Shown here: positions 1-8,772 of the stretch, in pieces
How positions within the stretch are numbered: the first letter of the stretch is position 1
How the letters are laid out: every line of letters begins with the position of its first letter
IMG/VR virus record: IMGVR_UViG_2548876958_000017
Length of the DNA stretch: 8,772 bases
Reading direction: 5' to 3' (one strand)
Source of the DNA: a virus
Lineage: Duplodnaviria; Heunggongvirae; Uroviricota; Caudoviricetes
Made by a program: the position numbers and the translations under genes
The notes under the pieces: model-generated
What the model saw: only the letters and a program-made list of their open reading frames with translations
Databases searched by the model: none
What the model was told of the DNA's origin: nothing

Positions 1-84
1 GCGCCACTGATCGCCCACTTCCTTCAGTTCATGGGCTGGTTTGTTCCGCAGTTCCACCAGCGCCTGGCAATATTTATTACTCAT
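1..84 (-). CDS. Partial CDS, N-terminal 28 codons only (continues past window start); product unknown, possibly a phage Dam-like DNA methyltransferase (speculative)
   Basis: Reverse-strand ATG at 84..82 overlaps the stop of the upstream gene (TAATG). Translation MSNKYCQALVELRNKPAHELKEVGDQWR stays open to position 1. The final DQWR could begin a D.W.TP motif, but the rest is outside the window. Confidence 0.4.
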   Translation of the reverse strand, partial: MSNKYCQALVELRNKPAHELKEVGDQWR

Positions 85-578
85 TAAGCCCCCACGTAAT
101 TCCCTGACAGATACCACTCTTCACCCGATGCAGCGCGCTTGCTGCTTTTCCGTAAGCACCGCTCACGACGCGCCAGAAAATTGTTTCGTTCTGGCTGGGA
201 GTGGCTTTCACGGAATGCCGCCATCCACACGGTTGCAGCACGACGGTATAAGCCCCTGGACTCCAGTTCTTCCGCCTGGCGGGTCAGGCACAAAATCACA
301 CGGGGATCGTTAGTGCCGACATAGAAATTGCGCACAGGTCTGGTTTCACGAACTGGTTGTGGTTCCGGTTCCTGCGCTCTCTCAGTCAGGCGCGGGAAAT
401 GTCTGCGTGTATCTCCTTCACAACGGTGAGCCACACGCCCACTCTGACGTAACTTGCTTGCTGACTGCAGAACGCGCTGCCGTGAGTAACCGGCAAAAGC
501 ATCCGCAATATCTCCGGAAGTACAGCCCGGATGGGCTTCAATGAATTTCTGAACGTCATTCAAAAGACTCATGCTCAC
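84..578 (-). CDS. Putative PerC/ANR-family-like transcriptional regulator with an N-terminal winged-helix-like domain (164 aa)
   Basis: ATG at 578..576 overlaps the stop of the O-like gene (ATGA coupling). The C-terminal segment LESRGLYRRAATVWMAAF...RRERCLRK resembles the PerC-family motif (GLWRRAA..W / RRN.C) as I recall it. The N-terminal ~60 aa look like a small DNA-binding fold. Family assignment is from memory only. Confidence 0.5.
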   Translation of the reverse strand: MSMSLLNDVQKFIEAHPGCTSGDIADAFAGYSRQRVLQSASKLRQSGRVAHRCEGDTRRHFPRLTERAQEPEPQPVRETRPVRNFYVGTNDPRVILCLTRQAEELESRGLYRRAATVWMAAFRESHSQPERNNFLARRERCLRKSSKRAASGEEWYLSGNYVGA

Positions 579-1516
579 CCCCTGAATCCTGCCGGGATCT
601 GGCTGTAGTCCACGTTGTCGTAACTGGCTTTGAAGTACGGGTCTTCGCGTTTTTCGGTGTACGTGCTGACGGACGGCGATAAGCGCAGGGAAAGCTCATC
701 CCATTTTTCCCGCAGCTTCGACGGGCTGAGCACGTTACGGCACCAGAACGGATCGCGACTGACGCGGCTGTACATCTCGCAGATTTGTTTATGAGTACGA
801 CCATCCTGCACACACATCAGGCGAATTTCGTTTGCCCAGGCTGTCCAGTTCGGTTCTTTGGGACGAACCACCTCGCCGTCACATTCGGCGGCCTGCTCGT
901 ACAGGGCGATGATTTTTTTCCAGAGCCACTGTGCGCAGGTCAAATCATCCTGCGTTCCCCACTGGCGCTTTTTAGGGCTGAATACAACCGCATCAGGATG
1001 GCGAGTTAAAAACTCCTGTTCAGCCGTCTGCGTGTCCGGTTGCGAAGCGTCCGGACGAGAAGTTTTTTTATCTGACGGATCATGTTTTGATTTTACTGAC
1101 GGATCCCCGCCAGATTCTGACGGGTGAAAACCCGCTTTTTTGCCAGATTTCGACGCATCAAATTTTGACGGGTCAGATTTTGATGCGTCAGATTTTGACG
1201 GGTCAGAATCTGACAGTTGAGAAAATGCCGCTGCCTGAAGCTTCGCAACGTTAAGCTGATAAACATTCGACGCATTGCGGTTACCCTGGCGACGCGCCTT
1301 ACGCGTTAACCAGCCTTCTGCTTCCAGCCGTGCGATAGCCGTTCTGACGGTACTCATTCCCGCGCCAATCTGGCGGGCAATGGTTTCAATTGATGGCCAG
1401 CACACACCTTCGTCATTACTGAAATCAGCTAGGCGGGCCATAATTGCCACGCTGGATAATTTCATGCCTGATGCAGCGCAACCATCCCATACATAGCCGG
1501 TTAATTTAGTGCTCAT
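575..1516 (-). CDS. Lambda O-like replication initiator (313 aa) containing the presumed origin iterons
   Basis: GAGG sits 6 nt upstream of ATG (1516..1514). The N-terminal segment is HTH-like (SVAIMARLADFSNDEGVCWPSIETIARQIGAGMSTVRTAIARLEAEGWL). The central low-complexity peptide DPSKSDASKSDPSKFDASKS is encoded by tandem ~15-bp repeats, as in lambda O where ori lies inside the gene. Confidence 0.8.
   Translation of the reverse strand: MSTKLTGYVWDGCAASGMKLSSVAIMARLADFSNDEGVCWPSIETIARQIGAGMSTVRTAIARLEAEGWLTRKARRQGNRNASNVYQLNVAKLQAAAFSQLSDSDPSKSDASKSDPSKFDASKSGKKAGFHPSESGGDPSVKSKHDPSDKKTSRPDASQPDTQTAEQEFLTRHPDAVVFSPKKRQWGTQDDLTCAQWLWKKIIALYEQAAECDGEVVRPKEPNWTAWANEIRLMCVQDGRTHKQICEMYSRVSRDPFWCRNVLSPSKLREKWDELSLRLSPSVSTYTEKREDPYFKASYDNVDYSQIPAGFRG
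1069..1219. repeat. Iteron array (about 7-8 copies, ~15-bp period, core CAGATTTTGACGGGT / TGACGG) inside the O-like gene; candidate replication origin
   Basis: Direct repeats read in sequence: tatctgacggatc, ttactgacggatc, cagattctgacgggt, cagatttcgacgcat, aaattttgacgggtc, agattttgatgcgtc, agattttgacgggtc, agaatctgacagttg. Confidence 0.75.
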
Positions 1517-1525
1517 GACCGACCT

Positions 1526-1864
1526 CTATTTCCCTGAATTTACGACGAAACTGTTCGAGCGGGCTGAAGCACTCATGCTCATAGCCTTCGCGGAGGTAGA
1601 TAACTCGTTGTGTTTCCGGCTCCCAACGAATGACTCTGACGGGCACTCCGTAGTGATCTTTGAACCAGCGGTTAACTTGTCGCAAAGGACTGTCTCCTTC
1701 TGCCGGTTGAAATCACCCACAGCCCACTCAGCAAAGCTGTGGGTTACAATTTCCCTGTCACCTGGTACATTAACTGCATAGCAATACTCCACCTTCGCTT
1801 TTCCACCCGGTACAGGAAGCGCAATCAGTTGCGAGCGACGGTAGTGTGTTGTTAAACTGTTCAT
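1526..1864 (-). CDS. Hypothetical protein (112 aa) between the CII-like and O-like genes
   Basis: ATG at 1864..1862 overlaps the stop of the upstream CII-like gene (ATGA). Its stop lies 9 nt before the O-like start. The C-terminal third is low-complexity (Ser/Ala-rich), so coding status is uncertain. Confidence 0.4.
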
Positions 1865-2424
1865 GCGTTAGTTTCTCCACAGTCACGACACGCCACGGCG
1901 CCCGGAGCTGCACACTCGCGGGCGTCATTACTTTCTGAAATGCAAAAGATTTTGTAGACCAGTGCTGCATGCTCCTGCAGCTTCGAAATTGAGAGATACA
2001 GCTCGTCGTTAATTGCTGTCTTCTCATGCGGTTCCACCACACCGTCTTCGATTGCCGAACGAATCTGTCTGGAATAACTGCCAATCTGTTCAATGACTTC
2101 CAGCAGGCGCTGGTTAATATCGGCGTTGTCCACATCCTCGACGTCAGGAAGAGACACAAAGACGCCATTTGCAGACTGCGCCACAGCGTCAGCAATGAAG
2201 TGAGTGCCACCAGCACGTTGTAAAATCATTGCCCATCCCAGCGGGAAAATCTGATCGCCATCGGCACGAAGGCGGTTAAATAATGCGTTCTCTGTTACAT
2301 CCAGCCAGTCAGCTGCTTCAGCGTAACCACCCGGCAACTTTGCGATAGTTTTTCTGACAGCTTTCACGTACCACTCAGGCTGTTTTTCTACTTTCCAGTG
2401 ATGCTTACCCACGGTTAGCCTCAT
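1861..2424 (-). CDS. CII-like lysogeny-establishment regulator (187 aa), resembling the phage 186 CII / YdaT-type family
   Basis: It occupies the cII position directly downstream of cro. The segment [37 protein letters not shown] resembles the 186 CII region (...LRNKLNPEQPHQFTPPELWLL...DGFLAQ) from memory. The start is ambiguous: ATG at 2424 has no clear SD, while an in-frame GTG 12 nt downstream has AGG upstream. Confidence 0.55.
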
Positions 2425-2455
2425 CGTTCTGTGGTTAAAAATTGAAAGTGTTCTG

Positions 2456-2656
2456 CTAATCTTTCGGATAGATATCCGGTCTTAAGTCAGATTTCGTAAT
2501 TGCACCTGACGTGCATTGCTCAAGTTTTTTAGCCAGCACAAAACTGGCTTTTTTATAGCCATTGAAAACCAGCCGTAAGTAGCCAGGTGTTGAGCCAACT
2601 TTTCCGGCCAACTCGCCCTGCTGTTCTTTGGTTAAAGAGTCCCAATACGCTTTCAT
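2456..2656 (-). CDS. cro: Cro/YdaS-like HTH regulator (66 aa)
   Basis: It is divergent from the repressor gene. ATG at 2656 is preceded by GGAGG about 10 nt upstream on the minus strand. The sequence MKAYWDSLTKEQQGELAGKVGSTPGYLRLVFNGYKKASFVLAKKLEQCTSGAITKSDLRPDIY has a small HTH typical of YdaS/Cro-like proteins. The longer 167-aa ORF form would overlap the operators and the repressor gene. Confidence 0.8.
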   Translation of the reverse strand: MKAYWDSLTKEQQGELAGKVGSTPGYLRLVFNGYKKASFVLAKKLEQCTSGAITKSDLRPDIYPKD

Positions 2657-2746
2657 ACAATATGTACCTCCGGTGTACATATTACATGATTGAAATGAAC
2701 CTTCAAGATACTTGTACCTTAGCGGTACAAGGGTTTTAATTTCGTT
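2657..2746. promoter_or_regulatory. Divergent pR/pRM-type control region with two palindromic operators (OR)
   Basis: Operator 1 is ATGTACctccggtGTACAT at 2662..2680. Operator 2 is cTTGTACCttagcGGTACAAg at 2711..2731, with perfect 8-bp arms. Candidate pR on the minus strand is -35 TTGAAG (plus coords 2701..2706) and -10 TAATAT (2679..2684). There is no SD before the cI ATG, and TTTAAT at 2735..2740 is consistent with a leaderless pRM transcript. Confidence 0.65.
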
Positions 2747-3421
2747 ATGAAAACAATCCATGACATCCGGCGGTCTAACGCCAGAAAACTGAGAGATGGT
2801 GTTGGCGGGAATTCTTCCTTTGCCACTATGATTGATCGCGAGCCAACCCAGACCAGCAGGTTTATGGGAGATGGGGCTACTAAAAATATCGGTGACAGCA
2901 TGGCACGACACATCGAAAAATGTTTCGACCTGCCTGTCGGATGGCTCGATCAAGAACACCAGACAACGAACATCACAAAAAAACCTGATGTTTCAATCAC
3001 TAATAAACAAATCACATTAGTCCCTGTCATATCATGGGTACAGGCCGGAGCATGGAAAGAAGTTGGATATTCTGAGGTTGATTTGAGCACAGCAGAAACG
3101 TATCCCTGCCCTGTACCCTGTGGGGAAATGACTTATATCTTGCGGGTGATAGGTGATTCAATGATTGATGAGTACCGCCCGGGAGACATGATTTTTGTCG
3201 ATCCTGAAGTACCTGCCTGCCACGGTGACGACGTTATTGCATTGATGCACGATACAGGCGAAACCACCTTCAAAAGGTTGATAGAAGATGGGACACAGCG
3301 TTATCTTAAAGCGTTAAACCCAAACTGGCCTGAGCCTTACATTAAGATCAACGGTAATTGCTCTATAATTGGTACAGTGATTTTCTCCGGAAAACCAAGA
3401 AGATACAAAATCAAAGCCTAA
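2747..3421 (+). CDS. CI-type prophage repressor with a C-terminal S24 (LexA-like) autopeptidase domain (224 aa)
   Basis: The C-terminal domain closely parallels P22 C2 / lambda CI: ...ISWVQAGAWKE..., catalytic-Ser context VIGDSM, and Lys context TFKRL; compare P22 C2 ISWVSAGQW...QGDSM...TFKKL. The N-terminal ~90 aa are a distinct DNA-binding domain. It is divergent from cro across the operator region. Confidence 0.9.
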   Translation: MKTIHDIRRSNARKLRDGVGGNSSFATMIDREPTQTSRFMGDGATKNIGDSMARHIEKCFDLPVGWLDQEHQTTNITKKPDVSITNKQITLVPVISWVQAGAWKEVGYSEVDLSTAETYPCPVPCGEMTYILRVIGDSMIDEYRPGDMIFVDPEVPACHGDDVIALMHDTGETTFKRLIEDGTQRYLKALNPNWPEPYIKINGNCSIIGTVIFSGKPRRYKIKA

Positions 3422-3433
3422 TCAATGTTTATG

Positions 3434-3456
3434 AACCTGCTTCGGCAGGTTTTTTT
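3434..3456 (+). terminator. Rho-independent terminator after the repressor gene
   Basis: Perfect 7-bp stem AACCTGC / GCAGGTT with TTCG loop, followed by a T run (ttttttt), starting 13 nt after the cI stop. Confidence 0.8.
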
Positions 3457-3460
3457 ATAC

Positions 3461-3493
3461 TTGACAATGTACCTTTGAGATACATAATGTACC
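3461..3493 (+). promoter_or_regulatory. pL-type early-left promoter with OL operator
   Basis: -35 TTGACA (3461..3466), 16-nt spacer, -10 CATAAT (3483..3488). Operator-like palindrome ATGTACCTTTGAGATACAT (3467..3485) lies between -35 and -10, and a second ATGTACC half-site is at 3487..3493. Same half-site as in OR. Confidence 0.65.
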
Positions 3494-3592
3494 CAACCGA
3501 AACAACGAACAGGCAGGACGCCCACGAAGTAGCCGCCGGTGGCGTATGAATGACCGGATGATTCGTTAAATACTATGTGTAAGAGAGCGCAA

Positions 3593-3796
3593 ATGAACCG
3601 TTATTTCACATGCTCGTTTTGTGGCGCAAACGAGCTGCAGGCAAAAAAAATCATCGCCAAAGGCGGAAAAGATGAAATTGCTATCTGCTCTGAGTGCGTA
3701 GTCTTGTGTGTCGGGGCATTAATCAATATCAGCACAACTATTCAGTTCACACCAAATGAGAATGCGCCTTTAGATGCGAGGAAATCTGGAGGTTAA
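3593..3796 (+). CDS. Small free-standing ClpX-type C4 zinc-finger (ZBD-like) protein (67 aa)
   Basis: Start ATG at 3593 is preceded by GAGAG; the upstream ATG at 3575 has no SD. YFTCSFCGANELQAKKIIAKGGKDEIAICSECVVLCVGALI aligns with the E. coli ClpX N-terminal zinc-binding domain [37 protein letters not shown] (CSFCG ... IC.ECV.LC, four Cys). Confidence 0.7.
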   Translation: MNRYFTCSFCGANELQAKKIIAKGGKDEIAICSECVVLCVGALINISTTIQFTPNENAPLDARKSGG

Positions 3797-3885
3797 AGAA
3801 CAAAATGAAAGTCCAGATTTTAAACAATAACTGTGAAGTCGTTTGGGCGTAAAACATGACCGCGCGTAGACCAAGGGAGGAAAAA

Positions 3886-4062
3886 GTGGGAATAGTTAGA
3901 AATCAAGCAGATATATTGAAAATCAGCTCTGAATTGCTTGGAGTTTTGAAAAGTGAGCTCACCGCACATGGCATCGAGCCCACTGACGAAAATTTAAGTT
4001 GGGTTTTGTCGATTATTCAACAATCACTCAAGCCCAGCCTCAGCAAACTTTTTATCGAGTAG
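3886..4062 (+). CDS. Hypothetical small protein (58 aa from GTG; 68 aa if ATG 3856 is used)
   Basis: Strong SD AGGGAGG at 3874..3880, 5 nt before GTG 3886; the ATG at 3856 lacks an SD. The predicted protein is helical-looking with no recognisable motif. Its 3' end overlaps the convergent minus-strand ORF by 39 nt. Confidence 0.45.
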   Translation: MGIVRNQADILKISSELLGVLKSELTAHGIEPTDENLSWVLSIIQQSLKPSLSKLFIE

Positions 4063-4215
4063 TGCTTCGAACTTATCGTAAAGCTTGCTTATGTCGTCTA
4101 TCGGGTTTTCTGACGTACTGTAATTTTTATCTGATGTCATGGCAGCAGTCTGATATGCAGTGTGAGTCTTAACCGATAGTTGGAATAAATAAAGAATTTT
4201 TTCTTCTTTGGTCAT
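4024..4215 (-). CDS. Hypothetical small protein (63 aa), oriented against the pL operon
   Basis: ATG at 4215 with AAGGAAA about 7 nt upstream on the minus strand. A weak candidate promoter lies in 4216..4300 (minus-strand TTCACC-16-TATCTT). The predicted sequence MTKEEKILYLFQLSVKTHTAYQTAAMTSDKNYSTSENPIDDISKLYDKFEALLDKKFAEAGLE has no recognised family. Confidence 0.5.
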   Translation of the reverse strand: MTKEEKILYLFQLSVKTHTAYQTAAMTSDKNYSTSENPIDDISKLYDKFEALLDKKFAEAGLE

Positions 4216-4259
4216 AACTATTTCCTTCTTGGCTATATGAAAACACCAAGATACCACCG

Positions 4260-4729
4260 AGCCTGAAGTGGTGAAAAGACAGGCACATAACAGCTAAGTA
4301 TTTTCAACCAGAGAGAATCCTTAGCGTTGTGGTGAATGCGGCTCAGCGCACGCGGGTTAAGGTTGAGGCTGACAGTCGACCTTCTGTGGATACCCACCCG
4401 CCTGGTGTGCAACCTTCGCCAGGCACCGGGAGGCACCCGGCACCACAACTTTATGCTGTGTGTAGTCTTGGCGGTACCAGCTTGTACCCTTGCTTCCGGC
4501 TGGTACCGTCCTTTTTACAAAACAGAGAAGAGCATCACCGGACGACGGGCTCATAACCCAATCCATCCGGGCGGCTGCCACCGCAGGTGTTCTTCTCTGT
4601 TTTGTGGAGAAACTAACCGCCCCTACGGGGGCATTTATGGAAATGTAATTGACTCAATAATCGCCGGACGGTGAGGGCCTCCTTTTACCCGAATTCAGCG
4701 CGGTGCAGCGCATATACGTGGAGAACAAA
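4260..4729. other. GC-rich, ORF-poor, hairpin-dense non-coding island (candidate structured RNA or DNA site)
   Basis: Only overlapping ORFs rich in Arg/Gly/Pro and rare codons (AGG, CGG, GGG). 41 of 60 bases at 4381..4440 are G or C, against 22 of 60 at 4081..4140. Perfect 15-bp inverted repeat ACAAAACAGAGAAGA (4517..4531) / TCTTCTCTGTTTTGT (4591..4605); perfect 10-bp inverted repeat CGGTACCAGC (4472..4481) / GCTGGTACCG (4499..4508); further hairpins at 4400..4424, 4426..4440 and 4619..4632. Confidence 0.5.
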
Positions 4730-5266
4730 ATGTCATTTATTAAAACTTTTTCCGGGAAGCATTTTTATTATGACAGGATAAATAAAGACGACATCGTTAT
4801 TAACGATATCGCGGTTTCCCTTTCAAATATCTGTCGCTTTGCAGGACATCTTTCACACTTCTACAGTGTCGCCCAACATGCGGTGCTTTGCAGCCAGCTA
4901 GTGCCACAGGAATTTGCTTTTGAAGCTTTAATGCATGATGCAACAGAAGCATATTGCCAGGACATCCCCGCACCACTGAAACGACTTCTTCCTGACTATA
5001 AACGGATGGAAGAAAAAATAGACGCCGTAATCCGTGAGAAATACGGGTTACCTCCTGTTATGAGCACGCCAGTGAAATATGCCGATCTCATTATGCTGGC
5101 AACCGAACGCCGCGATCTCGGGCTTGATGATGGCTCTTTCTGGCCTGTACTGGAAGGTATCCCGGCAACAGAGATGTTCAAAGTGATTCCACAGGCACCG
5201 AGCCATGCCTACGGGATGTTTATGGAACGTTTTAACGAGTTATCGGAGTTACGCAAATGCGCATGA
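4730..5266 (+). CDS. HD-domain phosphohydrolase, YfbR/YfdR-like putative 5'-deoxynucleotidase (178 aa)
   Basis: SD GGAGA 5 nt before ATG 4730. HD-superfamily metal-ligand pattern: H in ...FAGHLSHFYSVAQHAVL..., HD in ...ALMHDATEAYCQDIP..., downstream D in ...YADLIML.... Size and motif order match the small prophage HD hydrolases such as CPS-53 YfdR as I recall them. Confidence 0.8.
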   Translation: MSFIKTFSGKHFYYDRINKDDIVINDIAVSLSNICRFAGHLSHFYSVAQHAVLCSQLVPQEFAFEALMHDATEAYCQDIPAPLKRLLPDYKRMEEKIDAVIREKYGLPPVMSTPVKYADLIMLATERRDLGLDDGSFWPVLEGIPATEMFKVIPQAPSHAYGMFMERFNELSELRKCA

Positions 5267-5619
5267 ATGTTTTCGAAATGGAAGGGTTTCTTCGTGGGAG
5301 ATGTGTACCGCGAGATCTGAAAGTGAATGAAACAGATGCTGAATACCTGGTGCGTAAATTCGATGCGCTTGAAGCTAAATGTGCAGCACAGGAAAACAAA
5401 GTAATACCAGTGTCAACTGAACTGCCACCAGCAAATGAAAGTGTTTTGTTATTCGATGCTAACGGAGAAGGCTGGCTAATTGGCTGGCGTTCTCTCTGGT
5501 ACACCTGGGGACAAAAAGAAACCGGAGAATGGCAGTGGACATTTCAGGTCGGGAGCCTTGAAAACGTCAATATCACTCACTGGGCAGTAATGCCAAAAGC
5601 ACCGGAGGCTGGAGCATAA
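5257..5619 (+). CDS. DUF551-family phage protein (120 aa)
   Basis: Start overlaps the HD gene stop (ATGCGCATGA; ATG 5257 or 5263). Trp-rich C-terminal domain ...GEGWLIGW...GEWQW...ITHWAVMPKAPE matches the DUF551 C-terminal signature (..THWMPLPEPP) from memory. Confidence 0.7.
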   Translation: MRMNVFEMEGFLRGRCVPRDLKVNETDAEYLVRKFDALEAKCAAQENKVIPVSTELPPANESVLLFDANGEGWLIGWRSLWYTWGQKETGEWQWTFQVGSLENVNITHWAVMPKAPEAGA

Positions 5620-5924
5620 TGACCACTTTTACCGACAAAGAACTGATTAAAGAAATTAAAGAGCGTATCAGCAGCCTTGACGTGCGAGACGATATTGAGC
5701 GCCGTGCTTATGAAATCGCACTCCTATCTCTGGAAGTAGAACCAGATGAACGCGAAGCTTATGAATTATTCATGGAAAAGCGTTTCGGTGACTTAGTAGA
5801 TCGTCGGAGAGCAAAAAACGGCGATAACGAATACATGGCATGGGATATGACTCTCGGTTGGATCGTCTGGCAGCAACGAGCAGGTATCCATTTTTCAACA
5901 ATGTCACAACAAGAGGTGAAATAA
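5619..5924 (+). CDS. Hypothetical phage protein (101 aa)
   Basis: ATG overlaps the previous stop (TAATG at 5617..5621) and its own stop overlaps the xis ATG (TAATG at 5922..5926). GGAG lies upstream. No family recognised. Confidence 0.6.
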   Translation: MTTFTDKELIKEIKERISSLDVRDDIERRAYEIALLSLEVEPDEREAYELFMEKRFGDLVDRRRAKNGDNEYMAWDMTLGWIVWQQRAGIHFSTMSQQEVK

Positions 5925-6274
5925 TGGAGCCATACAGCCTCACACTCGATGAGGCCTGTCATTTTCTCAAGATATCCAGACCGACTGCCATTAACTGGAT
6001 ACGCACAGGGCGTCTTCAGGCAACACGCAAAGATCCCACTAAGAATAAATCTCCTTACCTCACAACACGACAAGCCTGCATTGCGGCTCTTCAGTCTCCG
6101 CTGCATACTGTCCAGGTGAGCGCGGGTGATGGCATAACAGAGGAAAGAAAATGTCACTCTTCCGCAGAGGTGAAATATGGTACGCCAGTTTCACATTGCC
6201 GAACGGTAAAAGATTTAAACAGTCTCTTGGAACAAAGGACAAAAGGCAGGCGACAGAACTCCATGACAAGCTAA
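5924..6274 (+). CDS. xis: Excisionase (Xis), P22-type, 116 aa; its 3' end overlaps int by 124 nt
   Basis: ATG 5924 is translationally coupled to the upstream gene, with GAGGTGA as SD. The N-terminal sequence [30 protein letters not shown] is a classic excisionase/AlpA-type HTH. It sits immediately upstream of int. The 116-aa length matches my recollection of P22 Xis. Confidence 0.75.
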
Positions 6275-7314
6275 AGGCTGAAGCATGGCGGGTCAGCAAA
6301 CTTGGTGAAATACCTGATATAACGTTCGAGGAAGCGTGTGTCAGGTGGCTTGAAGAGAAAGCACATAAAAAATCACTGGACGATGACAAAAGCCGGATCG
6401 GATTCTGGCTTCAACATTTCGCAGGAATGCAACTAAGAGACATTACTGAATCAAAAATTTATTCAGCAATGCAGAAAATGACGAACCGGCGTCATGAGGA
6501 AAACTGGAAACTCAGGGCAGAAGCATGCAGAAAAAAAGGGAAACCTGTTCCAGAATACACGCCAAAACCAGCGTCCGTTGCAACGAAGGCTACGCATCTT
6601 TCATTTATAAAGGCCCTACTAAGAGCCGCAGAGCGTGAATGGAAAATGCTGGATAAGGCACCAATTATTAAAGTGCCTCAACCAAAGAATAAACGGATCC
6701 GCTGGCTGGAGCCCCATGAAGCACAAAGGCTGATTGATGAATGTCCGGAGCCATTAAAGTCTGTTGTTGAATTTGCACTGGCAACAGGCTTAAGACGCTC
6801 GAACATCATCAACCTTGAATGGCAACAAATAGATATGCAGCGCCGGGTGGCATGGATAAACCCGGAAGAGAGTAAATCAAACCGCGCAATTGGCGTTGCG
6901 CTGAATGATACTGCATGTCGCGTATTGAAAAAACAAATCGGGAATCATCACCGTTGGGTATTTGTGTACAAGGAAAGCTGTACCAAACCAGACGGAACGA
7001 AAGCGCCAACAGTCAGGAAGATGCGGTATGACGCAAACACAGCCTGGAAAGCGGCGCTGAGACGGGCTGGTATTGATGATTTCAGATTTCACGACTTGAG
7101 ACACACCTGGGCAAGTTGGCTGGTTCAAGCCGGAGTCCCGTTGTCAGTGTTACAGGAAATGGGAGGCTGGGAGTCTATCGAAATGGTTCGTCGATATGCT
7201 CACCTTGCACCTAATCACCTTACCGAACACGCACGGCAAATAGACTCGATCCTGAACCCATCGGTCCCAAATTTGTCCCAGTCAAAAAATAAGGAAGATA
7301 CTAATGATGTGTAA
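6151..7314 (+). CDS. int: Tyrosine site-specific integrase, P22-like (387 aa)
   Basis: SD GAGGAAAG before ATG 6151. The N-terminus [46 protein letters not shown] is nearly identical to P22 Int as I recall it. C-terminal catalytic region has R...HDLRHT...RY ([39 protein letters not shown]). It ends 15 bp from the tRNA 3' end. Confidence 0.95.
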
Positions 7315-7328
7315 CTTATTGATTTAAA

Positions 7329-7404
7329 TGGTGCCGATAATAGGAGTCGAACCTACGACCTTCGCATTACGAATGCGCTGCTCTACCAACTGAGCTATAT
7401 CGGC
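7329..7404 (-). tRNA. thrW: tRNA-Thr (anticodon CGU), with encoded CCA
   Basis: The reverse complement reads GCCGATATAGCTCAGTTGGTAGAGCAGCGCATTCGTAATGCGAAGGTCGTAGGTTCGACTCCTATTATCGGCACCA. It has canonical D-loop (AGCTCAGTTGGTAGAGC), anticodon loop (CATTCGTAATG) and T-loop (GGTTCGACTCC), and a 7-bp acceptor stem (GCCGATA / TATCGGC). Confidence 0.97.
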
Positions 7405-7457
7405 CCTGAAAGGACATGTTCACGAACGTGAATCACGGTGGACAAGGTTAAAACTAA

Positions 7458-7512
7458 CCGGGCGATGCGTCAATGGCCTTGTGAATCAAATGGCTACTTT
7501 TGCATCACCCGG
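7458..7512 (-). terminator. Terminator-like long hairpin just downstream of proA
   Basis: 11-bp inverted repeat with one mismatch (plus strand CCGGGCGATGC 7458..7468 / GCATCACCCGG 7502..7512) begins 7 nt after the proA stop. On the minus strand it is followed by a U-rich tract (UUAGUUUUAA). The 33-nt loop is atypical for a simple intrinsic terminator. Confidence 0.35.
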
Positions 7513-7518
7513 TTTTAT

Positions 7519-8772
7519 TTACGCACGAATGGTGTAATCACCAATGCCGATCCACTTGTAAGTGGTCAGTGCTTCCAGCCCCATTGGGCCACGCGCGTGG
7601 AGTTTTTGTGTGCTTACCGCCACTTCCGCACCCAGACCAAACTGGCCGCCGTCGGTAAAACGCGTAGAGGCGTTAACGTAAACAGCGGACGAATCCACTT
7701 CGTTAACAAAACGCTGGGCGTTGCGCATATCGCGGGTCAGGATCGCATCGGAGTGTTGTGTGCCGTGTTCACGAATATGGGCGATGGCATCGTCAAGATC
7801 GCTGACGATTTTGACGTTCAAATCTAATGACAGAAACTCATCGTCATACTCTTCGGCTTTAACAGCAACCACCTTCGCAGGGCCTGCCTGCAACTGCGCC
7901 AGTGCAGCTGCATCTGCGTGTAATGTCACGCCGCTTTCCGCCATTTGTTTGCTTAATGCGGGCAGGAAGCTATCGGCGATGTTTTTATTCACCAGCAACG
8001 TTTCAACCGTATTACATGTGCTCGGACGCTGAGTTTTCGCGTTGACGATCACTTTTAATGCTTCAGCGATCTCTACACTTTCATCAACGTAAATATGGCA
8101 TACGCCTATACCACCTGTGATCACCGGGATTGTCGACTGTTCACGGCACAGTTTATGCAAACCAGCGCCACCACGCGGGATCAGCATGTCGATGTATTTA
8201 TCCATACGCAGCATTTCACTGACCAGCGCACGGTCAGGATTATCAATCGCCTGCACGGCACCCGCCGGTAAGCCGCAGGATTTCAGGGCGTCCTGAATCA
8301 CCGCCACCGTTGCAGCGTTAGTGCGACACGTTTCTTTGCCACCGCGCAGGATCACCGCATTACCGGTTTTCAGGCACAGCGAAGCGACATCAACCGTCAC
8401 GTTCGGGCGCGCTTCATAAATCACGCCAATAACCCCCAGCGGTACGCGACGACGCTCAAGACGCAGGCCGCTGTCCAGTACGCTGCCATCGATTACCTGC
8501 CCCACCGGATCGGCGAGGTTACACACCTGGCGCACATCATCGGCAATGCCTTTCAGCCGTGCGGGCGTCAGTGCCAGACGGTCAAGCATCGCTTCGCCAA
8601 GGCCATTGGCACGCGCGTCAGCAACATCCTGGGCGTTAGCGTTGAGGATGATTTCGCTTTGTGCTTCCAGTTCATCGGCGATTTTTTCCAGCACGCGATT
8701 TTTTTCGCGGCTGGAGAGTTGCGCTAATTTATACGAGGCTTGCTTCGCGGCAATGCCCATTTGTTCCAGCAT
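7519..8772 (-). CDS. proA: Gamma-glutamyl phosphate reductase (glutamate-5-semialdehyde dehydrogenase), 417 aa
   Basis: Full-length ORF whose translation ([30 protein letters not shown] ... [15 protein letters not shown]) I recognise as Escherichia coli ProA. The start codon is the last three bases of the window, so upstream context is absent. Confidence 0.95.

Follow-up and report, generated by a model that had tools for sequence, protein, structure and literature searches.

In bacteriophage lambda, the replication origin (ori-lambda) consists of four 18-bp iterons and an A+T-rich region that are located inside gene O, and the C-domain of lambda O works through P. In the theta origins of plasmids such as pSC101, R6K and P1 (oriR), tandem initiator-binding repeats adjoin an A+T-rich unwinding element, which in P1 oriR contains GATC sites. 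Plasmid iterons usually measure 17-22 bp; they lie outside the coding sequence of rep, follow each other in helical phase and have DnaA boxes beside them. As for other lambdoid phages, distinct iterons were described inside the O-type genes of lambda, P22 and phage L, the origin in gene 18 of P22 comprising four ~20-bp repeats and that of phage L six imprecise 11-bp repeats (10.1101/2020.10.05.325894). The Stx phages P27 and 933W were shown to possess six-iteron origins inside the O-type gene, in which the additional iterons are important for replication (PMC7466680).

The origin proposed here belongs to this well-known class and is apparently uncharacterised. The papers on SfI, SfIV, CPS-53 and Stx phages that were searched neither describe the origin of this replicon type nor contain an experimental report of binding or origin activity for it, and the genome papers of SfI and SfIV leave the origin unmentioned. 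In the accessible portions of the Stx-phage 'Eru' replication-type papers, no described replication protein matches the initiator considered below, and the same portions state that the replication of such phages is unstudied.

The window, meaning the whole stretch of 8,772 nucleotides that was analysed (IMG/VR record IMGVR_UViG_2548876958_000017), covers the early region of a temperate prophage of the SfII/SfIV/CPS-53-like type, located at thrW, a tRNA-Thr(CGT) gene, beside a proA-like gene. It is 98% identical to the Shigella phages SfIV and SfII across 69-75% of its length, and the order of its minus-strand genes is lambdoid. Its main features are the following.

84..578, minus strand: PerC/YfdN-family gene, next after the initiator gene
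575..1516, minus strand: replication initiator gene of the YfdO or 'O-like' type, 313 aa (open reading frame and PHROG 391)
1506..1685, minus strand: DUF4222 gene
1861..2424, minus strand: CII(CP76)-like gene
2747..3421, plus strand: gene for a cI-like S24 repressor
divergent from the cI-like repressor gene: Cro/YdaS-like gene
6151..7314: integrase gene
7329..7404, minus strand: tRNA-Thr(CGT)
7519..8772, minus strand: aldehyde-dehydrogenase-family (proA-like) gene

A homology search found no homologue of lambda P in the window nor in the whole SfII genome (best E>=5.9). In the same way, no annotated helicase or loader gene is present downstream of the initiator gene or in the complete genome of SfII, which is a viable phage. 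This raises the question of how a lambda-O-type C-domain loads the helicase without P. The term 'initiator-solo', reportedly used in a review of 2006 on the replication modules of phages, gave no match in the papers searched.

The initiator matches PHROG 391, 'replication initiation O-like', over its full length (aa 1-313, E=1.6e-135) and is 98-99% identical to the products of the SfII and SfIV genes named 'O protein family / primosomal protein'. Two domains were delineated in the gene.

1220..1516, minus strand: winged-helix DNA-binding N-domain (HTH_36, Pfam PF13730), codons 1-99
575..1024, minus strand: lambda-O-type C-terminal domain ending with the tail ...IPAGFRG, codons ~165-313 (BLASTP)

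The HTH_36 match lies at aa 23-70 (E=4e-11) and the matches to DnaD_N and RP-C are weak. The Phage_rep_O profile (PF04492) gave no match to the initiator at E<=0.01, while lambda O itself scored 5.7e-36 with the same profile library. The C-domain aligns with lambda O at 30% identity over 216 aa (BLASTP, E=1e-25, best at aa 182-277), lambda O used as a tblastn query matches positions 686-1309, and matches of the C-domain to DnaD-like and replisome-organizer PHROGs were obtained as well. The HTH_36 N-domain, the PHROG 391 match and the lambda-O-homologous C-domain together indicate that the gene encodes an initiator of the O type whose DNA-binding head differs from that of lambda O. A tail of the form ...IPxGFRG closes every C-domain variant and is a candidate docking motif. 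Between the two domains, the repeat-encoded linker (aa 100-161) displays no secondary structure in a structural model whose mean pLDDT is 46, built from a 14-row alignment and unfit for fold searches.

The initial annotation had placed an iteron-type origin in the middle of this gene, made of about eight 15-bp direct repeats with a TGACGG core that encode a DPSK/DASK linker. The repeats are indeed found at codons ~99-150 of the 313 codons of the minus-strand gene 575..1516, in a region that encodes SDSDPSKSDASKSDPSKFDASKS...GGDPSVKSKHDPSDKK. Read on the gene strand, the tandem is TCT GAC CCG TCA AAA / TCT GAC GCA TCA AAA / ..., translated as SDPSK SDASK SDPSK FDASK, in agreement with the linker that had been proposed. 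Tandem Repeats Finder (TRF) detected an array with a 15-bp period at 1144-1207 (4.3 copies, score 86) and a score of 100 for a 30-bp period, the maximum reached in 200 dinucleotide shuffles of the window being 62. Likewise, the gene-strand motif GAYSCRTCR occurs six times within 1073-1204, compared with at most two per 160-nt span among 500 shuffles. The count of eight holds on a lenient reading only, since five units, at 1144, 1159, 1174, 1189 and 1204, form a true 15-bp tandem, whereas the other three TGACGG cores, at 1073, 1097 and 1118, are spaced by 33, 21 and 24 bp and belong to a more conserved block with a different organisation. The core itself had to be redefined: CGG corresponds to the variable spacer of the tandem units, and what is conserved across homologues is a quasi-palindrome of 11-12 bp, TCARAWTCTGA(Y).

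Comparison of homologous genes delimited a DNA-conserved island of 162 bp, which comprises the tandem and this second block. Its components are listed below from the whole to the parts, the parts following the direction of the gene.

1058..1219: DNA-conserved island and proposed origin, gene nt 298-459, codons 100-153 (synonymous diversity and per-base conservation)
1145..1213: class-A array of five 15-bp units (TRF, repeat search and comparison of 72 loci)
1202-1213, 1187-1198, 1172-1183, 1157-1168 and 1142-1153: class-A 12-mer cores, TCARAWTCTGAY on the gene strand
1121..1144: variable hinge, gene-strand sequence GGCAAAAAAGCGGGTTTTCACCCG, containing an A6 and a T4 tract (low per-base conservation)
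1106..1120: near-invariant palindrome TCAGAATCTGG followed by CGGG, gene strand (per-base conservation)
1082..1105: class-B unit 1, gene-strand sequence GATCCGTCAGTAAAATCAAAACAT, 24 bp long with an A+T content of 67% and GATC at 1102-1105
1058..1081: class-B unit 2, gene-strand sequence GATCCGTCAGATAAAAAAACTTCT, 24 bp long with an A+T content of 67% and GATC at 1078-1081

Every class-A core is dyad-symmetric, TCAGAWTCTGA being an 11-bp palindrome, and each is followed by a variable 3-nt spacer that provides a P, A or T codon. The core at 1142-1153 is degenerate and extends 3 bp beyond the lower bound of the array. Across the 72 loci compared, one to six class-A cores are present per gene at a spacing of exactly 15 bp in 157 of 182 cases, and copy number changes in 15-bp steps across the family. 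A period of 15 bp, distinct from the 20-24 bp that separate the iterons of lambda and of plasmids, represents a non-integral number of helical turns, and adjacent sites are thus found on nearly opposite faces of the helix, which is not the case in lambda. In the hinge, a terminator-like hairpin at 1121-1134 on the plus (non-coding) strand was also noticed and was judged incidental.

Beyond the hinge, (T/C)CAGAATCTGG at 1109-1120 is retained by nearly all of 41 aligned homologues. Both class-B units begin with GATCCGTCAG; one to three such units are present per gene, and the spacing from one to the next is 24 bp in all 47 cases. An exact 21-nt class-B block was found in at least 120 viral contigs, and in 76 of the 80 contigs examined it lies in frame within a homologue of the initiator, two of the remaining four being end-truncated contigs. 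The 42 nt from TCAGTAAAA to ACTTCT are 71% A+T, compared with 47% for the whole gene. Depending on its limits, the A+T-rich stretch on the promoter-distal side of the iterons covers 42-48 bp at 67-71% A+T, and GC content measured in 40-nt windows falls only to 40-45%. Class-B units 1 and 2 together form a candidate unwinding region. No DnaA box (TTWTNCACA, up to one mismatch) was detected within 1058-1219, and the window as a whole contains about as many matches as chance predicts.

This organisation recalls ori-lambda in several respects. The candidate origin lies within the initiator gene just past the codons of the DNA-binding domain (gene nt 298-459 here, nt 349-433 of the O gene for the four annotated iterons of lambda), its repeats are dyad-symmetric, moderately A+T-richer DNA, a candidate for the unwinding region, is found on the promoter-distal side and the C-terminal domains are homologous. 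However, the N-domain is of the HTH_36 rather than the Phage_rep_O type, and five 15-bp tandem units plus two 24-bp units replace the four iterons that lambda spaces at 20-24 bp. Iterons of ~18-20 bp at a spacing of about two helical turns (20-24 bp) are not what the tandem displays, only the class-B units being 24 bp apart. The A+T tract is also weaker than that of ori-lambda, GATC sites occur inside the repeats and a P gene is missing. With theta plasmids the locus shares tandem repeats beside moderately A+T-rich DNA, as well as GATC in the candidate unwinding region as in P1 oriR, but its repeats are coding, measure 15 bp and lack a DnaA box. As in P22 and phage L, a distantly related O-type protein is associated with its own short repeats in the coding region, those of phage L having been deduced from sequence as they are here (10.1101/2020.10.05.325894). 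In P22 and phage L the initiator has a partner, a helicase of the DnaB type (gene 12), whereas no partner gene is present at this locus, and the repeat sequences are unrelated. Finally, iteron number varies between related replicons in Stx phages as it does in this family (one to six), although the Stx phages use lambda-type iterons together with O and P and were studied by EMSA and footprinting, while the present origin is a candidate.

Conservation was analysed on 79 homologous loci from one-genome-per-species contigs, 72 of which entered the codon alignment. They span Shigella/Escherichia, Salmonella-like bacteria, Citrobacter, Enterobacter, Kosakonia, Pantoea, Yersinia, Providencia, Proteus, Rahnella and others. 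One of the two patterns used for collecting loci, [SP]ESGGDPSV, falls within the island and could enrich for peptide conservation at this place, without constraining codon choice. The relatives of lambda O retrieved from viral contigs are all 99-100% identical, and consequently do not provide a synonymous-site profile that could serve as positive control. Over codons 100-151 of the 72 loci, synonymous diversity has a mean of 0.14 and a median of 0.05, compared with 0.52 elsewhere (Mann-Whitney p=1.2e-17). Amino-acid diversity follows the opposite trend, with 0.38 in the island versus 0.23 in the folded N-domain. Codon usage illustrates the same point. Serine in the island is encoded by TCA, a rare Ser codon, in 72/72, 66/66 and 68/69 sequences, valine by GTA in 71/71, aspartate by GAT in 72/72 and lysine always by AAA. 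In codons 85-97 and beyond 157, by comparison, conserved residues use three to five synonymous codons, flanking Leu and Ala using four or five. Homologues with as little as 39% protein identity have exchanged SKSDP for SESER, a reversal of charge, and have kept the 15-bp period and the core TCAGAATCTGA; the same distant homologues keep a near-invariant downstream block, GAATCTGGnGGGGATCCGTCAGTAAATTCAAAA..GATCCATCAG. Thus the core TCARAWTCTGA is retained despite the change of peptide. The repeats are under purifying selection at the DNA level, independently of the encoded peptide, and the freezing of synonymous sites while the peptide varies is the pattern that a cis-acting DNA element leaves when it lies within a linker tolerant of change.

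Proteins carrying an unrelated C-domain, Phg_2220_C, share the N-domain and the repeats (aa 1 to ~161) at 80-92% identity. In a reciprocal manner, an E. coli gene shares the C-domain alone (575..1062 of the window), with a homology breakpoint at 1062; its N-domain is a different one, and repeats of its own, 23 bp long and in 5-6 copies, occupy the equivalent position. A third type of initiator, encoded by SfV orf39, also possesses its own repeats at the equivalent position, with a length of 24 bp. The repeats are kept with the head across exchanges of C-domain, and other N-domains carry other repeats. Hence the repeats and the DNA-binding domain are inherited as one module whose junction lies just past the island, as one would expect of a group of iterons and the domain that recognises them. 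The descriptions of lambda, P22 and phage L (10.1101/2020.10.05.325894) and of Stx phages (PMC7466680) show the same behaviour. Covariation between the N-domain and the class-A core was considered as a further line of evidence and was discarded: the change from ..GAC to ..GAA appears only at N-domain identities of 68% or less and is confounded by phylogeny.

Several readings other than an origin have to be weighed against these data. The repeats could be a mere low-complexity DPSK/DASK peptide linker that arose by replication slippage and whose conservation reflects the protein. A period divisible by three, copy number varying by whole units and a hydrophilic stretch between two folded domains, devoid of predicted secondary structure in the low-confidence model, would all fit with it. 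Such a linker would nevertheless not account for synonymous sites that are far more conserved than the amino acids, for a DNA core left intact by the charge-reversing change to SESER or for the fixation of the rare codon TCA in 72 of 72 sequences, which makes this reading most improbable. Equally improbable is a gene overlapping in another frame or strand, for which the open reading frames 1093..1275 (minus strand) and 1087..1254 (plus strand) are candidates and which could in principle impose the synonymous constraint. Three alternative frames are open through the tandem in all loci, but any 15-mer devoid of stops would, on being repeated, give such open frames, and starts and ends are inconsistent. 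Two of the three frames include loci without any ATG, GTG or TTG (minimum length 0), and the third reaches at least 39 aa from a start codon in all loci with ends that vary. Moreover, a conserved TAA in the class-B block closes the sense +1 frame, yet the constraint extends past it. A conserved structure of the mRNA or of a single DNA strand, controlling for instance the translation or stability of the initiator message, is also very unlikely. The fold of the window's own sequence at -53.2 kcal/mol stands out against shuffled sequences (-30.4 +/- 3.3 kcal/mol, z=-7.0), a strength explained by the palindromic nature of the repeat units. The consensus of 41 homologues however reaches only -6.8 kcal/mol, and its covariation term is +0.05. 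The window's long hairpins are lost, and most loci have GAC in place of GAT as the Asp codon that the central stem requires. In addition, the only match in an Rfam scan was the tRNA, with none over the island.

The most serious competitor, although unlikely in our opinion, is that the island is cis-acting DNA with a function other than origin, either operator-like sites for autoregulation or downstream control, or a homology patch for the exchange of initiator modules. Conservation at the DNA level is silent on what the DNA does, it is precisely at the island that different C-domains are attached, and the class-B block is invariant at 39-60% overall protein identity, so that the part of the initiator that varies is perhaps not what recognises this block. 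On the other side, a promoter scan found no sigma-70-like promoter in or near the island, and no rival origin candidate was identified in the replication region. Recombination alone would homogenise long flanks in each pair and not a sharply bounded island of 160 bp between diverged flanks in nearly all lineages, and the arrays that sister initiator types carry at the same spot are what the lambdoid origin paradigm predicts.

An origin is therefore the preferred reading, and positions 1058-1219 are probably the replication origin of this SfII/SfIV/CPS-53-type temperate phage, located inside its own initiator gene. The parallel with ori-lambda in O drawn by the initial annotation is supported strongly, if indirectly, by the frozen synonymous sites, the inheritance as a module, the different repeats of sister genes, the lambda-O-homologous C-domain and the position in the gene. 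Points that speak against an origin are the 15-bp period, the modest A+T content, the lack of a DnaA box in the island and the lack of a helicase or loader gene beside the initiator. From these sequence features it is inferred that the initiator binds the repeats, that the A+T-rich DNA unwinds and that replication starts here. Early rightward transcription from the immunity region would yield the 313-aa initiator, whose winged-helix N-domain would bind the dyad-symmetric TCARAWTCTGA cores, present as five 15-bp tandem units with the palindrome TCAGAATCTGG next to them. The resulting nucleoprotein complex would stress and open the adjoining segment of 67-71% A+T formed by the two GATC-bearing 24-bp units. 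Subsequently, the lambda-O-like C-domain would recruit the host helicase, with neither a lambda-P homologue nor an annotated helicase or loader gene present. The sequence and the number of the repeats may set replicon specificity, and by analogy with lambda may determine incompatibility with co-resident prophages, as had been put forward initially.

A more elaborate scheme can be proposed tentatively, and taken as a whole it is rather doubtful. The phage would possess a replicon that descends from lambda O, dispenses with a P-type loader or phage helicase and relies on an origin with two tiers. Initiator specificity would depend on the variable 15-bp units, and the near-invariant GATC-bearing 24-bp units, which the entire family possesses with every N-domain variant and type of C-domain, would be a universal platform for unwinding or host factors, possibly read by Dam/SeqA. 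The tail ...IPxGFRG would serve as a direct docking point for the helicase machinery of the host.

An origin at this place is what a specialist would expect; what is noteworthy is the conservation of DNA over protein, the architecture in two classes of units that includes GATC sites and the lack of a loader. When synonymous variation is lost within the gene of an initiator, sequence data alone may suffice to locate an origin embedded there. Codon-optimising such initiator genes risks destroying their origin. Delimiting the repeats helps to predict which prophages share replicon specificity and provides a precise candidate origin of 162 bp for a replicon type whose gene is present, at least partly, in 2725 of 5426 complete E. 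coli genomes (about half). SfII and SfIV, which are serotype-converting phages of Shigella, and the CPS-53 remnant of K-12 also carry this replicon type.

Within the repeat island, i.e. the proposed origin located inside the O-like initiator gene, two potential sites for Dam methylation were found in the A+T-rich class-B units:

1078-1081 and 1102-1105, GATC, at the start of each 24-bp class-B unit, 24 bp apart

About 0.5 GATC per 160 nt is expected by chance in the window. In the codon alignment, the first class-B GATC was invariant (72 of 72 loci) and the second was present in nearly all loci; each of the 64 sequences with aspartate at this place encodes it as GAT. In parallel, phage genes for Dam methylase are found close to the initiator. 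The related phages SfII and SfV carry their own, shortly downstream of the initiator and right after the gene for a PerC-domain protein, and in two other comparison records (L026 and L010) the phage Dam methylase gene directly follows the initiator.

The island was also found in the CPS-53 prophage of K-12-type E. coli:

L004 2501..3208, yfdO remnant

The match of this remnant is limited to 575..1283 of the window and its annotation indicates that the N-terminus is missing; the whole repeat island is therefore retained while most of the DNA-binding domain is lost. This makes the yfdO remnant a putative origin copy that has been orphaned.

At their other end, initiators of three different C-terminal domain types finish with the same tail, ...(D)..IPxGFRG:

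575..598, minus strand, tail of the window initiator

It is also C-terminal in L003 2501..3493, in L001 3575..4393 and in proteins P0022-P0106, and the last 24 residues are identical in the window initiator, the canonical-O hybrid and SfV orf39. This shared tail may be a docking motif for a host factor.

On both sides, the initiator gene is closely flanked by small genes:

84..578, minus strand, PerC-domain protein, 164 aa, next gene after the initiator
1506..1685, minus strand, DUF4222 gene, 59 aa (E=8.6e-19)

The first product combines a PerC domain (aa 100-151) with a weak MarR-like match (aa 7-70). With lambda P as the tblastn query, neither the window nor the complete SfII genome (L085) gave a match, and in both no helicase or loader gene is annotated after the initiator despite its lambda-O-type C-terminal domain. 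The DUF4222 gene runs 11 nt into the start of the initiator gene, over its start codon, and annotated E. coli genomes also show the two together.

Two more distant genes may bear on replication control:

3575..3796, plus strand, 73-aa ORF, stand-alone ClpX C4 zinc-finger domain (PF06689, E=7.4e-10)
4703..5266, plus strand, HD-domain protein, below-threshold match to the YfbR-like 5'-deoxynucleotidase family

The former lies just downstream of the cI-like repressor. Lambda O is a classical substrate of ClpXP, so that this predicted free zinc-binding domain of ClpX could influence how fast the O-like initiator is turned over. The latter is likened by position and annotation to the gene at the corresponding map position in SfII and K-12 CPS-53, which is annotated as 5'-deoxynucleotidase or yfdR. 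K-12 YfdR is reported to bind DnaA, and overexpression of yfdQRST to inhibit initiation at oriC (PMC4776307). The HD-domain gene may represent a means by which the phage controls replication of its host, located beside its own putative origin.

Finally, the integrase gene adjoins a tRNA gene:

6151..7314, plus strand, integrase gene
7329..7404, minus strand, tRNA-Thr(CGT), directly adjoining the integrase gene and a proA-like gene

Between int and the tRNA, the window has no gtr genes for serotype conversion. The tRNA-Thr(CGT) site is the thrW attachment site, which SfII, SfIV and SfV use.

Follow-up and report, generated by a model that had tools for sequence, protein, structure and literature searches.

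Operator architecture and a candidate leader RNA in a probable immunity region of the SfV/e14 type

Immunity modules of one closely related kind are carried by the defective prophage e14 of Escherichia coli K-12, in which the repressor and Cro genes are called ymfK/cohE and ymfT/croE, and by the Shigella flexneri phages SfV and SfIV, in which they are called cI and cro. The repressor, Cro and their binding sites are said to have been identified by sequence analysis, for SfV in the genome description of Allison et al. 2002 and for e14 in the analysis of Mehta, Casjens & Krishnaswamy 2004. Two other switches are useful for comparison. In phage lambda the OR sites are spaced 24 and 23 bp apart. 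Rep of Salmonella phage SPC32H is reportedly induced through an antirepressor and not by self-cleavage, a result attributed to Kim et al. 2016. The GenBank record of SfV labels the segment corresponding to positions 2662-2730 of the DNA studied here as “putative operator region”, and phages of the SfV type reportedly have no N, cII or cIII (PMC3851460). The searchable literature yielded neither footprint, EMSA or ChIP data for the repressor or Cro nor binding-site experiments for ymfK, cohE, croE, ymfT or the SfV operators.

The window, by which we mean the whole stretch of 8,772 nt from a virus of the Caudoviricetes (IMG/VR record IMGVR_UViG_2548876958_000017), contains a close relative of these modules. 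Over positions 2400-3600 (97% covered) the nucleotide identity is 98.2% to ymfK/ymfT of K-12 e14 and 97.3% to SfV. From cro through OR, cI and the terminator to pL the nucleotide identity is 97–98%; e14, SfV and SfIV share with the window its five predicted operator sites, its three promoters and the start of a leaderless repressor mRNA, and it is very likely that the interval is the immunity region of a lambdoid prophage of the SfV/e14 type, with a repressor/operator switch as the best explanation of its contents. The few single-base differences from e14 and SfV in the OR and OL alignments fall mainly in operator spacers: position 2722 is G in the window, A in e14 and T in SfV and phage Ayreon; the right half of OR1 reads GTGTACA in the window and e14 and ATATACA in SfV and Ayreon; and the spacer of OL2 is CAACC in the window and CAAGA in e14 and SfV. 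The surrounding modules are not the same: the prophage of the window is located at tRNA-Thr(CGU) beside proA, and e14 in icd. Modules of the e14/SfV type, matched over at least 80% of their length, are present in 1324 of 5426 complete E. coli genomes, about a quarter, K-12 among them. A first-pass annotation, made by a model from the letters alone, had described the operators and the leaderless repressor gene; its reading is correct and its operators are real, but it missed that they belong to the known e14/SfV immunity type. The module is already known and not new, because of the SfV annotation, the sequence identity, a published table of transcription start sites and what the two earlier sequence analyses are said to contain.

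Three dyads are found within the 90-bp spacer that separates the divergent cro-like gene (2456-2656, minus strand) and repressor gene (2747-3421, plus strand, 224 aa). Two palindromes of 19–21 bp had been described here; both are present at those places, OR1 at 2663-2679 (TGTACCTCCGGTGTACA) and OR3 at 2713-2729 (TGTACCTTAGCGGTACA), but the count of two is very probably too low: a weak candidate third operator, OR2 at 2696-2712 (TGAACCTTCAAGATACT), which directly abuts OR3, had been overlooked. The size also needs correction: the conserved core of the family is 17 bp, TGTACC-N5-GGTACA, and the flanking bases through which the sites appear to be 19–23 bp long, as in the extended dyads ATATGTAC..GTACATAT of OR1 (2660-2682) and CTTGTACC..GGTACAAG of OR3 (2711-2731), are not conserved in relatives. 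OR3 is a perfect dyad centred at -26, in the interval from the -35 to the -10 of the repressor promoter pRM, and across 29 distinct OR regions its half-sites carry 1.84 bits per position versus 0.33 in the spacer. The length of the OR cassette (67 bp) and the registers of its sites are kept in 29 distinct relatives whose repressor identity ranges from 100% down to 43%, and this length is frozen across phages of Enterobacterales, Halomonadaceae and Pseudomonas. The pitch of the sites is 33 bp from OR1 to OR2, 17 bp from OR2 to OR3 and 20 bp from OL1 to OL2.

The cro-like gene is a YdaS/HTH_3-like open reading frame of 66 aa with weak Pfam matches to YdaS_toxin and HTH_3; it is the orthologue of e14 ymfT/croE and of SfV cro, and the annotations at the same place are ymfT in K-12 and cro in SfV. 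For its promoter pR we propose, from the sequence, a -10 TAATAT at 2679-2684 and a -35 TTGAAG at 2701-2706 (both on the minus strand, separated by a 16-nt spacer), which together have 8/12 consensus matches and lie below the threshold of the promoter scanner. The last T of the -10 is also the first base of OR1, and this register reads TAATAT, CATAAT, TATAAT, TAGAAT, GACAAT or GATAAT in relatives, which also conserve CAAG (CTTG on the minus strand) inside OR2. Relative to the proposed pR, OR1 extends from about -7 to +10; OR2 contains the -35 of pR and has its centre at -43 from the pRM start. Both pR and pRM received no call in the promoter scan and were placed by hand and by conservation, pRM also by a mapped start site; the start points of pR (about 2672, minus strand) and pL (about 3494-3496, plus strand) are putative. 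The spacer of OR1 contains CCTCC (2667-2671), the reverse complement of the cro Shine-Dalgarno sequence GGAGG, and OR1 with its CCTCC is conserved in 31/31 relatives, with a register peak of 11.0/12. This location of the cro Shine-Dalgarno sequence inside OR1 had escaped the first-pass annotation.

The leftward promoter pL (3461-3488, plus strand) consists of TTGACA at 3461-3466, a 16-nt spacer and CATAAT at 3483-3488, with 11/12 consensus matches in the promoter scan; a promoter is annotated at this place in phage Ayreon, and pL is conserved along with OL1 in loci L004-L030. As had been described, a member of the palindrome family lies inside pL between the two hexamers: OL1 (3468-3484, TGTACCTTTGAGATACA) starts 2 nt past the -35 hexamer, overlaps the -10 by 2 nt and is conserved in relatives, with a variable spacer. 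An “extra half-site”, TGTACC at 3488-3493, is likewise present, but it is actually the left half of a conserved 17-bp site, the candidate second operator OL2 (3488-3504, TGTACCCAACCGAAACA), of which the left half is strong and the right half weak (G-N-A-A-C-A here; GATACA or GTTACA in some relatives). Most Enterobacterales relatives have OL2 in an unchanged register, and L008, L012 and L027-L029 lack it; the register of OL2 relative to the -10 of pL is the same as that of OR1 relative to the -10 of pR.

The repressor consists of an N-terminal helix-turn-helix domain, a disordered linker and a C-terminal S24 autopeptidase (Pfam Peptidase_S24, 1.5e-26). Its AlphaFold model has helices at residues 4-19, 22-28, 33-40 and 50-59, followed by the S24 fold, and the best fold match is the lambda repressor 3bdn; Ala100-Gly101, Ser138 and Lys176 align with A111-G112, S149 and K192 of lambda, and the protein probably cleaves itself. 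It is 100% identical to SfIV cI, and its residues 1-73 are 100% identical to those of SfIV, Ayreon and 2H10 and 98.6% identical to those of SfV and cdtI; the DNA-binding domain is the same, and the immunity specificity would therefore be the same too.

No start codon earlier than the ATG at 2747 is possible in the repressor frame, and this ATG has no Shine-Dalgarno sequence, in agreement with the first-pass annotation, which had also pointed to a TTTAAT hexamer about 7 nt upstream; the hexamer is found at 2735-2740, six bases (TTCGTT) before the ATG. It forms the -10 of pRM (2712-2740, plus strand), with a -35 TTGTAC at 2712-2717 and a 17-nt spacer, and a -10-like hexamer (TnTAAT, TAGAAT or TCAAAT) precedes the ATG by 6–9 nt in all relatives. 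The leaderless start has been shown experimentally for the e14 orthologue, the ymfK transcript beginning at the A of the ATG (gene start 1202156, TSS 1202156, leader 0 in dRNA-seq; Romero et al., 2014, PMC4681348, Table S3), and from OR2 to past the ATG e14 and the window differ at a single base, which lies in the OR3 spacer. The repressor transcript has an intrinsic terminator at 3433-3458 (plus strand), a GC hairpin plus T-run that is conserved in relatives and annotated at the equivalent place in SfV as a putative rho-independent terminator.

A switch built from these parts would operate as follows. Repressor dimers, and presumably also Cro, would recognise the 17-bp dyads. At OR1 the bound protein would cover the -10/+1 of pR, with the ribosome-binding site of cro in the operator spacer; at OR2 it would cover the pR -35 and occupy the place that CI uses in lambda to activate pRM; and at OR3, inside the pRM core promoter, it should autorepress pRM, whose leaderless transcript would run from the A of the ATG to the hairpin at 3433-3458. 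At pL, where OL1 fills the spacer and OL2 covers the +1, bound repressor would occlude RNA polymerase, and RecA activated in the SOS response would bring about self-cleavage at Ala100-Gly101 and thereby derepress pR and pL. Within this scheme, the assignment of proteins to sites, the order in which the sites fill and any activation from OR2 are inferred.

Several features resemble lambda. The repressor and cro genes are divergent with a short multi-operator region between them; the repressor combines a helix-turn-helix domain with an S24 autopeptidase that has the Ala-Gly site and the Ser/Lys dyad; the predicted operators are 17-bp dyads, three at OR and others at OL, overlapping pR, pRM and pL; one OR site is located about 42–43 bp upstream of the pRM start; and the repressor mRNA begins at the AUG, as mapped in the e14 orthologue. 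Other features differ from lambda: the half-site is TGTACC, the OR sites are spaced 33 and 17 bp apart, OR2 and OR3 abut (17 bp being about 1.6 helical turns), the best dyad is on pRM rather than on pR, OR1 encloses the cro Shine-Dalgarno sequence, no more than two sites can be seen at OL, and the DNA-binding domain has no sequence similarity to that of lambda. Because of this layout, with its best dyad on pRM and its abutting OR2 and OR3, lambda-style cooperativity between OR1 and OR2 and activation from OR2 cannot simply be assumed.

The closest solved structure to the N-terminal domain of the repressor is that of SPC32H Rep (PDB 5D50, Rep-Ant complex; 38% identity to 5d50_K, rmsd 2.0 over 73 aligned columns). 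Upstream of SPC32H rep there are 17-bp dyads, TTACC-N5-GGTAA, with the same 6-5-6 geometry and, as here, one site plus two directly abutting sites, the start-to-start distances being 30 and 17 bp. The half-site is TTACC in SPC32H and GTACC here, and the recognition helix is SQNLVNR in SPC32H and TQTSR here. The C-terminal domain of Rep serves tetramerisation and antirepressor binding, whereas here it is Peptidase_S24, and therefore our repressor is not a member of the SPC32H Rep type. Still, the same operators might follow a logic other than that of lambda, in which tight negative autoregulation is the main effect, OR2 and OR3 are bound as one unit by a repressor tetramer (as proposed for SPC32H Rep) or in a mutually exclusive manner, and OR1 is filled separately. 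This is consistent with OR3 being the only perfect 12/12 dyad and overlapping the pRM -35, with the rigidly conserved pitches of 17 and 33 bp, and with the 30 + 17 spacing in SPC32H, to whose Rep the N-terminal domain is a structural homologue. We consider it unlikely, however, as the C-terminal domain is of the lambda-like S24 kind and not the one by which SPC32H Rep tetramerises, the detected TSS shows that pRM is active in e14 lysogens of K-12, and OR2 stands at the activating position of the lambda type. A rigid “1 + 2 abutting sites” OR cassette working by a non-lambda cooperative mode could nevertheless be a feature of this locus, as the weaker novel reading.

The number of OR sites can be questioned as well. 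If OR had only two sites, 2696-2712 would be merely the -35 and spacer of pR and the TGTACC at 3488 an isolated half-site without function, which we regard as improbable. In a position weight matrix built from OR3-type sites, whose ranking says nothing about real affinities, OR3 scores 22.9 bits, OL1 21.8, OL2 10.6 and OR2 8.7; the order OR3 > OL1 > OR1 > OL2 > OR2 was rejected as evidence of affinity, given the origin of the matrix. The scores of OR2 and OL2 are individually not significant, the best site in shuffled windows reaching that of OR2 in 63/200 cases and that of OL2 in 26/200, and a site at 3112-3128 inside the repressor gene, with 8.8 bits, was judged to be a chance match. Moreover, the CAAG inside OR2 is explicable by the pR -35 alone, and OL2 is missing in the loci named above. 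Against two sites stands first the left half of OR2, which is conserved (TGAACC, and TGTACC in several lineages) although it lies within the sequence-indifferent pR spacer. The register of OR2 is fixed in 29 distinct relatives, reading TG(A/T)ACC..CAAGGTAC, and forms a clear third peak in the register profile (8.0/12 versus a background of at most 5.9). In Rosenbergiella both halves of OR2 have changed together, giving the perfect palindrome AGTTCCTTCAAGGAACT (AGTTCC-N5-GGAACT). Such a pair of abutting sites also occurs in SPC32H, and most relatives keep the ACA with which OL2 ends in a fixed register. OR2 also has 83% identity to the OL1 region. OR2 and OL2, weak by score, are candidate operators by positional conservation only.

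That the dyads act as RNA hairpins or terminators, and not as protein-binding DNA, is hardly credible. The terminator scan does list 2711-2731, which is followed by GGTTTTAATT, but the stems are invariant and never covary while the loops vary, which is the signature of sequence-specific DNA recognition; in addition, the T-run is not conserved in relatives, a rightward transcript entering 2711-2731 from upstream is not expected, and the same dyad recurs inside pL. An intrinsic terminator at 2711-2731 was rejected for the lack of stem covariation and of a conserved T-run. Chance short palindromes in AT-rich intergenic DNA can practically be dismissed, for although TGTAC-N7-GTACA with 2 mismatches allowed occurs 5 times versus 3.0 expected, which is not significant, with at most one mismatch it occurs 3 times in the window versus 0.16 expected (0/200 shuffles), all three in the promoter regions of cro/repressor and pL, and the sites are conserved across genera.

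A single operator grammar at OR and OL, as first proposed from the letters, is borne out by this motif excess, by conservation and by co-variation with the recognition helix. Where phage repressors from Pseudomonas and Vibrio have this “TQ.SR” helix, TGTAC-N7-GTACA is found upstream of them, and the cassette also stands before a Pseudomonas phage regulator whose relationship to our repressor is confined to the N-terminal domain (59% identity). No GTAC dyads were found upstream of BP-4795 cI and Ralstonia RSK1, whose distant N-terminal domains served as negative controls; these two and SPC32H Rep have other recognition helices and other repeats. The operator assignment is a well-supported prediction.

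Next to the operators, and outside the claims of the first-pass annotation, is a structured RNA that forms the 5′ leader of the pL transcript (3500-3569, plus strand), with helix P1 at 3505-3509/3562-3566, a hairpin at 3512-3514/3520-3522 and helix P2 at 3536-3540/3553-3557. The RNA is about 65 nt long; two of its helices covary, its core, GCCCACGAAGUAGCCGC, is invariant, and its start overlaps the last bases of OL2. Among 88 distinct sequences, 97.5% of cells are paired versus 21–44% in slid controls, 9 of the 13 pairs have compensatory changes, and the covariance model score is 94.7 bits. At least 88 distinct phage contexts have it right where early leftward transcripts begin, among them the unrelated-repressor phages ST64B, SfII, ZF40 and mEp460 as well as T5-like Providencia phages. 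Rfam returned no family for it at gathering and E-value thresholds, and its literal sequence had no match in the searchable literature. An antiterminator RNA of the HK022 put type was rejected: BLAST against HK022 at 24-31 kb, the pL/pR region, found no similarity between the leader RNA and put, and the covariance-model search gave a single copy each in SfV, e14 and the window, with no further one downstream of pR, and no match in HK022. The RNA could perhaps be an undescribed cis-acting leader, possibly a signal for antitermination, stability or processing in lambdoid phages without N, or a small RNA derived from the 5′ end.

The finding as first written re-derives the regulatory anatomy of a widespread E. 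coli module and in itself matters little. The operators leave little room for novelty, and the pL leader RNA is the item likeliest to repay experiments. The practical value of the module is as a specificity label for prophages: those with these predicted operators should be homo-immune with e14, SfV, SfIV, cdtI and several Stx2c phages. Potentially useful are the comparative results, namely the tripartite OR, the frozen 67-bp cassette and the operator geometry common to SPC32H Rep, which together provide a natural variant set for dissecting recognition by this family of helix-turn-helix proteins.

The immunity region of the window is a module that is already known, as cohE/croE in the defective prophage e14 of E. 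coli K-12 and as cI/cro in the Shigella phage SfV; its operator region has been annotated and its leaderless start mapped. Positions 2400–3600 share 98.2% identity with the ymfL-ymfT-ymfK stretch of e14 (ymfT is cro and ymfK the repressor gene) and 97–98% with the cI/cro region of SfV and SfIV; further matches include phage cdtI and several Stx2c phages. At least 80% of this region is present in 1324 of 5426 complete E. coli genomes, and the window repressor is 100% identical to SfIV cI. In the SfV GenBank record, a “putative operator region” maps to window 2662–2730 and a terminator to 3434–3458. Binding sites of the module were reportedly predicted in both the SfV paper (2002) and the e14 paper (2004), and no binding experiment for these operators was found in the literature searched.

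The first-pass annotation is a correct, ordinary reading of this region. Its central claim, that one operator family serves both OR, between cro (2456–2656, minus strand) and the repressor gene (2747–3421, plus strand), and OL, at the promoter pL of the leftward early operon, holds with all named features present. A repeat search of the window returned four copies of 17–18 nt in one register (at 2663, 2713, 3468, and 3488), and TGTAC-N7-GTACA with at most one mismatch has three matches (2663–2679, 2713–2729, and 3468–3484) against 0.16 expected (0/200 shuffles), a count that loses significance when two mismatches are allowed. Both palindromes placed between cro and the repressor gene, here OR1 (2663–2679) and OR3 (2713–2729), are present, but the middle site OR2 (2696–2712) had been missed; in the window it reads TGAACCTTCAAGATACT and is weak (8.7 bits), and it is nearer the consensus in relatives. 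OL1 (3468–3484) fills the pL spacer and overlaps CATAAT by two bases. The hexamer TGTACC itself occurs 14 times on both strands of the whole window versus 2.5 expected (0/200 shuffles), and around the nine copies outside the five operators (1764, 1809, 3037, 3112, 3371, 4483, 5304, 5498, and 6979) no good full site was found.

The layout was compared across relatives. A protein search gave repressor homologues from 90% to about 40% identity, in which the putative recognition helix “PTQ.SR” is nearly invariant (alignment of 25 homologues), and a genome scan gave 31 loci that encode both domains of the repressor, in a range reaching from Escherichia to Halomonas, Salinicola, and Phytohalomonas. 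One layout lies upstream of the repressor gene in all 31: the cro start codon; site A (OR1), TGTACCTCC-nnn-GTACA, always containing the complement of the cro GGAGG; a 16-nt linker whose first bases form a -10 hexamer on the cro strand; site B (OR2), TG(A/T)ACC-nn-CAAG-GTAC-T; directly abutting it, site C (OR3), TGTACC-N5-GGTACA; and then 4–6 nt, a -10-like hexamer, 6–9 nt, and the repressor ATG. The cassette is exactly 67 nt long in 29/29 distinct cassettes. A register scan against TGTACC-N5-GGTACA gave three peaks (11.0, 8.0, and 11.3 out of 12), where the background never exceeded 5.9; OR therefore has three sites. Site C carries 1.84 bits per position in its half-sites versus 0.33 in its spacer (29 distinct cassettes), and such conserved halves with a free spacer are what one expects of a dyad that a protein recognises, whereas an RNA stem would show the reverse pattern. 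In OR1, three of the five spacer bases are invariant in all relatives because the cro Shine-Dalgarno sequence (GGAGG, minus strand; window 2667–2671) occupies that spacer, and the cro leader would be only about 16–18 nt. In Rosenbergiella (two loci, L028 and L029), OR2 is changed on both halves to the perfect palindrome AGTTCCTTCAAGGAACT and the right half of OR1 is GGAACA, which hints that half-site preference has drifted in this lineage.

Downstream of the repressor gene, the order kept in Enterobacterales relatives is terminator hairpin, TTGACA, OL1 overlapped by CATAAT, and TGTACC-N5-G-N-A-A-C-A. The TGTACC at 3488, first described as an extra half-site, is therefore real but forms the strong half of OL2 (3488–3504), a weak second operator whose register relative to the pL -10 matches that of site A relative to the pR -10. 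When the window, e14, SfV, and phage Ayreon are aligned, nearly all differences in OR and OL fall within operator spacers.

The repressor promoter pRM (plus strand) has TTGTAC at 2712–2717, a 17-nt spacer, and TTTAAT at 2735–2740. The repressor ATG (2747), the first possible start in frame, follows TTTAAT after six bases with no Shine-Dalgarno sequence upstream, much as first described (about 7 nt). In K-12, ymfK is among only five leaderless mRNAs, with gene start and transcription start both at 1202156 and a leader length of 0 (Romero et al., 2014, Table S3; PMC4681348). Since the window differs from e14 over the pRM stretch by a single OR3 spacer base, the proposed leaderless start is experimentally established for the e14-type module. 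The cro promoter pR (minus strand) was placed by hand, with predicted hexamers TTGAAG (2706–2701) and TAATAT (2684–2679) 16 nt apart; conservation supports this placement, as relatives have TAATAT, CATAAT, TATAAT, and similar in the -10 register and keep CTTG in the -35. With this predicted pR, OR1 would span about -7 to +10 and OR2 would cover the -35, while relative to the pRM start OR2, OR3, and OR1 are centred at -43, -26, and -76. The promoter pL is near-consensus (TTGACA 3461–3466, 16 nt, CATAAT 3483–3488), and the Ayreon record annotates a promoter at this position.

The repressor carries Peptidase_S24 (Pfam) at residues 93–212. Its AlphaFold model (mean pLDDT 78) has a four-helix N-terminal domain (4–59) including a helix-turn-helix, a disordered linker (73–86), and the S24 fold; its best fold match is full-length lambda repressor, and Ala100-Gly101, Ser138, and Lys176 align with the lambda cleavage site and catalytic dyad. 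The e14 repressor is described in the literature as SOS-sensitive. A lambda-type switch is the best explanation, in which repressor on OR1 and OR2 would block pR, repressor on OL1 and OL2 would block pL, OR3 would serve autoregulation of pRM, OR2 may activate pRM, and RecA-stimulated self-cleavage would lift repression. A different, non-lambda mode of cooperative binding at OR is unlikely. Real differences from lambda are that the sole perfect dyad is on pRM, that OR2 directly adjoins OR3 (17-bp pitch), that the cro ribosome-binding site is embedded in OR1, and that just two OL sites are visible. For that reason occupancy order, cooperativity, and activation within the lambda-type switch are what we infer.

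A conserved element at 3500–3569 (plus strand), at the head of the pL transcript, overlaps the last bases of OL2. It consists of an outer helix (3505–3509 with 3562–3566), a small GGC/GCC hairpin, the invariant stretch GCCCACGAAGUAGCCGC, and an inner helix (3536–3540 with 3553–3557) closing a 12-nt loop, GGCRUAUGAAnn; the core matches at least 120 IMG/VR contigs. Across 88 distinct sequences, 97.5% of pair cells hold standard pairs versus 21–44% with slid partners, and compensatory changes were seen in 9 of the 13 pairs. Covariation scored 0.56, against at most 0.12 in controls, and 0/500 shuffles reached that value. This is evidence for a real RNA structure with two covarying helices. The number of distinct phage contexts is at least 88, and these include positions behind the unrelated repressor genes of ST64B, ZF40, SfII, mEp460, and mEp237 as well as the terminal repeat of T5-like Providencia phages. 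Its start usually lies 37–49 nt beyond a TTGAC, and so at the 5′ end of the transcript. There is one copy per immunity region and none behind pR, no Rfam family covers it, no literal match was found in the literature searched, and it has no similarity to the HK022 put region. It is a candidate cis-acting leader or a candidate 5′-derived small RNA, and the former would suit phages of SfV type, which are reported to be without N (PMC3851460).

The window covers the right-hand end of a lambdoid prophage. On the minus strand lie a PerC-like gene (84–578), an O-like replication gene (575–1516; 313 aa, HTH_36/DnaD_N-like), and a CII(CP76)-like gene (1861–2424); within the replication gene, about four tandem 15-nt repeats of CAGATTTTGACGGGT (1144–1207) look like origin iterons. 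The leftward early operon follows the repressor gene and precedes the integrase, and its first ORF (3575–3796, plus strand; 73 aa) encodes a ClpX-type C4 zinc finger (Pfam zf-C4_ClpX, 7.4e-10), unlike e14 ymfJ and SfV orf33 at the same position. A non-coding stretch of about 440 nt contains a match to the Rfam Gammaproteobacterial sRNA STnc100 (4296–4519, plus strand; 43.4 bits, E = 9e-8, just under the gathering score of 47), and a faint DicF-like match lies at 4457–4511. A very long near-perfect hairpin follows (4512–4610, plus strand; arms ACAAAACAGAGAAGA at 4517–4531 and TCTTCTCTGTTTTGT at 4591–4605; fold of 4505–4640, -63 kcal/mol), and with the small T-tailed GC hairpin after it (4619–4632) it looks like a structured RNA or a terminator. 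The prophage/host junction comprises a tyrosine integrase (6151–7314; 387 aa), tRNA-Thr(CGU) (7329–7404, minus strand), and host proA (7519–8772, on the strand opposite to the integrase). Here the module belongs to a prophage inserted at a tRNA-Thr site; in e14 it is located at icd.

Among solved structures, the N-terminal domain of Rep from Salmonella phage SPC32H (5d50; 38% identity, rmsd 2.0, 73 aligned columns) is the one nearest to the N-terminal, DNA-binding domain of the window repressor. Upstream of SPC32H rep (34452–34389 of its locus) are three ATTACC-N5-GGTAAT dyads of the same 6-5-6 geometry, one site and two abutting (start-to-start 30 and 17 bp), the same “1 + 2” layout as in the window. 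Further copies are found downstream of rep and in other places; the 38.7-kb genome contains 12 sites of this type when a GGTGA right half is allowed. As specificity controls, no TGTAC-type dyads accompany BP-4795 cI (helix SPSQLTQ), Ralstonia RSK1, or SPC32H Rep, and in a Vibrio phage homologue TGTAC-N7-GTACA occupies the position of site C. The 263-aa regulator of Pseudomonas phage vB_Pae_BR133a shares the N-terminal domain alone (59% identity, same recognition helix) and differs in its C-terminal part, and it is preceded, at about 1115–1200 of its locus, by the same three-site cassette (TGTACCTCCTGGGTACA, 17 nt, ATGTACCGTCAAGGTTC, TGTACATTTCTGGTACA). The same helix is found with the same dyads and other helices with other repeats, and thus the operator grammar tracks the DNA-binding domain; judging by the Pseudomonas phage, this domain and its operator cassette appear to travel as a unit, whatever the C-terminal domain.

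Follow-up and report, generated by a model that had tools for sequence, protein, structure and literature searches.

What could carry early-left transcription to the excision and integration genes of a lambdoid prophage in which no N-type antiterminator is recognized? The window analyzed here, a stretch of viral DNA of 8,772 nucleotides, raises this question: its block 3461-5924 represents the early-left (pL) operon from a lambdoid prophage of the SfII/SfV type, which occupies the thrW site next to proA. A first-pass annotation regarded this arm as atypical, as mostly accessory cargo and as a plausible site of an undescribed phage-host module. As first stated, the finding is ordinary: the arm is that of a published phage, the missing N and Red functions are a lineage trait, and the host target of YfdR has already been described. 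The value of the region lies in two RNAs missed by gene-centered annotation, namely a leader motif and an STnc100/PasD-family core.

Lineage and layout of the early-left arm

From pL onward, the arm consists of the operator OL, the leader RNA, a ClpX-ZBD-like gene, orf58 with the convergent orf63, an STnc100-like core, the terminator-like hairpins T1-T3, yfdR-yfdS-yfdT and xis-int. The promoter region and the protein-coding genes are as follows.

3433-3452, + strand: intrinsic terminator at the end of the cI transcript, directly before pL (8-bp GC-rich stem and T-run; dG -11.6 kcal/mol)
3461-3488, + strand: pL (-35 TTGACA at 3461-3466, 16-nt spacer, -10 CATAAT at 3483-3488; 11 of 12 consensus positions)
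3468-3484, inside the pL spacer: OL operator, 17-mer TGTACC-N5-GGTACA
3575-3796, + strand: ClpX-ZBD-like gene, 73 aa (PF06689, 39 bits against a cut-off of 27, E = 7.4e-10)
3886-4062, + strand: orf58, small acidic two-helix protein (phrog_15476, phrog_2982)
4024-4215, - strand: orf63 (SfII_36), small helical protein of 63 aa (phrog_2605)
4730-5266, + strand: yfdR, HD-domain 5'-deoxynucleotidase (phrog_318, 2.7e-110)
5257-5619, + strand: yfdS (DUF551; PF04448, 22 bits, equal to the cut-off; phrog_583, 1e-81), with a K-12 orthologue
5619-5924, + strand: yfdT, 101 aa (phrog_660), with a K-12 orthologue
5924-6274, + strand: xis, HTH_17 excisionase (PF12728, 3e-8; phrog_2907, 1.3e-50; TIGR01764)

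The operator 17-mer occurs twice in OR (2663 and 2713) and once in the pL spacer, and this operator shared with OR confirms pL, from which transcription is predicted to start near 3495. Positions 3803-7374 are 99.1% identical to SfII, an infective phage isolate (PMC3772137), and the immunity region together with pL is 94% identical to SfV; the window joins SfV-type immunity to SfII-type flanks. Gene order is the same, and the DNA near-identical, in SfII, SfV, SfIV and the yfdP-T cluster of K-12 CPS-53 (KplE1). SfII has the arm as in the window minus the ClpX-ZBD gene, which is also absent from SfV, whereas SfV and CPS-53 carry yfdP-yfdQ, the deletion of which accounts for the short arm of the window. 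The distance from pL to the xis start at 5924 is about 2.46 kb, in agreement with the roughly 2.4 kb first reported. What had been called atypical is thus standard for the published SfII/SfV/SfIV/ST64B/CPS-53 lineage, as the identity to SfII illustrates. The description as mostly accessory cargo is apt, since the arm is an accessory-gene mosaic without an N-type system that has gained the ClpX-ZBD gene relative to SfII and SfV and lost yfdP-yfdQ relative to SfV.

The yfdR-yfdT segment shows 95.3% nucleotide identity to K-12 yfdRST. By homology, yfdR is the orthologue of K-12 YfdR, a YfbR-like HD 5'-deoxynucleotidase (24.6 bits with the Pfam YfbR-like model, just under its cut-off of 25.9), and yfdT has no relative in the PDB. 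YfdR binds DnaA, and overexpression of yfdQRST inhibits initiation at oriC (PMC4776307). The notion of an undescribed phage-host module is therefore only partly right, as yfdR/S/T are 95% identical to K-12 genes and YfdR is already published as a DnaA binder.

No N/nut system, recombination genes or Kil

The ORFs between pL and xis gave no match at E <= 0.1 to N, Erf/Red/Abc, Kil or defence proteins in Pfam, PHROGs, NCBIfam and PADLOC; for the N family in particular, Pfam, PHROGs and NCBIfam yielded nothing at this threshold. Their products have pI values of 4.8-8.6 and 0-10% Arg, and none is basic or Arg-rich. Beyond pL, the + strand has no boxA with at most one mismatch, and nowhere does the window contain a boxB-like hairpin that starts with G and has an A-rich loop (GNR(N)A type). 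At pR, only 31 bp lie between cro and the cII-like gene, too few for nutR and tR1. Lambda-type N/nut antitermination was accordingly rejected, given that there is no Arg-rich first pL protein and no boxA-boxB after pL or between cro and cII. On these points the first-pass annotation was accurate: profile searches and ORF composition agree with its view that an Arg-rich N/gp24-like protein is missing, the boxA and boxB-hairpin searches with the lack of a nut site after pL, and the Pfam and PHROGs results (E <= 0.1) with the lack of anything like Erf/Red/Abc or Kil. Profile searches aimed at canonical N-like and recombination proteins identified none, and AF2 models of orf58 and orf63 gave no significant Foldseek match.

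A conserved leader RNA motif downstream of pL

The position immediately after pL is occupied by a non-coding element.

3502-3571, + strand: pL-leader RNA motif, conserved in phages, with covariation (one covariance-model copy in the window, 90.8 bits)

The motif is a pseudoknotted RNA of 63-70 nt that begins about 8-10 nt after the predicted pL start site. A closing helix P1 (3504-3509/3562-3567) encloses a small hairpin (GGC 3512-3514/GCC 3520-3522, loop AGGAC) and a pseudoknot formed by the stems S1 (3532-3534/3541-3543) and S2 (3536-3540/3553-3557), and an invariant 14-nt core, GCCCACGAAGUAGC, lies at 3520-3533. Covariation is pronounced: the score was 0.475 compared with 0.137 in shuffles, none of 500 shuffles scored as high, and sliding-window controls stayed at or below 0.12. 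In the alignment, 92.1% of cells were paired (72.8% in shuffles) with 145 double-sided changes (51 in shuffles), and the covarying pairs include five of six in P1 and all five in S2. Inspected variants keep a GGA in the small hairpin loop (AGGAC, AGGAA, AUGGA, AAGGAAA), at 3516-3518 in the window; most sequences have a second GGAUGA about 40 nt downstream (3556-3561 in the window), which is lost in ZF40 and an Aeromonas phage.

No match to Rfam 15 was obtained at E <= 10, and the motif is unannotated in nearly all records among the matches listed; it is apparently an undescribed RNA motif, and a widely conserved one. Few non-coding elements of these phages are better conserved. Phage records with the motif number 53 (82-98% identity), and 34% of the complete E. 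coli genomes carry it, among them K-12, where the e14 copy lies between ymfK/cohE and ymfJ. Among the phage matches listed, each record has the motif in one place, except for two records with two places; by covariance model, the window, SfII and SfV have one copy each and none after pR. The carriers include temperate phages with unrelated repressors as well as T5-like and KP34-like lytic phages, and the motif is therefore tied to early transcription by host RNA polymerase rather than to any particular downstream gene. It is always co-oriented with the early operon. A consensus promoter was found in 57 of 120 contexts, in most of which the -10 element ends 11-14 nt before P1, and a repressor terminator lies upstream in 165 of 209 related contexts. 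The first-pass annotation overlooked this motif.

Comparison with put, nut and rrn leaders

The leader is placed exactly where lambda and HK022 have antitermination signals. Like HK022 putL, it is non-coding and begins no more than about 10 nt from the start of pL; the two are close in length (63-70 nt, compared with about 70 nt for putL), and its conservation across enterobacterial phages follows a pattern similar to that of put. In fold, however, the leader combines a closing helix with an H-type pseudoknot, whereas put consists of two stem-loops with a triplex; and put is present after both pL and pR, whereas the window leader is single and has no pR partner. Sequence comparison with putL and putR (blastn-short) returned only chance 8-11-mers, the leader covariance model found no match in the HK022 immunity region, and the phage records that carry the leader (53) and the put family (24) are disjoint. 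The proposal of an HK022 put-like RNA thus found no support, and we rejected the identification of the leader as a put RNA, on account of the missing likeness in sequence and structure, the disjoint records and the lack of a pR copy. The wider possibility of RNA-based control takes a more definite form with the leader at the putL position. Put suppresses terminators independently of factors through the zinc-binding domain of the RNA polymerase beta' subunit, an activity that is hypothetical for the leader.

Like lambda nut and the boxB-boxA-boxC of rrn operons, the leader is a promoter-proximal leader RNA in an early operon, but it resembles neither boxA nor boxB itself, and the window is devoid of boxA, boxB and an N-like protein. 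In some relatives, an rrn-type boxB-boxA or other nut-like module follows the motif, with the boxA sequences AGCUCUUUAACAA or CGCUCUUUAA and a hairpin before boxA as in rrn leaders. Given this co-occurrence, the leader may be an accessory to antitermination or may be unrelated to it.

An STnc100/PasD-family sRNA and three terminator-like hairpins

The second RNA and the hairpins lie between the small genes and yfdR.

4327-4449, + strand: STnc100/PasD-family sRNA core (RF02076, 43.4 bits, E = 5.9e-7; Rfam match spanning 4296-4519)
4470-4516, + strand: T1, intrinsic terminator at the sRNA 3' end (stem of 13 bp followed by CUUUUU; dG -23 kcal/mol)
4513-4609, + strand: T2, long near-perfect hairpin flanked by a 5' A-tract and a 3' U-tract (dG -49.7 kcal/mol)
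4619-4640, + strand: T3, short GC hairpin followed by AUUUAU

The non-coding island 4258-4700 is structured (fold z = -7.0), and its core, judged from sequence and predicted fold, belongs to the known STnc100/PasD sRNA family, with a sub-threshold Rfam score: the match is full-length (model positions 1-206) at 43.4 bits against a gathering threshold of 47, and the SfV copy reaches 39.5 bits. The window shows the hallmarks of STnc100: GUGGUG/CACCAC as closing helix, CCGGG-AGGCA-CCCGG as the invariant P5 hairpin, and an intrinsic terminator at the 3' end. The core folds into P1 (4327-4335/4441-4449), P4 (4400-4407/4417-4424) and P5 (4426-4440), with a pseudoknot between AAGGUUG (4359-4365) and CAACCUU (4410-4416). 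An exact 20-nt core is common to at least 120 viral contigs in 40 clusters, across which helices and pseudoknot covary; a pseudoknot duplex of at least 6 bp forms in 73% of matched pairs compared with 22% of mismatched ones. Wherever an STnc100-like core lies downstream of the leader motif, both are on the same strand (29 vs 0).

The RNA thus resembles STnc100/PasD in its hyperconserved CCGGGAGGCACCCGGCACCA hairpin and closing helix, its helix order, its 3' intrinsic terminator and its prophage location, and differs in a divergent P2 hairpin and in lying about 830 nt downstream of pL without a strong promoter of its own. Many STnc100-like members have a TTGAC-17-TAAATT promoter abutting P1; the window subtype lacks it and has only a site matching 8 of 12 positions at 4276-4304, and the sRNA would therefore need to be processed out of the pL transcript. 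Hfq binding has been published for the PasD sRNAs of EPEC, and for PasD only (Zhu, Shabalina & Storz, bioRxiv 2026). The covarying pseudoknot between J2/3 and the P4 loop is added here, and the RNAalifold-based analysis of that preprint would not predict it. Few sRNAs that act by base pairing have such a pseudoknotted 5' domain, which hints that the RNA does more than seed pairing. The SfII entry SfII_35, a "unique hypothetical protein", almost certainly results from reading this RNA as an ORF.

In the T1 stem, four pairs differ in a compensatory manner between the version of E. coli/Shigella and that of Salmonella. T2, with one compensatory pair, is terminator-like and possibly bidirectional, and Stx2c, mEp460 and cdtI phages have kept the module 4468-4630. 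T3 is the terminator after yfdQ in SfV and the yfdP-yfdQ deletion junction in the window. In SfII, SfV, ST64B and 118970_sal3, T1 and T2 likewise lie between pL and yfdR-int.

Possible roles of the leader

We give an even chance to an explanation that combines an N-less pL operon, a leader acting co-transcriptionally and read-through to yfdRST-xis-int. Upon inactivation of CI, transcripts from pL would first produce the leader RNA, whose logic, though not its ancestry, would parallel that of putL or an rrn leader. Part of the polymerases would read through T1-T3 into yfdRST-xis-int, while the others would terminate at T1 and thereby free the STnc100-like sRNA at its 3' end; YfdR might then damp host DnaA/oriC initiation, as published for K-12. 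Position and conservation suggest that the leader works in cis during transcription, with RNA polymerase itself or a termination/Nus-type factor as its target, and we hold this part tentatively. If it does act on elongation, the leader would explain early-left terminator read-through in a large group of N-less lambdoid phages and would join N/nut and put as a third solution. It is distinctly unlikely, in our estimation, that it forms a new class of cis-acting elongation element, either a functional analogue of put or a scaffold recruiting host Nus/ribosomal-protein antitermination factors, that carries host RNA polymerase through terminators or Rho in the early operons of N-less lambdoid (including e14), T5-like and KP34-like phages. 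Terminators within 400 nt downstream of the leader are rare (14 of 209 contexts), and the leader is therefore not a simple attenuator.

The arm may also work without any antitermination, with the pL unit (leader, ClpX-ZBD gene, orf58 and sRNA) ending at T1-T3, yfdRST-xis-int transcribed from their own internal or CII-dependent promoters, and the leader serving message stability, processing or translation. Three successive terminator-like hairpins, of which T1 and T2 are strongly stable, are consistent with this, as are the scarcity of terminators close to the motif, the absence of a pR copy of the leader and a promoter-like site at 4634-4661 upstream of yfdR that could drive yfdR-int independently. 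This candidate is weak, however, matching 8 of 12 positions, and a CII-type TTGC-N6-TTGC site was not found. Moreover, a purely stabilizing 5' hairpin needs no invariant 14-nt core and pseudoknot conserved from Aeromonas phages to T5-like phages, and P1, beginning 5-10 nt from the 5' end, has a poor geometry for 5'-end protection. We consider this arrangement somewhat unlikely. The 5-10 nt left unpaired at the 5' end and the GGA in the loop are equally compatible with other roles, for instance in RNA processing or as a CsrA site.

Among such roles, the leader might be a site or sponge for a host global RNA-binding protein (CsrA, Hfq or ribosomal protein S4/S1) that couples early phage expression to host physiology. 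The conserved loop GGA and the frequent second GGAUGA, which make 3516-3518 and 3556-3561 candidate CsrA sites, point in this direction, but the second GGA is missing in ZF40 and the Aeromonas phage, the first start codon lies anywhere from 8 to over 300 nt away, which does not fit a conventional translational operator, and the invariant core is far longer than a CsrA site; we judge this role very unlikely. Equally improbable is a new nut/N-like pair, in which the leader would be the loading site for a non-N protein antiterminator (either the conserved first early-left protein, orf58/YmfJ-like of the phrog_2982 set, or the ClpX-ZBD-like protein) that modifies RNA polymerase. The succession of leader and a YmfJ/orf58-type first gene does recur in e14, Aeromonas phage pAEv1818, SfII and Kluyvera and Klebsiella prophages. 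However, the orf58 and ClpX-ZBD-like proteins are acidic and not Arg-rich, the first gene of SfV is unrelated (phrog_3195), T5-like and KP34-like phages have the motif without these genes, and the AF2 and Foldseek folds are uninformative.

Small genes between the two RNAs

The ClpX-ZBD cassette sits after the leader in place of 45 bp of SfII/SfV, and homologues of its product were found in only four phage records. The protein aligns to the E. coli ClpX ZBD (PDB 2DS5/1OVX) with E = 2e-4, keeps all four Cys residues and shares with that domain (1OVX, 2DS5-2DS8) the C4 zinc ribbon and the CSFCG...ICxECV.LC signature. Unlike E. coli ClpX, it is a rare, phage-encoded, stand-alone protein of 73 aa with no AAA+ unfoldase, and its identity as ClpX was rejected because only the zinc ribbon is present. 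A free ZBD might compete with ClpX for ZBD-dependent substrates or adaptors, which we regard as unlikely.

The ORFs are as the first-pass annotation described them, with refinements; for example, the start of "orf68" moves to the GTG at 3886, giving 58 aa, and homologues of 58-59 aa also begin at GTG. The sole Arg-rich patch, MTARRPREEK, lies upstream of this conserved start and is thus probably untranslated. The gene is the conserved first early-left gene in SfII and in Kluyvera and Klebsiella prophages, and its product is related to the C-terminal part of phrog_2982 (YmfJ-like set). The AF2 model is a helical hairpin (pLDDT 68) with no significant PDB match in Foldseek (best E 1.8), and that of orf63 (pLDDT 77) has no Foldseek match. 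orf63 is antisense to the pL operon and convergent with orf58, with a 39-nt overlap, and the pair is kept in L124 and L127. Between orf63 and the sRNA core lies one further element.

4226-4290, strand not assigned: two-hairpin element (CUUGG..CCAAG; ACCACC..GGUGGU)

It is 75-95% conserved in Kluyvera, Klebsiella and Salmonella phages with differing flanks, and is probably the 5' UTR of orf63.

Gene content of the early-left arm

The interval between pL and xis forms the early-left arm of an SfII/SfV-type Shigella prophage. Because xis starts at 5924, the arm is 2.46 kb long, in keeping with the approximately 2.4 kb of the first-pass annotation, whose ORF inventory was also recovered by profile searches (Pfam, PHROGs, NCBIfam).

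Features of the window referred to in the text
3433-3452: cI terminator, directly 5' of pL
3461-3488: pL, TTGACA-16-CATAAT
3502-3571: leader RNA
3575-3796: ClpX zinc-ribbon protein, 73 aa (PF06689, 39 bits against a cut-off of 27)
3886: GTG start of the small gene orf58
4024-4215, minus strand: small gene orf63
4470-4516: hairpin T1, 13-bp stem followed by CUUUUU, -23 kcal/mol
4513-4609: hairpin T2, long and near-perfect, -50 kcal/mol, with A- and U-tracts at its flanks
4619-4640: hairpin T3, short and GC-rich
6151-7314: integrase of the P22/SfV type, adjoining tRNA-Thr(CGT)
7329-7404, minus strand: tRNA-Thr(CGT), right end of the window, beside the integrase
7519-8772, minus strand: proA, right end of the window

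The pL promoter matches the consensus at 11 of 12 positions, and the operator, a 17-bp palindrome (TGTACC-N5-GGTACA), is present in two copies at OR (2663, 2713) and in one copy within the pL spacer (3468-3484). The first-pass annotation had found no N/gp24-like Arg-rich protein, no nut site after pL and nothing resembling Erf/Red/Abc or Kil, and at the sensitivity available the absence of N, nut, Red and Kil stands. Among the ORFs of the block, no N, Erf, Red, Abc, Kil or defence family was detected at E <= 0.1 (Pfam, PHROGs, NCBIfam, PADLOC), none matched any defence system in PADLOC, and none is basic or Arg-rich. The only Arg-rich patch is the N-terminus of orf68, the longer reading of orf58; homologues of 58-59 aa all start at the equivalent of the internal GTG at 3886, which is preceded 6 nt upstream by GGAGG, so the ARRPREEK stretch is not conserved as protein and orf68 was rejected as an N-like protein. 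Scans of the window revealed no boxA (<=1 mismatch) on the plus strand after pL, no boxB-type hairpin and no lambda-CII site on the relevant strand, and the gap of 31 bp between cro and the cII-like gene leaves no room for nutR and tR1.

The arm had been regarded as atypical, a view that does not hold, given that SfII shares the same arm minus the ClpX zinc-binding domain (ZBD) gene. SfII was isolated as an infective phage (PMC3772137); the absence of N, Red and Kil is thus a trait of a viable lineage. The observation on the block is confirmed and its interpretation is partly supported. Taken as a statement on gene content, it is unremarkable and in essence already on record in GenBank. The HD, DUF551 and 101-aa genes are yfdR, yfdS and yfdT, with 95.3% nucleotide identity to K-12 CPS-53. 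The 5'-deoxynucleotidase YfdR binds DnaA, and initiation at oriC is inhibited by multicopy yfdQRST (PMC4776307); the proposed undescribed phage-host module has therefore already been described in part. Relative to SfV, both the window and SfII lack yfdP-yfdQ, and this deletion, whose junction at ~4619-4630 fuses the post-yfdQ hairpin of SfV to the sequence preceding yfdP, accounts for the shortness of the arm.

Mosaic structure of the prophage

The right end of the window is the thrW attachment site, which is used by Shigella serotype-converting phages. In Megablast searches, bases 3500-6200 matched SfII at 98.9% and SfV and SfIV at ~97%, and parts of this block were found in 3911 of 5426 complete E. 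coli genomes. The mosaic was resolved by piecewise comparison of the window with SfII and SfV:

1-2440: SfII-like, 97.6%
1828-3567 (cro, cI, pL, leader): SfV-like, 94.2%
3568-3802: absent from both SfII and SfV
3803-7374: SfII-like, 99.1%

Judged from these segments, the prophage is a recombinant that carries SfV-type immunity on an SfII-like backbone, since the replication/cII region and the whole left arm are SfII-like and cro-cI-pL is SfV-like. In K-12 CPS-53, yfdM-yfdN-yfdO (NC_000913.3 2472305-2473587) is 98% identical to window 1-1283, where the counterparts are a PerC-like gene and a truncated replication gene; the CPS-53 deletion extends from the yfdO side to the yfdP upstream region, and the immunity region, pL, the leader and the RNA island are all gone. 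The PerC-domain protein (164 aa; 84-578, minus strand; PF06069 7.9e-9; phrog_1324) lies in the nin-like region of the pR operon. In EPEC and EHEC, activators of the PerC type have been linked to the control of virulence. A cluster of direct and inverted repeats (GATTTTGACGGGTCAGA-type; 1087-1275) within the O-like replication gene (575-1516) looks like a set of origin iterons inside a replication initiator gene, as in lambda O. Two Rfam matches in the window were dismissed as spurious: 'mir-5880', which falls on these repeats, and Plastid-ycf2, which falls on the tRNA. In SfV, matches to C4 antisense RNA (82 bits) and IsrK (64 bits) lie 3' of the cII-like region on the pR side (2917-3105); Rfam detects neither in the window, whose replication region is SfII-like.

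A conserved leader RNA after pL

Because phages with unrelated repressors aligned to the window only at ~3505-3565, this stretch was searched alone. It recurs in 53 phage records at 82-98% identity, in 1844 of 5426 complete E. coli genomes and in at least 120 IMG/VR contigs; among the matches listed, an annotated feature covers it in almost none of the phage records and in none of the genomes. A genome scan returned 118 stretches, mostly in Enterobacterales species, and the few in unrelated taxa were taken to be chance matches. Lambdoid carriers infect Escherichia, Shigella, Salmonella, Klebsiella, Citrobacter, Yersinia, Pantoea, Pectobacterium (ZF40) and Aeromonas (pAEv1818), and the motif is also present in the pre-early region and terminal repeat of T5-like Providencia phages and in the early region of the KP34-like E. 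coli podovirus Minorna. The sole feature common to these phages is early transcription by the host RNA polymerase. In temperate phages, the motif separates the repressor gene from the first early-left gene and is oriented like the latter. No Rfam 15 family matched a 131-nt input even at E <= 10, and searches of the full-text literature with the core string and with descriptions of put-like or novel phage leaders returned nothing relevant, subscription literature on SfV and ST64B being outside their scope. The leader is a conserved and apparently undescribed early-leader RNA within the flagged block.

Covariation was assessed in an almost gap-free alignment of 44 non-redundant leader sequences, with column shuffles and partner slides as controls. 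Paired cells amounted to 92.1% versus 72.8% in shuffles, double-sided changes numbered 145 versus 51, and the covariation score was 0.475 versus 0.137, a value that none of 500 shuffles reached and that fell to <=0.12 when partners were slid by 1-3 columns. The structure is therefore real. The outer helix P1 occurs as AACGAA/UUCGUU, GCGAA/UUCGC, AGCAAA/UUUGCU, GUCAUC/GAUGAC, CCACC/GGUGG, AGGAAC/GUUCCU and GUUCGG/CCGAAC, and the inner helix S2 as CCGGU/ACCGG, CCUGG/CCAGG, CCGAC/GUCGG and CUACC/GGUAG, among others. Support for the S1 stem (GCY/RGC) is modest, with one covarying pair (CG 30, UG 8, UA 3, GC 1); as S1 is interleaved with S2, the fold is an H-type pseudoknot. GCCCACGAAGUAGC and GGCRUAYGAA are essentially invariant. 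With a covariance model, the window yielded a single hit (3502-3571, 90.8 bits), as did SfII, SfV and K-12 e14 (73.9 bits, between ymfK/cohE and ymfJ); the pR side and the HK022 immunity region yielded none. Single-sequence folding of the leader was unremarkable (z = +0.5) and misleading; only comparative data revealed the motif. A 7-codon mini-ORF inside the leader (MNDRMIR) was ruled out as coding, its ATG being ACG in many variants.

A consensus promoter was recognizable in 57 of 120 leader contexts, and in most its -10 element ends 11-14 nt before P1, which places the start of the fold at approximately +5 to +10. In 165 of 209 contexts, the repressor transcript ends at a terminator located within the 400 nt upstream. 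The motif occurs irrespective of which gene comes first and of how far away that gene lies (8 to >300 nt).

An STnc100-like RNA followed by terminators

The non-coding island at 4258-4702 folds far better than shuffles (z = -7.0) and holds a full-length Rfam match to STnc100 (4296-4519; 43.4 bits, below the gathering score of 47; E 5.9e-7). A common ancestor of STnc100 and the Hfq-associated PasD sRNAs of EPEC has recently been proposed (Zhu, Shabalina & Storz). At least 120 IMG/VR contigs contain the 20-mer CCGGGAGGCACCCGGCACCA; they form 40 sequence clusters with little else in common and, read side by side, share a closing helix (GUGGUG/CACCAC, lengthened by covarying outer pairs), P2, a variable P3, P4 and an invariant P5 hairpin. 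The strand after P2 forms a pseudoknot with the P4 loop: in the window AAGGUUG (4359-4365) pairs with CAACCUU (4410-4416), and the clusters together display at least 20 different complementary duplexes. Matched pairs form a duplex of >=6 bp in 73% of cases, mismatched pairs in 22%. The RNA structure of the island is real, and its pseudoknot, within the flagged block, was unrecognized in the STnc100/PasD family. In many members, a TTGAC-17/18-TAAATT promoter stops a few nucleotides short of the RNA's P1. The window subtype, which also includes SfV, an ST64B-like relative, 118970_sal3, three further relatives (L013, L068, L089) and a Kluyvera variant, is devoid of this promoter, and the best candidate in the window is an 8/12 site at 4276-4304. 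IpeX or a K-12 copy of STnc100 was considered and rejected: neither DLP12 nor CPS-53 carries one.

The hairpins T1-T3 that follow are likewise real; T1 shows four compensatory pairs between its E. coli/Shigella and Salmonella versions. SfII_35, an annotated 112-aa ORF of SfII (6646-6984 there; window 4336-4674, plus strand) listed as a 'unique hypothetical protein' (PMC3772137), lies wholly over the STnc100-like RNA and T1-T2, has no PHROG family, and is most likely a spurious ORF in a mis-annotated non-coding region. An STnc100-type core lies <=2.5 kb downstream of the leader motif on the same strand in 29 cases versus 0 on the opposite strand. Just 5' of the core, a two-hairpin element of ~45-65 nt (4226-4290; CUUGG..CCAAG and ACCACC..GGUGGU) is 75-95% conserved in Klebsiella, Kluyvera and Salmonella phages with differing flanks. 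In one Klebsiella relative (L127), a tail and terminator that resemble the post-core tail of the window follow it without a break, as if the STnc100 core had been inserted into a simpler unit.

Possible functions of the leader

HK022 putL, which starts at +3 of pL, spans ~70 nt and acts on the zinc-binding domain of the RNA polymerase beta' subunit (PMC9378689), occupies the same niche as the leader, and nut, put and the leader are of one kind, namely promoter-proximal phage leader RNAs. However, the suggestion of an HK022 put-like antitermination RNA was not borne out: the two show no sequence similarity (direct comparison, blastn-short), their folds differ, the 24 records of the put family are disjoint from those with the leader motif, and the leader has no second copy after pR. 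Homology to put was accordingly rejected, with direct comparison, blastn-short, put family search and covariance model all negative. The motif precedes a hairpin and AGCUCUUUAACAA or CGCUCUUUAA, in the rrn-type boxB-boxA order, in some relatives (21 of 120 contexts versus 5 on the control strand), and ACGUUCYG and a small hairpin in others; neither follows the leader in the window, SfII, SfV or e14. Nut-like modules of this sort were located in L127 (~5750-5790, minus strand), L135 (~2575-2600), L087, L134 and L133; one kind comprises the rrn-type hairpin with AGCTCTTTAACAA or CGCTCTTTAA (boxA), and the other, seen in ZF40 and pAEv1818, ACGTTCYG with a small GC hairpin bearing a GAAAGA loop.

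We infer that the leader would act co-transcriptionally as a cis element, influencing elongation, termination or host-factor assembly on RNA polymerase. On this view, some pL transcription would run past T1-T3, and transcripts that stop there would be the source of the STnc100-like sRNA; in the window subtype, this sRNA would need to be released from the pL RNA by cleavage. A role in elongation is a tentative reading. A simple attenuator was ruled out, because terminators <=400 nt downstream are uncommon (14 of 209 contexts), and in the SfII/SfV-type lineage the first are T1-T3, ~900 nt away and before yfdR-xis-int. The main alternative, which we hold at slightly lower confidence, dispenses with antitermination: transcription from pL would cover only a short immediate-early unit bounded by T1-T3, yfdR-int would have its own promoter, for which 4634-4661 is a weak candidate, and the part played by the leader would lie in stability, processing or protein binding. 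CsrA is one candidate binder, given the GGA that the leader's small hairpin loop retains.

Small genes of the arm

The ClpX zinc-ribbon protein can be aligned with the solved structure of the E. coli ClpX ZBD and retains all four Cys; its gene stands in place of 45 bp of SfII/SfV, directly 3' of the leader. The gene is rare, with homologues in only four phage records; one of these, Salmonella phage 118970_sal3, has the same order of repressor, ZBD gene, small ORFs, RNA island, yfdQ and yfdR. A free ZBD could compete with ClpX for ZBD-dependent substrates or adaptors. A 15-codon ORF (MKVQILNNNCEVVWA; 3806-3853) starts where SfII/SfV homology resumes after the insertion, and its ATG lies in frame inside orf33 (98 aa) of SfV.

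orf58 and orf63 are a convergent pair overlapping by 39 nt, which also occurs directly after cI and pL in Kluyvera and Klebsiella prophages and mirrors ymfJ/ymfI of K-12 e14. In phrog_2982, the N-terminal part is common to YmfJ and the first early gene of Aeromonas phage pAEv1818, and orf58 matches the C-terminal part. The structure-based search called for in the first-pass annotation gave AF2 models of two-helix hairpins (pLDDT 68 for orf58, 77 for orf63), with no significant Foldseek match in the PDB. Two small convergent genes whose 3' ends overlap (window 3856-4215; ymfI/ymfJ, NC_000913.3 1201497-1202084), one belonging to the pL operon and the other antisense, lie immediately after pL in K-12 e14 as well as in SfII-like, Kluyvera, Klebsiella and Salmonella prophages. 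Of 209 leader-motif contexts, 53 show a terminator-like hairpin that is encoded on the other strand and directed back at pL.

Follow-up and report, generated by a model that had tools for sequence, protein, structure and literature searches.

A free-standing ClpX-type zinc-binding domain encoded at the head of the pL operon of an N-less lambdoid prophage

The prophage early region and its pL operon

The window (the whole 8,772-nucleotide stretch analysed, from IMG/VR record IMGVR_UViG_2548876958_000017) is the early/immunity-to-attachment end of a lambdoid prophage located at tRNA-Thr(CGU) (7329–7404) and adjoining proA. From left to right, the genes are ordered PerC-like, HTH_36 replication, CP76/CII-like YmfL, cro and the Peptidase_S24 repressor (2747–3421). 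They are followed on the plus strand by the leftward early operon, which ends with yfdR-like, DUF551, xis and P22-type int genes. The immunity region is 97.7% identical to that of Shigella phage SfV and is of the e14 ymfK/ymfT/ymfL type. The gene of interest encodes a stand-alone ClpX-type zinc-binding domain (ZBD) and is accompanied by the following features:

2747–3421, plus strand: cI-like repressor of the LexA/Peptidase_S24 family, SfV/e14 ymfK type (profile match and comparison with SfV)
3433–3459, plus strand: intrinsic terminator 3' of the repressor gene, with an 8-bp stem (3433–3452) and then a T run (also annotated in SfV)
3461–3488, plus strand: pL-type sigma-70 promoter, with -35 TTGACA (3461), a 16-nt spacer and -10 CATAAT (3488), matching 11 of 12 consensus positions
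3468–3504, no strand assigned: two operator sites (palindrome match to oR)
3504–3567, plus strand: conserved structured leader RNA of the pL transcript, approximately 64 nt, ending 26 nt before the ZBD start (conservation and covariation)
3593–3796, plus strand: ZBD gene, encoding a 67-aa stand-alone ClpX-type zinc-binding domain (profile match, PDB matches, dN/dS and AF2 model)
3643–3650, plus strand: A8 homopolymer within the ZBD gene, codons A17-K18-K19-I20 (site of truncating A7 alleles)
3805–3852, plus strand: 15-codon remnant of SfV orf33, MKVQILNNNCEVVWA* (comparison with SfV)

The pL operator carries the 17-bp palindrome of the oR sites between cI and cro (2663–2679 and 2713–2729). One copy, TGTACCTTTGAGATACA (3468–3484), lies inside the promoter spacer and has a single mismatch to TGTACC-N5-GGTACA, while a second, weaker operator-like site (3488–3504) has two mismatches and lies over the -10/+1 region. 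In all, the TGTACC-N5-GGTACA palindrome is common to three sites at oR (2663–2729) and two at oL (3468–3504). Transcription from pL would start at approximately position 3495. The terminator at 3433–3459 should keep the lysogenic transcript from running into the ZBD gene. The gene, being the first ORF downstream of the repressor-controlled promoter, is expected to remain off in the lysogen and to be expressed immediately upon cleavage of the LexA-like repressor.

In the K-12 cryptic prophage e14, a promoter-operator sequence identical to pL is found upstream of ymfJ. This gene is SOS-induced late, together with the pR-side gene ymfM (PMC11002266), as expected for control by a cI-like repressor. 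Given that the promoter-operator sequences are identical, the present prophage and e14 should be homoimmune.

A reading of this DNA made from sequence alone (the sequence-only reading) had proposed the ZBD gene as the first of a repressor-controlled leftward early operon, and the arrangement extends well beyond this prophage. The gene is carried at 80 IMG/VR loci; upstream sequence is available for 79 of these, and in 78 the ZBD start codon lies 23–36 nt behind the same leader. Where an upstream same-strand ORF is detected at these loci, it is a repressor, of at least seven types overall. The same leader-then-ZBD layout occurs in E. coli MLI105, K-15KW01, Nissle 1917 and SZQ1, in Salmonella phages 118970_sal3 and F1055, and in Enterobacter.

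Fold and docking surface of the ZBD protein

The ORF at 3593–3796 (plus strand) encodes the 67-aa protein MNRYFTCSFCGANELQAKKIIAKGGKDEIAICSECVVLCVGALINISTTIQFTPNENAPLDARKSGG, and its start at 3593 is also the one called by PGAP. A longer form (73 aa) starting at 3575 is unlikely, since the Met-Asn start and the SD-like motif (GAGAG/GGAG, 6–9 nt 5' of it) are kept in all clades, while sequence farther upstream diverges. The core of the protein spans approximately residues 5–45, and residues 53–67 form a tail that is predicted by AF2 to be disordered. The predicted zinc ligands C7 (3611), C10 (3620), C32 (3686) and C35 (3695) are invariant among 23 family members and form a CxxC...CxxC arrangement, in which the spacer between the Cys pairs is 21 residues, compared with 18 in ClpX.

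A free-standing ClpX-type C4 zinc ribbon had been proposed from the sequence, with a profile search and structure prediction put forward as checks, and both agree with that assignment. The protein matches Pfam zf-C4_ClpX (PF06689) with 39 bits against a gathering score of 27 (E 7.4e-10); the match spans residues 12–46 of the 73-aa form, equivalent to 5–40 of the 67-aa protein. At a Pfam threshold of E<=0.1 no other family rises above its cut-off, the only other match being Elf1 (14 bits, cut-off 29.8). The possibility of an Ogr/Delta-like zinc finger, which the sequence-only reading had held open, is rejected on the same search, which gave no Pfam match to Ogr/Delta. Comparison by phmmer with all PDB sequences returned ClpX entries only, the best being the isolated E. 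coli ZBD (2ds5, E 3.4e-4; 1ovx), to which the phage segment aligns as YFTCSFCGANELQAKKIIAKGGKDEIAICSECVVLC.

The AF2 model of the protein alone, calculated from a 23-sequence alignment, has a pLDDT of 75 overall and of 80–94 over the first four 10-residue blocks. An earlier model from eight sequences (pLDDT 64) gave an identical Foldseek ranking. The top seven PDB entries identified by Foldseek are all ClpX, comprising six ZBD crystal chains (2ds5/2ds6/2ds7/2ds8) and one full-length integrative model (9a5x), after which the probability falls to 0.15. The model superimposes on the crystal chains with an rmsd of 1.3–1.5 Å over 41–45 residues and target-normalised TM scores of 0.81–0.85. The product is accordingly modelled as a zinc ribbon with the ClpX N-domain fold and a short disordered tail. 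The AAA+ module with its ClpP-docking IGF loop is absent from the 67-aa protein, as judged by its length and by two NCBIfam ClpX equivalog models that match the N-terminus only (residues 5–47), with 25 and 21 bits against cut-offs of 359 and 371. This upholds the earlier claim that the gene encodes no AAA+ module.

Across 45 ZBD codons, comparisons among clades (67-aa E. coli, 121-aa E. coli and two from Salmonella) give dN/dS values of 0.06–0.26, with dS at or near saturation in most of them; ratios in this range place the ORF under purifying selection. The ZBD ORF is a genuine gene under selection, and an accessory one, in this N-less lambdoid prophage of the SfV/e14 type. Alleles with A7 in place of the A8 tract cut the protein to 35 aa and are found at 5 of the 80 IMG/VR loci, and several complete E. 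coli genomes, including that of an ST131 strain, contain 203-nt matches to the gene without a CDS. This A7/A8 variation could reflect either slippage-prone on/off switching or homopolymer sequencing error.

Lambda O, SspB, RssB and trigger factor all dock on the ZBD of ClpX (PMC7804408), and the isolated domain dimerises and binds RssB by itself (PMC7226468). Residues F16, A29 and Y34 of ClpX matter for SspB binding (PMC3064785), while F16 and I46 make up a hydrophobic side pocket associated with trigger factor and overlapping the lambda O site (PMC7804408). The phage protein is approximately 36% identical to the E. coli ClpX ZBD and shares with it the CxxC...CxxC treble clef and the motifs CSFCG and ICxECVxLC. 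In contrast to ClpX, it has neither linker nor AAA+ module, carries a short disordered tail of its own, is encoded by a prophage early operon, and has a three-residue insertion (KGGKDE) before the third Cys, in the loop ahead of A30. Two of the four reported docking residues are kept: F16 (phage F9) is invariant in the phage family and A29 (A22) is conserved in at least 90% of members. The other two are not. At the position of Y34 (A30), at least 90% of members have Ala and none has Tyr, and the position of I46 (A42) is variable. N44 is replaced by Val.

From these comparisons, the phage proteins retain the fold and part of the groove, specificity is probably altered, and the pocket for SspB, lambda O and trigger factor does not appear to be conserved as such in the phage family. 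With a docking surface that is only partly conserved, simple titration of SspB or lambda-O-type ligands is not assured, nor does an identity of only ~36% to the host ClpX ZBD imply heterodimerisation with ClpX. Because the groove is remodelled (Y34 to Ala, I46 variable, three-residue insertion), the preferred ligand is probably not SspB itself but some other phage or host protein.

Structured leader, cargo slot and relatives

The leader that precedes the ZBD gene is near-invariant among prophages whose promoters and first genes differ. It comprises a helix P1, in which 3505–3509 pairs with 3562–3566, and a helix P2, in which 3536–3540 pairs with 3553–3557 around a conserved 12-nt loop. Among 79 distinct variants, 97.8% of cells in P1 and P2 are paired, compared with 68.0 +/- 1.1 in shuffles, none of 500 of which reaches the observed value, and slid controls give 19–47% pairing. 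Compensatory double changes occur in 9 of the 10 pairs, with a covariation score of 0.747 (shuffles, 0.190). The stability of a single sequence is unremarkable (z = -0.06), and the structure is drawn from covariation only. The unpaired segments are highly conserved, namely CAGGCAGGACGCCCACGAAGUAGCCG and the P2 loop GGCRUAYGAAnn.

No Rfam family matched the leader, comparison with the HK022 put region and lambda nut revealed no similarity, and no second copy is present within the window. A mini-ORF within the leader (MNDRMIR) was dismissed, as it is not conserved in Salmonella variants. The leader is found in at least 120 IMG/VR contigs and in 1388 of 5426 complete E. coli genomes (26%), in which it is unannotated; it is also present in K-12 e14, at approximately 6100–6180 (minus strand) of the e14-bearing sequence. 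It may be an N-independent cis-regulatory element of the pL transcript in N-less lambdoid phages. Such an element could explain how the early-left transcript is controlled in these phages, K-12 e14 included.

According to one report (PMC3851460), phages SfV, SfII and SfIV have no N, cII or cIII. The earlier description of the ZBD gene as sitting where N normally does is correct as to map position, which it shares with lambda N and P22 gp24 as the first gene downstream of pL/oL. However, phages of the SfV/SfII/SfIV type have no N, and the slot in question is one of hypervariable cargo. Map position is also all that the ZBD gene has in common with lambda N and P22 gp24: it is optional, in a group reported to be N-less (PMC3851460), and an N-type antiterminator was rejected given that the protein has no arginine-rich motif, the leader has no boxA/boxB nut site, and SfV does not have the gene.

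The viable phage SfV carries an unrelated 98-aa gene, orf33, in place of the ZBD gene, which is therefore accessory rather than part of the core regulation. Directly after the ZBD stop codon, the first codons of orf33 are kept, which places a mosaic junction there. The remnant is followed (3856–4215) by a 68-aa plus-strand ORF (phrog_15476) and a convergent 63-aa minus-strand ORF (phrog_2605). The latter is annotated by PGAP, and neither family has an assigned function. The segment between the leader and an STnc100-like region can be regarded as a mosaic cargo hot-spot.

Only 131 of the 5426 complete E. coli genomes (2.4%) contain the ZBD gene, as do four phage records. Among sampled viral contigs that carry the leader, the ORF following it belongs to more than 30 unrelated small-ORF clusters, with the ZBD accounting for ~10%; these cluster counts are approximate, first ORFs having been called heuristically by an SD-like motif and a length of at least 35 aa. 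The leader slot of other genomes holds small plus-strand ORFs or opposite-strand genes. As the leader is far commoner than the ZBD and precedes so many unrelated first ORFs, the ZBD gene is optional cargo in a hypervariable slot heading the pL operon.

Downstream, the segment 4296–4519 (plus strand) matches the Rfam gammaproteobacterial sRNA STnc100 with 43.4 bits, just below the gathering score of 47 (E 5.9e-7). It is GC-rich, is kept in SfV and many prophages, and is labelled 'frameshifted hypothetical protein' by PGAP. It is probably a non-coding RNA within the pL operon, at a position comparable to that of DicF in Qin.

Close relatives of the ZBD protein share residues 1–45 and differ in their tails, giving total lengths of 57–147 aa; some tails contain the short motif (I/L)x(I/V)xF..AP. 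More widely, an exhaustive profile search yielded 599 clusters at 50% identity, most of them of small proteins that contain between one and four ZBDs, and only two of the best 150 clusters contain ClpX-sized members. A word-indexed search gave at least 4926 clusters at 90% identity. These other stand-alone or tandem zf-C4_ClpX proteins share the domain and likewise have no ATPase module, but the phage subtype differs from them in its 'AIC(S/D)ECV..LCV' signature, its single domain and its location adjoining an immunity switch. Sampled members with the ClpX-like sequence 'YICDEC' are chromosomal, and many are tandem repeats.

Relatives of the same subtype recur beside genetic switches of other phages. 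A 65-aa ZBD-only gene lies directly downstream of, and co-directional with, a c-like repressor in a Mu-like prophage that has MuA/MuB on the other strand (Oleidesulfovibrio contig, 4425–5198). Two high-GC prophages have a relative directly after cro, in one of them opposite an S24 repressor, and a further relative lies within a cro-side early operon. Distant phage relatives score 48–49 bits against zf-C4_ClpX, and F9, G11, I31 and all four Cys are invariant from Enterobacteria to distant taxa. The strongest indirect hint that the protein takes part in the early decision or in takeover is this repeated placement beside the switch in phages of unrelated architecture.

In RefSeq the product (WP_001083098.1) goes by 'ClpX C4-type zinc finger protein', and PHROGs places it in phrog_5259, the function of which is listed as unknown. 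A full-text literature search found no study of a free-standing or phage-encoded ZBD, and one passing mention of a discarded contig that carried the domain, in line with the sequence-only reading, which knew of no characterised phage protein of this kind. The domain is familiar and the product already named, and what is new is the stand-alone phage form.

Possible roles of the ZBD protein

ClpXP controls lambda O, MuA, the Mu repressor, sigma-S, LexA fragments, antitoxins and restriction alleviation, and Mu biology, including transposition and repressor turnover, depends on ClpX. The ZBD supplied in trans reportedly blocks degradation of lambda O and MuA in vitro (attributed to Wojtyra et al. 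in 2003). Small phage-encoded protease inhibitors include lambda CIII, a pL-encoded inhibitor of FtsH, T4 PinA and T7 gp4.5, which act on Lon, and lambda RexB through its effect on ClpXP; they act on a host AAA+ protease and protect phage regulators.

Tentatively, the function that we consider most likely for the ZBD protein is CIII-like: it would interfere in trans with ClpXP traffic that depends on the ClpX N-domain as lytic growth begins. The protein would dimerise, as does the isolated ClpX ZBD, and intervene in the docking network of the ClpX N-domain. It might sequester a client or adaptor that normally binds the host ZBD, or it might associate with the N-domains of ClpX itself. The outcome would be a transient change in the set of proteins degraded by ClpXP during the switch to lytic growth. 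Lambda CIII is the closest functional analogy, being small, phage-encoded, produced from pL immediately on derepression and directed at a host AAA+ protease. Neither CIII nor the other inhibitors are related to the ZBD in sequence or fold, however, and CIII acts on FtsH as a competitive substrate or amphipathic helix.

A ClpXP role is plausible in view of the domain identity, the fold, purifying selection on a core with variable tails, and retention of F16 and A29, and equally in view of the pL architecture, the first-gene position at 78 of 79 loci and the recurrence beside genetic switches. Against it stand the dispensability of the gene for this phage type (SfV is without it, and it occurs in 2.4% of genomes compared with 26% for the leader), the replacement of Y34, the variability of I46, the loop insertion, the varied replication modules, the frameshifted alleles, and the fact that treble-clef zinc fingers are generic interaction modules. 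Protection of an O-like initiator was suggested in the sequence-only reading; the replication initiator at this locus is an HTH_36 protein and not lambda O. Since carriers of the ZBD gene have several different replication modules, nothing ties it specifically to an O-like initiator.

Alternatively, the ZBD fold may be reused as a generic zinc-ribbon module with a target unrelated to ClpXP, such as a switch protein, RNA polymerase or a nucleic acid (for instance the adjacent leader RNA), in which case the resemblance to ClpX would reflect ancestry. This is a serious possibility, though we consider it somewhat unlikely. The failure to keep Y34 and I46, the lengthened loop and the hundreds of small ZBD proteins in non-phage chromosomal contexts are all in keeping with it, as is the constant location of the gene 23–36 nt behind a conserved structured RNA. 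The leader, however, is present in approximately 10 times more genomes and precedes many unrelated ORFs, indicating that it needs no ZBD protein. By its sequence the protein is near-neutral and has no arginine-rich or obviously basic surface; no Pfam family of DNA-binding zinc fingers, Ogr/Delta included, matches it, and both F16 and A29 are retained.

A hijacking adaptor, in which the ZBD joins or docks on ClpX and the variable tail recruits a host or competitor-phage protein (a defence factor or resident repressor) for ClpXP, is improbable. The combination of a constant ZBD with highly variable C-terminal extensions (10–75 aa, some with (I/L)x(I/V)xF..AP) would suit such a role, and a fast-swapping cargo slot is typical of conflict genes. 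The version encoded here, however, has only a ~15-residue disordered tail, and to join ClpX a free ZBD would have to enter its trimer-of-dimers. PADLOC profiles gave no match for the ZBD protein, two neighbouring ORFs or two homologs. Least credible of all, the selection results already speaking against it, is a passenger ORF that is neutral or in decay and has no function, for which the A7 frameshift alleles (5 of 80 loci and several complete genomes) and the absence of the gene from most related prophages could be cited, against dN/dS values of 0.06–0.26 across clades with saturated synonymous divergence, the invariance of all four Cys, F9, G11 and I31, and a conserved position.

Should interference with ClpXP be the function, a docking-domain-only copy of ClpX would represent a new way for viruses to edit host proteolysis, and a natural tool with which to separate N-domain-dependent from pore-dependent ClpX functions. 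It is interesting to speculate, although we regard this wider proposition as rather doubtful, that N-less lambdoid, Mu-like and high-GC lambdoid temperate phages encode beside their switch a trans-acting mimic of the ClpX N-domain that inhibits or re-targets ClpXP during the lysis-lysogeny decision. Such a 'CIII for ClpXP' would have no known precedent as a decoy of the adaptor-docking domain of an AAA+ protease. The family is small, easily expressed and widespread, occurring in E. coli (including Nissle 1917), epidemic monophasic Salmonella and Enterobacter.

Small ZBD proteins in non-phage chromosomal contexts are found, for example, adjoining genes for ECF sigma factors or response regulators. 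In one metagenome contig (3308–4261), a Clp_N protein (196 aa) adjoins a ZBD protein (86 aa) downstream of an ECF sigma factor gene, both being free-standing, which suggests that chromosomal 'orphan' Clp N-domains may cooperate.

Follow-up and report, generated by a model that had tools for sequence, protein, structure and literature searches.

Two small genes that face each other within a prophage operon, with their 3′ ends overlapping, raise a simple question: are both of them real and, if so, what keeps them together? The pair studied here lies in a stretch of 8,772 nucleotides from a virus of the Caudoviricetes (IMG/VR record IMGVR_UViG_2548876958_000017), which we refer to as the window. 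On the plus strand, a 58-aa ORF (3886..4062) runs from GTG 3886 to TAG 4060-4062 and is preceded by GGGAGGA; an in-frame alternative ATG at 3856 would give a product of 68 aa. On the minus strand, a 63-aa ORF (4024..4215) begins at ATG 4215, which is preceded by AAGGAAA (4227->4221), and ends at a TGA complementary to 4024-4026; a longer start, GTG 4257 (77 aa), is also present. An initial annotation had described this convergent arrangement, and both the ORF table and the sequence confirm it, including the 39-nt overlap (4024..4062) that is coding on both strands. The starts chosen there (3886 and 4215) are the conserved ones; homologues begin at equivalent positions. The 63-aa gene was also correctly recognized as reading against the operon, because all other genes from cI (2747) to int (7314) are on the plus strand.

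Judged by its sequence, the window is an SfII-like lambdoid prophage integrated at thrW/proA. The cI gene is found at 2747-3421 and int at 6151-7314, both on the plus strand, followed by a tRNA-Thr gene (7329-7404) and proA (7519-8772). Identity to the Shigella phage SfII is 99.1% over 3803-7374 and 97.6% over 1-2440, while the immunity region together with 3567-3803 has no match in SfII. The cI protein is nearly identical to that of SfV, and its gene agrees at the 3′ end with ymfK, the repressor gene of e14. Relative to the SfII reference, the mosaic joint falls at 3803, exactly at the left edge of the cassette. At this joint, between an upstream ORF encoding a ClpX-type zinc finger and the 58-aa ORF, lies a TAA-closed remnant of 15 codons from the 5′ end of an SfV-orf33-type gene (3805..3852, plus strand). 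The right flank of the slot carries a match to the sRNA STnc100 (4296..4519, plus strand) that overlaps the ymfH-like ORF SfII_35. This match spans the full-length model with 43.4 bits (E 6e-7), below the Rfam gathering score of 47, and a related, STnc100/PasD-like element is the best description. Among eight related loci, Rfam detected no known sRNAs beyond an STnc100-like match in SfV.

Both ORFs behave as genes in comparisons of related sequences. They are open in all nine distinct variants compared, the plus-strand stop is at a fixed place in all nine, and the overlap measures 39 nt in all but one variant, where it is 27 nt. Protein identity of the variants to the window ranges from 50-88% for the plus ORF and 63-95% for the minus ORF. 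Across these variants, dN/dS (Nei-Gojobori) is 0.20 for the plus ORF and 0.10 for the minus ORF, while four of the remaining five frames give 0.8-3.2. The fifth, with a low 0.26 for each ORF, is the antisense frame in which the wobble positions coincide; it is not consistently open. Synonymous divergence (pS) is 0.25-0.28 in the overlap versus 0.59-0.65 in the non-overlapping parts, a reduction that dual coding predicts. We also looked for excess synonymous conservation 5′ of the overlap, where the signal was not convincing. Protein searches recovered homologues of each product, with identities of 64-97%, in Escherichia, Klebsiella, Kluyvera, and Atlantibacter; homologue lengths are 56-64 aa for the plus ORF and 57-64 aa for the minus ORF.

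These data leave a close to negligible probability that one of the ORFs is an artefact, that is, a chance frame opposite a real gene. Such an origin would agree with the RefSeq records of SfII and E. coli, in which the minus ORF is annotated (SfII_36; WP_000159356) and the plus ORF is absent, and with the low dN/dS of the wobble-sharing antisense frame. However, just 39 nt are common to the two ORFs, so each has its own DNA, and both are open with a fixed stop in every variant, whereas antisense ORFs over the plus gene vary from one variant to another. In addition, the plus protein has 46 homologue clusters and a fused form. Both ORFs are thus protein-coding genes under purifying selection. 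The initial annotation had considered that only one of them might prove to be conserved in frame; this is not the case, because both are genuine and conserved together. In RefSeq, the plus gene is absent from the annotation of SfII and of E. coli prophages; annotation is likewise lacking for the ClpX-finger ORF and for the reverse ORF of SfV.

What the products are is less readily stated. Neither has a match in Pfam, NCBIfam, or PADLOC, and to this extent the earlier statement that neither belongs to a recognizable family holds for curated libraries. It does not hold for PHROG, where the 58-aa product corresponds to phrog_15476 (E 1e-40) and the 63-aa product to phrog_2605 (E 1e-33), both of unknown function. 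Profiles of PDB sequences returned nothing meaningful for either product. AlphaFold monomer models predict a two-helix hairpin for each (pLDDT 74 and 78), a shape that is uninformative in structural searches, and Foldseek found nothing in the PDB at E < 0.001 for either model. Neither protein is predicted to contain a transmembrane segment, the maximum hydropathy over 19 residues being 0.46 and 0.80. A profile search of 1.84 billion representatives showed that the minus-strand family is small, with 14 clusters only, all of 48-94 aa, and with members detectable to E 6e-4. The two products show no homology to each other by hhalign, and no pattern of charge complementarity between partners was seen. 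We also considered whether the plus gene might encode an antiterminator of the lambda N type; its N-terminus (MGIVRNQADILK) is not arginine-rich, its pI is 5.2, and it has no match to N-family Pfam models.

The two genes appear to be under different control. The cI/cro intergenic region contains two cI operators of the form TGTACC-N5-GGTACA (2663-2679 and 2713-2729). Beyond cI, an intrinsic terminator of the cI transcript (3433..3452, plus strand), annotated as such in SfII and SfV, is followed by a pL-like promoter, TTGACA-16-CATAAT (3461..3488, plus strand), which matches the consensus at 11 of 12 positions. A third operator copy, TGTACCTTTGAGATACA (3468-3484), matches both cI/cro operators. 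Because this palindrome lies between the promoter hexamers, 3461-3488 is a repressor-controlled early-left promoter of the pL type; the same promoter and operator precede e14 ymfJ and SfV orf33. Next is a leader block (3498..3560, plus strand; containing GAACAGGCAGGACGCCCACGAAGTAGCCGCC) that is conserved 5′ of the first early-left gene in many loci and shows no significant fold. The ClpX-type zinc-finger ORF follows at 3593..3796 on the plus strand (Pfam PF06689, E 7e-10); its longest version begins at 3575, and the start given here agrees with the PGAP call and with a fused protein of Klebsiella described below.

No plus-strand terminator was found between the promoter and 4750, so a single operon would run from the ClpX-finger ORF and the 58-aa ORF through the genes beyond them as far as xis and int. 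By position, the plus gene is thus a gene of the early-left (pL) operon, downstream of a repressor-operator promoter and on the int/xis strand. Given the cI operator in that promoter, it should be off in the lysogen and turned on by cleavage of the repressor. Transcription from pL would also run through the reverse gene. A search for intrinsic terminators across 3525-4618 on either strand found none, including between the two convergent genes. A candidate terminator for the reverse transcript, at 3525->3509, was dropped since folding did not support it (z about 0).

The reverse gene has a control region of its own (4221..4284, minus strand), which comprises the Shine-Dalgarno (SD) sequence, a covarying hairpin, a putative promoter, and an invariant block. 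Homology across the nine variants extends past the minus-strand start codon through 4285 and then ends. The core of the block, ATACCACCGAGCCTGAAGTGGTGAAAAGACAGG (4251-4284), is 35 nt from the start of the reverse gene and recurs in e14 and SfV. Copies of it occur in no fewer than 120 viral contigs; among 5426 complete E. coli genomes, at least 854 carry it, invariably within intergenic DNA that lacks annotation. A reverse ORF adjoins it in 113 of 114 unique segments and, of 77 distinct upstream sequences, 68 place the start codon 31-39 nt away from it.

Within this region, the window contains a putative −35 element, TTCACC (4275->4270), and a putative extended −10 element, TGG-TATCTT (4256->4248). 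The corresponding minus-strand pattern is TT(C/A/T)ACC, a 16-nt spacer, and TGG-TATNNT. The putative −10 reads TATNNT in 75 of 77 distinct sequences; the −35 and TG bases were set by the pattern used for the search, and their conservation therefore has no independent weight. A consensus promoter scan, in which the reverse promoter matches at 8 of 12 positions, did not report it. We infer that a dedicated sigma-70 promoter drives the reverse gene independently of cI, since the block is conserved regardless of immunity type. Nor is the block a cI operator, because the immunity genes differ among the loci that carry it. A put-like element or CII site was considered as well and set aside: neither a second copy of the block nor its inverted repeat was found elsewhere in the window.

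Between the block and the SD sequence, the hairpin has arms at 4227-4232 and 4246-4251. These arms covary across cargo types (TCTTGG/CCAAGA, TGCTGG/CCAGCA, TACTGG/CCAGTA, and TCCTTTTA/TAAAAGGA), and the mean Watson-Crick stem is 6.06 bp, compared with 4.12 +/- 0.20 in chimeric controls. Counts of G.U wobbles, which bear on the strand that forms the hairpin, are ambiguous (12 vs 18). Single-sequence folding of the control block gave z about 0 on either strand.

With 39 nt shared between the ORFs and no intervening terminator, the transcripts of the two genes are expected to overlap over at least this distance. The initial annotation had suggested antisense-coupled regulation, and the architecture agrees with that proposal. 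The nearest known case, which also supplies expression data, is prophage e14 of E. coli K-12, where ymfJ/ymfI occupies the same slot, with the same pL promoter, operator, and leader before the plus gene and the same block before the reverse gene. These genes also converge, with an overlap of 63 nt instead of 39 nt; their proteins are about twice as long as those of the window pair. Comparison of the window pair with YmfJ and YmfI by hhalign gave no homology (probability below 1%). The ymfI-ymfJ pair has been listed as a convergent excludon on the basis of RNA-seq. Late in the SOS response of K-12, ymfJ increases by 4.83 log2 (28-fold), with its protein detected and intE co-induced, and in the same stranded library the reverse gene ymfI increases by 1.98 log2 (~4-fold). 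Furthermore, ymfJ, ymfH, xisE, and intE belong to one iModulon, with ymfI outside it, which is an indirect hint that the reverse gene may be expressed from the repressed prophage. By analogy, the increase of ymfI argues against strict mutual exclusion or reciprocal silencing; simple mutual exclusion, as one form of the proposed coupling, is not supported because e14 ymfI rises rather than falls on SOS induction.

A stronger version of the same idea is that the early-left operon is controlled by RNA alone, the reverse transcript serving as the antisense RNA or excludon and the reverse ORF being incidental. The convergence of the genes with no terminator between them, the listing of the e14 pair as an excludon, and the covarying hairpin at the 5′ end of the reverse gene would all accommodate it. 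We nevertheless regard it as very unlikely: the reverse ORF has a dN/dS of 0.10 with a conserved start and SD sequence, it belongs to a protein family that can be followed to E 6e-4, and its e14 counterpart is not silenced on SOS.

The block made it possible to view the pair against other occupants of the same slot. In viral contigs, the reverse ORFs of 118 unique segments upstream of the block form 27 unrelated clusters, so the number of cargo families that it fronts is at least 27. They include membrane proteins, zinc ribbons, YmfI, and an unannotated 81-aa ORF of SfV; Pfam matches are nearly absent among them. The cassette is replaced between close relatives, such that SfV, e14, and SfII differ in this cassette only, and both flanks are common to unrelated cassettes. 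We defined a partner as a plus-strand ORF of at least 55 aa that converges on the reverse gene with an overlap of 1-100 nt. By this definition, 74 segments (63%) from 19 of the 27 families have one, including e14 ymfJ/ymfI, versus 8.6% expected when the 450 nt adjoining the reverse stop towards cI are shuffled. In the other eight families, among them membrane and zinc-ribbon proteins, an overlapping partner is absent.

For the window pair itself, linkage is complete in the loci examined. Each locus fetched via one protein also encodes the other, so that the synteny check proposed in the initial annotation came out in favour of a pair: the genes co-occur in all loci that have either. The two genes are inherited together, at the early-left operon's first variable slot, in a lambdoid prophage of the SfII/SfV/e14 type. 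The C-terminal module of the plus protein, to which the 58-aa product corresponds (C-module), and the reverse protein also diverge in step, as their identities across 11 loci are strongly correlated (r = 0.95, Mantel p = 1e-4).

Plus-strand proteins of the slot are mosaics. Recurring N-terminal modules (N-modules) are of the YmfJ type, the MEFKDLP type, the ClpX zinc finger, and the ANGL..W..K type, and they are joined to different C-termini. Four of the N-clusters each combine with several reverse clusters, and three N types accompany YmfI. C-terminal clusters, by comparison, correspond approximately one-to-one with clusters of reverse genes, one of the 20 C-clusters being shared; in other words, the C-terminal ~45 aa of the plus protein stays with its reverse gene in all but one of 20 clusters. 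The pair persists to about 30-45% identity and in three N-module configurations. For example, a 57-aa reverse protein faces a 130-aa plus protein in locus L140 (hhalign probability 95.9%, E 6e-9), and a 66-aa reverse protein faces a 125-aa plus protein with a homologous C-module in locus L046. In locus L142, a Klebsiella plus protein of 111 aa (P0070) consists of a ClpX-finger N-terminus and the C-module, and converges on a 61-aa member of the reverse family with a 30-nt overlap. The N-terminus of P0070 is 58% identical to the ClpX-finger ORF of the window. Because P0070 matches both ORFs, the window carries as two ORFs (3593-3796 and 3886-4062) what Klebsiella has as one protein.

Co-inheritance of this kind need not mean that the proteins act together. 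They may be functionally independent accessory genes, an early-left gene and a stand-alone moron, kept side by side by conserved recombining flanks. The pL leader or shared N-modules would serve as the left flank and the promoter block as the right, with the overlap reflecting genome compaction. Several observations are in line with this. The SfII breakpoint is exactly at the left edge of the cassette (3803), both flanks are shared by unrelated cassettes, eight of 27 cargo families lack an overlapping partner, and the partners show no charge complementarity. Tight linkage between recombination-prone flanks could by itself explain both the co-inheritance and the mirror-tree correlation. Against it, the convergent-overlap layout recurs in 19 unrelated families at a frequency well above the 8.6% expected, and N-modules swap inside the plus gene, yet the C-terminal ~45 aa stays with the reverse gene save in one of 20 clusters. 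The persistence of the pairing to about 30-45% identity in three N-module configurations points the same way. On this evidence, we consider the independence of the two genes doubtful, though as the main alternative it deserves to be taken seriously.

The reading that we favour, at a little short of an even chance, is that the genes encode a cognate protein pair: a cI-independent reverse cargo and a partner made at induction, coupled through an antisense overlap. The 63-aa protein would be the cargo, probably expressed in the lysogen, and the 58-aa protein would be the partner that binds it and neutralises or redirects it on induction. In relatives, exchangeable N-modules are fused to the 58-aa module, whereas in the window the ClpX finger has its own ORF immediately 5′ of it. 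The two expression states might further be coupled at the RNA level, through antisense pairing and convergent transcription. Such a pair would resemble accessory or defence functions of prophages that come with cognate self-immunity.

The same pairing evidence could be read with the roles reversed, in the manner of a buffer akin to toxin-antitoxin (TA) systems. The pL-side protein would then be a host-directed early effector and the reverse gene its cognate, cI-independent inhibitor, which would titrate leaky pL expression in the lysogen and sharpen the switch at induction. The N-modules do look like exchangeable effector domains, one being a ClpX zinc-finger look-alike, and a look-alike of this type could compete for the contacts of ClpX with adaptors or substrates. 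In addition, the reverse transcript would be antisense to the plus gene. We judge this reversal unlikely, as the pL-side gene is the 58-aa C-module alone, without an effector module, in several loci (L005, L010, L012, L018), where the C-module must therefore act on its own. Moreover, neither toxin nor antitoxin families are matched, and the genes are not co-transcribed.

If the proteins are indeed cognate partners, the consequences extend beyond this window. The pair would represent a common and compact answer to a problem that prophages face at the switch between lysogeny and lysis, handling either a lysogen function that needs cancellation or a lytic function that needs buffering. It would also provide a function, easily tested, for the K-12 y-genes ymfJ and ymfI. 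By extension, the slot behind repressors of the e14/SfV/SfII type may be home to modular cassettes of two proteins that form a large class not described before. In each, a small reverse-oriented protein made without dependence on cI would face a first early-left protein with a cognate C-terminal ~45 aa and an exchangeable N-module; the two would provide an accessory or defence function with protein-based cognate self-immunity or a protein-based switch, reinforced by an obligatory antisense overlap. We offer this generalisation tentatively, as possible rather than probable. So read, the class would have at least 19 unrelated versions, K-12 ymfJ/ymfI among them, and its N-modules would be of at least four types, the ClpX-finger look-alike being one.

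Comparison with known systems helps to place the pair. The initial annotation had suggested a TA-like cassette. With type I and type II TA systems, the pair shares the form of a small two-gene cassette on a mobile element, and some type I systems also have a convergent 3′ overlap. Unlike type II systems, the genes are convergent and not co-transcribed, and there is no DNA-binding antitoxin fold or family match. Unlike type I systems, there is no hydrophobic toxin peptide, and both strands encode soluble conserved proteins. A classical TA cassette is accordingly not what is found here: the genes converge, neither product is hydrophobic, and neither matches a TA or defence family. The layout fits that of excludons, in that the ORFs converge, their 3′ ends overlap, and no terminator lies in between, so that the transcripts would overlap too. 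The overlap differs from that of excludons by including coding sequence of both genes, and the e14 analogue is not reciprocally regulated.

The term moron, also used in the initial annotation, fits one half of the cassette. Like the morons of the Hendrix type, the reverse gene is swapped for unrelated cargo in a hypervariable slot and has its own upstream control block. The plus gene, on the other hand, is a pL operon gene and not part of a moron. The reverse gene itself departs from the moron scheme in three respects: it has no terminator, its promoter block is fixed phage backbone instead of being borne by the cargo, and the cargo brings along the matching portion of the operon gene beside it.

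Finally, rexAB of lambda and bstA with its aba element likewise occupy a mosaic hot-spot beside the prophage repressor gene. BstA offers a parallel in concept, as a function expressed by the prophage that needs a cognate self-immunity element at induction. However, its antidote is a DNA element and not a protein, and the window pair has neither homology to these loci nor a PADLOC match. The layouts differ as well. The rexAB and bstA genes lie between cI and pL, are oriented with cI, and share its promoter, whereas in the window the terminator (3433-3452) and pL come first, the cassette lies within the early-left operon, and the cargo is read backwards. Two aspects of the pair are of kinds already known, namely a prophage accessory hot-spot and convergent overlapping genes; to these it adds a rule by which its modules are paired.

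The first gene downstream of pL, the early-left promoter, encodes a ClpX-type C4 zinc finger (3575/3593-3796, plus strand; PF06689, E 7e-10). The SfII reference genome lacks this ORF. In other prophages, the pL-side protein, the plus-strand partner of the reverse gene, carries the same finger as its N-terminal module, and in the Klebsiella fusion protein P0070 the finger is fused to the 58-aa module of the window. Between the two modules in the window lies a 15-codon plus-strand ORF (3805-3852) encoding MKVQILNNNCEVVWA* that matches a segment of SfV orf33 at the DNA level. Positions 3805-3849 are identical to the orf33 stretch coding for MKVQILNNNCEVVW, and the window has a TAA stop at the position where SfV reads TAC. 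The ORF shares its reading frame with the ATG at 3856. Since the joint of the mosaic with SfII lies here, at 3803, the ORF is either a scar left by recombination or a coupling leader.

Related arrangements are found in other loci. Phage SfV carries an unannotated 81-aa reverse ORF (3696-3941 of the SfV locus, minus strand) that is convergent with orf33, overlaps it by 83 nt, and is followed by the conserved block as in the window; this type of ORF recurs in 17 unique viral-contig segments. Tandem convergent pairs occur within a single prophage at locus L007 (3303-3835 and 4001-4330) and likewise at L008, with a separate copy of the block behind each pair. The E. coli KE58 prophage, which also has the same cassette as the window, harbors a BRCT-domain protein gene (2501-3391 of its locus, minus strand) as a reverse-oriented insert directly after the repressor. 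This insertion is a further sign that the repressor neighborhood gathers accessory genes.

Upstream of the reverse gene, a covarying hairpin and the adjacent invariant block span 4227-4284. The hairpin overlaps the complement of the gene's SD and also its putative -10. The block can be drawn as a candidate pseudoknot, with GCCTG/CAGGC interleaved with ACCAC/GTGGT. On the right flank, an STnc100/PasD-like sRNA element (4296-4519, plus strand) scores 43.4 bits (E 6e-7) against a gathering score of 47. It is overlapped by an ORF (4336-4674) annotated as SfII_35 and e14 ymfH; in E. coli KE58, PGAP calls it a pseudogene with a frameshift. What is annotated as a gene may be an RNA and not a protein.

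On the replication side, a 15-bp repeat (CAGATTTTGACGGGT, 4.3 copies, 1144-1207) sits within the O-like replication gene (575-1516, minus strand). The repeats are probably origin iterons; a spurious Rfam miRNA match falls on them. In the early-right region of SfV, C4 antisense RNA (1204-1291, 82 bits) and isrK (1316-1392, 64 bits) both match on the minus strand above their gathering scores. Three copies of the 17-bp palindromic operator TGTACC-N5-GGTACA (2663-2679, 2713-2729, and 3468-3484) define OR and OL of an immunity type that the window has in common with e14 and SfV.

Follow-up and report, generated by a model that had tools for sequence, protein, structure and literature searches.

A mobile two-unit non-coding RNA module in the early-left operon of an SfII-like prophage

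The G+C-rich island upstream of the HD hydrolase gene of an SfII-like prophage integrated at thrW is a non-coding RNA locus on the plus strand, and is neither a gene remnant nor a DNA site. It comprises several elements rather than one, namely two tandem RNA units and a separate gene leader (Table 1; positions are those of the 8,772-nt stretch of viral DNA analysed, hereafter the window). The two units travel together as a mobile RNA module of temperate enterobacterial phages, which belongs to a large, modular family, and unit 1 is, judging from sequence and structure models, a divergent member of the STnc100/PasD superfamily. A preliminary description of the island had proposed a structured RNA (an sRNA, a long leader or riboswitch-like element for the HD gene, or an anti-defence RNA) or a DNA-level site. 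From these options a structured non-coding RNA was retained, with an sRNA as the best fit and a conceivable part in anti-defence, while the HD leader or riboswitch and the DNA-level site found no support.

Table 1. Features of the island and of its upstream promoter
Feature	Position	Strand	Basis
Predicted early-left promoter, TTGACA-16-CATAAT	3461-3488	+	Promoter/terminator scan of 3400-4800
Mobile non-coding RNA module, whole	4250-4630	+	BLAST block
Unit 1, structured RNA: 5' hairpin, junction core, linker, intrinsic terminator	4250-4516	+	
Upstream hairpin GCCUG...CAGGC (4261-4284), then ACAUAAC (4285-4291)	4261-4291	+	Conserved across family
Short 5' stem-loop, S0-type helix GCUAAG.../...CUUAGC	4292-4325	+	MFE fold
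Five-way-junction core of unit 1	4326-4449	+	Rfam STnc100 match, shared fold, RNAalifold consensus, R1 model
P1 of core	4326-4334/4441-4449	+	
P2 of core	4338-4353	+	
Variable hairpins of core	4359-4397	+	
P4 of core	4400-4424	+	
P5 of core (tandem 10-mers of the preliminary description)	4426-4440	+	
Single-stranded linker UUUAUGCUGUGUGUAGUCUU, candidate base-pairing seed	4450-4469	+	Conservation; PasD1 seed position
Intrinsic terminator: 13-bp stem (4470-4482/4498-4510) and UUUUU (4512-4516)	4470-4516	+	Folds
Unit 2, second folded unit, including right-end hairpin	4517-4632	+	
Unit 2 (S0-type): 25-bp closing helix round three-way junction	4517-4605	+	Inverted repeat, fold (z = -4.04), S0 alignment
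Unit 2 hairpin a	4538-4570	+	
CGGGCUCAUAACCC, exact copy of nt 28-41 of E. coli initiator tRNA-fMet	4546-4559	+	tRNA comparison
Unit 2 hairpin b	4571-4584	+	
GUUUUGUGGAGAAAC, degenerate counterpart of core start GUUGUGGUGAAUGC	4599-4613	+	Sequence-anchored alignment of unit ends
Small G+C hairpin GCCCC-UACG-GGGGC, module right end	4619-4632	+	Fold
Leader of HD/5'-deoxynucleotidase (yfdR-like) gene, separate module	4634-4729	+	BLAST

Structure of the two RNA units

The compositional contrast first noted for the island, 41/60 G+C at 4381-4440 against 22/60 at 4081-4140, was borne out, and in a 200-nt profile the G+C fraction peaks at 0.58 over 4301-4600, falling to 0.38-0.41 in the left-hand and 0.42-0.43 in the right-hand flank. 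Both inverted repeats described there are present and perfect, one of 15 bp (4517-4531/4591-4605), whose arms extend to 25 nt (4517-4541/4581-4605) with 84% complementarity, and one of 10 bp (4472-4481/4499-4508), which is included in the terminator stem of unit 1. The two 10-mers AGGCACCGGG and AGGCACCCGG, previously regarded as tandem copies, do occur at 4421-4440 and are better read as the hairpin CCGGG-AGGCA-CCCGG (4426-4440). Both units are more structured than chance would predict: RNA folding gave z = -2.84 for 4296-4519, with equally good folds in 3 of 200 shuffled sequences, and z = -4.04 for 4510-4735, with none in 200.

The ACAUAAC stretch that follows the upstream hairpin of unit 1 is able to pair with GUUGUG at the core start. 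A hairpin followed by (C)ACAAC is conserved 5' of the units across the family, and the ACAAC:GUUGU pairing, helix 1 of the covariation test, was found in 97% of cells with two covarying pairs. The short 5' stem-loop is the positional homologue of the S0 helix, for which a set of 52 sequences gave strong covariation. One and the same core architecture was reached independently by seven classes of unrelated sequence, each folded alone, and the RNAalifold consensus contains P1, P2 and P5, with two compensatory pairs in P1. P2 and P5, the helices of the scaffold, hardly vary at all and display conservation without covariation; in type II cores the scaffold is 92% paired and nearly invariant in the covariation test, partly because the search pattern fixed its 5' strand. 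In type I cores, the P2 and P5 loops share a complementarity of no more than 3 nt, for which inspection by eye revealed suggestive but thin co-variation (U/G, U/A, C/G), and a kissing interaction of the two loops is not claimed. Compared with the typical Hfq-associated sRNA, which consists of a seed and a terminator, a five-way junction whose P2 and P5 are invariant is much more elaborate, and it hints at a protein or tertiary partner for which the sRNA reading given below has no place.

Downstream of the core, SfII, e14, ST64B, phiES15 and some type II units have the linker in common, despite differing adjacent terminator stems. In ST64B and phiES15 the stem sequences at the terminator position differ, yet a hairpin and a U-run are kept. 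The Rfam STnc100 model places its own terminator on 4470-4516, and most of the unique family copies examined carry a hairpin-plus-U-run terminator 30-100 nt 3' of the core. Because of the U-G pairs and the position of the U-run, the RNA is assigned to the plus strand. Some family copies also have a sigma70 promoter positioned for a start at P1, as in PasD1.

In unit 2, the arms of the closing helix contain the 15-bp repeat and align with the S0 consensus. Compensatory changes, proposed earlier as a check, were found for unit 2 in e14 and ST64B, and the 25-bp helix covaries strongly across homologues. The S0 helix is 92.7% paired (slid controls, 35-62%), pairs changing on both sides amount to 14/19 or 12/13, a result matched by 0/500 shuffles, and one pair is U-G in 35 of the 52 sequences. 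Unit 2 is devoid of the remainder of a core, and this truncated form is also found in mEp460, e14 and ST64B. In the same three phages other sequences at the position of the right-end hairpin still form a hairpin; in the window, the terminator scan flagged 4619-4632 as terminator-like on the minus strand.

Unit 2 also carries the copy of part of the initiator tRNA. All 14 nt are identical, covering three G:C pairs and the CAU anticodon loop (CUCAUAA); the reference was a 77-nt query that is 100% identical to an annotated tRNA-Met in 5426/5426 genomes. The motif occurs once in the window and in none of 200 shuffles. A generalised form, GGGNYCAUAWCCCAAUC, was found in 51 of the 129 fetched loci, where GGG/CCC and CAU are kept while the surrounding closing stems covary; in some variants position 33 is C, and the e14 copy has lost CAU. 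ARAGORN called no tRNA at the island, its sole call in the window being thrW (7329-7404), and of the tRNAs that it listed close to family cores in the fetched loci, none begins inside a unit.

Coding capacity and mobility of the module

The preliminary description had seen no credible ORF in the island. This is right in that no frame is conserved and the annotated one has no PHROG; mechanical ORFs do exist, however, including one with a protein annotation. They are open over 93, 112, 98 and 85 codons, four of the six frames being open over at least 85 codons in the G+C-rich segment, and the 112-codon ATG ORF at 4336-4674 is annotated in GenBank and RefSeq as SfII_35, with YmfH as its e14 homologue. 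Its product has no PHROG match, whereas all seven neighbouring ORFs have one. A conserved coding frame, which had been named as an observation that would speak against an RNA, was looked for in e14 and ST64B and not found: in e14, where 1 nt is deleted, YmfH is another fusion of frames, and ST64B is open in yet another frame, with indels of 1, 1 and 20 nt. In the absence of a conserved frame, it is probable that neither SfII_35 nor YmfH is a protein. A real or decayed gene of an SfII_35/YmfH family would agree with the annotated ATG ORF of SfII and with the related ORFs annotated in many records, but the changing frames, the multiple open frames, the missing PHROG family and the course of the ORF across the terminator and two separately mobile modules make such a gene extremely improbable. 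The module is now labelled hypothetical protein, including ymfH of the K-12 prophage e14, and its recognition as RNA would correct a widespread annotation error. In the literature on ymfH and on tRNA mimics, no earlier description of the element as an RNA was found.

By BLAST, the module is shared as a block (query positions 51-431) by SfII, SfV, SfIV, e14 and many other prophages, and 3023 of 5426 complete E. coli genomes contain the 561-nt query (window 4200-4760) in whole or in part. The genes that precede the left boundary of the module differ between phages. The right boundary lies at approximately 4619-4630, and the sequence beyond it travels with yfdR: query positions 420-561 (4619-4760) stand alone with this gene in CPS-53-type prophages. 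The yfdR-like gene itself, identified by PHROG 318, has its Shine-Dalgarno sequence GGAG at 4720-4723 and its ATG at 4730. The suggestion that the island is a leader or riboswitch dedicated to this HD gene, prompted by a highly structured module directly 5' of it, was rejected on account of the unrelated genes that follow the module in other phages, namely xisE in e14, sb37 in ST64B, kil in phiES15 and tciA in P1, and likewise in mEp460. Moreover, yfdR of other prophages keeps only the last ~110 nt (4619-4760), an intrinsic terminator and the second unit separate the core from the gene, and the Rfam search of the window returned no riboswitch match. We therefore give a dedicated leader hardly any credence.

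The family as a whole combines a conserved scaffold with hypervariable inserts, some of which bear T-arm-like GGUUCGAnUCC hairpins. Phage tRNA genes lie within 1.2 kb of 19 of the 136 cores, always on the same strand; in P1, family members are located between tRNA-Thr and tRNA-Ile, and the orientation of the units is always that of the surrounding operon and of nearby tRNA genes. Some copies are truncated or contain inserted ORFs, and the module boundaries coincide with the conserved ends, which indicates that these ends act as joints for recombination between phages. Taxonomic breadth was taken from the phage BLAST only; in a scan of genome contigs with a degenerate 17-mer pattern, 119/120 matches were chance matches in unrelated phyla. 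For per-position variability, the nine full-length, distinct copies among the close homologues were too few to be informative.

Proposed function of unit 1 and rival explanations

A scan of 3400-4800 placed the cI terminator at 3433-3452 (cI being identified by PHROG and by the SfII annotation), directly 5' of the predicted early-left promoter. This promoter is the only sigma70-like one found upstream of the RNA module, and the same scan detected no promoter within 800 nt upstream of the core. The module has a pL-like promoter upstream and co-oriented genes, xis and int being the last of the operon.

With slightly better than even confidence, we read unit 1 as an early, pL-driven, terminator-ended base-pairing sRNA, a function argued from its relatives. 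Upon loss of repressor, the early-left (pL) transcript would include unit 1, and termination at 4512-4516 would yield a discrete RNA of ~190-225 nt. Its 5' end, at about 4292 or 4326, would derive from processing or from an unrecognised start, and the RNA, extending to 4516, would consist of a compact body, the linker GCUGUGUGUAGUCUU and a 3' end formed by the terminator. By analogy with PasD1, PasD2 and STnc100, it would act in trans through base pairing of the linker with host or phage mRNAs, probably together with Hfq. Transcripts that read through would carry unit 2 followed by yfdR, xis and int, and unit 2 would most simply be a processing or stability element of this mRNA. A terminator ahead of xis, int and other early-left genes means that the sRNA reading needs a readthrough mechanism.

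A rival reading is control of transcription in cis. Here the core would modify RNA polymerase, in the manner of the processive antitermination by HK022 put or Bacillus EAR, or otherwise govern the terminator that follows, and so let phages without an N protein express their early-left genes. The units head long operons and are followed by at least one intrinsic terminator; they stand right after pL in mEp460 and L089/L101, inside the ban operon of P1 and in the late leader of HK639 with its series of terminators. In the window, PHROG comparison detected no N-like protein between pL and the module, and GUUGUGGUG can pair with either the upstream ACAAC or the downstream CACCACAAC, a possible switch. 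Nevertheless, we deem cis control unlikely: neither HK022 put nor the HK639 putL-like RNA resembles the element in sequence, relatives such as PasD1 stand alone as genes, each with a promoter and a terminator, and accumulate as stable, Hfq-associated RNAs, the late-region copies lie behind Q, already a source of antitermination, and no alternative pairing with the terminator arm was found. Compatible with the sRNA reading is the proposal that RNase III processing, or RNA stability, is the business of unit 2 and of the long S0 helices, which would separate the sRNA from the mRNA downstream and tune yfdR-xis-int, for which lambda sib, the N-leader site and the cutting of DicF from the dicB operon RNA are precedents. 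A near-perfect helix of 25 bp, 15 of them perfect, between a terminator and the next gene of an operon ending in xis and int would suit such sites, as would compensatory changes that maintain helix length and pairing; as a simple cleavage site leaves unexplained both the internal loop, which is conserved, and the tRNA-like hairpin that the helix encloses, we hold this to be improbable. A role at the DNA level, whether in recombination (as a hot spot or mosaic joint), in partition or as a secondary origin, would account for boundaries at conserved ends and for truncated or ORF-bearing copies. Against it, the compensatory changes, among them frequent U-G pairs that can form only in the plus-strand RNA, point to RNA structure, pairing being kept by U-G wobble on one strand only (35/52 sequences at one pair); the U-run is one-sided, orientation follows the operon and tRNA genes, and the iterons of the phage origin lie elsewhere, at 1144-1218. 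A DNA-level role is accordingly very improbable.

The initiator-tRNA copy invites a different view, in which displayed tRNA parts form a mimic or decoy, for anti-defence or for hijacking translation, that titrates a host factor directed at tRNA. One such factor could be VapC/MvpT, a toxin that in Shigella and Salmonella reportedly cuts initiator tRNA in the anticodon arm. The 14-nt identity, unique in the window and absent from all shuffles, the retention of GGG/CCC and CAU amid covarying stems, the T-arm-like hairpins in other inserts, the proximity of cores to same-strand phage tRNA genes and the hypervariability of the inserts, as expected of an arms race, all speak for it. On the other hand, the tRNA-likeness is confined to three G:C pairs and a loop, the rest of the arm and the flanks (AC...AAUC) being unlike; position 33 is C in some variants and e14 is without CAU; ARAGORN calls no tRNA; the data contain no link to a defence system; and the likeness was spotted post hoc. 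A decoy is in our estimation a poor prospect. Broader, and rather unlikely too, is the idea that the units are modular tRNA-shaped RNAs baiting tRNA-directed host factors, or else a new class of cis antiterminators in lambdoid phages without N. The scaffold may be tRNA-shaped, with an acceptor-like closing stem, a D-like P2, a T-like P5, complementary P2 and P5 loops, and S0 helices; the parts that it displays may be the initiator-tRNA anticodon stem-loop in the window and T-arm-like hairpins elsewhere. Such RNAs, made first, from early promoters, may have targets such as VapC/MvpT or the 30S P site, and the hypervariable inserts may reflect an arms race.

Under the favoured sRNA reading of unit 1, STnc100/PasD would grow from a small family of late-region sRNAs into a much larger, modular one that is also found at the first transcribed positions of lambdoid early operons and in the ban operon of P1. 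The putative seed, the terminator at the head of operons in phages without N, and the conserved copy of the initiator-tRNA anticodon arm are objects open to testing. If the RNA is the active agent, phenotypes attributed to 'ymfH', such as the triggering of a retron toxin, need to be read anew, and the tRNA-like inserts could point to RNA-based counter-defence.

Comparison with known RNAs

No known RNA family had been recognised in the island by eye. The Rfam search does return one, the gammaproteobacterial prophage sRNA STnc100 (RF02076), over 4296-4519 with 43.4 bits and E = 5.9e-7, across model positions 1-206 of 206, slightly below the curated gathering score of 47 bits. Sub-threshold STnc100 matches of 29-41 bits also fall on the equivalent element in e14, ST64B, phiES15 and P1. 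Conversely, R1, a covariance model built from relatives of this element only, scores 130 bits on the window element and finds an STnc100-type copy in the late region of HK639 (38.3 bits, E = 3.3e-7) as well as type II copies at E = 3e-5 to 8e-3. In line with the location and 3' end of STnc100, the element lies in a prophage and has a 3' intrinsic terminator at 4470-4516. Both RNAs have a closing stem bearing UGGUGAAU, a multi-hairpin junction and then a linker and an intrinsic terminator, and the P5 segment CACCGGGAGGCACCCGGCACCA is identical. They differ in P2, which reads GCGGCUCAGCGCAC in the window element instead of CCCCCUGUGCGGAGGGG, and in that the window copy is early-left and has an extra 5' module, whereas published STnc100 copies belong to the late region, where they follow Q and stx (PMC12370729; bioRxiv 10.64898/2026.05.13.724894).

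PasD1 and PasD2 (EcOnc13) are Hfq-associated prophage sRNAs of EPEC and EHEC, and PasD1 has been validated by northern blotting, found associated with Hfq and mapped by RIL-seq (PMC8550237, Table S6). Against the STnc100 model PasD1 scores 37.7 bits, less than the window element, and this one test assigns both to a single superfamily. PasD1 starts at the P1 strand, contains UGGUGAAU and GGGAGGC(G)CC, ends in a U-rich 3' end and has its published seed, UGUGAG, in the position of the single-stranded linker, just 5' of the terminator. In contrast to the window element, PasD RNAs have their own promoter, no proper P5 and a late-region location, and the window has GUGUGUAG in place of the seed UGUGAG. 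Direct comparison with PasD1 and PasD2 by global alignment yielded low identity and only short shared blocks, and R1 gave no match at E ≤ 1 on the PasD1 locus; the link to PasD runs only through the STnc100 model.

DicF of the Qin prophage is likewise an sRNA that lies within an early operon under repressor control in a lambdoid prophage and is set free by processing and termination, but it is only 53 nt long and has no junction domain. The DicF model (RF00039) found no match in the window at E ≤ 1; the e14 copy has a weak match over the terminator region (28.5 bits, E = 0.015). The put RNAs of HK022 and the putL-like RNA of HK639 resemble the element in position, as folded RNAs near the start of the early-left transcript of lambdoid phages without N, but are unrelated to it in sequence, and put consists of two stem-loops in ~70 nt with no terminator of its own. 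Membership of the put type was rejected, the motif being absent from 19-31 kb of HK022 and the HK639 putL-like RNA being unrelated. The 3' strand of S0 reads UGCUCUUU in many copies, like rrn boxA; a boxA/Nus site was rejected because the covariation of this stretch is that of a helix, while its sequence is free to diverge. A hammerhead-like CUGAUG...GAAA in the type II copy of mEp460 was dismissed by eye, GAAA being unconserved in other copies, and integron attC-like core sites did not fit the GTTRRRY/RYYYAAC pattern by eye.

Compared with tRNA-fMet, unit 2 has no D arm, T arm or acceptor homology, and its motif sits within a long helix whose internal loop is conserved. The species 1 and 2 RNAs of T4 are stable tRNA-like RNAs inside phage tRNA clusters, and the C4 RNA of P1 and P7 is processed by RNase P. 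The present family recalls these RNAs in that some of its members form part of phage tRNA arrays and share their strand.

Prophage setting of the island and anatomy of unit 1

The window corresponds to the left arm of a lambdoid prophage of the SfII/SfV type that is integrated at thrW; over its G+C-rich, hairpin-dense island (4260-4729), BLAST shows 98.8% identity with Shigella phage SfII. The order of thrW tRNA, integrase gene, cI, cI terminator and a promoter reading toward int (pL) places the island within the leftward early operon, as the preliminary description had proposed. Between pL and the island lie genes for a 73-aa zinc-ribbon-like and a 68-aa protein and, on the opposite strand, a 63-aa gene; PHROG comparison revealed no N antiterminator-like protein among them.

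The first gene after the predicted pL (3575-3796) encodes the 73-aa protein, which has two CxxC pairs with the look of a ClpX-type zinc ribbon and matches phrog_5259 and, weakly, a 'protease' family. The 63-aa gene (phrog_2605; 4024-4215, minus strand) runs against the operon immediately to the left of the RNA module (4250-4630, plus strand). Other phages hold a different opposite-strand gene at exactly this boundary near 4250, indicating a site where small 'moron' genes have inserted repeatedly. A lambda-style origin, made up of about five tandem 15-nt iterons (CAGATTTTGACGGGT) at 1144-1218, is located within an O-like replication gene (575-1516, minus strand) and explains a spurious mir-5880 Rfam match at 1141-1215.

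Recounting reproduced the reported composition contrast (41/60 G+C at 4381-4440 vs 22/60 at 4081-4140), with a plateau of 0.58 across 4301-4600, and the predicted folding energy exceeds chance (z = -2.84 for 4296-4519; z = -4.04 for 4510-4735). Both inverted repeats are perfect. That of 15 bp (4517-4531/4591-4605) has longer arms of 25 nt at 84%, and that of 10 bp (4472-4481/4499-4508) is the stem of the terminator closing unit 1 (4250-4516). The two 10-mers described as tandem are present at 4421-4440 and are better read as the strands and loop of hairpin P5.

Features of unit 1 and of the surrounding prophage (window positions)
Feature	Position	Strand	Remark
P1 closing stem	4326-4334/4441-4449	+	GUUGUGGUG paired with CACCACAAC
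P2 small hairpin	4338-4353		preceded by AAU
Variable region	4359-4397		
P4 hairpin	4400-4424		
P5 hairpin	4426-4440		
Linker	4450-4469		20 nt, UGCUGUGUGUAGUCUU
Terminator	4470-4516		13-bp hairpin, then UUUUU
LexA-like cI	2747-3421		
cI terminator	3433-3452		
Promoter pL	3461-3488		consensus-like, TTGACA-16-CATAAT; reads toward int
Integrase gene	6151-7314		
tRNA-Thr(CGU)	7329-7404		

The same five-way junction was obtained from independent folds of seven classes (window, ST64B, phiES15, phage P1 and three viral contigs) with unrelated P3 and P4 sequences. An RNAalifold consensus recovered stems P1, P2 and P5, with two compensatory pairs, both in stem P1 (U-A to C-G in the phage P1 group, G-C to A-U in phiES15). 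Invariant across the seven classes are a 5' segment, GGUGAAUGCGGCUMAGCGCACGCGG, and a 3' segment, ACCGGGAGGCACCCGGCACC. The linker is kept in lineages having different terminator stems, and the published seed of the sRNA PasD1, UGUGAG (PMC8550237), occupies the equivalent position directly 5' of the terminator.

Homology to STnc100 and PasD, and the wider family

Structure, covariation and homology support the core idea of the preliminary description, a structured RNA. No known family had been recognized by eye; one exists, although the match is sub-threshold. The one relevant hit of a sensitive Rfam scan was to the prophage sRNA STnc100 (RF02076), covering the full model at 4296-4519 (plus strand) with 43.4 bits (E = 5.9e-7) against a gathering score of 47 bits. 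Copies in e14, ST64B, phiES15 and phage P1 score 29-41 bits. As a yardstick, PasD1 of EPEC, a northern-validated, Hfq-associated sRNA (NC_011601 1060260-1060432; PMC8550237) related to STnc100 by a 2026 preprint (10.64898/2026.05.13.724894), reaches only 37.7 bits against this Rfam model. Our covariance model R1, built from 23 relatives of the window element and nothing else, scores 130 bits on the window and detects an STnc100-type copy (UGUGGUGAAUCC...CACCGGGAGGCACCCGGCACCA, then linker and terminator) in the HK639 late leader (38.3 bits, E = 3.3e-7); the homology is therefore valid in both directions.

The HK639 leader (L129 44300-45170), from Q to the holin gene, comprises a terminator, two tRNA genes, the STnc100-type unit (44809-44927) and a further three annotated terminators, and is the late-operon counterpart of the pL arrangement. 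Elsewhere in ST64B (L004 409-597), an Stx2c phage (L006 414-602) and mEp460 (L007 324-512), C4 antisense RNA and IsrK RNA, both over Rfam thresholds, lie side by side near an antirepressor (Rha) gene, a pair that looks like a phage P1 immI-like RNA immunity module.

Searching viral contigs with the pattern GTTGYGGTGAATGCG yielded more than 120 loci, including about 52 of the window's type (type I) and about 55 of type II, as in mEp460. The latter, also detected by R1 (E = 3e-5 to 8e-3), share the closing stem of type I, have GCGCAGGCUGAUGCGC as P2 and GCCGGAGAUCAGCACCGGC as 3' hairpin, and enclose 30 to 150 nt without sequence conservation; their scaffold is 92% paired but, being almost invariant, gives no covariation signal, and one strand was also fixed by the search pattern. 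In most unique copies a hairpin-plus-U-run terminator follows 30-100 nt downstream. In some (L013, L089/L101, L096), as in PasD1, a -35/-10 promoter has its start at stem P1; in mEp460 and L089 it adjoins the repressor gene, making the RNA the first product of the early-left operon. Phage P1 carries two units, flanked by tRNA-Thr and tciA, in its ban operon, which C1 controls. Cores lie at most 1.2 kb from phage tRNA genes in 19 of 136 cases, every one on the same strand.

The phage P1 units (L003 ~2130-2630; AF234172 ~69.7-70.2 kb) consist of core and upstream module S0 on the ban-operon strand, beneath two ORFs of the opposite strand, plp and upl, whose status as real genes may merit re-examination. 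In one IMG/VR contig (L032), an ORF starting MGIVYKLTFSNGKSYIG... begins directly behind P2 of a type II core, about 25 nt from the start of that core; its GIY-YIG homing-endonuclease look suggests an endonuclease inserted into a conserved RNA gene. In two viral contigs (L051/L120) the type II core ends after about 85 nt and is joined to the short sequence GGAGGTTAAAGAACAAAATGAAAGTCCAG..., which also lies between small genes of the window (3781-3890); this shows directly that these RNA genes act as joints for recombination.

The S0 module and the tRNA-like insert

Most cores are preceded by S0, a conserved module of (C)ACAAC-AGGUAAGAGCAUU, a variable 40-110 nt, and AGUGCUCUUUCC-GUUGUGGUG. With ends cut from an alignment based purely on sequence, pairing in the S0 helix amounts to 90.5%, and both partners change in 12 of the 13 pairs; the values observed for the complete structure were reached by none of 500 shuffles, and slid controls gave 35-62% pairing. 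One pair is U-G in 35 of the 52 sequences, which identifies plus as the RNA strand. The 25-bp helix of the window (4517-4541/4581-4605; strands ACAAAACAGAGAAGAGCAUC and GGUGUUCUUCUCUGUUUUGU) aligns with S0 and precedes GUUUUGUGGAGAAAC, a degenerate form of the core start. The island thus consists of two tandem units, the second (unit 2, 4517-4632) without a core, and then the leader of the HD gene yfdR (4634-4729). This helix, both inner hairpins and a small hairpin at 4619-4632 are kept in e14 and ST64B via compensatory changes. Upstream ACAAC is able to pair with GUUGU, the first strand of stem P1, in 97% of cells, and the phage P1 variant GUAAC/GUUGC covaries; this pairing may function as an alternative to stem P1 or may simply follow from the repetition of unit ends.

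Within unit 2, the sequence at 4546-4559 (CGGGCUCAUAACCC) exactly matches nt 28-41 of E. coli initiator tRNA (tRNA sequence confirmed against annotated tRNA-Met in all 5426 genomes), including three G:C pairs and the CUCAUAA loop, a resemblance noticed post hoc and confined to the tip of the arm. No second copy of the 14-mer exists in the window, and none of 200 shuffles matched it. A generalized motif, GGGNYCAUAWCCCAAUC, occurs inside covarying stems at 51 of 129 loci, and other S0 inserts contain T-arm-like hairpins.

Coding status, proposed function and known systems

GenBank annotates 4336-4674 as SfII_35, and the homologous stretch of the K-12 prophage e14 as 'ymfH'. The module is nevertheless non-coding. 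Relative to the window frame, the e14 copy lacks 1 nt, which makes YmfH a fusion of two window frames, while the ST64B copy, with indels of 1, 1 and 20 nt, is open in a third. Open stretches of at least 85 codons occur in four of the six frames of this G+C-rich segment. The ORF matches no PHROG family, whereas all seven neighbouring ORFs tested do, and it crosses one terminator and two independently moving modules. We therefore rejected a protein gene as highly improbable; an HD-gene leader and a DNA-level site, both raised in the preliminary description, rank equally low.

The e14 ymfH (L002 3100-3411, E. coli K-12/W3110) corresponds to this RNA module, read as an ORF and partly decayed by mutations in P5 and the tRNA-like loop. 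An expression clone of ymfH was reported to trigger the retron-Sen2 toxin RcaT (bioRxiv 10.1101/2020.06.22.160242); its active agent could be RNA rather than protein. In a literature search covering few subscription journals, neither this element nor ymfH turned out to have been described as an RNA.

On balance, unit 1 is probably an early sRNA of the STnc100/PasD superfamily. Loss of repressor would allow pL transcription across the module, and polymerase halting at 4512-4516 would release an RNA of ~190-225 nt whose body is the stable junction, followed by a free linker and a hairpin-U tail. Hfq usually binds a 3' end of this kind; the RNA would be Hfq-dependent, with the linker as its putative seed pairing with target mRNAs. 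Readthrough polymerase would produce a yfdR-xis-int mRNA with unit 2 as its 5' part.

This sRNA model does not explain why P2 and P5 are invariant, why tRNA-like inserts occur, or how polymerase passes terminators ahead of essential early genes in phages without N, and these gaps keep three alternatives alive. A cis-acting antiterminator or attenuator is unlikely. A tRNA-mimic decoy appears less likely still, on a par with a role of the long helices in RNase III processing, which is compatible with the sRNA model.

The element is thus a novel form within the already known STnc100/PasD kind, with a predicted function. Family-level features make it more interesting than a routine sRNA homologue, namely a modular scaffold, strong covariation of the S0 helix, an arm of initiator tRNA, the head-of-operon position and a misannotation as protein concerning most E. 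coli genomes. The put RNAs resemble it in position only, sequence tests against those of HK022 and HK639 being negative, and DicF shares with it only the setting of an sRNA inside an early prophage operon. STnc100 and PasD are homologous and may work in a similar way, although the element stays under the curated Rfam threshold of STnc100; it differs from them in P2, in having 5' modules and in its early-left position, theirs being late.

Follow-up and report, generated by a model that had tools for sequence, protein, structure and literature searches.

The yfdQ-yfdR-yfdS-yfdT cluster of the cryptic prophage CPS-53/KplE1 has been described in E. coli K-12, where YfdR binds DnaA on its domain I, at a site (Phe46) shared with DiaA and DnaB (Noguchi and Katayama 2016, PMC4776307). 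In the same study, multicopy yfdQ and yfdR together with either yfdS or yfdT inhibited initiation at oriC and suppressed over-initiation, and oriC replication in vitro was inhibited by extracts (PMC4776307); these YfdR/DnaA findings are repeated in an eLife paper of 2025. YfdR alone was insufficient in vivo, yfdQ being needed for the multicopy phenotype, and deletion of yfdQRST caused neither an initiation nor a hydroxyurea phenotype; the authors themselves concede that the over-expression effect is possibly an artefact (PMC4776307). A similar mode of action is known from DiaA, B. subtilis SirA and lambda P, which bind the initiator and interfere with its partners (PMC4776307), although all three are unrelated to YfdR in sequence and fold and lambda P targets DnaA domain III. 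By position, another described counterpart is the exo-xis region of lambda and Stx phages (ea22, ea8.5, orf60a, orf61, orf63), which occupies the same early-left place just upstream of xis and encodes small mosaic proteins. DUF551 and Ead/Ea22 modules of that region are swapped with relatives of YfdS and YfdT but, unlike the locus studied here, the lambda region has no YfdR homologue.

We analysed a stretch of 8,772 nt from a Caudoviricetes record (IMGVR_UViG_2548876958_000017), hereafter the window. The host element is an SfII/SfV-type lambdoid prophage in a tRNA-Thr gene beside proA, and strain ECCHD184 has the identical order int / tRNA-Thr / proA / proB. Three plus-strand ORFs linked by stop/start overlaps (ORF list and sequence reading) are, as judged by their homologies, almost certainly the yfdR-yfdS-yfdT cassette that SfII/SfV/KplE1-type prophages carry in E. 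coli and Shigella. The cluster is already described and not new: the initial annotation had presented it as uncharacterised, and yfdR-yfdS-yfdT was studied experimentally in 2016 (PMC4776307).

At the DNA level, the cassette is 99.2% identical to genes 34-32 of Shigella phage SfII and 97.6% to orf30-28 of SfV, with the same value of 97.6% for SfIV, while identity with an E. coli CPS-53/KplE1-type locus (L002) reaches 95.3% (blastn; window 4619-5980 versus L002 6920-8281). RefSeq names the matched genes yfdR (5'-deoxynucleotidase), YfdS family protein and yfdT (protein YfdT). When compared with the CPS-53-type copy, 173 of 178 residues are identical in YfdR, 114 of 120 in YfdS and 97 of 101 in YfdT; the K-12 YfdR likewise differs from that of the window at 5 of 178 residues. 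Because few of the nucleotide differences from the CPS-53-type copy change the proteins (5/20 in yfdR, 6/17 in yfdS and 4/14 in yfdT), purifying selection is indicated. The cassette is also widespread, since 3261 of 5426 complete E. coli genomes (~60%) match it.

The surroundings distinguish the relatives from each other. In both SfII (SfII_34-33-32) and SfV (orf30-29-28), the cassette is followed by the same xis-int pair as in the window. SfII further shares with the window an STnc100-like element upstream and the absence of yfdP and yfdQ, whereas SfV retains orf32 (yfdP) and orf31 (yfdQ). The immunity region and the genes just past the promoter candidate differ between the window and these two phages, as expected in mosaic phages. 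The K-12 CPS-53/KplE1 cluster (PMC4776307) has the same three genes, in the same order and with the same overlap junctions, whose sequences in the CPS-53-type locus are those of the window or one base different. Homology to this locus begins 17 nt past the yfdQ stop and runs 56 nt into xis. However, the CPS-53-type locus carries yfdQ upstream, and the window lacks both yfdP and yfdQ, an arrangement common to 19 of 80 close loci. Moreover, the neighbouring xis of the CPS-53-type locus is a remnant with ATA in place of its ATG start; behind it lies torI, a different excisionase gene, beside dsdC, and the integrase of the locus is distant. The cassette of the window, by contrast, leads into a P22-type xis and an int that are both intact, at tRNA-Thr. 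The features of the window are collected in Table 1.

Table 1. Coordinates of the cassette and of its flanking features in the window (nt)
Feature	Position	Strand	Description
Candidate early-left promoter	3461-3488	+	TTGACA-16-CATAAT; 11/12 consensus matches
Putative repressor operator	3468-3484		17-bp palindrome TGTACC-N5-GGTACA in the spacer of the promoter candidate
STnc100/PasD-type sRNA homologue	4296-4519	+	Ends in hairpin and U-run; marks the conserved upstream edge of the yfd(PQ)R module
Long near-perfect hairpin	4515-4608	+	Between the sRNA terminator and the yfdR leader
yfdR leader	4619-4729	+	Conserved 111 nt; CPS-53-type homology begins here, just past the end of yfdQ there
yfdR	4730-5266	+	178-aa predicted HD-domain phosphohydrolase; orthologue of the DnaA-binding YfdR of CPS-53/KplE1
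yfdS	5257-5619	+	120 aa; variable N-terminal helix and conserved DUF551-type C-terminal domain
yfdT	5619-5924	+	101 aa; variable leader, pivot motif, conserved core
xis	5924-6274	+	116-aa P22/SfII-type excisionase; start overlaps the yfdT stop by 1 nt
int	6151-7314	+	387-aa tyrosine integrase; Pfam Phage_integrase 3e-48; annotated int in SfII and SfV
tRNA-Thr (CGT)	7329-7404	-	ARAGORN; Rfam tRNA 71.8 bits; prophage/chromosome junction
proA	7519-8772	-	Next after tRNA-Thr

The gene calls, their overlaps and their place directly upstream of xis, as given by the initial annotation, are borne out by the ORF list and by sequence reading. We took ATG 4730 as the yfdR start because a GGAG lies 7 nt upstream and both RefSeq and GenBank annotations pick it; GTG 4703 was rejected on Shine-Dalgarno spacing and on all annotations. 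At the yfdR/yfdS junction, ATGCGCATGA at 5257-5266, the TGA stop (5264-5266) and the yfdS ATG at 5257 give a 10-nt overlap; a second in-frame ATG at 5263 would instead leave an ATGA overlap with yfdR. The two junctions that follow, yfdS/yfdT (5617-5621) and yfdT/xis (5922-5926), both read TAATG and overlap by 1 nt. The starts of yfdS, yfdT and xis are each preceded by their own Shine-Dalgarno-like run within the 3' end of the preceding gene, namely GGAG 5245-5248 for yfdS, GGAGG 5604-5608 plus GGAG 5611-5614 for yfdT and GAGGTG 5913-5918 for xis. The xis gene is supported by Pfam HTH_17 (1.6e-8), by the excisionase family phrog_2907 (1e-50) and by its annotation as xis in SfII and SfV, the match to the TIGR01764 excisionase domain being under the cut-off; int starts 124 nt inside xis, in another frame.

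Probably, the cassette is part of the early-left accessory operon, cI, xis and int being encoded on the same strand. The genes from 3575 to int lie on the plus strand, with a convergent gene at 4024-4257 (ORF list), and cI is followed by a terminator and then by the operator-bearing promoter candidate, whose operator-like palindrome has two further copies between cro and cI, at oR (2663-2679 and 2713-2729). On the opposing side, the terminator hairpin and U-run of the STnc100-like element (4465-4519) stand between the promoter candidate and yfdR, scanning 4519-4730 for the promoter consensus gave no candidate, and a search of the window proteins against Pfam, NCBIfam and PHROGs returned no N-like antiterminator.

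The region just upstream of yfdR is itself conserved. The sRNA homologue matches Rfam RF02076 with 43.4 bits (gathering score 47) and an E-value of 2e-8 over the full model (1-206), with terminal hairpin and U-run aligned, and an STnc100-type element is found upstream of yfdR in ~75 of 80 close loci. The hairpin downstream of it is 94% conserved in Stx2, cdtI and mEp460 phages, and almost every close locus has the leader. The minimum free energy fold of 4258-4730 reaches -193 kcal/mol (z = -6.0, plus strand). An ORF at 4336-4674 (112 aa), annotated as SfII_35 and, in RefSeq, as a frameshifted pseudogene, was also weighed as a possible gene upstream of yfdR; we think non-coding sequence more likely, given a full-length STnc100 covariance match and a fold far better than that of shuffled sequences.

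Conservation of the HD residues, on which the initial annotation had let a hydrolase function depend, proved nearly complete: each of H50, H69, D70, E73, D78 and D119 is retained by 98-99 of the 99 distinct homologues compared, which span 35-99% identity and many phyla, and the six residues are invariant in a 23-sequence alignment. YfdR is therefore probably an active HD-domain metal-dependent phosphohydrolase with an intact motif. The two family assignments made by the initial annotation, HD hydrolase and DUF551, both have Pfam backing, at scores that are weak in both cases: 24.7 bits for YfdR against YfbR-like, below the cut-off of 25.9, and 22.0 bits for YfdS against DUF551 (PF04448), equal to the cut-off of 22.0. 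Against the NCBIfam YfbR equivalog NF003009, YfdR scores 20 bits for a cut-off of 122, while its assignment to phrog_318 is strong (E 5e-109). A profile of 23 homologues matches the HD proteins 2GZ4 (3e-30), 3MZO, YfbR 2PAQ (5e-5) and OxsA. YfbR, the E. coli 5'-deoxynucleotidase (2PAQ, PF12917, NF003009), is a small single-domain HD phosphohydrolase whose H...HD...E...D core aligns with that of YfdR; however, the alignment is limited to this core and is obtained by profile, with none from the single sequence. The closest solved structure is Atu1052 of Agrobacterium (2GZ4), which aligns over the full length of YfdR, C-terminal helices included, and also from the single sequence (6e-13). Atu1052, a chromosomal protein deposited as hypothetical, differs from YfdR in that nothing ties it to DnaA or to phages.

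YfdS and YfdT are both built of modules. YfdS (phrog_583, E 1e-81) consists of a variable N-terminal helix (~1-46) and a DUF551-type domain (~47-120), the PF04448 match covering residues 50-117 with an E-value of 3e-4; a PF04448 match is precomputed for close relatives 192 aa long. In alignments, the C-terminal domain is joined to alternative N-termini, Ead/Ea22 ones (PF13935) included. YfdT (phrog_660, E 7e-31) has no Pfam or NCBIfam family; alignment and module analysis divide it into a variable leader (1-30), a pivot motif IALxSLEVEP and a conserved core (~43-88), and YfdT-like cores also occur fused to DUF551. When YfdS, YfdT and the 206- and 269-aa proteins found at position 3 were compared with the Pfam Ead_Ea22 profile, none matched up to E 10, whereas lambda Ea22 scores 100.9 bits; PF13935 is carried by fusion relatives only. 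We rejected YfdT as a short Ea22, given its 24% identity to lambda Ea22 and the absent Pfam Ead_Ea22 match. Against PDB sequences, neither YfdS nor YfdT gave a match below E 0.5. AlphaFold2 models show five helices for YfdT (22-sequence alignment; mean pLDDT 61, pTM 0.38) and an N-terminal helix plus four strands for YfdS (20 sequences; pLDDT 53, pTM 0.30), and both are too poor for a fold search. YfdS and YfdT are accessory proteins whose domains have been shuffled, and they share one gene pool with the Ead/Ea22/DUF551 proteins; the yfdR-yfdS-yfdT trio is not a fixed unit.

Several readings of the cassette have to be weighed against each other. Its overlaps run unbroken from yfdR to xis and, as noted above, are nearly unchanged in sequence at the CPS-53-type junctions, which would fit three products made in fixed stoichiometry with Xis and Int by translational coupling and acting as an excision complex. 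But such overlaps are usual in this type of phage: 27 of 47 same-strand junctions in the SfII annotation overlap, 18 of them by 1-10 nt, with several runs of at least three successive overlaps, and 255 of 298 junctions do so in the ORF chains that follow close yfdR homologues, a count drawn from a chaining algorithm that favours overlaps. The overlaps of the cassette are thus ordinary compact packing, not above chance for a phage operon. They could permit re-initiation of translation; with a Shine-Dalgarno-like run before every start, each gene may just as well initiate independently, and a fixed stoichiometry is not set by the overlaps. The order yfdS-yfdT-xis (P22-type) is found in only ~17 of 84 close loci, the yfdR junction leading elsewhere into unrelated genes, and in the CPS-53-type locus the neighbouring xis is degraded and the integrase far away. 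A pull-down between the three products, proposed by the initial annotation, has in effect been done with the K-12 proteins, and none of YfdQ, YfdS and YfdT bound YfdR or DnaA with high affinity (PMC4776307). Together with the xis/int overlap in different frames, these data do not sustain the stoichiometric co-expression with Xis and Int claimed earlier, and we regard an excision complex of this kind as barely credible. Another reading is an anti-phage defence module, a role also raised by the initial annotation, or one for superinfection exclusion or counter-defence. Defence or counter-defence is often the task of accessory genes located where prophage early operons end, and several defence systems contain HD domains. 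PADLOC, at E up to 0.01, returned no family for YfdR, YfdS, YfdT or three small neighbouring proteins, and the published phenotypes concern replication initiation; a defence role is left unsupported and very improbable.

The idea of the initial annotation that YfdR acts as a nucleotidase fares better. According to this reading, YfdR is mainly a 5'-deoxynucleotidase or nucleotide phosphohydrolase that reshapes dNMP/dNTP or signalling-nucleotide pools at induction, its DnaA binding being incidental. The catalytic and metal residues are near-universal even in distant bacterial homologues without YfdS or YfdT neighbours, which suggests that enzymatic activity rather than DnaA binding is the selected function. 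RefSeq and PHROGs label the protein 5'-deoxynucleotidase or dNMP phosphatase, and the homologue profile aligns its HD core with YfbR and OxsA. On the other hand, YfdR falls under both YfbR family cut-offs, no substrate is known for its closest solved relative, Atu1052, and its affinities for nucleotides are far below YfbR's, as PMC4776307 relates in citing Zimmerman et al. 2008. The nucleotidase reading, compatible with DnaA-directed damping, is possible but rather unlikely as the main account. Still less likely, in our view, are lysis-lysogeny or induction-tuning genes as reported for Ea22, with YfdS and YfdT modulating induction, for instance under oxidative stress, instead of host replication. 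The place between the immunity region and xis does parallel that of lambda ea22 and ea8.5, the fusions described above join the YfdS domain to PF13935 N-termini and YfdT-like cores to DUF551, and the GenBank annotation of phage SKA5 names the genes at positions 2 and 3 'EaE' and 'Ea22'. Likewise, the Ea22 paper ties DUF551 and YfdS to an oxidative-stress phenotype, and a yfdS deletion is reported to be H2O2-sensitive, as cited in PMC4776307. However, neither YfdS nor YfdT matches the Ead_Ea22 profile, and the Ea22 data stem from other proteins.

Taken as a whole, a yfdRST module in the early-left operon with DnaA-directed damping is the explanation that we favour, with some reserve. The three genes would be the last accessory genes of the leftward early operon, in the place of the lambda exo-xis genes. 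Upon induction, loss of the repressor would open the operator-bearing promoter candidate, and transcription passing the STnc100-like terminator would then yield YfdR, YfdS, YfdT, Xis and Int. YfdR and its helpers may thereby damp initiation of the host chromosome, or free DnaB, during phage excision and replication, with YfdS and YfdT as small, two-module, interchangeable helpers. By transfer from the near-identical K-12 orthologue, the YfdR of this prophage would be expected to bind DnaA domain I. That DnaA-directed inhibition is its physiological role is a proposal that we hold at somewhat less than even chances; the window, like SfII, lacks yfdQ, which counts against such a role here, as does the absence of a phenotype after deletion of yfdQRST. 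In a bolder variant, which we consider quite improbable, YfdR may use its HD site at the initiator, either hydrolysing a nucleotide that the DnaA-oriC complex binds or requires or depleting nucleotides locally at oriC via DnaA, with interchangeable YfdS/YfdT-type modules as adaptors; the catalytic residues match those of true enzymes in their degree of conservation. If that were true, the cassette would be a phage enzymatic switch that shuts off host initiation in step with excision.

The present finding is an annotation result of modest importance, which assigns to this prophage a very common E. coli/Shigella cassette with named genes and one dedicated functional study. With its intact xis and int, its lack of yfdQ and an inducible phage relative, the SfII-type arrangement would be a better system than the cryptic CPS-53 for testing replication effects of these genes during induction.

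Using positions 4700-5930 as a megablast query against 5426 complete E. coli genomes, we found the cassette matched in 3261 of them, and with at least 80% query coverage in 1892. In these matches the first gene is annotated "yfdR: 5'-deoxynucleotidase", the second "YfdS family phage-associated protein" or "phage protein" and the third "yfdT: protein YfdT", with a helix-turn-helix protein next. The cassette is 99.2% identical to that of Shigella phage SfII (SfII_34-33-32, then xis and int), 97.6% identical to those of SfV (orf30-29-28) and SfIV, and matches at 95.3% the CPS-53/KplE1-type locus of an E. coli laboratory strain (L002, gene order yfdG ... yfdP-yfdQ-yfdR-yfdS-yfdT-torI-dsdC). It is the known, named cluster yfdR-yfdS-yfdT (SfV orf30-28), the SfV ORFs having been described as encoding YfdQRST homologues (PMC4776307). 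YfdR, YfdS and YfdT differ from their L002 counterparts by 5, 6 and 4 residues, and 15 of 20, 11 of 17 and 10 of 14 nucleotide differences, respectively, are synonymous, which at the sequence level indicates purifying selection.

Features of the window around the yfdR-yfdS-yfdT cassette
Feature	Position	Strand	Details
yfdN	84-578		PerC-like
yfdO	575-1516		helix-turn-helix/O-like
Operator-like 17-bp palindrome	2663-2679, 2713-2729, 3468-3484		TGTACC-N5-GGTACA
cI	2747-3421		Peptidase_S24
Terminator hairpin	3433-3452		after cI
Promoter candidate (pL)	3461-3488	+	TTGACA 3461, CATAAT 3488; 11/12 consensus, sigma-70-like, strong
ClpX-zinc-finger-only protein	3575-3796	+	73 aa; Pfam zf-C4_ClpX 7e-10; phrog_5259
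Small ORF	3856-4062	+	68 aa; phrog_15476, unknown function
Convergent ORF	4024-4257	-	63/77 aa; phrog_2605, unknown function
STnc100-like sRNA element	4296-4519	+	Rfam STnc100 (RF02076), whole model
Near-perfect hairpin	4515-4608		~25 bp; after STnc100-like element
yfdR	4730-5266	+	178 aa (ORF list, raw sequence)
yfdS	5257-5619	+	120 aa (ORF list, raw sequence)
yfdT	5619-5924	+	101 aa (ORF list, raw sequence)
YfdT pivot motif IALASLE.EP	5715-5744		residues 33-42; compared with YfdT relatives P0001-P0120
xis	5924-6274	+	116 aa; HTH_17/excisionase signature
int	6151-7314	+	387-aa tyrosine integrase
tRNA-Thr (CGT)	7329-7404	-	proA beyond

The initial annotation had described these genes as chained by overlapping stop and start codons immediately upstream of xis. 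The ORF list and raw sequence place all three overlaps exactly there, as ATGCGCATGA at 5257-5266 (yfdR/yfdS) and TAATG at 5617-5621 (yfdS/yfdT) and 5922-5926 (yfdT/xis), and the next ORF does carry an excisionase signature. Each of the four starts has a Shine-Dalgarno-like run of its own within the 3' end of the gene ahead of it. Such overlaps are nothing unusual: in SfII, a nearly identical phage, 27 of 47 same-strand junctions overlap according to its GenBank annotation, 18 of them by 1-10 nt, with several stretches of at least three in succession, and genes of the window's rightward operon overlap too (575-578 and 1506-1516). Three in succession are found everywhere in phage genomes of this kind. 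Further on, int begins within xis, sharing 124 nt with it in another frame, and stops 15 nt short of the tRNA-Thr gene. From the gene order int, tRNA-Thr (minus strand), proA, the window is the right end of a prophage inserted at the tRNA-Thr gene beside proA.

Kinship with CPS-53 reaches beyond the cassette, because the replication-side yfdN/yfdO region (stretch 1-1283) is 98% identical to the CPS-53-type locus. Homology with L002 also runs 56 nt past yfdT (L002 8226-8286, window 5924-5980). There, L002 holds a remnant of a P22-type xis whose start is ATA, whereas the window's xis starts with ATG, and torI, another excisionase gene, lies 131 nt downstream of the remnant; from this remnant, CPS-53 descends from a phage with the window's yfdT-xis junction. 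The window and SfII lack yfdP and yfdQ, whereas SfV, cdtI and the CPS-53-type locus carry them between an STnc100-like element and the yfdR leader (window 4619 compared with L002 6920 and locus L004 3628-4920).

The promoter at 3461-3488 makes a good candidate for an early-left promoter under the control of the repressor. The palindrome lies in its spacer, with two further copies between cro and cI, and the set probably represents pL/oL and oR for this type of immunity. The first gene after the pL candidate, where lambda has N, encodes the ClpX-zinc-finger-only protein; such a free copy of ClpX's substrate/adaptor-binding domain might disturb how ClpXP recognises proteins of the phage or the host. 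The 3' ends of the two following ORFs overlap by 39 nt within the presumed early-left transcript. Compared with ECCHD184, an E. coli strain with the order int/tRNA-Thr/proA/proB, the window differs at 3873-4250 as well as over 2417-3500, the immunity region, which marks mosaic boundaries.

Upstream of yfdR, the G+C content rises to 57-58%, against ~42% in the flanks. The STnc100 match here scores 43.4 bits, just under the gathering score of 47 (E 2e-8), and includes the terminal hairpin and U-run; the plus-strand fold of the element and hairpin has z = -6.0. A 2026 preprint links STnc100 with the PasD prophage sRNAs. The stretch looks non-coding; it is annotated as a 112-aa ORF in SfII and as a frameshifted pseudogene in RefSeq. 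Of 80 close loci, ~75 carry the element ahead of the yfd(PQ)R module; yfdP-yfdQ separate it from yfdR in ~50 of these, while the shorter form of the window and SfII occurs in 19 of the 80. Since the element comes after the pL candidate and before yfdR-xis-int, it may gate read-through to these genes. The cassette is probably part of the early-left operon, but a terminator-like structure lies between the pL candidate and yfdR, and we found neither an N-like antiterminator nor an internal promoter. On this ground as well, stoichiometric co-expression with Xis and Int, as the initial annotation proposed, cannot be inferred.

As a single sequence, YfdR scores 24.7 bits against Pfam YfbR-like (cut-off 25.9). 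It is ruled out as a YfbR equivalog, scoring 20 bits against the NCBIfam cut-off of 122. By sequence, Atu1052 (2GZ4, E 6e-13) is the nearest protein of solved structure; a profile built from 23 diverse homologues matched it over its full length (3e-30), and after it Lin2634 (3MZO), YfbR (2PAQ, 5e-5, HD core only) and OxsA. We gathered homologues from 158 loci in IMG/VR and GTDB representative genomes, spanning 35-99% identity and including Proteobacteria, Actinomycetota, Firmicutes and Planctomycetota among others; they correspond to 98 distinct proteins, or 99 with the window's YfdR. H50, H69, D70, E73, D78 and D119 are each retained in 98-99 of the 99, so that the HD residues are conserved as the HD-hydrolase reading demands. 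The active site is under strong selection, which argues that catalysis by YfdR matters.

The partners of YfdR are variable. In 84 loci the YfdR identity is 94% or more; nearly all of them retain the 10-nt overlap after yfdR, and YfdS-YfdT-xis (P22-type), as in the window, follows in ~17. Another ~17 have YfdS, then 67-aa and 79/82-aa proteins, and ~12 have YfdS, then a 206-aa DUF551 protein, then a 64-aa gene located where phage cdtI has its excisionase gp34. Other loci encode position-2 proteins of 292, 203, 192 or 116 aa, all but the 292-aa one sharing their first ~42-68 residues with YfdS. Apart from one partial exception, distant YfdR homologues (identity up to 63%) have no YfdS or YfdT neighbour. 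The trio is therefore no fixed unit.

In searches of 5.8 billion proteins, hardly any relatives of YfdS and YfdT turned up outside E. coli, Shigella and bacteria closely related to them; the relatives are domain-shuffled. The C-terminal DUF551-type domain of YfdS (~47-120) is attached to several N-termini, Ead/Ea22 (PF13935) among them; YfdS and YfdT themselves have no match to Pfam Ead_Ea22. The YfdT core, DERAAYELFMEKRFG..VDRRRAKNGD.EYMAWDM.LGWI.W..RA, is attached at the pivot motif to at least six different, unrelated N-terminal leaders, and occasionally to a C-terminal DUF551. The position-3 proteins of phages SKA5 and cdtI, in which the YfdT leader is joined at the pivot to other C-terminal domains, agree with YfdT in nothing but their first 42 residues and a final QEVK, four residues that overlap the next gene's Shine-Dalgarno. 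The pivot may mark a joint formed by recombination, or it may serve as a functional linker. The same kind of mosaicism has been described for the lambda/Stx exo-xis region and Ea22 (PMC10834534). AlphaFold2 models of YfdS and YfdT are of low confidence, and PDB sequence searches with both returned nothing.

In K-12, yfdQRST was isolated through its ability, in multicopy, to suppress the over-initiating hda-185 mutant (Noguchi and Katayama, PMC4776307). The minimal set was yfdQ together with yfdR, plus one of yfdS and yfdT, frameshift mutants showed the effect to come from proteins rather than DNA, and extracts over-supplied with all four proteins inhibited oriC replication in vitro. Where it cites Zimmerman et al. 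2008, that paper describes YfdR as structurally homologous to YfbR and as having affinities for nucleotides that are much lower. It also reports no high affinity of YfdQ, YfdS or YfdT for YfdR or DnaA, and its authors allow that the over-expression effect is possibly an artefact; the DnaA-competition model is restated in later papers. By transfer from the 97%-identical K-12 protein, the window's YfdR would bind DnaA domain I and, over-supplied with helper proteins, inhibit initiation. Against such a mechanism stand the absence from the window of yfdQ, which the multicopy phenotype required, the nil phenotype on deleting all four genes (PMC4776307) and the conserved catalytic residues, which a pure DnaA-competition model leaves unexplained.

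That conservation favours the main alternative, a nucleotide-metabolising role of YfdR, which could coexist with a DnaA-directed one. Induction tuning of the exo-xis type is a lesser candidate, as is defence, for which a PADLOC search of the cassette found no family. The variable synteny contradicts the idea that these proteins form a fixed complex with Xis and Int. The initial annotation is thus confirmed in what it observed and borne out in part in how it was interpreted. The HD site is intact, YfdR's partners are mosaic and the module probably lies in a repressor-side operon. Under the DnaA-directed mechanism, the likeliest of these, the module would, on induction, dampen host initiation or free DnaB during phage excision, with YfdS and YfdT acting as interchangeable helpers.
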